64,000 nucleotides of DNA, taken from Tubulanus polymorphus. Its lineage: Eukaryota; Animalia; Nemertea. The position numbers and the translations under genes are program-made. Below, piece by piece: positions 1-64,000 of this stretch. The stretch is taken from positions 4,092,001 to 4,156,000 of the forward strand of contig NC_134029.1 in the NCBI RefSeq assembly GCF_964204645.1, read 5' to 3'. Numbering within the stretch: position 1 is the stretch's first letter; the number at the start of each line of letters is the position of its first letter. The notes beneath the pieces were generated by a model. That model had not been told where the DNA came from. It saw nothing but the letters and a program-made list of their open reading frames with translations, and ran no database searches.

Positions 1-76
1 TTCGTAAGTCGCCTGCTTTCCATAGGAAGCCAGCAAACGTTTAATCATAAGATCACAACAAAATGATGTGTGTACA

Positions 77-144
77 GTCGCAATGGCTCAGTTGGTACAG
101 CACATTACTAACACACTAAATCAGAGGTTCGACTCCCACTTAGG
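77..144 (+). pseudogene. Degenerate tRNA-like sequence or tRNA-derived SINE head
   Basis: A-box TGGCTCAGTTGG (84-95) and B-box GGTTCGACTCC (126-136) at tRNA spacing, with CTAACAC in the anticodon-loop position. Acceptor and anticodon stems do not pair properly. Confidence 0.5.
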
Positions 145-1464
145 AAATATATTTTTCTGATTAAACTACACAAGTTCCTATATTACCTGTGGCATCCACA
201 GGTACAGGTGCACCAGCTTCCCATGGACATAGTTCATCCAAGCTCCCGAGATTCCACACGGTCGCTACAGGCATGGGTGATCACAAACATATATTCCAAA
301 ATGCTACTACTAAATTCATGGCCACGGAATCAAGACGTTTGAAGTTCCGGGAACCCATGGTTGATCCATCGCTTTTTCATGAACGATTATTTCACGTGAC
401 GCGACCTTCAATTCGGGTCGCTAATGAAATCAGTGCATTTCGTAAAGACATCCGAAAACATACCGTCACTATTCACGTATGAATCCTCTAAAGATATTCA
501 AGAATCAAATATAATATAATACAGCGTAATGAAATAGTTACCTCGAAATCGTAATCCCACTGTTCAGAGGGAGAAGCCAGGGCAGGCAGAGGAATACAAA
601 AATAAGAGTGGATGTATAGACCATAGCTGAGCTGGCAAGAAAACAAAATTCAGAAATTCACCAAAATTCAATGATCGTGCAGCTCTGACTAGAGCTCTAC
701 CGTCAATTATTAGATTGCTTTCCTTTTTTTAAAACTTTAAATATTCGAAACAATTTTGTCTACTCGTTGCAACTGATTTCTAACTCTGCGAGAACTACGA
801 TTCCCAACAGAAACGAGAACTGAAGAAGTGTTCTATAGACGGATCTATTACTAGGATCATTTCACACTACAGATTATGAATACTACGTATCGAAAACAAG
901 TACTATACGTGAACATTTCGTGTGGTCAGCACACACACCGATAAAATGAAGAGCGCAGAAGCAAAAATCAGAGACAGAGATAGAAATCCATAGAGATAAC
1001 GATGACATGATTTTCCTTAAGTGAATGAAATGTTGATAAAATGTGTGAAAACACCAATTGAAAATACCGAAACCTCAAATTGCCAATCAATCAAATCACC
1101 CTTTTACAATTGATATCGATATCATAATTTAAATGATAAATTGAAATTTTTTTGAAAACAGCAAAATAATAAAAGCTCACTACACAACATATAGTAGGCC
1201 TAGTCGCATAATGATAAACGGGGCAAGAGATGGTTATTCAACTTTTGAATGGTGCTATCTTGCCAGCGTAAACAATTTAACATACGAATGAAAAGAGCAA
1301 GGGAGAGATAGAGAGAGATAAAGGGACTGCACATATCTTGCTAAAAGTCCCCGAACTGGAAGTACTTTAAAACCAGCAGCATTCTCCCGCACTATGGACA
1401 GGGAGTCTGAACAAACACTCTGAACGAATCGATGAATATATTCTATTCAGCGATCAATACTGAC

Positions 1465-4400
1465 CTGATCGGTTTCGTCCATTTTAAACGCCATTTTGCC
1501 GACAGCGTCGCCAACCTTGCTGAACAGACGCATGACGCCGGCGCCGCTCAGTGCAGACGTACTCGTCGCTTTTGGAAGTTCGCCGTCGGCTTCGAGGAAA
1601 TCGCGGAAGTCGGTGTCGTTTTGTAACACGGGATGAGCAGCAGTTCGATTTAAATATCTAGAAATCAAAATCGAGAAGATTATTTTCAACTATCGATTGA
1701 CGAATGAATGAATTGAAGCCAGAGGTTTACGTGATTGGCATGGCTGAAAGAAGTATCGCCACCAAAGATCGTGAGGGTTTATTGCTAAAGGAATTGATCA
1801 AACATCAAAATTTAAAACAGCAGAATTAAGATGTATCTATAGTAGAAGGTGCATGCTCTTCAGTTAATCCTGAATTTGAAGAGTACCGTAAGTGTAAAAA
1901 TTCAAGAAGGTTTCCTATGAATTAGAAAGTCTACGGCGAGTCACTACATTATTGTCTCTGAAAAAAATACATTATCTTTTTTGGTATTTCACCGGATTCA
2001 GAATTTAAGGAGTTTCAAATGCAATCTAGATGAGATCTAAAGGCCTTCAAAATATTTCTTTTATTGTCAGTTTTCAAGTAATCATATAGAATGAATATAC
2101 ACAAAGCACTGGACAATGAAGGACGTAAAATGCGACCAATACTCAGGAACAAAAACTAATCTCACAAACCTTTCTAATGCATTTCTCCTTCGCTCGACAA
2201 AATCAAACGAACCGGTTTCATCTTTCGACATCTTTACTTTAGTCATTCCTAATGCAGCAGAGAAAAGAGCATTAGACGAAGAAAAGCGAAAAAAAGTCTG
2301 AACGTTCAGCATCAATTGAATACATACATACCTATTACGCTCTTTTCAGGGGCTGGGGGAATAATTTTTCCTTCGGCAAGGTATTTTTCCACTAGTTTTT
2401 CGTGAAGCCCGAGGAAGTCGCTAAATCTTCTCATAACGATCAGTTCCGACGACCGAAATGTGGGAATGTTTGTCTGGAAATACCCGTTATGCAGAATACA
2501 ATTATAGAACATGAAAGTTTCCGAATAACAACTGTGATCAAAAAGTCAGATATATGTCGAAATAGAACATGTACAGAGCTGTCCATAACGCAGAATATTG
2601 GCACAATCAATAGCCCCTATTTTGACTTATATCTCACTGTCTAAACCAGTTTCCGATAAAAAGTTGACCGCAAGTTTAACTTACCTTAGTGATGACTTTA
2701 TAAGACATGTACGCACCCATTCCATCACCAACTTTGGAGGGATCGGTTACTGAAATATCGATATTGAACTTATCACCGCTTTCCTCTTCGTCAATCTAGA
2801 AATGAAAAGTAAACAATTCACCAGAATAAATACATGATTTTATGAGGCTCAGAAAATTTCATTCATCTTTTATAGAATATATAACAGGGTCCCAGTCCCT
2901 ACAGATCGGTCATTCCTGGTTATAAGGAAATTTCAAATTTCAAGGAAGTGCCCGAATCACTTTCACATCTCAATTACTATAGACTGTCCTTGACCTAATC
3001 TGTACTGTTTAGGCTATCTAGTTTAACAGGTAATTTGGTGCTTTTGTAAGCAAATTCTTATCCTTTATGCCAATAAACTTTTCGGTAAATTCTTATTCGG
3101 TTACTGCCTAATTAGGTAAAGAATCCTGGTCCCAACTGTACTGATCAAGGAGTAGTTAACTGTGCAACTACAAATATCTCTAATTACCTATTTCTCAATA
3201 TTCAAGGAGTTTTGGGCATTTTGCTCAAATTAAAGGAATTTCAAGCTGTTTAGGACTTAACAAGGAATCAGGGAGTCCTAGGGACCCAGTTATTATTTGA
3301 GAATTCCCTCCAGTTATAAGGTCCATACCTCTTCTCTAGAGCGAGATGACTTCGAAATGGAACTGGCGGCAGATTTCGTCGAAGCGCTTGATATTCCCAT
3401 TTTTGGCGGCTCCTCTTCGTCGAACAACAAACTTGGTTCTTTCTCGTTGCTGTCGGCTTTTGACTCTTCATCGTCTAGTGATATCTCTGTGTGCTTTTCA
3501 TCTGAAATGCATCATCGATATATTGTAGGGTGGTACATAACAATTGAAAGAAAATCAAATGAACACTATCAACACGGTTCTTACAGATTAGACAGGGTTT
3601 TTATGGGATGGCCAATTTCATTTTCTATACCTTTTCAGATTAGGAAATTTCCATCCCTAAAGTTACACCCTTCCAACTTAGAACACAAACAAACAGGCAA
3701 TAGGCATATAAGCTGATTCAAAGTAAGTGAATACCATTGACTGGTTTCTTAATGCGTTTCTCATTATCAAATGTGTAGTAGCTATAAACAATGAGTTATG
3801 TAGAAAGTGACAACTCCTATGTTATCAAAATTGTCAGTAAGACAATTCCTTTAGCCTTAAGTCCAGCACAAAAAAAAATTTACTTTGAGACCATTTCTGA
3901 TTTCCCAAACCTTTTCCATAGCCATAGTTTATAAACAAAATTTCCATATTGTTTCAAAGACCTATAAATTTTTTTTGTTTTTTCCAAAACTTCCCAAAAT
4001 CTGCAAGAATCCTGATTCGAGAATCAAAAAAATTCCCTAATCAGATTAGAATATCACCCTCAGTGGGGGCTGTTTCTTTTTTGTGCACCTTGCCACCAGC
4101 TAGAACGACAAGACACCAAAAATTCAAATTCAAAGTCAGAATTATCTGATTTTTCCTGCAGGGAAAAATAAATCTGGAATCCCCTGATCTGTAAGACGCT
4201 GCTGTATCAATAACTTATAAAATGACAAACCTTTGAACAAGTCTTCAGAGTCTGAACTGTCCTTTTTAGTTGGCACAGTCTATAAAAGAATAAATCAATT
4301 AAGCACCTCAAAAAAGATTTTCTTATAGTGTAACATTTATAATTCAATCCACAACCCCTTTTATCATTATTAATGATAAGTTTTTAAAAGTATGCCGATG

Positions 4401-5273
4401 CAAATTTCCAATTAGGAATACATTACAGGCTAGATTTACGCCATATAATTTCGAGTGGTTAATTCACATTTGGGCATGCACATTAAGGGTCACGACTCCG
4501 AGAGAGTGTCTTCACTGAAAACTTGGAAACTGGCTGGACATTGATCCATTCCCAAGTCTGGCCATCCTCGCTTGCCAGGGGTCCGGTATCGCTCCCCGAA
4601 CTCGCTTCCACCAGCCCCCTGACCTCACGACGCGTGATTTCATTACTAGCACTGTTGCGCATGACGTCATATATCGACATGCAAAATACTTCTTTGTTCG
4701 GTAAAACATTCGCTGATTGGTCCATTCAACGGGAAACTTGTTCCTTGTTACAAGCGCTGTGATTGGTACGACTGGATTCTGGTCAGCTAGAAACAACTCC
4801 AACAACTCATGAGGTCAAGGGCATAGTGGGTTCAAATCCCTTGACGGGTGAAGATGAAGTCTGGCCAAGCCCAAGATTGAGAAATTTATGTAATGAACAG
4901 TTGCTCAGTGCTGACTTGGTACTGGGGCCAGACCACCTGAGTTATTAGAATCGATGTTCCTGAGTTGAGCCTGTGTTAGTGCCGACGAGTCAGGGAGATT
5001 AAGACTTGACTAGAGCCGGCATTTATTTTTCTTTGGGGGGGAGGGGGCGCTGATTGTGATTCATTCATGATTGATCAGTCAAAAAAGGGAACGAAGCCTA
5101 CACATTTAACAGATAAATACTGATCAGATCAAATTTGAAATAAAGCATCATCTCCTGTTTTGTATATTTACACTGTTCGCTGATGAGAATAAATCATCGG
5201 GCTCCGGAGAGTCTTTTTTACTGTCATCGTCGTCGTCGAAAAGTGGGGGTGGTTCTCGATCATCGTCCGCCAT
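1465..5273 (-). CDS. SNX2: Sorting nexin 1/2 (PX-BAR); 5' part, gene continues beyond the left edge
   Basis: Spliced exons ~5172-5273 ([12 protein letters not shown]), 4231-4279, 3329-3501, 2685-2796 ([21 protein letters not shown]), ~2331-2473 ([22 protein letters not shown]), 2170-2249 ([20 protein letters not shown]), 1465-1657 ([30 protein letters not shown]). These are SNX1/2 signature motifs with GT-AG borders. Confidence 0.93.
2885..3289. mobile_element. MITE-like element, family A copy 1
   Basis: Starts CAGGGTCCC..CCCTACAGATCGGTCATTCCTG and ends AAGGAATCA..TAGGGACCCAG (inverted termini). The same ends recur at 8077 and 36574. Confidence 0.7.
4760..5015 (+). mobile_element. Possible tRNA-derived SINE-like insertion in SNX intron 1
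   Basis: GC-richer block with B-box-like GGTTCAAATCC at 4829-4839. No credible protein; boundaries uncertain. Confidence 0.3.
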
Positions 5274-5281
5274 CTTGTCTG

Positions 5282-5291
5282 GTCACGTGAT
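5282..5291. promoter_or_regulatory. CLEAR/E-box-like motif GTCACGTGAT just upstream of the SNX ATG
   Basis: 9/10 match to the TFEB/USF palindrome GTCACGTGAC, within 10 nt of the start codon of an endosomal gene. Confidence 0.4.
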
Positions 5292-7089
5292 CTCGCAGTT
5301 ATGTCTATAACCCGGCCAGCGGACTTCGAATGACGGATGCTGTTCAGTTCATTTTATATTCAAGTTTAAGTTAATTTATTGTTCAGAACGGAAAGATTCT
5401 ATCAAGCAAAATACATACGAAAGTAAAATATAAGAAAAAATAGTTCACATCGTCGTATGAGGAACATTCGCTTGCCACAGTAGGGTAGGGGATATTCGCT
5501 TGCCACAGCGGACTGGATGGAGCTCGATCGCCTACTCCGAATACGTTCATAAAGTCATTTGTCCCTGCTCATCTTCTGAGTAGGCTACTTCTTCGCTGGG
5601 TATCGTCTCGATCAGTACTGCACTTAATTTCTTCTATTTCTTGTGTCCCTGATCACACCGAGCTCACTGGGATGTCAATGGTCAGGCCTACCTGGAGTCC
5701 CCCGCCTGGTCCCTTTATGGCAGTGGCCGACGGATCGACTGATCGCTGTTCTATTCAATCAAACCACAAATTTCTTTAATGATTTCATAAATTGACCATC
5801 ACTGACCAATTCAAACTTCTCGAACATGAGAACGATATACCGCGTTTAGTGTCAGACTAAAGGATTCAAATTCATAAATCGACCACACTGACCAATTCAA
5901 ACTTCTCGAATATGAGAAAGAGTCACCGCAAGTGATAAAAGTCAATACTATTTATTCGAAGAAGCTCTTAAGTTAGAACTCTAGGTGAAAATCGAAGTAG
6001 TCAACTCATTGGTCAAATCCGTCATGTCGTTATACAACTTCTCTAATATGGCCTTTGGAAAATCAAAGCCATGTGAATAGTACATTTCACAGTTCTGTAC
6101 TCAATTGTACGCAGAACACCGGCTAACGGTATGAACTCAAAGCTGCTCTAAAATTTTTGGTACAACTTTTAAGGCGCACCGGATTGGTCAGTCGTCCAAG
6201 ATACATTTAAATGATTTCCAATCGAAGAAATTGGTTTTCAAAGAAAGGTTAAAAAAGCATAGCCAGTATGTGCAGAACTGTAGGCGGGGTCCAACACTTT
6301 TTGGCCAAGTCATGATTTTTAAAACATCATTAAAATCCAAAAACGAGAATATTATGCATATTAACTTTTTTATACGTCTAAAGGTCTAAAATTTTATGTC
6401 GAAATATTTTCGCACATACAACTCTTTAAAATCCTGACTACTTAAGGTTCAGGCTAAAGCACATTATTTCACACTAAGTAATATAAAATGTAAAAATTCA
6501 GTGGCGATTTCTTTTACGCACGGTTAAGATATGCGGTCCTTGGTTTCACATCGTCACTGTTCTCAATTGTTGCGTTCAAAAATTCCAAGAATCGCCAACA
6601 AATATCTGCATTTCATTTCCTTTAAAATGGTGTATAAATTGATTTCGTCGAGCAAGGGACTGCAGAACTATATGATATTCAATGTAAACTTATGTTTTAA
6701 AAATGAGCGCAAATTATCGCAACAATGGGGACCTCGCGGGACCGCCACAAAATGGCGCCTAGAAACTGGAAACTTCTTTATTTGATAATATCTATATACA
6801 ATAACATGAAAATAATTTTTAATCTTACATTCGATATTGAATTCACTAGATATTAAGTAATTGGATAATTGTCCTAATTTGTCCTAGCTATATACTAATC
6901 GTTCGTTAAACCTTACGCTTTCCAGAGAAAATTTTTGTTTATAAAGTTTTCATCTCTGGTTTTAGTGCTGAGGTTTACTGGGGGTTCTCGACCTGTGGAG
7001 ATAGTGATACATATATTTGAAAAATAATATAAAAGTACAAGAAGATTGTTGAAAAACTAAAAGCACAGAAAGAATGTTTTAGTTTTTTT

Positions 7090-7460
7090 TTAGTTTTTAG
7101 TTTGTTAATGTTGTGAAGACTCCTTGTAAAGTGTGCCTTTTTATAGATATTGTTAGCTTCGGGTGGAAACGCAGAGCTGGAGTCGTATTTCCAAATCCAA
7201 GAAAGTGGTCGCGGAACCACTTTTTCGGCATAACACTCCTGAAGGAACTTGATTTTACTTTTGGCAGTCCTGGATTTGATATAGAATTTCTCATAATTTC
7301 GAAAAAGTGGTCCCGCGATCACTTTCTTGGATTTGGAAATACGACTCCAGCTGACTGGAGATGACTATTAGGATATAGTCGAAACGTTGAAATAAACTAC
7401 TATCTCGAAGTTTCATTTTCGGACTTTTTCGTTATAATTGTGGGATTCTCTCTAAGTGTT
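7090..7460. mobile_element. Penelope-like retroelement remnant with an inverted segment and a minimal hammerhead motif
   Basis: Minus-strand RNYEKFYIKSRTAKSKIKFLQECYAEKVVPRPL resembles PLE ORF N-termini. 52-bp inverted repeat 7176-7227 / 7300-7351. CTGGAGA-T-GACTAT-TAGGAT-ATAGTC-GAAACGTT at 7355-7388, followed by AATAAA. Confidence 0.65.
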
Positions 7461-8076
7461 TAATTGAGTTACTTAAGAAACTAAAGAAATTGAACATTAA
7501 TTTTCATGAAAATCAAAAATCGAATTTGGAGAACGAAACGACCGACCGACCGGGTGTGTATTCAATAGCACTTTCTCATTACATGAAATTCTACGGTACA
7601 AAATAATTCGTGAAAAGAAATTCATTTTTAAGAATCTTATCTTATAGAATCGTAATTATAGATCTTCGGCTAACCAATACGCGTCGAAAGAAAAGGAAAA
7701 AATGATCCCTGAAATTCTCCTGCTGTCTACGATTAATATGTTCATAGATTATAAAGAGACAATTCTAACCAACCTACAACAGCACATACGTGTTCAATTA
7801 TACCACCATTATCAGAATATCAATTAAGACTGATCAGATATTTCAGTCAATCAATTCATAGCACATTACATTATTTGTGGCACCTAGGGTACAACGGTTA
7901 AAATAAGTTATCAATTTATACACGGCCCTCGAAACGTATTTCGACGGTCGTGTTTGTTTGTATCGTTTTTTTCCCTTTCCGTAAGTCTCTCTTCGGCACC
8001 AAAGTATTACGATAATATTAATACAGTAAAACCCGCTTAATTCGGATCATTACGATGAAATTCATCCAGTTTACGA

Positions 8077-8179
8077 CAGGCTCCCTACAGATCAATCATT
8101 CCTGCGGGATATACAGGAATATATGTATATATTTTCCATTTAGAAGTTTTAAAGGAATCAAGGAGTCGTAGGGACCTTG
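8077..8179. mobile_element. MITE-like element, family A copy 2 (internally deleted)
   Basis: CAGGCTCCCTACAGATCAATCATTCCTG ... AAGGAATCAAGGAGTCGTAGGGACCTTG. Confidence 0.65.
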
Positions 8180-9390
8180 TATGAGAAATCTGTAAGTAAC
8201 ATCATACTGTTCATTAAATGTGTACAGTACATTAAGCGGACAGTTGGATTAGATGGACATCCGAATTACATCGCGTCAACACGGATATAGTGTTCTATCA
8301 ATCGTAACCAATGTCTATATTTTAAGCGCTTTTATTTCATTTCCATTCAGCTGATTTATCAAAGGTCTATTGCAGTATATAAATAGACTGATTTCCGTTG
8401 AGATAGATTTCTGTTTTTTAGACTTATCTTTTAGGGCCTATTCATGGCGAATAGAATATTCATAGAAATAAAACTGTAAGTTCATTCTTTTTTTCATCTT
8501 ATTCTTTGTGTCCTGGGAGAATATGGCGGCTTCAAAGGATTCCTTTCATAATCTAAATCTATGACGTGATAAGATTTTTGATTGTGGTAACGCATTTGCT
8601 GATTATTTTATCACCTATATATTACATGCTACCGTAGTGATTATCTTAGTTGTGAATAGACCGTGGTTTATCTGAACTGATGAGTTTAAAAGGTCTTTCT
8701 TTAATTAAAAATTTCTTTCTTAATTTGTGTGTGAATAATCTACAGTTGTGTCGGAAACATTTCTCAATACTGTAATTACATACGTAAAAAACAGAGCGTC
8801 GATCCTACGGACAAAACCGAAAATTGATATGTAAATCAACACTTTTTGACCATTCTACGCGCGAATTGTGGAAATGACTTAGGCCCTTCGTTAGATCTCA
8901 ATAATTTTGTTCTGCATCAAATTTTTGAACTGAATTCATGTTGGTACTGAGTGAAGACGTTACTGAACAAGACGTATTGAGGAAGGACCAAATCCAAAGA
9001 TCAAACCAGTATTAGTAGTACCAACGAAAAAATGTTACCTCTGAACCGAATGTTAGCGTCGACAGTGGACAATTATATCGATATTCTTTAATGCTTTTTT
9101 CTGCATCGCGGTAACTGGATCTCACACCGTAGTAACTGGAGCTATGATGCTTCTCGATATAACTATCGAAGACATCACCGAGATTTAACCGAAATCGATT
9201 AGATATTCATCACGTCCAACGATTCCTGAAAATCCGTGTATTCGCCACAAAAAAAATAGTGTAATTTTCTAAACACTAATGCTTATGACGAGGAAGAGCT
9301 TCGAGAATGAAGTCAATCAAAGTCCCGAACTCGGGAACACCGACATTATAGTCATAATATAATGTTAGAATTTCTGGCCATCCATACAAA

Positions 9391-9459
9391 AATAACCCGT
9401 TGCCCATCACTGATGCTGGTGTATATAGAATTTCTTGTTTGTAATGTAATAAATGTTAC
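9391..9459 (+). pseudogene. GIY-YIG endonuclease fragment (Penelope type)
   Basis: Translates to NNPLPITDAGVYRISCL*CNKCY, matching the GVY-x-I-x-C-xx-C-xxx-Y(IG) pattern, with an in-frame stop. Confidence 0.55.
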
Positions 9460-10281
9460 GACTCCACATTGTTTAATCGCCCTCAATAGATTCATACTAT
9501 AATCCATGTGTCAATGGTAAAGCCTCGGACACACTGGGCGATTTCGTCGGCCGATTTCGTCGCGTGTCTGAGGCTTAACCTTGGTTCTTCTCCCCGCACC
9601 TCTCTGGTCAATATCGCCTATAGTTATGTGTGCAATAGTGTATATTAAGATTCTTTCCGTTGTATAATGATTAATATTTTGTATTTCTGGTAATTCCGCG
9701 ATTTTAGTGGAAAAGCGAAAACTCGGATTTAGTAATAAATTTCTAAATTTCGTCATTTCAACTTTTCGGCTTTCTGTGGGATTAACTAATGCTTATGATC
9801 TTAAAAAAGTAAATCTACGCACTGCATCCACGAAACTCGTAGGGAGTTTTTCGCATTATCTCAGAAATAGATCATTTTCTGCACCACTTTCTCTTATTTC
9901 TGCACACGCATTGCTCTCCCATCTTCTGAACATTTAATTATGATTTTTGGAAGATAGAAGCCTTTCTATTTGACGTGAGGCTTAATTTGTGGCGAACAGC
10001 AATTCCATCTGATCCGTGATTGGTCAAATGGAGAACTCTGACAGAGAACCAGGCAGAAGTGATCGCATTCGCGCGCATTTTACTTCGGGAACGCAGTGGA
10101 ATCAGTTCAAGACGGTAAGAAATTATATTTGTGTCTTCCGTTTCGCAATCATAGTATTCTGCTTATGAATGATAACAACATCTATTCAATCATCGAAGTA
10201 GACAAGATGAACCAAAAACTAAAATTTCACTTCTCAATCATTACTTTAATCCGTCGTGGATATTTATGGGGATGTAAATCG

Positions 10282-10357
10282 TAGATCTCTCAAAACAGCC
10301 TTACGCGTAATCTATATTAGATCTCTCAAAACAGCCTTACGCGTAATCTATATTAGT
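10282..10357. repeat. 36-bp tandem duplication
   Basis: TAGATCTCTCAAAACAGCCTTACGCGTAATCTATAT x2. Confidence 0.9.
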
Positions 10358-10734
10358 GTTAATGCCTATGATTTATTTTACGTAGATTGTTACAGACGTG
10401 ATACACGAAGATTGTTTTGGAATATTATTTCGTCACTGCCGTGTGAAGATATATCTGTTTGGTCACTCTCTTGGCGTTGACGAGTCTGGGCACCCCTCAA
10501 ATCAGTGATACAGAAATGACTATAACGATGCATTGGTAAATTCGAAAAACGACACAGTTTTCCAGCGAATTTCTACTGCAGCTAATTAACTGAATTTTAT
10601 GACGGTAGCATCATACCCGATTGGAAATACAAACAGTGGGAACGGCAGCAATAGGCCTCATTAGACAACCCATTATAACTAAACCTCCGGAGAATCGAAG
10701 TGTTAACTTTGAACTAAATCTACAGAGGAGCGCC

Positions 10735-11781
10735 ATGGATCTCAACGAAACCTCTCAAATCAACGAAACTTGTCCACAATACAATTTTGTGTACGTAACT
10801 GTTACTGGTTTGGAATATTACGCGCCACCAGTAATTGTCATTGTCGGCTTATTCGGCAACATCCTGACATTTCTCGCCATGGTGAAAGGAAGCAATCGAA
10901 AAAAATCCACATGTTTCTATATGGCATCGCTGGCTATAGCTGATAGTTTTGTGCTTTTCCTTTACTTGATGTTGTGGATGCTGACTTATTTCACCGCTAA
11001 TCTGTTCAATGAATGGGTTTGTAAAATACGCAAGTATCTAATCATGGTGGGGTTTCGAGTTTCGTCGTGGATAATTGTTGTAATGTCAGTGGAGCGGGCC
11101 TTGGTAACTGTTTACCCGTTAAAGGCCTGTAGATGGTGCACATTGAAAACTGCCATGATATCTGTAAGCGTCACAGTAATTCTAATGCTGGTAACCAATA
11201 TACAATACATCTACATATCGGGTTTGACGTATCTACCAAATGTAAACAAATGGCAATGTATCTTCCCGTATGTGAACGAATTTTGGTCACAAGTGATAAA
11301 CGTCACTGGTCTGCTCTCAGGGACAATATTACCTTTTACGGGGGTCCTAGTCAGCAATGCTATGATTATTTACGGAATTCGCGCGGTACGAAAAGATTTG
11401 GGAAACCAGCGGAACTGGTCACAGGAAGCGAGACTTACTAGGTCATTGTTATTAGTGTCCTTCACCTTCTTATTTCTCGTTTCTCCTTTCCGTTTTCTTA
11501 TCATCATAAAAGATGAACTTAGCTTGGCCAAATGTTCCAATGAATCGGCGATCCTGGTGGTCGTATCTGCAATTACCAGGTGCCTACTATACATAAATAA
11601 CGCTATTAATTTCATTCTGTACTGTATCGCCGGCGGAAACAGCTTTCGCCGAAGCATCTTCGACATTTTGACTTGCAACGAATTTCGTAGCAAGAAATCT
11701 GTTAGCAGTTCGAATTCAGAAAGACCATCCTGCTCACATAAGGACGCGTATAGACTAAGCGATAGAATTAACTACATGTAA
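10735..11781 (+). CDS. Class A (rhodopsin-like) GPCR, FMRFamide/peptide-receptor-like, single coding exon (348 aa)
   Basis: Seven hydrophobic segments; GLFGN (TM1), LAIADS (TM2), SVERALV (E/DRY variant), ILPF (TM5), NNAINFILY (NPxxY variant); N-terminal NET sequons. The ATG at 10735 follows an acceptor-like TCTACAG. Confidence 0.92.
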   Translation: MDLNETSQINETCPQYNFVYVTVTGLEYYAPPVIVIVGLFGNILTFLAMVKGSNRKKSTCFYMASLAIADSFVLFLYLMLWMLTYFTANLFNEWVCKIRKYLIMVGFRVSSWIIVVMSVERALVTVYPLKACRWCTLKTAMISVSVTVILMLVTNIQYIYISGLTYLPNVNKWQCIFPYVNEFWSQVINVTGLLSGTILPFTGVLVSNAMIIYGIRAVRKDLGNQRNWSQEARLTRSLLLVSFTFLFLVSPFRFLIIIKDELSLAKCSNESAILVVVSAITRCLLYINNAINFILYCIAGGNSFRRSIFDILTCNEFRSKKSVSSSNSERPSCSHKDAYRLSDRINYM

Positions 11782-13848
11782 ATGCATATATTTTCATTCA
11801 TCTAATGTACATTAGTGAAAATACTGATTGAACCGCGGTAGTCCAATTTCGGACATTAACATGTACAATTGTACCTGCATTTTCAAAGAGGCCACCATTC
11901 GTTACTGAGTAAAGATGCATCCTATTGTAACACATTTGAATGGCTCAATGTTTGTTATCGTAAATAAATGAATAATTACTAAGATAGTAATAGAAAAAGC
12001 GCCACAAAATATGATTTCATGCGATAGAATATGTTGAAATGAAACCACGACGTTTTAATCGTTTGCTGTTGTATTCGTCATTAGAGACGGTATTTTTTTC
12101 ACCATTCTTTGATCATAACATGTCACTTTTTTGTTATTCAGACATCATCCTGTGTATGCACTCCTGGTCTCGTTGTATTTCCGTTCATTTTCAAACAGAA
12201 AATAATTAATTGAAAGAAAAAATAGTGTCCTTTCTGTTTATCAGACGCAAAGCAAATACATGTTGCTAAAATGTGGTTGTTTCCATAATCTGTTCATCAA
12301 TAGGTAACACGAACTTAAATGAACATTATGAGCTAGCGTGAGAAGCGCTAGTGTTGAATAAACAGTAAATTGACGATTGTCTTATTTGCGGAAGAGACGT
12401 GCGATATGGGAAATTGCTTTGATACGCAGACTATACCCGCGGGAACAAGTGGTTGATATTCTAATCGAAAATACTCAGATCGAAACATGTCCCAGACTTT
12501 TGGCTGCTATACACGAGCCTTTTTTATATTTTTGACCCTAACGCTAAACAAGATAGCCTACATCTCACATGAAAATAATTATTTATGGTGGGAATATTCT
12601 TATAGCTGCTCATTTCCTCTGCGGCAATGATTGCACGAAATACATAACAGATTGATTCGAAATCCATGTTAACGGTTTCCAATTTGTGCAGATGTTTGCA
12701 TAAAATGTGTGAATATATTCGTGGTATGGAAAATGTTGTAAAATAAAATATCGTTTCAACGAAAAAAAATAAAATATTCATTTGTGTGTGGCTATCTTTC
12801 TGTCGCAGCAGTTTTTATCCATGAATTTCCGATATCAAAAATTACTCCATATCGATGACTTTCGCCAGGATTTCGTACGCTACATCTTTCGGGTTCATTT
12901 TCCGAAAGCTAATTCTGTCGTGATTGTTCATCCGACCGAACCACGCTTCGGACAATTCTGATAAAAATGCACTACCTTATGTACCCGTTTGTATGCATTT
13001 GAATGAGGTTTTCTCGTGATCCGTTTAGATTACTGTAGTTGTGAATCACATACACTTAGTTAGTTCCACACTTAAGTTCCGTACTCACGTCGTACTACAA
13101 TTAATTTGTGCTATCTAAAAAACTATATATAAGAATTATAGAAGAAAGCCGCTTATGGCTTGGAGTCCTTGTGGTAGAAATTAAAGATATTTCCGTATAT
13201 CGTATTATCTCTTCATACCCGCCAGGTTTATAACGATAAACAAGACAAGATTAGCTTCATCGGTATTTGCTCATGTTTGCAAACATCAGCCTAACGATTT
13301 CATTTGAAATGTTGAAACACACGATTTTCGCAATCCAAAAAAAAAGAACTCGTATTTTCATACAGATATTTTTATTGACAGGTAGAATGTTGCGTATATA
13401 GCCACGAATAAAAGCATTTGGAGCATAGGATAGCCATAAACACAGACGAAACTTAACCACAGTGTATTATGGACTGAAAATACCATTTTCTAAATAGATC
13501 GTTAAATGAATTTACTTACAGTAATTGCAGTTATTTCAACTCACAAAAATGAACAAAACATTCGTTCATGAAAACTCTGACGCTGCCAGGAAATTAACCA
13601 CCCTTGATTTTTGTGTGTACTGCTTAAACGGGTCTATACGTACGCTGGCGTTATATATTGATTACAGAAATGTCCTTGCATTTGTGAAGCTTTAATCTAA
13701 TGGATATCTATGCAGGAATTGCTCATTGATTATTAAAACCGATAGATACCGGAATGTCATAGCATTAATTGAAATGGTGACCAAAATTGCGACCACGCAA
13801 ATATTTTGAGTAATAGATATGTGATAAATGTACTGTGTACGATAGTTT

Positions 13849-16800
13849 CTAAGGTTTGCTACTGGCCAGACAAGACTTCGGTTTGCACACCTTATTCGGG
13901 CCAAATATATCTTCTTTCTTACCGCACGTATCCGGCCTACCGCATTGATGGCACTGGTTCGGATTATCGACCCCGCATTGACAGCCGTGGTTCAGACAGC
14001 AAGCGCAGTCATTACGGCTAGGGTCGTGGTCGCATTCGCACCCAGTAAATGAACGTGTCCAAGGGTCTTTTTGTAGGAACTTCGGTTTGATGTTCACTGG
14101 AAAATTGGAATCAAAATAGAATCAGATTACATTTAACAACCGACTACGTAAAACATTATCCAGTGTTTTGACGAAGAGTAAAATAGCAACGCAAACAATT
14201 CAATCTGTATGAATCATGTGAATACTAATTGAAATGAATGTATTTAGGATGTTTTTGATTTAAAAACTGTGTTAGTCTAGAAATTACGTTTTCCGCAGTT
14301 GCTAGCGTAACCACATTGGACGCATTGGTGTTTGAAGGTTTTCTGACATTGACAGCCACCAGATTCGCAGCACGCGCAGTCTTTTGACTTTCTGTCAAAA
14401 TAACATCGACAACCAGACGGTTTTTTCGTCCACGCGTCCTTCAATATGCCTAAAAGTGTGACAACAACAACAACAACAATGAAGCCACTTATAAATGACG
14501 TGTTGCGGACGAAGCCTTAATCTAACGCTAATTGGATAACAATTATGGAAGTCCAACGTGAATGGAAGTATCACATGTTAAACATAATTAACCGTTATAC
14601 TACTTACCCTTGATATAAACAGGATCGTTTGGTTCTGAAATGACAAACAGATTTTTTTCAGATTCTAAACGAAATCTACTCAGAAATTCCTCTATTTGCA
14701 CTCATGCGTTCGTTCGATTGCAATCTCATTGCTATCTAGTAATGAAACCGGGACATACATATTTTCGAAAACTATATTTCTGATTTGAAACATCAAAATA
14801 CATTCTTCAGAGAGGCTAATCAAAAATATCATTTTCAAGAAGATTTTATCATTTAAGAATAATTGACTGTAGAACAAGTCCACGAATGAGTTCACAATTT
14901 CATATGCGAAAATATTGCTCATACGTTTTGAGCATGCTTTATGACAAAAACTACGTTTACCTCTGAAACCGTAAAGTTCAATACGCAATCCTACTCTATT
15001 GTTTTCTTTGAGCACGGCTATCTTAATGAATCGGGTTTCGACCGGTTTTCCATAGTATTTATGGAGGCAAGTAATCTTCCACTTATTTCTCTGGTCATTT
15101 CCTTTGAATTTCTAATGAATGGAAGGAAGATGATGGTCAGCTTAATATTAGTTATGCTTGGCGGACGACATTTCCTGAAGACCACCACACTTCGGTGCAT
15201 TCACCATTCAATACTACCTTGTCTTTGCCGGATTTCTTGTCTTTTAATGCGGTCCACGTTTTCCCATCATCGCTGATGAAGATCTTATATCTAACAACCC
15301 AATAATCTTTCACCGAATGGCCAACCGTACCTACGCCATGTATGGCGATTGTCTTTCCAAGGTCGACCTTGAAAAAGGAAGCGATAAAGCTTTTTATGTT
15401 ATAAATGTCAAATGACTAATCAATAGACACTTTACAATGTCTTTATTTTGAATATGATAAACCCTATAAAATATTCAAAGGATATTTCATAAACAAACCT
15501 TTATCCACTTCTGTGTATCTGTCGATTTCGGAATCCATCCCGATCCACTTAGAGGTCGAGCTTTGTTTGCCTCATTACCTTCAGTTTCAGAGGAAGCAGT
15601 AATTGCGTTATCCTCAATGATTCCCGATTCTATACCAAGTGGAGATGGTTTTGGTGCTGGTAATACGTAAGGCTTCGCGATGAAATATCTATTATTATCA
15701 TCGTCAACTTAAGAAATGAAAGAATAATAAAATGAAAATAAGATAAAAACCCACTATCTGCAGATTAAAAGAATTTAAAAACAAGAATTTATTTATTCAA
15801 TCTTAAATATATAGAATACACGACGTTTCGATCTCACCCAAGAGATAAAAAAATTAAATAAAATTAAATTCAGTATTTAGGTATGATGTGTGTTAATAAG
15901 TTAGATAGACTTACTTGGAATGACAGCCGGGGGACCGGTCGGTTTTGCAGGTTCTGTGGGTTTTGTAGGTTCAGGACCAATTGTAGTTTCCTCTTGTCCA
16001 AAGGGTGTAGATTTCGGATTGGGTCCTTCCGAAACTGTAGGGGTTTCTTCTGAAGCAGGGGATGTTTCTCCTGGCCTAGTGGTAGGTTCTGTAGCACCTG
16101 CTGAGGTTTCTCCTGGCCCAGTGGTAGGTTCTGTAGCACCTGCTGATGTTTCTCCTGGCCCAGTGGTAGGTTCTGTAACACCTGCTGATGTTTCTCCTGG
16201 CCCAGTGGTAGGTTCTGTAACACCTGCTGATGTTTCTCCTGGCCCAGTGGTAGGCTCTGTAGCACCTGCTGAGGTTTCTCCTGGCCCAGTGGTAGGTTCT
16301 GTAGCACCCGCTGATGTTTCTCCTGGCCCAGTGGTAGGTTCTGTAGCACCTGCTGAGGTTTCGCCTGGCCCAGTGGTAGGTTCTGTAGCACCTGCTGATG
16401 TTTCTCCTGGCCCAGTGGTAGGTTCTGTAACACCTGCTGATGTTTCTCCTGGCCCAGTGGTAGGTTCTGTAACACCTGCTGAGGTTTCTCCTGGTCCAGT
16501 GGTAGGTTCTGTAGCACCTGCTGAGGTTTCTCCTGGCCCAGTGGTAGGTTCTGTAACACCTGCTGAGGTTTCTCCTGGCCCAGTGGTAGGTTCTGTAACA
16601 CCTGCTGATGTTTCTCCTGGCCCAGTGGTAGGTTCTGTAGGAGCTGCCGAGGTTTCTTCAGGTCCAGTTGTAGGTTCTGTTGGACCCGGAGTCTCCTCCG
16701 GAACTGTTGGGTTTTCTGCGGTGCCTTTGCTAGGTTGAGTTGTTGCCTGCGGCTCTTGCGTTGTTAATATTGGAGAAGCTGGTACTGGATCGGGTTCCTC

Positions 16801-19800
16801 AGTGGTCGTGGTCATAGCAGGAGGAGATGCAACTGTCGTTACAGGTTCTGTAACAGGATAGACATCATAAAAGCTAGCTTTTAGTAATAGTGTCCATCAA
16901 TATAAGAACAATACGAACATGGCAGATAGAATCATTCAAGAAAGTAATAACTGTCAATCTTCAAAAGGAAAATGCAAGTGCAACTAATGATCCTTGTGTA
17001 ACTTATCTACATCAAATTGATGATAACATCTTATTGCAATAGGAAGATTTTACCTTGACATCCAGTGACGTCGTTGTATTTGATTTTTTTTCTCTTACAT
17101 GAGCAAATCGCCTTATCTTTAGTAACAGTACATTTTGCATTAGTCAAACATCGTTTAAGCTCACACGGGTCTTTTCCTGGAAGTACAAAGCGGAAGTCTG
17201 CCTTTTAAGTTGAAAGTGAATGGAAGCCTTACCACGGCAAGCATAAAATGCGGTCAATATAAGCAGAATATCCGACAGATTTCTATGAAAAACATAAATG
17301 TTTGTAAGACCTCATCAGAATTATCTCAAACAATCAGTGATAGGGAGAGAAAGACAACGTACGCGCTTCACATTTCTTTCTGCCATCTCCTTTAAATCCT
17401 GCTTTACAAGAACATTTAGGAGCCCCATTTTTCAATTTGCATTTTGCGTTTGGATGACAGCCGCCAAGCACTTTAGATTTAAACACGGGTCCTTTAGCAG
17501 TTTTCTCGCATTTTTCCTTCTTCTTGCAATCTTTACTAAACCGAACTTTACCGATCTGAAAAAATAATATTTCAATATCGAGATAAATTCGAAATTCATG
17601 TCCACATCATTTTCGTTCGATATTACGATTTTCTCCTTACTCCAAATCGGTTGCCGTCATCGTCTACACAGCTGTCTTTGTCACAGTCGGACAGTTTGAT
17701 ACATCTGTTGTCACTCCAGACACCGTTGCAGAAACATCCTTCTTTATCGTGTCGAGCACAGTTTTCCTGCGGTTCGGGATCCTGACACGTAGATCGGCAC
17801 CCGTGCACGCGAGGTTTGTAAGTCGTTCCTTTCGGACACTTGTACGCTAATAACAAAATTTTAATACACGAAAATTGAAGACGACAAATTGACCTCTATT
17901 TACGTAAAGATTAAGGCACGCGTAGATACGTACGACAGAGTTTTTTCGTTCTCCATTCGGGATAGAACCCGATTTCATTGCAAGCCGCCGCCGTACTGGC
18001 TAACGCAGCACAGATCTGTTCTTTCTTGGCTTTATTGTCGTCCGCAAACGCGCAGACATCGTATTTACAATCGTGAAGGAGATCGGCGATAACATTCTTT
18101 GCCAATCGTCCACTTGCAATGCATTCTCCGAATGGCCCCTTCGGGTTTATGATCTGTCCACAATGGTCGTTTTGCAGCACAGTTTTCTCCATCTTGGCCG
18201 AACATTTTATATCTGGATCTTCTGCTTTACAGCTGAAATTATCGGTTGGATTAGACAACTGAATGTTCGATCAAAAACATTGTCATATACCATGAATTTC
18301 AACATTCCGAGATGTTCATTACTTGGTACTTGGTTTATCTGAATCGTCGACTACGGTAAAACTATTTCCAAGTTTTGAGTTTCGGCTTTTCTCGGAACGG
18401 ACATCTTGACCATCCTTCGTGACGTAATCATTCTTTTTAATTCCATCGCAGGAGCCACAAATACCTGATGTACGTAATTCGAAAATGCTTAGAACTGATC
18501 TTTACGTGACGATGAAACTTCTTGGCATTAAAAATGTTTTCCGAAATTCATACCTGTCATTTGGTTTTTGTATGTCGGTGGTACTTCGAAAATTCCGTGA
18601 GATTTGCCGTCAAAACTCACCCGAATTCCACAAGCTTCCGACTCAACCAACATGAATTTACCATCCATATCAACTGTTACTCCAGCGATCTGGTAATAAG
18701 GCAATTCCACCCGTACACCGTCGACCTAAGTTCACGAACAATAATCTCGTTTAGATCATCAACCATATGGATTGGCAGTTGCTTCCATATTTACCACATG
18801 CCTCAATTTCATTGCAAGAAACCAAAAGCTTTTACGAATCTACTCACAAATACTTTGCCACCAAACATAAGCCTGAATCGATGACCTCGGAAGTCAAAAT
18901 CTACCAGTCGTAAGAATGAGACCTTCTTTTTCTTTTTGCCATTTCGTCGTTCTTGTTTTCCTTCGATATTGAAAGCACACGGGTCTTTTTTGGTTGTAGA
19001 TCGAGACAACGTGTACTTGCAAACACCCATGAAATCTATTTTCTGTTTGTCGTAAGTCTTGTAATGTGTATCGCCGCGACCCTGACAGACACATGCCGCT
19101 AAAAGTAAAGCAAAATCATCTTATCATTCGCTATGTCGTGTCATATTAAAGTTTCAGTCCTCACTCTTTCACTTACGTGCGCATCCCTCTTTTCCATCTC
19201 CAAAGAATCCCTGCTTGCATTTGCATACACCATCAACGCATTTGGAATTAGCGGCACAATCGGCATGCGTATCACAATCTATATCAAAATGAACAATTTT
19301 TAATGAAGGGTTTTGGGCCCTCTCTAATATAGTTGATGAATGGAAAACAACCATCCGAATTGGCAAAACTTACCTCCTTGGCGACATACTCGACAAGTGT
19401 ATCCACACACCGCTTGGATGTCGGCTTTATTGCAATTCCCTTTTCTTTTCTGTTTTCTACAAAATCCTTTCTTTTCCTCGTCAAAGCATCCTGCAATGCG
19501 ATTAACATATGCATATGATGTAAAACCTTTTAGTCGATGTTTGAAACAAGCAAGAATCTTTAATCATTATTTCGAGTCGAGGAGACGTACCGTCACAGGC
19601 GTTGCAGGTTTTGCGGCAACGTCTAGCATATATCTGTTTGTTACACAGTCTTTTTCTCTTAACTCGACGGCAATATTTGGATTTCTTCCTATCTTTACAA
19701 TCTGTATAATCGTAAATATTTCTGTAGTTATTACAAATTCTTACCGAAGTCATAATCTCAGTATTCTTACGCCGGGACGAGGCGGGCCTTATTAACAGTA

Positions 19801-22800
19801 GCAAGGCCTATACCTATGCCTGCCTTTACACCCTGCAACGTTCTATAGAGACTTTATATAGGAGATCATCTCGCCCGAAGAAAAAATCAAGAATACAGCA
19901 ACTCTCAGGCCCTCGATCTCTGCCAATGGATTGCTTTCTTCCTGAGTATAGCCGCTATAAATACCGGTTGAAAAACTGGGAGCTGATTTAAAAAAAGCTA
20001 ACGTCAGTATGATGCTTACCAGTACATGTATTTCCATCGCCAGTAAACCCACTTTTACAGATACACTTTCTGCGTCCACGTTTCAGCGCACATTTAGCAT
20101 TAGCGTGACACCCTTTTGTAGTTTCTTTAGAAATTGTCGGAGTTCCTACCGGGTTGATACAAGTGTACTTCTTCTTGCAATCTTTCGACATCCAGAAGGC
20201 GTTGACCTAAAGACGTTAATGAGACGATTCTCAAAATTCAAAATGTCTTATTGCTTTCGTAAAAGCATGAATACGTGAAAAATCTCACAATAAATCCTGA
20301 AGAAAATTTCTGTTGTATGTAATCATTCATATTGAGCAACGTTTTAACTTCATTCATCGGGCATACTGTTACTGTATACAGTATGCCCGATGATGGCAAT
20401 TAGAATGAAGCTCAAAAAGCGTTGCTTAATATATTCACTTACAACAGAATTATCGTCATTTTTTCTGTGAGATTTTTCACGTATTCTTCTTACACGGGAA
20501 ATTGTGTATCATCGTCTAATTGTTTGTTGCAACGTCCTTTTCAGAATGCCCCCATTCAGATGCTCTTTCCACATTTACCTGTCTGTAACGATCTTTTTCG
20601 TCAATGCATCCGCATTTACTGGTCGGGACACATTTATCACCGCTGAGGATGAATCCACTATTACACTCGCATCCTTCGCGCTCCCCCTCCGCACAGTTAT
20701 CAGGAGCGTCTGGATCCGCACAAGATGCCGGACAAGCTGTCATTCTCGCCTCGTAATGAGAATTCGGTGAACATTTGATCGCTGTAAATCATAGACGACA
20801 GTTAGAAATAAGCAAAAATGAACAAATATTTTTGAATATGCAAAAATCACATTCTGTCATCTCACTTTGGACCGGGACACATCGGTGTTTAGGGAAACTC
20901 ACCGCAGAATTTCTCCGTTCTGAAGTCAGTATCAATGTTGGCGTTAGACAAACACACATCGGATAAACTGCTCAACATGTTGCACAGGTAAACCTCTTTA
21001 CGGGCATCGTCTCGAACAAACGCGCACATGTCATAAACACAACTTTCGAATATTTCATCTACGGACACTTTTCCGGAAGCCACGCAAGCCCCAAATGGTC
21101 CGTTCTTATCTTTCAGCATGCCGCAGTGCTTTTTGCTTTTAATTAGCTCCTTTTCGGCGGCCGAACATTCAGGTGCACTTACTGGCGTGACACACCTAGA
21201 AAAATGATACATATTTCAAAACGGCACTTTTTTGATAATCAATACGTATACACTGCCGCAGAAAGTTCCATCGGACTATTTGAATAGGTTTTTACGTATC
21301 ATTCTCGTGAACTCACTTTTTAGTTGGTTTATCTGAATCATCCTTAACGCTGTAACTATCACCGACTAATGAATATCTATTCTTATTTTGGCTGACGTCC
21401 TTTCCGGCTTTGGTTCTATAATCGTTCGGTTTGCCATCACAATCACCACAAATACCTGATTAATCAATAGATATAGATAAACGAAAAACAAGAGGCATGG
21501 AGAGAGGTATGGGTGTAGTCATTTTTGCAACAAGACTGTTTGCGTTTTTCTGGAATATAGGTTTCAGGTGCTAGCTGCGATCACACGGAGACGATTTGGC
21601 CCGGACCAGACCCAAGTTAAATTTGGTCAGCGCTTCATTAGAGAGCATGACCACACTTAACCACTTATCCATTACTAAAAAGCGATGAAAGCGATGCTGT
21701 GGCAAGTCAGGTGAATCACTTACATTTACAAGGGGTGATTTTAACGAACTGTATTTGCCTTACCTGTTAGTTTACCCGCGAACTGTCTTGGAACATCGAC
21801 ACTGACAGCGTGTACACCGTCGTATGAAACTCGTATTCCGCAATCTTCAACTTCCATCAGAACGTAATTTCCCGCTTTCGTAACAGCTAAATTCGCAATG
21901 TCCGTTACCGGTAAATTCCTCGATTCTCCATTCACCTTCAGACAAGATATTTTCAAAAAAATGTTAAAAATCTGATATGATAGCTCTTCATCATATAAGC
22001 AGAATGCAGAGCTTAACTAAGTTGATTTCTACGCATTAACAAAATGTTGAATGGAGATTCATCTGCTAAATAAAGAAATCTAAAACCGTAATATGAAAAA
22101 TCTCTTGTTTTTTAATTTCAATCGTTGAATTTCACTCACATAAACATCTCCGCCTTTAATGACTCGAATGACGTTCCCGGCGAACTTGAAATCGACCATT
22201 CTGATGAATGAAACCCGTTTATTTTTTCCTCTCCTCTCCAGCTTCACTTCGACGTCAAACGTGCACGGGTCGTTGTCAGGTGTTTGAAATTTGGCTAGCG
22301 TGTATTTGCAGATACCCTGATAGTGAAGTATTTGACCATCAAATGTTCTAAAGTGAGGATCGCCTCTTGCTTGGCATTGACACGATTCTAGATAGTATCA
22401 ATAAGAAATTAAGCGTTATTAAGTGGTCACTTAAGATGATAAACAGTAATGGTGTAAAGTATTTAAGTTACTTTGCCATTAAATAAGAAAGTGTCCAATC
22501 AAAATAAATAATCATTTTTGTTTTATTTCCAGACAAACATGGGAATGCATATATTTTCAAAATGGCTTCTTGGCCTTTATGTAGATGAAGGTAATCTAAA
22601 GCTGTTACTGATCTACCTACCGATTTACCACGAGAGTCAATGATAGTAAAATAGGTTGAGGACATCATCTGGCGTTCGTGGTGTAAAGGTTAGCATCGTT
22701 GCCTTCCAAGCAATGGATCCGGGTTCGATTCCCGGCGAACGCACAAGTTACTTTTGGTTTTTTTAAGATTTCAATTAATGTATATAAATCACATCTTACT

Positions 22801-25800
22801 TGAACAGGATTTGATTCCGTCACCACCGAATCCACGCTTGCATTTACACTCTCCACGTGAGCAGACAGCATTCTTTGCGCAGTCCGAGTTTCGATTGCAA
22901 CCTTTTGAGAAAAAGAAATTGTTTTTTGTTCTTTATAAAACAAATTTATTCGCAATTCAGTATCATACGTTGTAAAGAAGGATGTAGTACATGTATAGAA
23001 CGACTATAAGAGAAGCGTCAATTAAGAGAGATTCTTCAAGTAACTGTAGCTTAGAATATTTAGAAATATAGGATATATTTCTAGATATCACGACAGTGTT
23101 GAGATATTCACCAGTACGACATCCGCGACATGTATATCCGCATTTGTCTTTGTTTGCCGCGCACTGACCACGTTTGCGGATTTTACGACAATGGCTCGTT
23201 CCTAACTGATCCGAACAATCTGAAAATGGAAACAATAGGAATTAGATATGAAAGCCGTTTTTTCTATCGCCTTTTCGAAAGATGATCGACAGCACGTACC
23301 GTCACAAGCCCCGCATGTATTGCGGCAGAGCTTACGAATGTTTTTACGCTTGCAAGCGCCTTGACGTTTCCTTTTTTGACAAACGGCAGATTTGGACTTA
23401 TCTTTGCACTTTCCTTTCGGTCCTATTACGACAATCAAAATATTACACTAGTAAGATTTCAACTACCCGTTTAGCATCGTACAATCTTGGAGTGATTACT
23501 CCAAGGTACAATCGACAAATGGAACGTACGGCATTCATTGAATCCGCTTAAGACGAACGCCTTTTTACACACGCAAGCCGGTTTTCCGTCTCTATCGATG
23601 CCGCATTGGGCATTTTTATTGCAACCTTTGAACTTCGTTTCGACGATGGATGGAACTTTCTTGTCGCCTTTAGATTTACAGTGGAACTGTTTCGTGCAAT
23701 CGTCGTTCAGCCAGCGAGAATTTTTCTACAAACGAAATGGATTGAAAAGAAAAATAAGGAAGTATTGATTTTCAAATCTACTCCGACATCATTTCTATAT
23801 GTTTTGCGAGCTATAAGTTATTTTGAAAATTTTAAACCTCTGAATTTATATTGATACATTAGAATTAAGTGAAGCGAATTGCAACCTCGTGGTATTTCTC
23901 ATCTTCATCCAGACATCCACAGTCTCTAGCGCGGATACACTTCCCAGCTTTATTCAAGACGAAGCCGTTTTTGCATCTGCATCCCTCTGATGCTGGTTTT
24001 TCGCAGTATTCTGATGCATCTGGATCTTCACAAGTGTTCGGACAAGCCGACGCTTTATAATCGTAGACAGAGTTTTGATCGTTGCATGGATACGCTGAAA
24101 AATAAGGTATATTGAGTAAAATGTGATATGAAAATTGATCTAGATTTGAATCATTTGATATATGTTATGGAATTTTGATATATGTTATGGAATTTTGATA
24201 TATGTTGTGGAATTTTGATGACATGGCGTTCTAACGGTTCGTAGACTAGGATTTTCATAGAATGATCAGGGGATTAAAACAAGCTGTGCGACAATGACAA
24301 AGAGAAAATGTCTACAAAATTCAAACACATGTCCGATTCATATATCGGCGTTCGTGGTGTAAAGGTTAGCATCGTTGCCTTCCAAGCAATGGATCCGGGT
24401 TCGATTCCCGGCGAACGCACGATTTTTTGAAAAGAATTTTTCACTTCTTACGGCAGAAATTAGGACGTCTCCAGTCGATCAAAGTTGTATCATCGTTATT
24501 GTAACAAGTCTCCACTAAATTGGAGAAATGACCGCAAACGATTTCTTTCACTGCCTCGGAGTTATCACGGTAAGCGCAGACGTCCATTTTACATGCGGTG
24601 AAAAGATCTTTCTCGTTCAACTGAAACAAAAGTGATATACTCGTTAAATATACAGAATATTGATTTCAAGATCAGATGTATCTAACATACTTACGTTTTG
24701 AGTTCGAATGCAATTTTTGAACGGGCCTTTAACACGGTTGAATTGACCGCAATATTTCGTGCTTTTCACCAGATTCTCCCATTTTCCAGGGCAGCTTATA
24801 TCCACATCTTCAGCAGCCACTTCACATCTACGTTTGATACAAACCCATCGAATATTGTGTGCAACAGTTGACAGAAAGGGAAGAAGCTACGTATAGTTAC
24901 TCACTTGGTAGTTGGTCTATCCGAATCGTCCGTTACTCTGTAGCTGTTTCCGATCAGTGAGTATCTGTTCTTACTCTTAGAGACGTCTTGACCGTCTTTA
25001 GTTTTGAAGTCGTCCTTTTTGCCGTTACAGTCACCGCAAAGTCCTAATGCAAACAATGGTGTAAAACTACGTAAGCATTTTTATATGACCCAAGTTGATG
25101 ACTTATTAACACCTACGAAAACTGACCTGTCAGTTTATTTCTGTATGTTCCTGGCACGACCACTTTGATAATAGATATCCCGTTCCACATTAATCGTATT
25201 CCACATGCAGTCGACGCCAACACTACATAATTTCCACTGCGATAGATATAGGTTTTCGGGACGCCCTTATACGGCACTTCAACCTCGTTACCATTTACCT
25301 GTAGCGATAGAATAAGCAATTAAAAAAATTCTGTGATATTTCAGTCTCATTTTCAAGTGATTTATAGTTTGACCGGTAGAATGACATTTTCTCTTCTCGG
25401 TTTTAGAAGTAGATAAACAATTATTTATATGTAGAATCTTTATTCTTCAAACGTTTCGAGATCAAACTAAATCTCATCATCAGGGAAACGATAATCGTTT
25501 ATAGTTATGACTTACGTAAACTTTCTTTCTTTGATGCAGACGAATTCGGACACCCTGGAAATCGACGTCGACCAATCTGGTGAATGCAACTTTGGTTTTG
25601 CCACGTCGGTGTTCGTTCTTCACTTCGATATTGAGGGCGCAGTTGTCGTTTGCAATGAGGGTCTTCACCAACGTGTATTTACATGTGCCCATGAAGTGTA
25701 TCAATTGCTGATCGAATGTGCGATAATGAGGGTCACCGCTAGCTGAACACTGGCACGATTCTTAAAAAGAACGTAGCGCACTTAATTTCTGGGGACCCAA

Positions 25801-28800
25801 AATTATAAGATTGATCCCAAATGAGAAAGTACGTATGTTCTTGAGGGTCTATTAGTTTCAGCCATGAAATAATATTCATCGCTGTTTGAATGTTAGTCTG
25901 ACAAAGAGTTCGATGTTCCAACAATTCCCCTAACGATTCCTCTGACAAGCTGTTGTATTGATCGTGCACTGTTTTTTTTAAATGTGTTCCTAAGTCATTA
26001 GAACAATTCAGAGCTCAACACATTTTCATTCACATTTGCGATTTATCATCGAAAATTTACTGAAAGATCGATTTCCATAACGGTGACATCGCTTGGTAAA
26101 GAACACATACTTGCGCAGGTTTTTTTCCCATCGCCATGGAATCCCCGTCGACATTGACATTTCCCTCGAATACACCGAGCCTTCTTGTGGCAGTCGTTAT
26201 TTCGGAAACACTCTATCAAATGAGAAAGAATCCGTGTAAAAACAAATAGGCTCGATATGATTGATGTAATAACTAGTATAAAAACACCATCGTCGCCGCC
26301 TTCCGAACATAAGATAGATACGTATTTTCAAGCGTAAATTCATAAAGCATATTATATTCGTACCAACTTTTCGACATATTCCACACGTCCAGCCACAGTT
26401 CTTCTTTGCCCAAGATTGTTTACATTGATTCTTCAGTCTTTTCTTTCGACAGGTCTTCGAGTGACCCTCATCGAAACATTCTACAAAATAGCGAACATTC
26501 AGTTTCTATCTTTATAAAACCTGGCTGACATCACGAAAAATCTTCAGACCGTGTACCTTTACATGCACCGCATGTTTTAGTGCAGTATCGTTTGGCATAT
26601 TTCTTCTTACATTTTCCAAGTTTCTTCCATCGATCACAGAATCGCTGTTTCTTTCGATCCTGGCATCCCTTTTCCTGAATGAGAAGAATAAGCGAAACTT
26701 TGCATTTATAACCGAACCGATTGTGAAGATACCGTTTCCCCTATTAAATAGCATATCGCAATATTACCTCTTTTCCTTTCGGTTCCTCTGTAAGAAATAA
26801 AAGTGAGAACGAGTAAGCGAAGTGATTAAGTCTTGAATCAATACGAACAGGTTAGCTCAAATACTAACCTAATGATATACAGTGTTTGCATGTTTTTGCA
26901 CATTTCGTTTTTCCAATATCTGTATCACATTTGTTTTCCTTCTTTAACTGTTTACACTGACGGTGACTGCGCTTATCAGAACATTTCCCGTTGTCGAGGG
27001 GTTTTTCATTGCCAGCTAGAATTACAGGCATATATATAATTGATTTACATCAGGGATTACGAGTGTTTTTACATTCCCATATCTGCGCTGACTTACATTT
27101 ACAATAGCCACACGTTTTTTTACATTTATTTTTTGCACTCGAGGTACTACACTGATTCTTCTTTTTCTTTAAGTTACAGACATTCCGACTATACGCGTCT
27201 TTACACACGTCACCGCTGGGTTTCTGATAAAAAGATAGATAGATTTCTGACAGATGTGGTTACTTACACAGATATTCTGTACTAACTCTTAACTCAAGAA
27301 TACAAAGATATCTGAAAATATATTTACTCCAATACCTCATTTTTCGGTTTCGACGGTTTTTCATTTTTCGGTTTCGACGGATTTTCATTTTTCGGTTTCG
27401 ACGGTTTTTCATTTTTCGGTTTCGACGGTCTTTCATTTTTCGGTTTCGACGGTTTTTCATTTTTCGGTTTCGACGGTTTTTCATTTTTCGGTTTCGACAG
27501 TTTTTCATTTTTCGGTTTCGACGGTTTTTCATTTTTCGGTTTCGACGGTTTTTCATTTTTCGGTTTCGACGGATTTTCATTTTTCGGTTTCGACGGTTTT
27601 TCATTTTTCCGTTTCGACGGTTTTTCATTTTTCAGATTCGATGGATTTTCTCCTCCCGCTAAAAATATACACAATTAGATACGTATCAGTTTTTATGATT
27701 AGTTATAATGGTAGATATATAATTCACCCTTCATGTACTGATGTAGTTACATACATTTACAATGTCCACACGTTTTTGCACATTTCTTTCTTGCATTTGA
27801 GGTACGACATTTATCATTTTTTACCATGTAGTCGCAATAATTCTTCTTTCCCGTGTCTTCACACACGTCACCACCTGACTTTTGAATAAATAATATCATT
27901 AACATGAGGCGCATTTGTTCGAAATCGGTTTGTAGGAAAATCGTCTTGCCGACGTCTTTGTTTAGGCGTAAACCTAAACAGTTTGCGTAAACCGAGTAAA
28001 CCGTTCGGCGAGCGATTTTTATACATCAAACCGACTTTTCCAGTATGGCGGAAGAAGTACATTTTCTCTCAAACTGACTTTTCGTTTTGTCGCATTCGTT
28101 TTCACTACGGCTAACCGGTTTGGGACTAAACTGACATAAACCGGTCTCTATAATAAACCGATTTCAAACAAATGCGCCCATGATGTGAATAGTGACAATC
28201 AGTATCGAGGCCACGCCATATGATTGACTGCTTTCACTTCTTGCAAGTTACAAGTTACAAGTTACAAGTTAGTTTATTCATCATAATCAAATGACATCAT
28301 CGCCAATGAGCTATGAATCAGTGCAATGACGTCAACAACGTCCCCAACGCTAAAGTTAATATTCACGTGACGTCACACACGTCATATTGTTACTATTGTC
28401 CCTCGTCAAATACCGTGACTAGACGCTTCTGCTAAATGGACATTATGACGTGCTGTGACGTCAAGTGAGTTAGGCGCAGACCCATCACGCAACCCTATTA
28501 GGTCACGCGCAAGTCCTATAAAGAAATGGCCTTCAACTCGTTTATATATATTTGAGAATAACACACCAGGCCAAATGATCGTATTCTAATCATGAAATCG
28601 AATGAAACACATTTTAATGACTTAAAATTGAAAAATATTGCCTTCAATGTGAATGATAATTTGAATGATGCTTACCTTGCCAGACGCTTTATTTGTTTCT
28701 GCATCTATAAAGATAGGTATGAACAGTGCATGCAGTCGTTTTTTAAATTTCTAACGCAATCTCCCGCAACAGCTTCACGACGTAGGTGACATATTGAAAA

Positions 28801-29081
28801 ATATTTCATTTATAAAAATCAAAAATTTTGTCTTTGTTATATTCATTCAAATTGAGCTGAAATTTCCCTAATACGTGGTTGACATAGACAAAAATGACGA
28901 GTGACGTTAATGTATTTAAGTCTCAATCTAATTATCCATTTGATACGTTTTTGCATTATTTTTTAGCTAGTTGGATGTTGTTTCACGTCATTCAATGTTC
29001 AATGCATCATTACTTACCACCGTTCCCGATGAGAATAGCTATGACAATGATGCCTAGAGCGAAAACCGTCCAAATCCGCAT
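13849..29081 (-). CDS. Large secreted mosaic protein, zonadhesin/FCGBP/gel-mucin-like: SP-ShK-(NEKPSKPK)n-ShKx4-EGF-[VWD-C8-TIL-EGF]-ShKx2-EGF-[VWD-C8-TIL-EGF]-ShKx2-EGF-[VWD-C8-TIL-EGF]-EGF-PTS-F5/8C-Cys-rich x2
   Basis: Exon 1 29018-29081 MRIWTVFALGIIVIAILIGNG (signal peptide). ShK exons with C..C..C..CxxTCxxC. VWD starts CSASGDPHY (~25730), CQARGDPHF (~22360) and CQGRGDTHY (~19070). C8 exons ~24448-24621, 20902-21196, 17932-18231. TIL exons. F5/8C PLGIESGII..VDLGK..LRIELYG (14961-15660). Stop at 13849. About 40 GT-AG exons; some micro-exon phases unresolved. Confidence 0.88.
16062..16700 (-). repeat. 42-bp coding tandem repeat (EPTTGPGETSAG[A/V]T x ~14-15), mucin PTS domain
   Basis: Near-perfect 42-nt units inside exon 15915-16847. 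Confidence 0.95.
22672..22743 (+). tRNA. trnG-TCC: tRNA-Gly (TCC)
   Basis: GCGTTCG/CGAACGC acceptor stem, anticodon arm GTTGC-CTTCCAA-GCAAT, T-arm CCGGG-TTCGATT-CCCGG, downstream TTTT. Confidence 0.97.
24157..24219. repeat. 20-bp minisatellite x3
   Basis: GATATATGTTATGGAATTTT repeated three times, intronic. Confidence 0.9.
24348..24419 (+). tRNA. trnG-TCC: tRNA-Gly (TCC), identical second copy
   Basis: 72 nt identical to 22672-22743, followed by a TTTTTT Pol III terminator. Confidence 0.97.
25449..25483 (-). ncRNA. Minimal type I hammerhead ribozyme-like motif (Penelope-derived) in a mucin-gene intron
   Basis: Minus strand CTGATGA-T-GAGAT-TTAGTTTG-ATCTC-GAAAC-GTT: intact CUGAnGA and GAAA boxes, stem II, and palindromic AACGTT stem III. 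Confidence 0.55.
27338..27650 (-). repeat. 24-bp coding tandem repeat (NEKPSKPK x ~13)
   Basis: AATGAAAAACCGTCGAAACCGAAA units in exon ~27335-27658, bounded by AG and GT. Confidence 0.92.
27903..28182. mobile_element. MITE with ~28-bp terminal inverted repeats
   Basis: CATGAGGCGCATTTGTTCGAAATCGGTTT ... AAACCGATTTCAAACAAATGCGCCCATG, with internal AAACCG repeats. Confidence 0.75.
28244..28278 (-). repeat. (TAACTTG)4 after AATAAA, resembling a LINE 3' tail
   Basis: Minus strand AATAAAC-TAACTTG x4. Confidence 0.45.
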
Positions 29082-29105
29082 TTTACTGCACTGATTTGAA
29101 ACGCG

Positions 29106-29142
29106 AACTGAACAACTTTAATTGCATCGACTGCTTTATATA
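29106..29142 (-). promoter_or_regulatory. TATA box plus Inr core promoter of the mucin-like gene
   Basis: TATATAAA (29142-29135) about 30 nt upstream of Inr-like TCAGTT (29111-29106), with the ATG at 29081. Confidence 0.6.
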
Positions 29143-32100
29143 CTTGCCGAAATTCAATAATTTTTCAATAACTTTGGCCCGATATGCGGTAGTTCTATTC
29201 ATCAAATAGGCAGTTCTCGCCCGCGTTGCAATTGTTTTAGATTTTTTCATGTTATGTACCACTTGTCGATGTCATTAATTCGATGGCGCTTTCAAATATG
29301 AATGATACATTTTAAAAATGGCGTATGGATTCTCGATTTAAAAGTCATTTTTGAACACAATTTCCTAAAAACATTGAATTGTTCATCTAAAACTGTCTTA
29401 TCGATTTGCTGACAGATTTGATTAATCTGTCCATACGTGCAAATATCGGTTTTATGATTTATTTCTGATTTAACTTATTGATCTTATATTAAATCTATAG
29501 TTGAAAATGGATGAATTGTCATTTTAGACAATCAAGTGCAGACTATGAATGAGTATCCGTACTTACCGGCTGGCTTATCTCGACGGGCGACACGACGCCT
29601 GCGTCGAGTCGCAGGGACGACATAAGTCAGCACCTTCTAATCAAAATCGGATCCCGTTGGTGACTGGAGCCAGGGCAGACTGGGGCACAATCAGCAGCCT
29701 CTAAGATAATTTGTTTTTTAATGAACTCGACCGTTCGACCTTTGGCTTGAAAGCCTATTACCCCTATTACTGCTACTTGAGCGTATACAACAATTGAATC
29801 AATGAAACAAACAAACATGCTCTAGCTTTTCAGAAACACTATTTTTTATTTTTTAGCAATTTTTATTACATTCACAGTAAAAATAAATGATAATCATGGT
29901 ATAATAAACAAACGGACAAATAAATAAATAAGCGCTTAAACACAAAAGTTTCTACGGGATTGTACAAAATATTTAAATTAATCGGACCGAAGTCCGAGGA
30001 AAGAGATTGTTCTCAAATCTTCAACATAAATAATAAATTCAGACGACACAAACTGTCTAACTGACGATCTAACCAACCACGTAGAGCCAACCCGCACGAT
30101 CTTTTTCACATGGAAACGCTTTTTGAACACATATACGAGATATTTGAACACTTCATTTCATACGAGATCGTAAATTCCTTATTTACCACTTATGGGCCGT
30201 TTTTAGTATATAGAGATCATACAACCATGTGCTATTTAATTTTCACGAGAACGACGCCAGATTTACATACCTGTTCCAAAAAACTGGTAAACGACCAAAT
30301 TACATAGTCTTTTGTTGTTATGTAAGACAAGTATATTCGACACTCTCAGTCAAAAAGTATGATGTCACGCCGACACGGTCAAGGCGGTTGAATAACATCA
30401 AAAGTTCCCCGTTTAAACAGTTCAAATCTTTTGGTATTCATAAATATCGCGAAATTACAGTGAATTTGAACCGAACGACGATGGTTAAGTGCTATCAGTT
30501 TACGACCGAGTCGTCATGGTATGGATAGGGTCGACCAAAGACCTACTGCGCGGCTCCGAATGAAAGAAAAAGTCGATCTCAAAAAGAGATATATCAAAGA
30601 ATAAGATATCACCTAATAATTCTACTAACAAGTTCCAAACAATGTGGCCTTTGTAGAAAATGAAAATGGGTGAATGAAATTTCATATGAACTAAATGCAC
30701 AAAAATAGAAAATTCACCGCTAAAATGTACTACACACACGTGCCGCTACTGCCACCTATACCTAAGCCAAAGAACGATTATATTCTTCCTTTAAAGCAAA
30801 ATATGCGAGCACTTTCTATCATTAACAGCAAAATTGCACTTCACAGATTCTCGATCAGTTATTTTTTTCCTCAGCTTGGTTTTTTCAATGAAAGATACAC
30901 ATCTATTGGAAAAGAAACACATTCAAAACTTAACGACCCCGCAATTCACTAAACCAAAAAAACACCCGCCTCGATTACATCGGCTTGAAAAAATAGATAT
31001 GTTTCTACTATATTAATAATTTTTTTTCGTTTAGATTCGTAATATTATTGCACATTACCATAGTTTATCTAATAGTTGGGTTAGAGATACATCGACACAT
31101 ACATATAATATGTATACATAAATAAATAGTTACTATTGTGTGTATGTATCTAATCATATTGACCAATCAAGTTACAATATCATACATTCTATCATTATTA
31201 TCAATATTACCAGTATTAATATCGATTATTATTACTATCGTTATTATCAATATATAAACAATATATAATCTATATATATATATATATATATAATACGGTA
31301 TGAACAATTTGATTCTTTGCAAGCACCTCGACTTTGAATAGAGTAAATACCAGCGCAAAGCTAATTTACACTAGTCTTCAGAAGGTATCAACAGTGAAAT
31401 CTACAACTTTGAGTTCGAGCTGGAATCAAATAGATACATTTTTCCCGGTTCTATATTACTCAATTGTAACCATTACTTTCCGATTTCTAACCAGGAATGT
31501 GCAAAAAATGGTTCAGATGCCTAATAAACATTTTCATTTCAAACACAAAAGGTTAATTCAACTATGAAGCTGAAGCCCAGTAAATACGGGCATAAATCTG
31601 GAAATGAAAATATCACTATTCAACCAACGTTTTATATAATTTATGGTCCCAGAAAACCTGACCAGGGTAGCGTTAATTACAACATATGTTTGAAAATTAA
31701 TATGAAAGGTAGCAATATGGTGCCTGGTTACAGGGGTTCAGGGTAACACAAAACATGTTCCAGTCACGGAGTATCACATTTTCACACGTGATTGACCAAC
31801 CTCAAAAACCTATCCTTAAGAGTAATTTATGCAGGATAATTACTCCATGAGATTAACAGGCGCTGATGCCACAGATTATCTAACCTCTGATCCATTTGCG
31901 AGACAAACTGACCAAGATTTATATTCTGAAGACATCACACGCAAGTTGTCTATTCATGATAACCTTCATGCTATACATCATAATACATATACATAACTCT
32001 GTGAGACTTGAGTATAAGTTGAACAATCTACATTTTGGCATAGCACATAAATACATGTCATAACAAAAACAATTAATATGGTTTTTCTATACATTTTGAT

Positions 32101-33815
32101 GAGCAAATTCCATCAATATATCAAAATACAAATCTTTATACGACGTATTTTTATTTGTATCATACATATTTTCAAGATGGCAACACTTGACAACAGTTAA
32201 ACAGTTCTGTCGTACAATATGTTTCACACATAGTGGAACATTTCTCAAGATTCACAATCATATACGGTATGTACGTTGTGTTCTACAACTAGTTCTATCA
32301 CCTCCCTCCTAACAACTTTCCACATTTATCCATCGAAATATACTATCATAAGTCTTGCCTTAACTCAGAATACGGTTAACTCATATTTTTACAATAAAAC
32401 AGACACTTATATCATCTAGACGCCCAAATCATCTCCTCATTCAACATTGAAACTTCCATGAAGTCAGCGAAGAACTCGGGACACTAATCAGCAAATCAAC
32501 TTCACAGCGAAATCAGTGATAAATAAGAAACTGACTCCAACTACATTTAACGAATGCTTATCTACTCGACATACTAAACCACTACATGTATATGAGTGAA
32601 TAAACTACGGTATCAGATCTAACTCCCTGTCACTTATCAGTAAGCTTATTAATCTCTCTTAAAGGCATTACAAAAGGTCTTACAAAATTATCGCTAACTC
32701 CTGTGTAAAAAACAATCTGTTGCTACCTATTTGTGCGTACATAAAGTATCGTCATTGCCAGTTTTTGGTTTTGAGTCAGTAGATTGAATCCGAATATAAA
32801 CATGTGAAATGTCAGACAATGTGTGAATATAGTGCGCGTGAACACGTATAAACAACATGTTCAATACGATCATGAATCACATCAAATATACCATGGCCTG
32901 GTGTAAACGTCGCTGCTAAGGGAGACCGAGAAAGACATGGAGATCAACCTCCAAAGATTCCTGGTCTCGCTTTACGAGTGGATTCAGACATATTGGAGAT
33001 CTCGGATGCCTAATGTTCGAATAGGGAGTTTTGATTGAAGAAGGTATCATATGAAAGTGAAACAACTTGTACATGCACACAATGAAAACATGCACATGTT
33101 GTTCAAGTCAAAATGCACAACAAAAATCTTCAATGCCCAATATTTTATTACCGGGTACACGATGTACATCAACAATACAAACATGTACACAACGAATGCA
33201 CATAATAATATGTACCAGTAACATGTTCAGTATCGAATGTGCATGTACACGATGTTCGCTGATATGAATATATCACAAATACAAAAATAACATATATCAT
33301 GCATACTATTAGAACATTACAGCGCATATCCAAAGTGCGTATCATTATTGTCTTAAACGTTTTCCTGTAAATGTACTAAAACACGAAAAATATATTTCAA
33401 CGGCTGATAAACCATGTTTACAGTGAACTATAAAGCGCAAGCACATGCATATACTCTTCTCACATGTACCAATGATCTACTATTGTTATACGATTAAGTA
33501 AGTTGATTTCCGATTAAGAATATAGTGGGTATTATGTTTTGTTTTTTAACAGACAACACTCCACACAGCCATGCATTTCTTTATATAAACCACCAGTGAA
33601 CGTATGTGCACGATTTTACGCCGGTTTTTCCCGCCATACACACGAACGATCGTACAACGACAACTCGAACGATATACGTTTCGTGCCACGGAAAAAAATA
33701 CGGCTCGATATTGCGTCTCGGTCGTCATCGTCGTCATTCAGTACAACTAAACAGTTCGTACTAAATTCTGAACTAAATGCAGCTAGGCTCGTCAGATGTG
33801 TGAAGACGGTAGACG

Positions 33816-36800
33816 TCATAACTGGCTACCCATCGACAAGGCGTAAGCGTCGCGGCCCAATGGATGAGGATCGATCTGAAAAAATATCAAAACAAAACTA
33901 AACATAAGCACGCGTTTCCAACTATTGAGTGCAGAATTAACTATATTCAAGAATATGTACTTCTTAATAACGGCTATGACATATACATATACCAATGCGT
34001 TACACATATAGTACACGCATATTGTGGTTATTTTCCTTTGATTTGAAAGCATTAATCTAGCACTTCGTTCATGGTTATCTTTAAAAAATTATGCTACTGA
34101 GTTGGCAACTGTGTGTGTTAATAGTCCTACGAAGTGGACGAAGTGCATTAGTCCTATAGCGATTTGCTATGCAATCTAATTTCAATTAAGTAAGTTATTC
34201 TCTACTGATAGTTCATGTTTTTCAAGTCGAATACAAAATCGAGTTGTTGAAGGAAAAAAAAATGACAAAGAAAGCTGTCAAAAAACCGATAGTGGATAGA
34301 TTCTTGAAAGCAGATTTTAAAAAGTTTTCATATCAATATTACCAAAACTCCACTAAGAAAGTTGATGAAATTGTGTGAAATCTTTCGATCATACAAGGAA
34401 CAGTGAATCAAATCTCTAAATAGCTAGACAATCACCGGTAATCAAACCCAGTGGTTAACTCAATTGATGAAGTCAGTCATAGGGGCTACATCGCATAGAT
34501 TGAAAATGTTCTTACACCGGGGCCAGTTGTACATAAGTTGGCTAATACCGAGATTCAATCATCCACAGGTTAAGTTAAACCAACTTTTGAATAACTGGCC
34601 CCGATCTTAAGCATATTTTCAGTCAGTGCAACAGTGGCCTGGGCACTATTTCAAATATGCCGCAGGTGAATTGGTGTGTAAGGTAAAATGAACGTATCAC
34701 CAACCAGCCCCCTTTAATCAAAGCTATAAAATGCCTAGCACGAAGAGAGTTAATTCGTCCCAACTGAAATTTAGGTATTCGAGAAAAAAAATTGTTACGT
34801 ATAGTTACATACATAATATGTATATAATAGATGTGAATAGAGACTTTGACCAGTTTGACTCGAAAGTGAAAATAACGATACCTTTCCCAGAAAACTGTTG
34901 GCAATTCAGGTTGTTACATAAACCTATATGTAGACAAGAAATTCAACGAATTTTGAGCGAGTTTAATGAGTTAAGAATGAAAAGATGCGAAAGATACAGT
35001 TGCGATTACTATTGGTAGACAATGTGTGAATGATTTAGATAATGAAAGGATTTTAGAATCAAAGGCACCTGCCTTGTAAACTATAAGATTTTTCAATAAA
35101 TCGCGGAATTCCAAATTATGCGTTAATCATTGTAAGATATATAGAGTTTAAGCACTTTGATATAATTCCAGTCAATCAAGTTGCTGCTGCTCAACTTGAA
35201 ACTATTTCAGAAAATTAGTCGAAGAATATCACGATTAACTGCGTTTAATATTAATAAGGATGGCGAGCGAAGAAACTGAACCGTTAAATCCGACCGACAG
35301 TAAGGATGGATCGAAGCAACTCACCTCGCTATAAGCTGGCGGAGGTCGATATCTATAATCGTACACGTACGTATACATCGGTGTAAACGTGATTTCACCC
35401 ATCGTTCCTAATCCATCCTCGTCGTCTTCATCATCGTTTATATTCACTGCTCCACATATGCTTTCCGCGTACGTCGGCGGATCTGTTAGAACAACGATGA
35501 AACATTTTATCATCTTCACCAGGATCATCGATCTCAACCCTTAACCCATCAGACAGGGTGGCCACTTTCCATTGCTTTAAAAACCCCTGTACTGTGTATC
35601 ATTTGTCAAATTCCCTGAGTTTTCCAAATTTTTTTCTAGATTTTTCTGATTTCCTGAGTTGTCCAGGTCAGTGGCTACCCTGTGAGACCAATTTTGGTTT
35701 ATGGTACGTGAGTTAGATTTTCAAAAGTATTGAAAAATATTTGAGGCTCTCCGTAAGCATATCTTCTAACATTATCAATTTAAGTTTTTCATAGCCTTCA
35801 GAAAATTTTTCGGTAAAGGATATATGAACATACCGTCAAACGGGGGCGGAGGTGTAGGAGTTTCCCTGTACGGTGGAGGGGCAGGCATGAGTTGATTGCC
35901 GAAATACGACACGTTCGTGTCACGTAGCACCATTGGGTCAGATAAGAGATGTGGATTTACACGACGGAAAGGTACAGTTCCAATTACTATCGGTAGATGA
36001 AGTGACAGATTATATGCACCCGGTATATGCAAGGCAACCTGAAAATATATATCAAGCGGTTTATTTTCAAAAATATCAGAATATCACAATTAAATGCTAT
36101 CTAACTTTTCTCACAGTACTTGGAACAAATATAATCAATTACGCTTTATGACACTAGTCCAGGGCCAACAATACTAGTGTACTTAGAATTCTCTTTTGAA
36201 TCAATGTAATTTCCAATTTCTTGAGAAGCAGTTCATTAAGAAATTACAAAACTTTTCTATTCAATTTTAAGATGTCTATATATTTTCCTTGCATTTCAAG
36301 TCACTAAGATACGAAAAACATTAAAGCTAGAAATACTGTTGTAATAATGAATAGTTAGGCCTACCCAATAAGAAATTTTTTTTTGAATCGATGTAAATTT
36401 TGATATTATCTAGACCCACGTTACCTTGACATAGTATTCAACTTTTATCACACAACAATTCATAACAGACGGAGAAACAGCGGGAATTTTGAGTAACTGA
36501 GCGTCCCACGTAGCTCGACTTCCCGGTGAAACAGGTAAACCTAGACAAAAATATCAAATTCGCATCGTCATTACAGGATCCCTACAGATCAGTCATTCCT
36601 GGTTATAAGGAGTTTCATAAATAGAAAATTTCAAATTTTGAGAAAGCTTCTGCATCGCTTTCATATCACAATAACAATAGACTCCTCCTGAATTGGTACT
36701 GTTCATCCCGGTAAAACCATTAATTCAGTGCTTACACCTTAACTCGGTGTCCTGTTGCCAACTGTACCTATTTAGGCGTAGTCTGTACAACTACAAACAT

Positions 36801-39332
36801 TTCAATTGCCTATTTCTAAAAACTGAAGGAGTTTTAGAGGAGTTTCAGGCATTTTACTCAAATTATGAGCTTCAAGCACCTTTAAAATGCATTTTCTGTT
36901 TAGAAGGAGTTTTTAAGGAATCAACTTGTAGGGACCCTAGATTAACGAGCCCTGAAGAGATCAATGTAAGTACCAATTATGAATTTGTTTAGAGTAAACA
37001 TCCAATTGCCTGAAGCGAAACAACGTACCTGTTAAAACTGTGAATTTTGTTCCTCTGACTCGTGATTTTCCATTCGCGAAGAACGTTTGCGTTTGATGTA
37101 GCGTGGCGTAAGGGATGATTGTTCGCGACGAGTGATTCTCAAAATCGGCAGAAATTGCTATCGATTCACCTTCAAAAAGGAAACAAATAAGTTCCTGAAT
37201 AACATATACAGTTTCATTCACAAAGTAGTAATCGAAAGAACAAGATATCCCGAAGAGGCTTTTCAAATAACAAGGAGCCTATCGGCTTTTATAGCTTCGC
37301 TGTGTGATTTGAAGAAATAGAAGTTGCATACCTAGGGGTGCCCCCTTTTGGCCAAATCCAAAAAGGGCTCTGTACTTTGTAGGTATTGGTCCATAGATTT
37401 AGAACATTCGTACCAAATTTGGAATTGATCTGATTAAAACTGTAGGACTAGTAGCGATTTGAAGAAAAAGTTGACAGATGCACGAACGAACGAATGGACG
37501 ACAACAGCTCACCCCCTAACCCGTCACAGCGGAGCTAAAAATCGCTTAAAACAAGTTTTAAATAGTTTGAATTCTTCCCCTAAGTAGGGAACCGGCAATG
37601 CTACTGTGGTAAGCAAAATTACATCAGGATTTGCCAGGTGTGGCTGTACAGTACAACATCAACACTGGATTTCTTCTTAAACTCAATTAAAATCTAATGA
37701 TGATTTCTCAAATTCTGCGTGATGACACATGAAAATTATGTGATCAAACTTAATTGAAAGTGAACTCATTTTAATCGAGTACATCTATTGTCTTAGTGGC
37801 GCCATTTGAAAGCTTCGATAGCTCATGTGCTGTTACCCAATTTTCATCAAGAACTTTTCAAGGTATTGTTGAGAAAAGAGTGACCTTACCTGGACAATAT
37901 CCTCGTCTGTCCGTCCGAGCGCTGATTGAAATAGGACCTGATGTACATAGCCAACAACATAACGTCTTTTCAACACTATTCTCCACGGGAATCTATGAGA
38001 AAAAAAAGAACTACTGTAATTTAAATAGCTCGTTGTAGTCTAAATAGGCTTTCAGAGTGGGCGTTTCATACCTGATACTCAGGTTTATTAATATCGATCG
38101 GACTAATAACTGTGAAAGCTTTCTTCGTTTTATGATTGAAAGACCACGGTTTGTCAATTTCCGCTTTTAACCAGTATCGTATACTGCCGTGCTTGCCCTC
38201 AAACGACGTAGAGATTCCGCTGAAATGATTAAATTACAGTACAAATTTAACGCGAAAAATTAATTTCATCTTTTGTAAATTTAGATATTCATTCTCTAAT
38301 AGGCCTATACTGGCATTCATCAGAATGTTTCCAGCTGTAACAGATGTTCGCAAACGAAAATCTATAACGACGTACACTTACCCCATCGGTAACTCAAAAG
38401 TGAAGTTGAACTCATGTCGACCTTCACTTAATGTTTCTCTCACAACAGAGGATTCTACAACAAAAAAACATATAAGAAATTTCCATTATTTCTTAAGATA
38501 ATCGATGAATAATAGAATAGCCACACTAGATAATAAGATTAAAACCCAATTTATACAAATTTAAGATGTTGAAAACACCAAATTGACACTGATGATGGGC
38601 TCTAGAAAGTGTTTGGAATGTCACATTTTGTTTCTTCCTCTTGATAAATAAATTTCGTCTTCTAATTTTTTCATGTACAAGTGAATACATAGAAAATTTT
38701 AATCTTTGTAATCACCTAAAAATGTTTACTTTTTTCATGTTTACGTAAAAAAACTCTTTCATATAACAATTGATTATCATTTATCAATACGTTTTCTCAT
38801 CCATATCGCTATACCTAATAAAGTCTTCTTTAGATATTTTCGCAAAATTTTCCGCTAAGACATAAAACATTATGCATTGCACATTCTTAACTTTGCCACA
38901 GAAAGACTAAGGAAATTTTTCTATGAGGCTGACAACACATAACTATAAAACAATTAACACAGTATGATCTACATTGAAAAACAGCAAGATTATCATTGAA
39001 AATTAGCAAATTTAATTTTAGGATATTTTCCCTTTTTTGACTATTCGTCATAAATTACTCGATGAAAGCTTACCTCCTCCAAATAGCACCTGACGTTTAT
39101 AAAAGTATTCGACTTCGGCGTTGTAATGTTCGGTATAGGAACCGAGTCGGGTTCCAGTGCTGCGGGATTCAGTCCAGTGAACTTTAGCTACGCCACGCAT
39201 GAATACGCGCAGGGCTCGCATCTTCATACTGCCCTTCAGTTCTAAAACGCATAGTCCTGTCACCCGTTCCCCAGGGTGGAAAACCGTCTTATTGTCATTA
39301 AGTACAATCTCAAAACATGTGAATTTACCCAT
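33816..39332 (-). CDS. ARRDC: Alpha-arrestin (arrestin domain-containing protein, ARRDC2/3-like)
   Basis: Exons ~39074-39332 (VFHPGERVTG..GVAKVHWTE), 38382-38454, 38071-38220, 37890-37992 (ISARTDRRGYCPG), 37029-37168, 36426-36540, 35833-36038 (LPIVIGTVPF..PPPY), 35324-35481 (PPTY, PPAY), 33816-33875 (IDPHPL..GSQL*). Three PPxY motifs. Confidence 0.92.
34518..34603. mobile_element. Small MITE-like element
   Basis: 11-bp TIR CGGGGCCAGTT...AACTGGCCCCG. Confidence 0.5.
35554..35682. mobile_element. Small MITE-like element
   Basis: TIR CAGGGTGGCCAC...GTGGCTACCCTG with internal TTCCCTGAG motifs. Confidence 0.6.
36574..36939. mobile_element. MITE-like element, family A copy 3
   Basis: CAGGATCCCTACAGATCAGTCATTCCTGGTTATAAGG ... 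AAGGAATCAACTTGTAGGGACCCT; the interior resembles 2885-3289. Confidence 0.7.
37269..37541 (+). mobile_element. Helentron-associated (HINE-like) non-autonomous element
   Basis: Starts AACAAG, has a CGAA/GGAC microsatellite (37482-37500), and ends in an AGCTC...GAGCT palindrome plus AAAAA, the usual HINE layout. Confidence 0.55.
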
Positions 39333-39928
39333 ACTAACATATTATCGGTCTATGAGGTGCGTGTCGTGTCGTAAATGCTTCATTTTGCACTGATTTTCGC
39401 TGTGGTTAATTTTGCCAAATTCAGCCTCCATTATTTTGTTGACACCGGATGCGAAGAAAGCTCGACTGCCACAGCTGGAAATCTGATTGAACTGTCAAAT
39501 TTTAGGTTCGAATCCCGTGTACATGGCACAACTGCACGGCTGATACATTCACGGACATTCAAATGGTATGCACCTGCATATGGTGCTTGCATTCATTATA
39601 AGGCTAATATTTCGCATCCTTGGCTGATTAGGACAAAGGATACTTTGTGTCGAGTTGATCTAGTCATTCATGCACTTACGATTTTTCCAGCGGGCCGAGG
39701 CCGGTTAGCCGTAGGGAGAAGACCGACGGAATTCAAAACAAAATTCGTCGAAACATTTTAATAAGGACTTATATTTATTTTCAAACAAATTCCAGTATTT
39801 GCTTATTGTGATTGTCTACAATCGGATGCCTAGAGATAAATCGTGTACCACCGTGCAACAAGTTCACTTCAATAAAAAAGAACACTTAAACACTCTTTAA
39901 GTCTGTTTCGATAACAAACACACCATTT

Positions 39929-42900
39929 TTACAACGTTTTGAACGTGAAAACAGTTTTTTCTCTGCCAGGAAAACTGCTGATATTATTTTTGTGAGATTT
40001 CTTTAGGTATTTGTGTTTCGGCGAATTTCTTTTTACGATGGTCGAGATCGTTTTATCCATGAGTGCAGATTTATATTTATTCCAGATTTCATCATCGTGT
40101 AAAGTGTCCTGCGCTTCTCGTTCATTCATATATTTCTTGATCTGAAATCGAACGAAATTAAACAAATTCATAATCGATTCATCCACTTCTACCACATCTG
40201 TGTATCATTAATGTATATCATGAACCCCTTGGTTGAGCAGGTGTGGTTGGTTTTAAGGGACACCAAATCAAAACAAATCAAACGAAATCTACCAATCAAA
40301 TAAAAAACAAGGGAATTCCTATTTAAAAATTGAAAAGATTTTTCAAAGGTTTAATAGAAATTGTAGGCCTTGATTCTAAGTGGGTTGATCCTAATTGGAC
40401 TTACCAATGTGTCCACCTTTAGCATCGTGTTGTTGTTTGCGCGCTGAAGGAAGAATCGTTTGCTTATTCTTATTATTTCGGCTCCGTCGCTAATCTACAT
40501 ACGAAATTGTTTCATATTAAAAATCAGGGATATAGATGAGAAATCCGTATCAAAGTGAGATACATGTAGCTAATTTTCGTACCAAACTAAACCCGGGTTC
40601 TTCGGAAGTCATCGGTTGCTGTAGGTGTTCAAGTCCCTGCAATCGGAAGTAGATTTCAGGGTAAACAGAGTGGTTGTTCACTTTCCTGAGAAATGATCGT
40701 TTAGTAACAAAAAAATGAATTCTGCGAAATGACAACGGAGAAAATTAAATTGGGAGAGCGAACTGAACTACTTTACTTCACTTACTAATTCCATAGCTTC
40801 TTTCTTATGCTCTTGCTCTAAGCACTTGTAAATATCCTCCAAGCCCTGTGTGTGGTATAAGCGTGTGGGATAAAAAGCCAGTGAAATTTAAAGATTTTCT
40901 GTAATGAAAACTACTCCGTATCTGTTCTGAGTGGTAAAATAAGCAATTTATATTCTAGTAATGCGGGCATAATTCAAATTCGGCAGTCAAATTGTATCTA
41001 GCGAAGGTTTTTAACGTGAATTACGGCCGCTTTAGCCTTGCGTGTAAAATAAGCCACTGTGGAATATTTTTAAGCGGTGCGAATCAAATATCTCCTATCT
41101 TCTCCCTCGTTGCCTATACTTACAAACATTCCTCCCGACTTCAGTACGTCTAACAGCACTATCGTATCTCTGTAACTCGTCTCTTTCCGTTTGCCCGAAC
41201 CTATTTTCAACATTGACGTCTGCGTCTTCTCTCTCGTGATGAAGAATGGATGATGTTCGTCGTCTGTTTCGTCATCGCTGTCACGTTTCGGTACGTTGAT
41301 AACAGGCGGTAAAAACGCTTCGATTCCTTTCGTTTCTCTTCTCTTTATCTATCATGTATAAGAACAATTTGTAACAGAAATCATGTCAAAAAATCTATAT
41401 TCCCACATGGAGCGATAAAATTGACTCTTACTACCAAATTGGCGAGAAAGATCTTGAAATATTCCAAAATATTTTCAGATTACATCATGATTCTATATAG
41501 CTATTTTTCGGTTGAAGATATTTCCATTTTTCGCCCATTTATCATCAGTACAGTTTACAACGCAAAGTGTTGGAAATTTAGAAACGACTTGAGAGAAGAC
41601 TAGAGAAAACATACAGAAAACGGGTTTTTTTTAATTACCAGAGGTCGTTTTCTTGGTGGAGGAGAATACGAGGTTGAAAACGGATTGAGATCTTTATCGA
41701 AACTCATAGATTTTTTCTGAGCTGAACCTCGACTACCACTGCCGCTACTGTTACGGCTTTTCAGCGCCGATTTACTGGGAGATGATGCAGTAGATCGGGA
41801 TTTACTTGAAGAGCGCGTCTCTGTAAAAAAAAAGATTCAGTTACGTATTCAGAATATATTCATAAACTCGAAGAAAATCCTCAGATTAGAAATATGTGAT
41901 ATCCATATCGCATATGGTTTCGAAATACCTGTAACTCTTTCATTTTGATTTTCCTCGTCATTTTGTTCAGAAATGGTCTGACTCATCACGTTTCGGTTGG
42001 CGATCTGAAAATTGCGTCGAATATTTAGAATCTATGACAAGGAGTCTGAATCCTAAATTCTAAGCCCCCTTTGGGTTTTATATAACATTTTAAGAACATC
42101 AGTAAAAATCAATAGCTTTGACAAAGATTAAGATATGATACAATATAACAAATATTGCGGTATATTGGTGAAGCTGTATACGATTACAAATCCCTTGAAT
42201 AGCACATTTTCTATATCTCATACATATAATTCATATAAGTCCCAGGTTTCCTAGGCGACAAACCCGTTTGAGATATTCTTCTTGAATAGACTCAGGCGAT
42301 TGTTTTTGTTTATCAGATGGTTCTTTGTGAATGATAGTTCTATGTTGTTTATTGGGCGTTACGACCAATGACCGCGCAGATTTCGTCGACGTCCGGAGTC
42401 GAGGAGCAACCTGCAAATTGTTCGGGTTAACATGGTTACGAAAAAAAAACTTCAACACGTTTTATTAGCACATCGTTAATTGAACAAACTTAAGTTATAA
42501 TTTCAAATCATTGAGTTAAACCTATAAAACATATTAGATTGTCAATTCAAGCCGATTGACTTACCTGTGGAAGATGAGCCAATTCAGCTTCGATTTTCAG
42601 ACCCTCTTTGAACATTCTTTGCTGGTAACTCACGCCCAACATAGCTGAAATTGAATGACCACTTATAATGCTTTTGTTCAATCCTTTAAGAAATATTGAG
42701 ACGAATATCGTTAAATACAGTGAAAGTTTACCTTTCGCATGGCTGGGAGGTTTAAAAAGGCCGAGGTCATCTTTACTCTGTTTGACCACTTTGAATTCAT
42801 TTTTCGTGTCAACGACTGATTGTTTTCTGACAACCTTAACATTACCCTAAAGTAAAACATATATAGCACTAAACTGTAAGATCTGGCTGTACTCACGAAT

Positions 42901-45372
42901 TGTTTGATAGCTAAACCTGGGGTAGGCCCTAACGTCGTAAAGTGGTACAAAATTATCAATATTTTTAATGAGTTGAATATAGTGAAAACAAACACGGTTT
43001 TCGACTAACTGTTTTTATTATGTGCAACCAGGGCGTTCTGTTCGTGTCTTTTGCCACCACTTTTCCAGGACTGCAATGAATTAATGGAAAGAGAAATGAA
43101 ATACTCAGTCACTACCGGCGAGCGAAGTGCAGGATTAAATCTCACCCGTAATAATCGTAACGTATGGCTTCATCTTGTTGAGACAGTATTGCATCGACCG
43201 GGAAATCCCGAAATATATCTAATTTTCTGAAATAGATATACGAAAATAAAGACGACTTTCTCAGAGATACGTAAGTTAGTCCTTGGAGTAATCTTTTTAA
43301 ATGATTACTCCAAGGTTAGTCAAGACGACTAGGTGACAGGCTTACTTGACAAAATCTAACGGAAGCTCGTCTGACGTGTGTTGTAAGTGTAAAAATGCAG
43401 ATCTATGCAACACGAGAACTTCCACGTGTCCTTTAGCGAGCATCGCACATTCCCGTAATGTACCCGTTACTAATTCGTCAACCTGTAATTAATTTTGATT
43501 TGAATGAAGAATTATGCTTCGGGCACATGAATTATCAATGAACGTGACACGCGGCAATGGAAACCGACATAAAAAAAGGTGTAGGTAGAAATAATACTCG
43601 AATACGTTTATGATGTAATTCTATACATACGTACATCAGTTGACATGCCTTTGGTTAAGTTACCCATATTACGATTTACAGCCCCCGATGACAGTTTATA
43701 CTGACGAAATTGTACGACTGAAAAATAATATACGCAGAATACCCATCAATGGTCGCAAAAAAACTATCCTTTTAATATATCGCCATTCGATCAATGACAC
43801 GTACTTTTTCCCGATAGAACGTAATAAAACCAGTCCGGTTTCCGTCCTTGTTTCGCGATTAAACGACCATCTTCAAATCTATATCGAATATAATTCGCAT
43901 GAAATATCAAATATCTTTGGGAAGAGACGAACGCAAAATATCAGAAGTTTTTGTTAACACAGTTACCTGTTGTAGCCAACATATTTGGCCGATTCGCTGA
44001 GCATTTCATCCGGAAATAGTTGGACAAACGCCTTCGTTGCCCTCAAGATCCAATCAATCTACAAATAGAATAGATATTCAAGTCTTTTGGAAATTCTAAC
44101 AACGACTTATTTTCTATTTTGTGCAAAATTTTTCTTTTAACTGACCTTTTTCAATTGTTTTCTCGAGCGCTGTCGAGGGGGTATACACAAATATGACTGA
44201 ACTTCCCAACCGATCTGTTAATGAGATGAATTAAAGCAAATTGTATTTGATACATAGAAAGGCCGCAGCTCTGACGAATTAAGAATTTTCCTAAAGGACA
44301 CAGCTCTGAAACGCGGCCAACGCTTACGCTACATCTTTCATTCATCTCACTTCCGGCACTTTTTGGATTAGTCGCGGCCGCACCTCGACGATACTGAGTT
44401 AAAGGTTTGTCGCGTGACATAGAAATAAATCTGTAAAACATATTCTAAGGAATATATTGTAAGAATTCATAAAGACAAGTTAGGTTTGTTGAAATATTTT
44501 GAAGTATTTCATTTGGCTCTACTCGTACAAAGCAGTCTTAGTAAGCCATTTTACCAATTAAAACGTGATATCCTGTTATCGTTAGAAGAATAAAAGAATC
44601 ATGTTTGAATAATTTTCCTGTAAACTTACTGTTGCCATTTCTTGCATGTTTGCGAAATGATTGTCACCATTTTTGCGGCGTATCGAAACTGATCTGACCG
44701 GTTCTACGTGGACGAAATGTAATGCGTATAAAAGTTTAATCAAAACCTACTGTGAGGCCTATAAATTTTTGAAATTATCGAATTGCTAAATCAAATCTTG
44801 TTCAAGTTTTCTTTATCAAGTTATTTAGTTATTCATGTGATTATAAACTGGCCCTGAGACCATGAGGATGTTATTCTTTTATTCGCGTAATTTCTGCACG
44901 CGACATTTTCCATTTCGTACCTTCCATTTCATTCTCCGAGCTCTAATGAAATCCTCCATATCCCAATTATCAATTTTCTGAAGGAAATTGGAGACAGAAT
45001 GATAAACTACGATCTATCAGAGCCACAAATATCATTGAAGTTAACTACTAACTTCTATTCTGGCTTTCGATGTGTCGTCAACCAATTCATAAATGAGCGG
45101 AGGTCTAGGAGGAGGATTGGTCATCATTTCAACTTCGGATATACGGCTTTTGATAACCGACTTGTAATTTTCTGAAATAGGATCACGGGTCGTGATTAAC
45201 TGGGAAAGATTTCGAGAAATTGACGAAGTGCCACGAAAAATGTGATGTCTTCTTTTTCACTAGAAATACAAATTATCTGTATACCTGGCCCATCCCTGCG
45301 GAGTAGTTCGTCGTTTCTTCGTTTTTGGTCTTGCTCCAGTTTCCTCCATTTTTGAACTGTGTGCGAAGTCAT
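39929..45372 (-). CDS. Cyclic nucleotide-binding domain-containing protein 2-like (divergent)
   Basis: Many small exons: MTSHTVQKWRK (45372), IDWILRATKAFVQLFPDEM..VGYNR (43966-44058), FEDGRLIAKQGRKPDWFYYVLSGK (~43805-43878), KLDIFRDFP..YYG, PGKVVAKDT..WLHIIKT|GNVKVVR, IIRISKRFFL (~40404-40495), IWNKYKSAL..TL* (39929). Matches the CNBD2-family layout; start codon uncertain. Confidence 0.75.
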
Positions 45373-47612
45373 AATATTTCTCCTATCTCTGGAATCAATA
45401 TCACCATAACGAAAAATCAAGGCACTGTTCAAATGACCCGTGTTGTTGTGCATTTTTGGAGTTATTGTGATCCCCTTAATCATTTCTGAATATGTTCCTG
45501 ATATGGGATTTTTCCACGAACATATTCGTTGATTGAAAAACTATCCGCAGGGGTTTATCACACAATATAGGAGGATAATCTATTGATATGCGTGGTGGGA
45601 ATCTCTATAGGTGACCGTTCTGGTTCAGGTTTATAATCTCAATTAATATGTACATATCAAACCTTTAACTCTAACCACGAACAGTGACATTTATATTACA
45701 GAATTATGAGCAATTAAAGAAATGAGCTTCGAAATTCACGTTCGATTGCCATAATACGGTAGCTTAGCGTTTTACTGTCGGTTGATGATCGGAACACTGA
45801 TCGGATAAATGCTAAATGACCTGATTAAATCTATTCTACAGCTACAGAAATTACCCTTTTTCTTTTGATTCAGATGGTTAAACACGATTCAATACGATAC
45901 CACGTTATTTTACTTTACAATCGCATCGATAATATTAATGAAACTTAGTGTAGAAACAATTGAAAATATGAGAAAGTTATACTACACGCGTTGTCTCATT
46001 TGATTTTTGATTATTTTTTATATTATTTTTTTCAAAAAGTATGAATGTATGTCCTAGACTCTCTGATGATTAATGTTACTAATATACTGTCAAACGAACA
46101 CTAAATCATTGACAGGTACATGGTCTATTACATGTATTCATTTAAATGTCAGTTCCATTTTTCAATTTGAATTCAAAGGGTAGTTCCATGATTGAAGTCC
46201 AAAAATAAATCTAATGATCAATCTTTACCAGATGGATCATGCAGTTCGTTTAAAACTCACCGTCCTTCGGTTATATCTTGATTTAGTATCTATTTACTCC
46301 AAAACATTTAGCCATTTATATCCAAAACAACCGAATCAAAACGCCACATACACCGTCGGAAATTTTGAAGCCGGCGACAAGTTTCAAATAAACGATTCCA
46401 AATCACAGGTATTTTGATGTTTTTAGCGTTGATTAAATCCACCTTACGCTGGCATAAATGTTCTCAATCCGCCGAGGTACTGTCTTTACCCGTACAGCAC
46501 TAGAAAGAATGTAACGATTGAATTGTTTTCCTATTAAGTTGTCAGTGACAAAAAGCGAATCATTGAAACATTATATATGCATATATATTAAGATAGTCGT
46601 CGCGTCCACTGTAAACGAGGACCGAATGCGACTGAATTGTTTAATCCACTTGTCGACTATGAATGACACAAAACCAGTACTGAAATAAGTTCTTTTCAAT
46701 AGTCTGACAGAATTATACGCAAAAACTGTTTGAATGTTATAATCCCGTTATTTGTTCAGCGAATTTATAGATATGATATTAGTTTTATTGCTGACAAAGT
46801 CGAAATATCAATCTATCGTTATTACTTTTGACTTAACTAGGATTACACAAATCGAATAATGTTTTCGCCAAACTGGATCACCGATCAATGATACATGAAA
46901 TAACTATTAGATAAAGCTTTTGAGTCGAATTCTAGTGTCATTTCCCAAACCAAAGGTCGTGTCGTATCAATCGTGTCACTAGGCGACTTGCATAAAATGG
47001 ACATAAAATGAACGAGGACACGATCGAGAAGGAAAAGCCGCAATAAGTTGAGAGTTAAAGAGAAATTATTCTAAAAACATTTATAAATTACGGGAATGAG
47101 ATGGAGGTTCTTTCCACGAACAGCAACACCCCAAGAGTACGATTTACTCGCACGCCGGGTACGCCAAAATGCGGTGCATTCCTCCTTCAAGATTCTCATG
47201 TGAGGCCACAAACGTCGTCACTAACGCTACATGACTAGTTTCAAATAGTCTTTTTTTCGTACAACAATAGTTCAAGGGGATAAGATCAACAATAGTTTAA
47301 GGGGTAAGATCCGGCGGTTGAGAATATGAATATGAATATGAATTCATTTTCACTTCAAATAACAATTATATACAAAAAAAGATTACGTTAGATTACATAA
47401 TGTTTTCCAACCCGGGACTAGACACTAGAAGAGCCACGACAAGACCTTCAGGTCTCCATTAGTCATTTCGAAATTCATGTTTTCCATGTCGAAGTTAACT
47501 TTCAAGTTTTTTTCACCCTCAGGATGATTTAGGGATACGGGGAGGGGCAGCGCAAGACGCGGGCTCGCGAGCCAAAATTAAATCCACGAACCGTATTGTG
47601 GTGTTCACCATT

Positions 47613-50315
47613 ATGGCTGACAAAGATGATCGTCCCGTATGTAAATACGGTGAAAAATGCTACAGAACGAACGCTGCACATTTATCACAGTTCAAACACG
47701 CACAAAAATTACAACAGGTATATTTTGTTTGCGTTTTGATGGTTTTTACTTCGTTTTGTCCATCTAATAAATTGTGTATGGCTTTGAACGAACTGCCCAA
47801 GAGTACTTTCACCGAAGGTAACCCTAAATAATGCACAGGGACTTGGCTGGACTGCGGGTTAATTAACCTAATTCAATTTCTAGGAACAAGAAAAACAACC
47901 AAAGATGCAGAAAAGAAAAAGTACCGAGACCACAGAGAGTCCTGTTAAAAAGAAAACGAAAATTGATGATTTCTTCCAAAAAGTATCGCCACCGACTTCA
48001 ACTGGAGGCCAGCAGGCTCAGAAAAACACTACAATTGAGGATTTCATTAAGAAACCAGACGTATGTAAAACAACTGCAAAAGAAGAAAAAGATGATGATG
48101 AAGCTGTTACAGCAGTCGAAGAAGCTTCCTCAAAAAGTGAAGTCACCGCAAGCCATGGGAACTCAAGTGGTTACATTAGACCTGCAGATAGTGATAATCA
48201 GGACAAGAATGAACCACTTGTTAAAGGTAGTAAAGTTTATTTGACAATCTTAAATCAGATAAATAGGAGTTTTTAAATTCCAATCTTAAAATTGGGGTAC
48301 TTAGAACTCCTGAATACATTTGGAATACCTATCAGCTATCTGGTTCACAATTAGTCAGTAACCTGTCTGTGGTTTAGTTTCACGATCGGATATTTTCACA
48401 AACCACATGATAATAATGTTGGTCATAATAATAAGCCCATCCGATTATAAAAAGCTTACCACCAACGATTAGGTAACTAACTAGTTCACAATCTTTTTTA
48501 GTTTCGAAAGATAAAGAATAGTTTGAAAATCAGAGTAGGAATTGGGCTTGTAATATGATTCGTTTTATTTTAGATGATAAAACTGAGTGTACTGATGAAA
48601 CCACTAGTACCGGTACTTTACAAGATGCCGCTCAGACAGAGATGGATCCTAAACAAAGCATCAAAGAAAAATTCCTCGTTGAAATGCCTGCAGATTTCTA
48701 TGACTTATGGACTCTATGTAAGAAGGTTAAACCATTGAAGCCAGAAAGTAAGCATCAACCAGATCAGGATTATGAGAAATATGTGAAGTGTATAAATATG
48801 GTTCAATTTATTAAGAGTAGTTGCTGTTGATTTGATAGGTGCATTTGCCAACTCAGGAGGGTTGAAACTGGTCGGCCCATATGATGTGCTCGCTGGTAAA
48901 TGCAAACCGTGTATAGAAAATCGTAAATATTTAATTCACTGGCGTTATTACTACGATCCACCGGAATTCCTTACTGTTCTCAAAGGTGATGATCAATCGA
49001 TGTTTCATATCGGATATTTCAGGTAATTAGTTCCAATTTAAAACATGAAATTGAACGGTACCCCGGTATTTCAACTCTATATTACAACTTTCTATTCAGT
49101 GTTCTTATAGATCGGGGAATTCCAGATTGATCTTTCTCTCATCAGGGCGTCACAAACAATATCTTATAATTTATCAGGGAATTTTTGTACAAGGGTCAGG
49201 GAAATATATCTGGAAGTTCTATTGTGTGGGTTCATAGAAATTCAAGTGGAGTTTTTTTTTCAGAGATGATCCTAAGGAAATGCCAGCATTCGTAGCCAGT
49301 AACTCTGCAGCTAAGGATTGTATCATAACACCTCGAGGGGAAAATATTTTCGCGGCTATTGCGTAAGTTAGTTGGATTTTATCATGAGGGGAAACCTCTC
49401 TGACCTCATGTACAGACAGGTAGTTGAGACATAACCACCTCCCGAATCTCCTATACCCAATTTGGACAAGTTCGAAAGAATTCCAAATACTAACCTTTTT
49501 ACTGGATTACTTTAATGCGCCTTTGAACATTGAATCAGTGACAAAGAGTCCTGATATTTTTTCAATAACTTCAATTTAAACATCTTGAAAATTGGTTTAT
49601 GTTTCAATCTTATAGGTGGCATTTAACTGAACAAAACAAACATACAAAATCTAAAGAGGTCGAAAAACTTCTGCAGCAAGTAAAAGACTTCGCCGCTGAA
49701 CACAATTATAATCTTGATCTTAAAACTCAAAGTATGAAAGAACGCAATAAACGAGTTGTTTGCAAGACATTCCACGGAGCCGGGCTCGTCGTACCCGTTG
49801 ATGAAAATGATGTCGGTTATAGACCCGTCCCTGAAACTCCAGGTTTGTTCAGTGTTGTGAAAAGTTTAATAGGGTCTAGATTTCGAACAAGGATCTCGGA
49901 AATTTTCGAAGTTTTTAATTCCATTCTGCAAGATATTTCTTGAAACAAACATTTTTTCTATGTGAATTTGATACTTTTTTCAGGTGATCTGAAGAAATTG
50001 TTCAAGAAAATCAATGACAGCAAATCTGAGGCCGAACGAAACAAGAGCCTCGACGAACTTCAGGAAATCGTGACTCTAGTACAATTCGCTAACGACGAAT
50101 GCGATTACGGAGAAGGGTTGGAGTTAGGATTGGATTTATTCTCGTACGGAGGCTCGGAGTTGCACTCGTTCATAAAGATGTTGTTACCGATCGGATATAG
50201 ACTGACTGGACGAACTGAATACGAACAGATAATCGTGGAACATTTGAAAAATCGTCGTAAAACGGCCGAACTGAGTCAGATTTCCACGAGTGGATTTCGC
50301 CCAATTCAGTGCTAG
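47613..50315 (+). CDS. HPF1: Histone PARylation factor 1 with N-terminal PBZ zinc finger
   Basis: [20 protein letters not shown] (PBZ); [11 protein letters not shown]; [11 protein letters not shown]; IGYFR|DDPKEMP; [16 protein letters not shown]; [20 protein letters not shown] (contains the catalytic Glu). Seven exons. Confidence 0.95.
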
Positions 50316-51042
50316 TTGGAAAACATTATGTATGCAGTTCTTTTGAAGTCATCACACTGATTATCAGCTTTTCAACGCAGTCTCAGTAAATTGCAGGAGG
50401 GAATTGTGCCCTGCCAGAATACTCGATCCTTTTTCAAACTTTTTGCAATTTTAATCGATGTCAATCAGTACTCTCAGGAATACTACACGTAATTAATCAT
50501 TAATTACATGTAGCTGTTCTCATTAACCTACAACGATGTACTCATCGAAAAACTGCTTTGAATTGCACAACATCTTGGGGTTAGCATAGAACAGCAGGTA
50601 TGTAAGTGAATGTACATGTGTAACCTATTAATACTCCACATATAGAAATAAAGTTGAATATTTCATGATAAAACTGAAAAATATTCATTCGTTTGTCCAG
50701 CATGACCTCGACATCGTAAAAACAAAATTAACAGAAAGACTTGTATATTTAAAACAATACATATTTATTTACACATGTATGTTGTCAATGATTAGTCTTT
50801 TATAAATATGGCACGACAAAAGTTGACTCAGCCAGAAAACCCTGTCTGGTCCTCATTTGTACAAAATAAACATGTAAATAAAACACGGTTTTCTATGACG
50901 TTATCATCTGACGATCTACTGAAGCCAAGTTCGATTTGATTTCAGTAGGTTTCATAAAAAATTCATTTGTTTCATTCAATGATAATGTATAAACTGGTAT
51001 GCGGTAATATAGCGTCCGCTGTCTCCCATGTCAGTAATAGTG

Positions 51043-54000
51043 TTACAGTTTGCCCTTTGCACTGCGTGATTTCAATATTAATTCTCCATACGGTTTCACC
51101 GTTACTCTACCATTCTTATACACAGTATTTCCACGCACTATTGTCTGGTGCACCACTCCATTTAACCTTTTCCCCATATACGGAGTCACCTGAAAAATGA
51201 CGGCGATATTTGAATAACATTCAAGACCCAATTATCGAAGAACAAACGATATTAGGTCAAGCAATTTTTCGAAAAAAGTTATTTCGAAATCTAATCTCGC
51301 GAAACTTGGCTAAAATTTAAGACCTTATGAGTTTGGGTCACAAGTAAATCATGTTGCGTAAAAATTCATAGTCATCAGAAACGACGAAGTCTGATTTAAA
51401 ATACGGTATTAGGTGGGATCTGCTCTATTACATACTTCATAACACTTTCTCATGTACAGTTACTGTAAGTCATGCTAGAACTTTTGATCAAAAATGAGAA
51501 AAAAATCTCTTTAGTACCTTATTTTTATGCTGTATAATCTCTTCAGTGATTACGAATGATTCATTTGGGTCCCATATAACGAAATCGGCGTCGTAGCCGC
51601 GACTGATTTTGCCTTTTCTCGTATGAATACCGGCGAGCTTCGCCGTATTCTCGCACATCAATCGAACGATGTCGAACACAGTCATACTGCGCTGACGAGC
51701 AGACGTCCAGAACGACGAAAGGCCTAGAAAACAGAAACAAACAATTATAATTTAGTCGCAGTAAACATTTTCATAGTTCAGAAACATCATTTCCCAAAAG
51801 GGTTACAGTCTTAAATCGATCTGAATTTCTACAAATTCTATAGGATGTACAGTAGACTCTGGAGTCGATTGCCTCAGATTATCATATGCCCTGTCTGGCA
51901 AATTTTCTTATTACAGATGACTGACCCATACCTGCAATGACTGTGCGGGATTTATTGGTCCCGCACGATCAGAGGGAAGCGAATTCTACTGTATTTTGTC
52001 AGTTATACTCACCGAACTGTAAAGACGATATTCCACCCCAAGCTTTCATGAAATCACCCGTATCTAATTGTTTCAAGTCGGCTGTACACGGCGAATGATC
52101 CGAAACAACTAGATCAATAATACCCGATTTCAATGCTTCCCATAAAGTCTCCTAGAATAGCAATAAAACTCGATTTTTACAAATCCACAATACAATTTCT
52201 ATTACATTCAAGGATGGACCTAAGGTTATTTTTAGGGAGTCCAACATATATGTAGGTCACCTTTTCGCATGATTAGGGGCACCCTGACGAAGCGTACGCC
52301 TAAGGCTTGAATGGAAGGTCCGGGGGTCTCCCAAAGAAACTTTGGAGGCTATTTCTAGGCATTCTAACCAACATTTTGACCATTAATCATGAGCTCTTTG
52401 ATTTTCTTATTAACTGCAAAAAACATAAAAAGTATTACAGCCATAGACATTATTCACAGAGATTTATTGTACCTGGTTTTGTTTAGAGCGTATTGGAGGA
52501 CAACATTTATAGCTTGTATCTTTGTCGGGAATAGATTCAGCATCGAATGAGAGATAATGATGACAGGTTTCACAAGTGAGAGGCCCGCCTTGAGCGCGGG
52601 CCACCTGAATCAATGGCAGGCATTCCGCTGAAGATAGATGCACAATATGACACGGTACTCTACAATGAAATAAAACACAAAACTATAAACGTGTGCATTT
52701 AAAAAGAAAATAAATACAGCAAACTTCGCGTAATTCGGATGCATTGAGCAAAGTCGGAGTATAAGATCAAAAAGATAAGATAGAAGATCAGAAAGTCCTA
52801 TAGTACTATATTGTAAAGACGACATGGGTCAAGCTTCATAAGTTCAGTGACCTGTAGTGAACACATAATTTGCAGACAAGTTTCACGGCTTCTAATTCCA
52901 TAGAATCGGGACGGGACTCGACAAAAGTCTGGTACGCTTGAGGATTTTTGTCTTCTGTAAAAGAATAACCATATATACAAATAACTATTAACAAATTCCT
53001 CAGATGGTAGATAAATGATGTGTTGATATTACCTGCTGATGGAATATCATCTACGTCCATTTCTGCATGAAACTGTTAAAGAAAATTTATCTTATATAAA
53101 TGTGAGCGGATACAAAAATGGAGAAAATGATGATGCAAATACCGAACTTACCAGAAGTACACTGTCAGTACGTCTTAATTGAACCATCGCATTGTGCAGG
53201 TCATATTCAGATACCTTTGGAAATTCATCGATTCCGCTGTGTATCAGGAAACATTTAAAACCGCTAATACCGGCATTTATCATCGGACGCAATTCAGACT
53301 ACAATCATAAACAAACTAAGAAGTATAGTTACGATATTTATGTTTCATCAATATATGAGGGGTTGATCTAGGCAAATTGGAAGGCCGGGGTCCAGAAGAG
53401 AAGAAAATGTATTTCTCGGATAAAGCAGACATGTCAAAGGCCACTAGCGTGGTTAAAATATTTCTGAAGAAATTCATCCAATAAGACCCTCAAGACCACC
53501 CCCAAATCTGTCCCTGTATACCGGTATATGCATTGGTGCTACGATACATAATGCCGACACACAATTGAGATAATTGCTCATAGATTGGTGAGTAGAAGTC
53601 GACTATTTACAATACAGCACAGGTTTCAGTGTAAAAGCATACCTGGTTACCGGGTATCACTCCACCCCAAAAAGCCACATCTACAAATGCTTTATCAGCT
53701 GCCTCTTTTAGTTTGATCGAAAATGCCGACATCGAAGTTGTGACAGGAACACAATTCCTACAAACAAAACCCATAAAAACATTCCATTAGTCCTTATGAA
53801 AAAAAACAACTGTATGTTTAGCATTATTTGCTAAACAATCAAAGGCAAAGCTTAGCCTAATCACCGGGTTTGTGTTTCATAAATACATACAGCGGCATAT
53901 CAACAATAGTTGTTATTCCACCGGTGGCAGCAGCTTTAGTAGCAGTTTCATAGCCTTCCCATTCAGTTCGACCGGGTTCATTCACGTGCACGTGACTGTC

Positions 54001-54706
54001 CACTATACCAGGCATTATAACTAAATTACCACCATCTATCACCTTTACAATAGAAAAAAGCAATAAATGTTCATTAGATTACTTAGTCTAGTCCCTAGCC
54101 ATTGAAGAGGAACCCTGTACTGGTACATCGTCTGGTATTCAGACTACTCTCCTCTTTCTGGAAGTAGAGTTCAAGTAATCGAAAACCCGCATCTAAAAAC
54201 AGAGTATTGATGAGAACATTTTCATGATCATATTTCAGGACCCTTATCACGTGAAATACATGTGAGTCAAATAAATAAGACTACAGATTCATACCAAAAC
54301 ATATTTTCTAACTAATTTGTGTTTGCACTTGTGTTTGCACTTATTGTTTCTACTTATATATTTTCAGCCTATATTGAGACTATACAGTTTCTAATTTGAA
54401 GCATGCAATATATTTGATTACCAGATATCTAGACATTGCTAAATAATCAGAAGAAAAACTCTGACCCACAACATTTCATCCCATCATACTTAACATTGTA
54501 AACTGCTATGGTTTAGGCTAGAATCTAAGTTATGCAGCAGATAGAGATAAAACAGTACAACTTACCGGAACGCTGTCATCCATCTCGAAATTGTAATCAT
54601 AGATAATGTCAATTATTTTTCCATTTTTGACGATTATCGAGGCAGGGACAATTCCATCTCCGATGACGACCTTTCTACCCTTCACAAGCAGGCGTTCATC
54701 TTCCAT
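51043..54706 (-). CDS. Allantoinase
   Basis: [33 protein letters not shown]|[94 protein letters not shown]|VTPY. Ten exons. Confidence 0.95.
51850..51991. mobile_element. Tc1/mariner-type MITE remnant
   Basis: TA-CAGTAGACTC ... GAATTCTACTG-TA (TIR with TA flanks). Confidence 0.55.
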
Positions 54707-55758
54707 ATTTATTCACACGAACACTTAACGATGTCAATTCTCTGAAGATAAACTAAACAAACCACTGGATTTTGCAGATTTTGTCCATTATGAATTTAAT
54801 ATACACAGCGATGTTACAATACATCTTGTCACTGAATTTCATGACAAATTCACACTCACCAGATGTGCATTTATACATAGAGCAAAGCTTACTAAGTAAT
54901 CTACATACAGAATCACCATACATAAATGAATATCGAGGACAATCTGCTTAAATACATGGTTTTCATTATCTGCTCTCTTTTCTATAATTGTATAATTACA
55001 CGTAAACTATGTATTTGGGAAGAGGGAGCTTTTTATGAACTTACTGTTTCTTCGCAAGCGCTCAGACTTATCAGGTTTTTAGAAACTATCCGGTTCTTAT
55101 ATCTTGATTAGTAAATGTAAATAAGACCTCTGCACTAGGCCCACTTAGGAATGATAAGGCTTATCAGAGATTCATCGAAAGGTATCCTGCAAGCTCGTGG
55201 AAAACTAACCTACTTCTTTGAATACTCTCTATAAGCCCTCATGTCGTATAGATCGTTTGCCAAATCATCCTTAGCAATGTAAATGAACTAATGAATATTC
55301 ACAAGAAATACCAATATAAACTCTGATTATTGATTATCATCTATCTAGGATACTGAAATTTCGTTAGTAAGACTATATTATAACTCAACAGCACTTGAAC
55401 CCTGACTTCATGTGTTTGCTGGAAAAAAATTGACATTGTTCTTTGTTCTACACACATATATAAAGCCATAATAACCTACGTATCGCACACACAGAGTTTA
55501 CTGCACCATGATCACTATCCCTTTCCTAACGAATACATACACTAAAATAAGCAATTTTTTTCTAAAATCCGATTACGTATATTTCATTCGAAACAATCAC
55601 CCACACAGGACGACTACAATATGGTATTAATATATATGTGCACTGTGTCAAGTGCCGCAATACATGATGTTAATTTGAATGTCTATTCTAAACTGGCAGT
55701 CAAATGAAACGGTGCATTCTTTCATATCCGCAGCCTGTATCCTAGCATTCATTCGAAA

Positions 55759-58700
55759 TCATTGCGTTTCATTCACGTTTTTCGCTTTCTGTTCGTCTTG
55801 TAAATTTTGTAATGTTTCCAATTGTTCCATTTGCGTTTCGTAAACTTTCTGTTGTTCGTCAGCCATCGATTGAGCACGTTTTGTTTGGGCCTCGACAAAC
55901 GTGCCCATGGCTCGGTGGGTGAACAGGATGAATCGCTCGGCACAAGAACTTATACACTGTTCCTATGAAAACATAGCAATGGATGGTAATTATTTGTCGA
56001 CCATAAATCAATATATTCTCCATTCGGGACTTCAAGGTGTCACTTGAACTCAACCAGTATATGTAAGCTGTATAATTCCTTAAAATGAACTATTCAAAAA
56101 TTCATAATTCATTTTGTTACAAGTCATTTTTTAACAAAGATAATAACTTCTCCGAGCTCATCAATCTCCTCCTCAACCGGAATTATCCAAAATTTCAGAA
56201 ACTGAAATTCCAATCAATCTAATGCCCAATGTGGTAAATTCTAACTCTTTAAAAACGCCATTAAGTGGTTACAAAGACTTCTCCTTCATAACCTAGATCT
56301 AAAGCCCATCTTTTATAAAAATTCATATAAGTTTACTGCCAATTTCCACAATATTAAATTACAGATTCTAATACTAACCTCTTCTGTTGTGATTTCTCTT
56401 TTGTTAAAATTCGAGGCGCATGACATAAAACAGTGTTCAGTTAAGAAATTATACTGCGTCAAATAATCCCGAAACTGCAAAGAAATCGATGAATATCAGT
56501 TAAATTTGCCGCCCAACTTTTCAAAATCACATACTAAGTTAACTACGACTAAATTTCATCGCTATTCTAGAATCATTAAGATGTATAATGCAATAGAAGC
56601 GTTTGTTTGAGGCAGTTAGGATTAGTAAGACCTATTGCTAAGATCTATATGTTGCTACAAAACTTATCGATCACTTCATTGATTATCTCAAAATCCCATT
56701 GAAAAAACAATAACTCGTGTTTAGAAACACAGTGTAAGCTTTTTATTGGCAGAAAATCAACAAAAAAATGTGAAAGCTACACTCATTATCAAACAATACA
56801 CACGCACTAAGTCATTTATAATCTAAATCATTCAGTTAATTTTCGCAGGTATCAATCTTCAGCCTGAATCTACCCCACTTTACACATTCAACATTGTAGT
56901 TCGTCTTAATGGTAAGCCAATAAAATGTCTAGTGTATTTGGTTCATTTCCAATCAAAAATGTCTGAGGCGAGGTCACGAAGCCTTGACTTTCATAAATTG
57001 GAAGAATGGTAATAATCTATCGAATGTTTGATATGGTGCTGGCTCCAGAGCGCACATTAATACCTGCATTAAATGCATTATCATTTTAGGAATTGTTTAT
57101 ACAGATCTCTAACGGTATCGGTTGTTGTTACCGACACTTACTTCATATTCTTTACAAGGAATGTCAATCGATCTACCGCCAGTATTTACAATTTGTATAA
57201 TTCTTTGAAAATAGATATTCAAAAATTCATTATTTCCTTCAGTTGGAAGAAGTTATGTTTCTACAAACACTTCTCCAAGTATATTCTCTTTCCCTCCCAC
57301 ATCTCCGATCAGATTCGTTCATTATTTCTCACACATTGGAAGAAAAGTTTTTTAACGAGAGCAAGGCGACCGAAACTCATCCGTGTCTAATCGCTAAAAA
57401 TTCACTTCTTGTTCACACAAAACGGACACAGGAACAATTCGTAAGCAGATTTCGATGTCGCTAATTTCTTCGGGCAGCATTTTAAATGCACCCAACCGCG
57501 ACAATGAACGTTTGTACAACGAGCCCAGTAGAACCTCCTCGAACCGTCGTAACCTGGCGGAACGCAGTTATCACAAACGCTACAAATAAAACAGATTCCT
57601 CCTTCTCCGTCTTCATCCTCGTCGTCGCTACTATCGTCCGTTTCGTCGGCGGAATTCGCGTTCGTTTCCGCACGAGGCGCCGAATCGTCGGATATCATCA
57701 CGTTCACGGGAGAGACAGGTGGCGCCGGACGCACCAGACGTAATCGCTTCGACATCGGACTCTCTTCGACGATATCCGCGTAGCACTCGGCGGTCGAGGA
57801 CGAGTCCAAAACGCAGTCGACTTCGTCGTTTGCGATATCGATTTTACTCATCAATTTCTCCGGGTTGAACGGTAAGATACCGACCGCGTGTAAATCACGC
57901 GCAAATCCGTCTTTTATATCGGTAAGGCGATTTATGACGAAATCATCGAGGTTTCCTACATCAGCGTCGTCGGCGTATATCCGCGCCAACGGTCGAAAAC
58001 AGTTGGCGTAGTCGCAGTAGTCGCCGGCACGCGGAGGTTGTGGGAACAGTTTCACGTTCATCGCAGTCGCCGCTTCTACGATACGCTGATTGATGAACGA
58101 CGCGTAACCGTCATACAGCAGTAAAACCGTTGTTTCAGTCATCGCCGTTTTAAAAACGTTTTTAACGAAATACTCGCGAAGCCACCGGTCGAAGCCGATG
58201 CCGTCGATTCGAGCGCGGCTGGTTCGCCACCGATACGCCGGAATGACGACGTCCGACGAACGTACAGCGTTCGCCGCGTACAGAATCGCCGAATCCATGT
58301 TCGAACTGTCGGCGATCGATTCCACGTAGAATATCCGCTCGGGTTTTTTGTCGAAGTCGTTGATCGTAAGAACGACGTTCAGTTTATCGTAGTATTTTTG
58401 CAGCGCCGATTTCGTCGCGGTTTTTTTAGCCCGCGCTTCGTTCGTTTTTAACGTGGAAATTTCCGTCCATTTACGAGTGAAAGATTTATACCATTCAACG
58501 TCGGGAACGCAATTCAGAAACGGACATTTTCGATTCGGGTCCGCCGCGCAAAACGTATGCGCCAAATGACCGGCCATTTCCATGATTTCCGATTCCGTAT
58601 AACTGAATCCCATCTCGGTCATTTCTAATAGATATTTCACAAATCCCTGCTGTTCTTTTAACGTGAAGAACTCCGAAGCGTTCTGAGCTTCTTCCTGTAA

Positions 58701-60458
58701 CAGATGAAAATACGACTTAAAATAACCGGAAAGAACCTTAATGCATACCTTCGTCAGATCTTATGAAAGGGTCTGAAATCATGACCAAGGCTCAATTTCT
58801 CCATTGAATGATTAAGTGAAAATCATAAATATAAAATTTTCATTTCATAAAATCGATATTTTGCATCAATTAGATACCGGAACACCGGCTATACAATCAG
58901 ATGGCGCCATTAACAGATGACGTACTCAATCAAAGTTCATTGTCAATCAACTTTGATCTCACTTGGTCTTGCGATCCAAAAATTATGCACATTCAGAGGC
59001 TTTTACAAGGGAAGTAATTTACATAGCAGTTAACAGGATTTAGCTTTTTTTAGAACTTACCTTCAAATCATCTGACTGCATGGTTGATTTCTCAGTATGG
59101 CACTGATTCTCGATTGTATCCTAAAGTACAATTTGTTACGATGAAACACAAAATAAAAATCCCAGCAAAAACGAGGCCTGATCTGAGAATTCATTTTGCC
59201 GATGTTCCTTATAAGTTCATGTAAGATTTTGTAAGATTCTGAAGCTGAAATTGTGTTAGGTGCTAAGGCTAATAAATAAATATGGTGAATTTATTGGTAA
59301 GAGGTAGACATATTAAAATATACCGTGAATAAGTGAATTAATTGTACTTACACAAAAAATTTAATCCAGTCTTCTAAAAAACAGCTTACTAGGAAACTTG
59401 CTCTTTTTTTCTTATAAAATCACACAAAATTATTTTTTTGAAAATCGCACAAAAAAATCCAACTAGCCAACAATTTTTTTTCGCTGCTTCAAACCATGCA
59501 CGAAACCGGAGTAGGCAGGAAAATCCAACTGGAGTCTAACTCCTCTTACCAACAAATTGAGTTTAAATACAAATATTTGAGGGTCACATTCCTTTCTATT
59601 TTCAACACTCTTATTCAAACCTAATTCATAGGCAATTGAACGGGATTATGGTAACTGTTAAGTTAGTGATTGAAGAGTCTTCAATTCGCTGACATTATTG
59701 AATAAGAACTGAACGATTGCAACATTCGTACGTCCCCTCCCAAAAATTTCGGATTTCGACATCATTCATCAAAGGATCATTCAGGGAGATCAAGTACATC
59801 TGGCCCAAAATCAACATTTTTTACATAAAATTTTACTAATTACTGCCTAAAAACGTATACATTTGTAGCAGTAAATTCTAATTTCACTTGAATTGTCAGA
59901 TTAGCATTTTAGGGCATTGATTAGCACTGTGAAGAAGAATTCTCTTTAAACTTTATCCGTACGTCATGATTTAGGCTAAAAGATGGAAAATATTTGATGA
60001 TTAAGTATATGCAAACTGTCAATATCATCGGTGATCATGACATCTCAGTGTTAACAAACTGACCGAAATCTAGTAATGGCATTTAGGCTACCGCCCAGTT
60101 GTTGCGAAACAGCAAATTGAAAGTTCGACCCTAACAGTTAAAATCTTTTTATTTTTTGAGGCAAAAAGGTTATGATTCCGTGGATCTGATAAGCAATAAG
60201 GGTCAATGTAATGTGTATAAGTTTCGAGGGTTAAGTGATTGGAGATGAAAATACTGGATTTGTTCTAACCGAAATAAATGCAGTTTGACCTCAATAAATC
60301 TTAATTGATCTGGATTGACTTTCTTTGGTTTGGGCCTGCCTCCCAGATAAAAAGATGTTTTGAGTTTTATTTCTTCATTTCTCCCGATTTAGTTAGATAA
60401 AAACATGAAAAATATGTTAATTTCTTACATTTCTGAGACTAGCGTCTTGCATCTGCAT
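55759..60458 (-). CDS. TIMM10B: Mitochondrial small Tim chaperone Tim10B/Tim9b (109 aa); absent from the ORF track
   Basis: Exons 60429-60458 (MQMQDASLRN), 56379-56474 (FRDYLTQYNFLTEHCFMSCASNFNKREITTEE) and 55759-55962 (EQCISSCAERFILFTHRAMGTFVE..TQ*). Twin CX3C motif, LRN|xRDxL signature, all phase-0 GT-AG junctions. Confidence 0.88.
57402..59120 (-). CDS. Domesticated pogo/Tigger transposase-derived protein (CENP-B-type HTH, degenerate DDE_1, acidic tract, PHD finger), nested in TIMM10B intron 1
   Basis: Exons 59061-59120 and 57402-58694 are in frame. FTLKEQQGFVKYLLEMTEMGF..WYKSFTRKW (HTH); PERIFYVES (from IFNxDETG); VLLLYDGYASF; NVKLFPQPP; C-terminal CSVC..WARCTNVHCRGWVHLKC..CPFC (C4HC3). 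No TIRs seen. Confidence 0.85.
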
Positions 60459-61148
60459 GTTTTCAGCGTAGTACTGAGGATATTTGAGAAAATTTCGGAA
60501 TAATTTTCATCATCCTCGCCTCGAGAAGTTCTTGAGAATTCGCAGACCGCGGAAAGCAGGATTCGAACTTCTCAACATTCCAACCCGCATTCACGCGTGA
60601 CTATTCAGCGATTATTCACTGAACCGAAATAAGTTTTACATAAAATAGCAGCAAAATAAATCAATTTAGTAATTGTGAATTGAAACATTTTCTTGAATAT
60701 AATTAAGGATTTAATATTTTGTTTGATATTTGTTCGTTAGATGGCGTACGCGTTCATTGTGAATATGACGAGTTGCGTTAAGACATAGCCCCGTAACTCT
60801 GTTTATCGACCTGTCAAAATAACTCGAAAGTCAGAAAAAGTCTCCATAAACTAAAGAAACATTTTATTTTACAACATATGGTATGCCCGTCTGACTGATA
60901 GAAAGGTTGGTTGATTGTAATGTGGTCGAATATTTTCTCTCGTTGCATTTCAACTTGTTTTTAAAGCAAGATACAAAAGAATTGCTAAAACCTTTCGCAT
61001 AAATTCAATTAAATCGAGAATATATTGATCATTTTCATAGCTGTCATTGCTTCAAGTTATTCATATGCGCTCGCTGATACCTTTACAGGTGGCCAAATAA
61101 AAACTGGCCGAACTTAGAAGTTTGAAGTAGGAAAATCTGAAGTGCGAG

Positions 61149-63901
<2,753 letters not shown>

Positions 63902-64000
63902 TAAGTTTTTCCTGCACCATGTCTCGTATGCACCATATCATATGCACAAGCTGTGTTAAAATTCGATGAATTTTGTATTAATCTGGCATAATTTATGCTC

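Follow-up and report, generated by a model that had tools for sequence, protein, structure and literature searches.

Documented captures of transposases by host genes are mostly from vertebrates, with a host domain added. In CSB-PGBD3, as set out in the cited parts of its description, a piggyBac exon trap lies in intron 5 of ERCC6, five host exons are fused to the piggyBac ORF, host and fusion mRNAs are both made, and selection has been shown across primates (PMC2268245). Host-transposase fusions in tetrapods arose when an element inserted in an intron and was alternatively spliced to host exons upstream of it; in the sections drawn on here, the host domains are ones such as KRAB or SET and the older fusions have mostly lost the parental transcript (bioRxiv 10.1101/2020.05.07.082677). 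In the insect Su(var)3-9/eIF2gamma locus the guest is a host enzyme, 80 residues are shared and the layout is dated to about 400 My in the cited portion (PMC1435931). For the vertebrate pogo-derived genes CENPB, JRK/JRKL, TIGD2-7, POGK and POGZ, the passages cited report measured Ka/Ks below 1 (PMC7386202, PMC7325037).

Here we analysed a locus of the nemertean Tubulanus polymorphus; positions refer to the window, the whole stretch of 64,000 nucleotides that was studied. We consider it probable that a pogo-derived gene lies within intron 1 of TIMM10B, shares exon 1 with it, is under selection and encodes what is likely a non-cutting chromatin binder. The mechanism is already known from the CSB-PGBD3 exon trap and the Su(var)3-9/eIF2gamma layout. 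This locus differs in that the host contributes no more than a promoter with 10 codons, and in that TIMM10B survives. Among the papers listed in literature searches, none was found to describe this locus.

Gene layout and transcripts

All RNA evidence comes from one unlabelled, RNA-like run, X2, which we read as RNA because it contains seven canonical splice joints; runs X3 and X4 were treated as DNA because they show no joints and a recurring linker at loose ends. Six to seven X2 contigs aligned at the locus. A single one of 1981 nt follows the path 60458>59120>58694>56804, unbroken and with canonical joints, and the run as a whole contains the joints 60429>59120, 59061>58694 and 56379>55962. 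The original prediction, that exon 1 is spliced to 59120 and then to 58694 to give a protein of about 460 aa, therefore agrees both with an RNA-like contig and with RefSeq, since the 460-aa product is identical to XP_074650896.1 (isoform X1 of LOC141905776, an unnamed prediction). On re-checking, all of its coordinates were correct and every splice site was canonical (Table 1).

Table 1. Features of the TIMM10B/pogo locus, by position in the window
Feature	Positions	Strand	Remarks
Exon 1, coding part	60429..60458	-	10 codons, phase-0 donor GTAAGA; observed in pogo mRNA, inferred for TIMM10B; RefSeq X1 starts here
Middle exon	59061..59120	-	20 codons; ATG at 59081 is the start of RefSeq isoform X3
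Large terminal coding exon	57402..58694	-	CENP-B/Tc5-type HTH, degenerate DDE core, acidic linker, PHD finger
Pogo mRNA 3' UTR	56742..57401	-	RNA contig extends to 56804; predicted poly(A) signal AATAAA at 56747-56742
TIMM10B exon 2	56379..56474	-	First CX3C; RNA contig over 56465-56379
TIMM10B exon 3 and 3' UTR	55475..55962	-	Second CX3C; stop at 55759
Putative head-to-head promoter/5' UTR region	60459..60796	.	Between exon 1 (minus) and AAA-ATPase gene (plus)

The pogo frame (60458-60429, 59120-59061 and 58694-57402) comprises 460 codons without a stop, and its introns are 1308 and 366 nt long; the TIMM10B frame (60458-60429, 56474-56379 and 55962-55759) comprises 109 codons, with introns of 3954 and 416 nt. 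All four introns are GT..AG. An in-frame TGA lies upstream of exon 1 at 60509, and the X2 contig of the plus-strand AAA-ATPase gene starts at 60797. The AATAAA noted between the pogo stop and the TIMM10B exon 2 acceptor is present and is the sole AATAAA/ATTAAA on the minus strand within 55000-57402. The intron may contain a minor exon, marked by a faint X2 contig at 60183-59963; its first base, too, is other than G, and it could take part in the contig fork described below. Contig depths were about 207 and 74, values from which we drew no order of abundance for the two mRNAs.

The pogo-type protein

Relatives, profile and fold matches agree on the predicted transposase origin of the large exon and point to descent from a DD35D pogo-type transposase. 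A profile of 23 relatives matches the 460-aa protein in three stretches (E 1.5e-42), and HTH_Tnp_Tc5 is followed by DDE_1, the latter found in 19/19 relatives scanned. The first Atlas match to the protein had a value of 0.94, and its fold matches Mos1 (4mdb; Z 11.9, rmsd 4.2, 182 aligned). By itself the protein falls below the Pfam cut-off; P0002 had no matches against PDB sequences and no Pfam families at 0.01, and a scan of 596 metagenome stretches found no relative. The 128 relatives share 22-41% identity with the protein in matched stretches. DDD is kept in 71 of the 99 that were scored and is spaced as DD35D in 66 of these 71, a spacing compatible with both the Fot/Fot-like and Passer families as far as the cited sections describe them (PMC7386202).

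The protein itself is strongly decayed. Two of the three catalytic Asp are gone (E155, D225, third Asp lost), the D1-D2 distance is 70 vs 103-119 in 67 of the 71 intact relatives, and the core is short by about 40 residues with the frame still open. Its terminal branch is the longest among 102 rows (2.13 vs a median of 0.5), a length equally compatible with relaxed constraint and with a new role. HTH_psq, the N-terminal domain present in 84/128 relatives, has been lost and replaced; exon 1 and the middle exon, considered as its remnants, did not score above shuffles (256 and 1052 of 2000). The HTH that is retained, at residues about 38-110, matches CENP-B (1hlv; Z 6.8, rmsd 1.9, 60 aligned). 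Candidate nuclear signals are weak basic stretches only.

The predicted HTH-DDE-like-PHD makeup was found. At C401-C456 the PHD finger keeps all eight zinc ligands in the order Cys4-His-Cys3 (C401, C404, C423, C428, H433, C436/C437, C453 and C456), and these include all eight of the best-conserved Cys/His columns of the relatives. The Pfam PHD score is only E 0.34; all 50 fold matches listed for this region are PHD fingers or PHD-bearing chains, the best being the ARID5 PHD (Z 5.4, rmsd 2.0, 49 aligned). PHD occurs in 48/128 relatives, of which 32 have an intact DDD, and by sequence comparison the finger is native to the transposase family and no host addition.

Copy number was judged from the contigs of one run (90% identity) together with protein searches. 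At that identity one DNA contig covers the ORF, no paralogue was found among 2881 candidates, and there were no TA-flanked inverted arms of at least 10 nt and no notable flanking inverted pair, so that the locus does not look like a recent multi-copy, TIR-flanked transposon. Single copy, without TIRs and with an intact, expressed ORF, it has the features of a domesticated gene. In neutral substitution runs the frame stayed open in 28/2000 cases at 0.1 per site and in 0/2000 at 0.2; the true parent element is not among the sequences sampled. From frame retention rather than dN/dS, we infer that the pogo gene is domesticated. The original prediction of domestication stands on frame retention, single copy and lack of TIRs, and is weakened by the two coding variants in one X4 contig (F230S and N232D), which both change the protein (2/2), and by the failure of protein and metagenome searches to find an orthologue.

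The two variants, the missing orthologue, the longest branch and the loss of the first HTH would all suit a different reading, in which both genes use exon 1 and the pogo product is a relic of an exon trap, tolerated but without a current role, selection being weak or recently ended. We regard this as unlikely, though not negligible, because 430 codons contain no stop despite two catalytic changes and several deletions, none of which shifts the frame; in the neutral runs the frame is lost once substitutions reach 0.1-0.2 per site. The retention of 8/8 zinc ligands and the clean extra exon with one terminal AATAAA also speak for a gene under selection.

TIMM10B and the first exon

The twin CX3C small-Tim domain is present, exon 2 contributing CFMSC and exon 3 CISSC. 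PF02953 is matched at positions 11-40 and 41-63, each exon alone being below cut-off. Exon 2, which starts near position 9 of 64 in PF02953, aligns with human Tim9 and Tim10B over residues 14-45 and scores 26.8 bits with Tim9 vs 20.5 bits with Tim10B; exon 3 had only Tim10B among the matches listed, and weakly (E 1). No TIMM10B protein of Tubulanus polymorphus was found among those of 36-118 aa (exon 3) or 106-2000 aa (exon 2 frame), a blank that is uninformative because the cluster consulted lacks isoform X2 of LOC141905776 too. One metagenome stretch of 323 for the exon 2 frame (L001) was rejected: its shared words came from translated intron flank and it had no CX3C.

The predicted sharing of exon 1 has a strong indirect signature in a contig fork and in the length and phase of the exon, while the direct joint 60429>56474 is absent from all six to seven X2 contigs at the locus. 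We simulated contig starts on a k=31 graph, with k and the 150-nt cut taken from PMC12424806. A start at 60458 appeared in 1/6 scenarios, the one with exon 1 also joined to 56474; intron retention gave a start at 60457 and skipping one at 60456, and joining the middle exon to TIMM10B broke the contig at 59090. When single variants were simulated, one of 132 positions (60459) mimicked the start. Since the start of the pogo contig is exactly the point at which it would be cut by a second, non-G exit from exon 1, and since the first base of TIMM10B exon 2 is T, exon 1 is very likely joined to TIMM10B exon 2 as well. One promoter therefore probably serves both the mitochondrial chaperone TIMM10B and a tamed transposase protein. 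The domain needs about 8 positions upstream of exon 2, and exon 1 supplies 8-10, ending in LRN, which matches the residues preceding position 14 in human TIMM10B. Exon 1 with flanks gave 0 matches against PDB, so none to Tim10B.

If exon 1 were instead used by pogo only, TIMM10B would start in a short exon uncovered by RNA, and the contig start at 60458 would be due either to a variant at 60459 or to the minor exon at 60185. The missing direct joint would then be expected, and the TIMM10B contig does start at 56465, 9 nt inside exon 2, a start reproduced only post hoc, on the assumption of unspliced RNA together with a variant at 56466 that was not observed. There are also 77 ATG-to-donor candidates within 56475-60800, exon 1 ranking only fifth by generic donor score, and contigs below about 150 nt would go unseen. 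This reading is nonetheless improbable. It demands a one-in-132 coincidence or a surviving faint branch, and it must do without the right length and phase of exon 1 and the LRN match. Moreover, 59081-59061, the rival with the highest score, and four further ones, all five within the RNA-covered part, would each break a contig that is observed intact. No other TIMM10B first exon was found; RNA cover is missing at 56475-56803, 58695-59060 and 59121-60428, where short first exons might lie.

Proposed mechanism and comparison with known systems

With exon 1 shared, the pogo element likely entered the TIMM10B intron on the same strand, was trapped as a terminal exon and then lost the first HTH as well as its own ends, so that the pogo gene would now depend on a housekeeping promoter and start codon. 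By one route exon 1 would be spliced to 59120 and the mRNA would end at the intronic AATAAA, giving the 460-aa protein; by the other it would be spliced to 56474, both pogo exons thereby being removed, to give the 109-aa TIMM10B. As the host gene cannot easily be given up, both products would persist. The 10 shared residues are likely without function in the pogo protein, which is predicted to bind DNA via its remaining HTH, to pair via the dead DDE fold and to read histone H3 tails via the PHD finger.

The two mRNAs are mutually exclusive by layout and the intron that holds the pogo exons may also contain a minor exon that would shift the frame, as might be expected if the layout were kept mainly as a regulatory switch, with the pogo exons and early poly(A) lowering TIMM10B output and the protein secondary. 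We think this very improbable: neither a 430-codon frame nor an intact PHD is necessary for a switch, no long-range RNA duplex able to loop out the pogo exons did better than shuffles (best -24.2 vs -23.4 to -28.0, 15 shuffles), and there was no Rfam match. That the locus is a transposon, recent or still mobile, from a family that is naturally aberrant is scarcely credible given that TIR/TSD are lacking, that no further DNA contig covers the ORF at 90%, that the triad is broken and that the first HTH is lost, even though the relatives are mostly intact transposases and the copy count comes from one run's contigs rather than the whole genome.

The selected, shared-exon gene that we favour suggests a leaner capture route, in which an old host gene provides nothing beyond its promoter and initial codons. 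Invertebrate pogo transposases with their own PHD finger may be a ready source of chromatin readers, and such loci can mask a conserved gene like TIMM10B under an 'uncharacterized' annotation. A bolder version, which is distinctly doubtful, would make the protein an old, selected nemertean chromatin factor, born by promoter-and-start-codon capture, with its own PHD reader and a dead-DDE scaffold, and made at TIMM10B's expense; if true, a regulated splice/poly(A) choice would tie mitochondrial carrier import to a nuclear regulator. The case concerns one species and a known mechanism, its selection and function being deduced from sequence.

Like CSB-PGBD3, as the cited parts describe it, the locus has a large terminal transposase exon in a host intron, with an in-frame acceptor and a poly(A) signal of its own, predicted in the present case (PMC2268245). 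Unlike CSB-PGBD3, it involves a pogo-type element, 10 host codons, an extra 60-nt exon and a deleted and mutated core, and domestication is argued from frame retention where selection was shown there. With the tetrapod fusions it probably shares the birth route, an upstream exon joined in frame to a transposase exon; here, in contrast, no host domain is gained (10 host residues) and the predicted chromatin reader belongs to the transposase itself. The parental mRNA has also been kept in spite of the deep decay, and the host is a spiralian. With CENPB, JRK/JRKL, TIGD2-7, POGK and POGZ, in the sections cited, it has in common HTH_Tnp_Tc5 plus DDE_1, an altered triad and no TIRs (PMC7386202, PMC7325037), but unlike these vertebrate genes it belongs to an HTH_psq/DD35D/PHD group, shows no orthology to them and is nested in TIMM10B. 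In layout there is a parallel with Su(var)3-9/eIF2gamma, where, in the portion cited, two unrelated proteins come from one promoter with a common N-terminus, as is probable here, the guest exon lies in a conserved intron of a housekeeping gene, and one product is nuclear (here by prediction) and the other not (PMC1435931); at the present locus 10 residues would be shared, and the guest is derived from a transposon.

Transcripts of the locus

Re-reading the DNA bore out every coordinate of the original prediction, and every join is in phase 0 on both the 460-aa and the 109-aa routes (see table). Four sequencing runs from one study contain the window, none labelled as RNA; run X1 spans it in one piece and may be where this DNA came from, and run X2 was taken as RNA on the strength of seven canonical splice joints. 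A run X2 contig of 1981 nt (60458-60429 + 59120-59061 + 58694-56804, unbroken) carries both predicted junctions, 60429>59120 and 59061>58694, and shows the structure of the pogo mRNA; a second, of 575 nt, shows TIMM10B exons 2 and 3 spliced together (56465-56379 to 55962-55475). The anticipated protein of ~460 aa is, letter for letter, RefSeq isoform X1 of LOC141905776 ('uncharacterized'), for which protein search also returned isoform X3, a 437-aa product. The latter starts at the ATG at 59081 in the middle exon, where the run X2 contig has no break marking a major separate 5' end. The large exon has 50% GC, versus 33-34% in the flanking introns, and a CpG o/e of 2.0.

Features of the locus (window positions)
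Feature	Position	Strand	Remarks
Exon 1	60458-60429	-	10 codons
Middle exon	59120-59061	-	joinable to exon 1 via GT..AG intron
Large exon	58694-57402	-	with exon 1 and middle exon, 460 aa
TIMM10B exon 2	56474-56379	-	alternative GT..AG partner for exon 1
TIMM10B exon 3, coding	55962-55759	-	with exons 1 and 2, 109 aa
AAA-ATPase gene (PF00004)	60797-64000	+	head-to-head with exon 1
Amidohydrolase gene	about 54706-51043	-	starts <800 nt past TIMM10B mRNA end
HPF1 gene	49944-50315	+	converges on amidohydrolase gene
80-nt repeat (75% identical, E 1e-6)	56033-56109; 57155-57234		TIMM10B intron 2; pogo 3' UTR
29-nt near-palindrome	58897-58961		second pogo intron; weak look-alike at 37739-37809

The predicted intronic AATAAA, at 56747, proved to be the sole AATAAA/ATTAAA within 55000-57402. 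The pogo contig ends at 56804, immediately ahead of position 56803, where run X3 shows a variant, and in simulation an unclosed fork at 56803 reproduces its length; such a fork fits a pogo mRNA that would terminate shortly past the AATAAA, the predicted poly(A) signal. Within the pogo 3' UTR, contigs of unrelated DNA and RNA match 56920-56964, which probably belongs to an interspersed repeat.

The AAA-ATPase gene, which we take to be katanin p60 A-like 2, has an RNA contig beginning at its first listed base, some 340 nt away from the exon 1 ATG (60458), and the short region between it and exon 1 may drive three products. The amidohydrolase gene, presumably allantoinase-like, and HPF1 are useful synteny markers for the locus.

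A probable common first exon

The original prediction gave the pogo and TIMM10B mRNAs one first exon; its pogo half was seen directly in run X2, and the joint 60429>56474 is crossed by no run X2 contig at the locus. Logan contigs are assembled from 31-mers and short contigs discarded, according to PMC12424806; the shortest contig seen at the locus is 151 nt. In such an assembly a contig leaving a fork starts 30 nt ahead of it, and the pogo contig starts exactly 30 nt ahead of the exon 1 donor. When six scenarios were simulated, a start at 60458 arose only if exon 1 also joins TIMM10B exon 2, whose first base is T; retention moved the start to 60457, skipping moved it to 60456, and middle-exon joins gave a break at 59090. 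With the fork absent, single variants mimic the start at 1 of 132 positions. Each of five rival first exons in the RNA-covered part, including the top scorer of 77 candidates, would break the pogo contig. TIMM10B exon 2 aligns with human Tim9 and Tim10B over residues 14-45 and starts near position 9 of the Pfam small-Tim model, which leaves about 8-13 codons to be supplied by a first exon; the LRN ending exon 1 presumably matches human TIMM10B. Exon 1 with its flanks had no match in the PDB.

As a counterpoint to sharing, the TIMM10B contig begins 9 nt inside exon 2, a start that simulation reproduced only with an assumed variant at 56466 plus unspliced RNA. There is also a faint run X2 contig, 60183-59963 (depth 3.7), whose start lies 2 nt past a strong acceptor and whose end coincides with a GT, as happens by chance in 6 of 1078 windows. 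It may represent a minor exon, 60185-59963, whose first base is also non-G, and would then count against sharing; spliced to exon 1, this would run into a stop after 15 codons and may be a poison exon. On balance, exon 1 is very probably shared between the two mRNAs.

The gene is called TIMM10B, as opposed to Tim9, with slight reservation: Tim9 outscores Tim10B on exon 2, and exon 3 matches Tim10B alone, at E 1. Tim10b derived from Tim9 (PMC7523481), and its role is described in 10.1101/869289.

Ancestry and present state of the pogo protein

A full protein search returned the 460-aa query itself and 128 relatives, none close (22-41% identity over matched stretches). DDE_1 was present in 19 of 19 relatives scanned, and HTH_psq or HTH_Tnp_Tc5 in most. 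Where all three catalytic sites had letters, 71 of 99 relatives keep DDD, 66 of the 71 as DD35D, the spacing reported for Passer and Fot/Fot-like elements in PMC7386202. In the query, Glu stands where 103/116 relatives have the first catalytic Asp, the second site is still Asp, and the third Asp (present in 85/107) is lost; two gaps, one of 22 profile columns and one of 15, bring its D1-D2 distance down to 70, versus 103-119 in 67 of the 71 intact-DDD relatives. HTH_psq (first 55 profile columns) is missing, and direct comparison found no likeness to it in exon 1 or the middle exon. A PHD occurs in 48 of the 128 relatives, 32 of these with intact DDD, and the query retains its eight best-conserved Cys/His; judged from these sequences, the PHD is ancestral to the transposase family. 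From its triad, the transposase would no longer be able to cut, and the remaining HTH, dead core and PHD suggest a putative nuclear chromatin-binding protein.

The predicted structure (alignment of 96 rows; mean pLDDT 74.8) matches Mos1 at Z 11.9 (rmsd 4.2, 182 aligned) and, in its HTH, CENP-B at Z 6.8 (rmsd 1.9, 60 aligned), and PHD fingers run throughout the match list of the C-terminal domain folded alone, with modest Z (best 5.4); since intact relatives supplied the alignments behind these models, compatibility with the fold is what they show, and not function. Five relatives (P0008, P0018, P0031, P0065 and P0118) likewise combine an altered triad with a long open frame, and may be further domestications; P0008, P0118 and P0031 cluster with the query at support of about 0.8, where long-branch attraction is possible.

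A recent, multi-copy, TIR-flanked transposon, which would have overturned the prediction, was not encountered: an inverted-repeat search of the flanks found no TIR/TSD, run X1 held no second copy at 90% identity, and 2881 candidates in the protein search included no paralogue. Also in favour of domestication, 430 codons remain open in the spliced mRNA despite several deletions, and simulated neutral substitution at 0.1 per site spared the frame in 28 of 2000 runs, whereas at 0.2 or 0.3 no run kept it. Among 62 intact relatives the median nearest-neighbour identity is 53%, and the query reaches at best 27% to any of them. Against domestication, the parent element is unsampled, so this identity does not fix the true distance from it; the query is the longest branch of 102 tree rows (27 of 129 were excluded because of low cover), the two coding differences in a run X4 contig (depth 7) both change amino acids, and protein and metagenome searches returned no orthologue. 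We consider current selection on the pogo protein probable.

Proposed mechanism and known systems

Transcripts likely start in the head-to-head promoter region, 60459-60796, and would then likely either splice to the near acceptor and end at the intronic poly(A) site or splice to the far acceptor. No RNA structure steering this choice stood out in a long-range pairing search or in Rfam. Searches of the open-access literature, main articles only, turned up no account of the locus. The case is clean and easily tested, and rests on one species and one inferred joint. The locus works like CSB-PGBD3 (PMC2268245) and the tetrapod host-transposase fusions (10.1101/2020.05.07.082677), and resembles Su(var)3-9/eIF2gamma in layout (PMC1435931). 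Unlike that fusion class, the Tubulanus polymorphus pogo protein has no captured host domain, and its locus keeps the parental mRNA, whereas older tetrapod fusions mostly lose theirs (10.1101/2020.05.07.082677). The locus is a real feature and a variant on a known mechanism.
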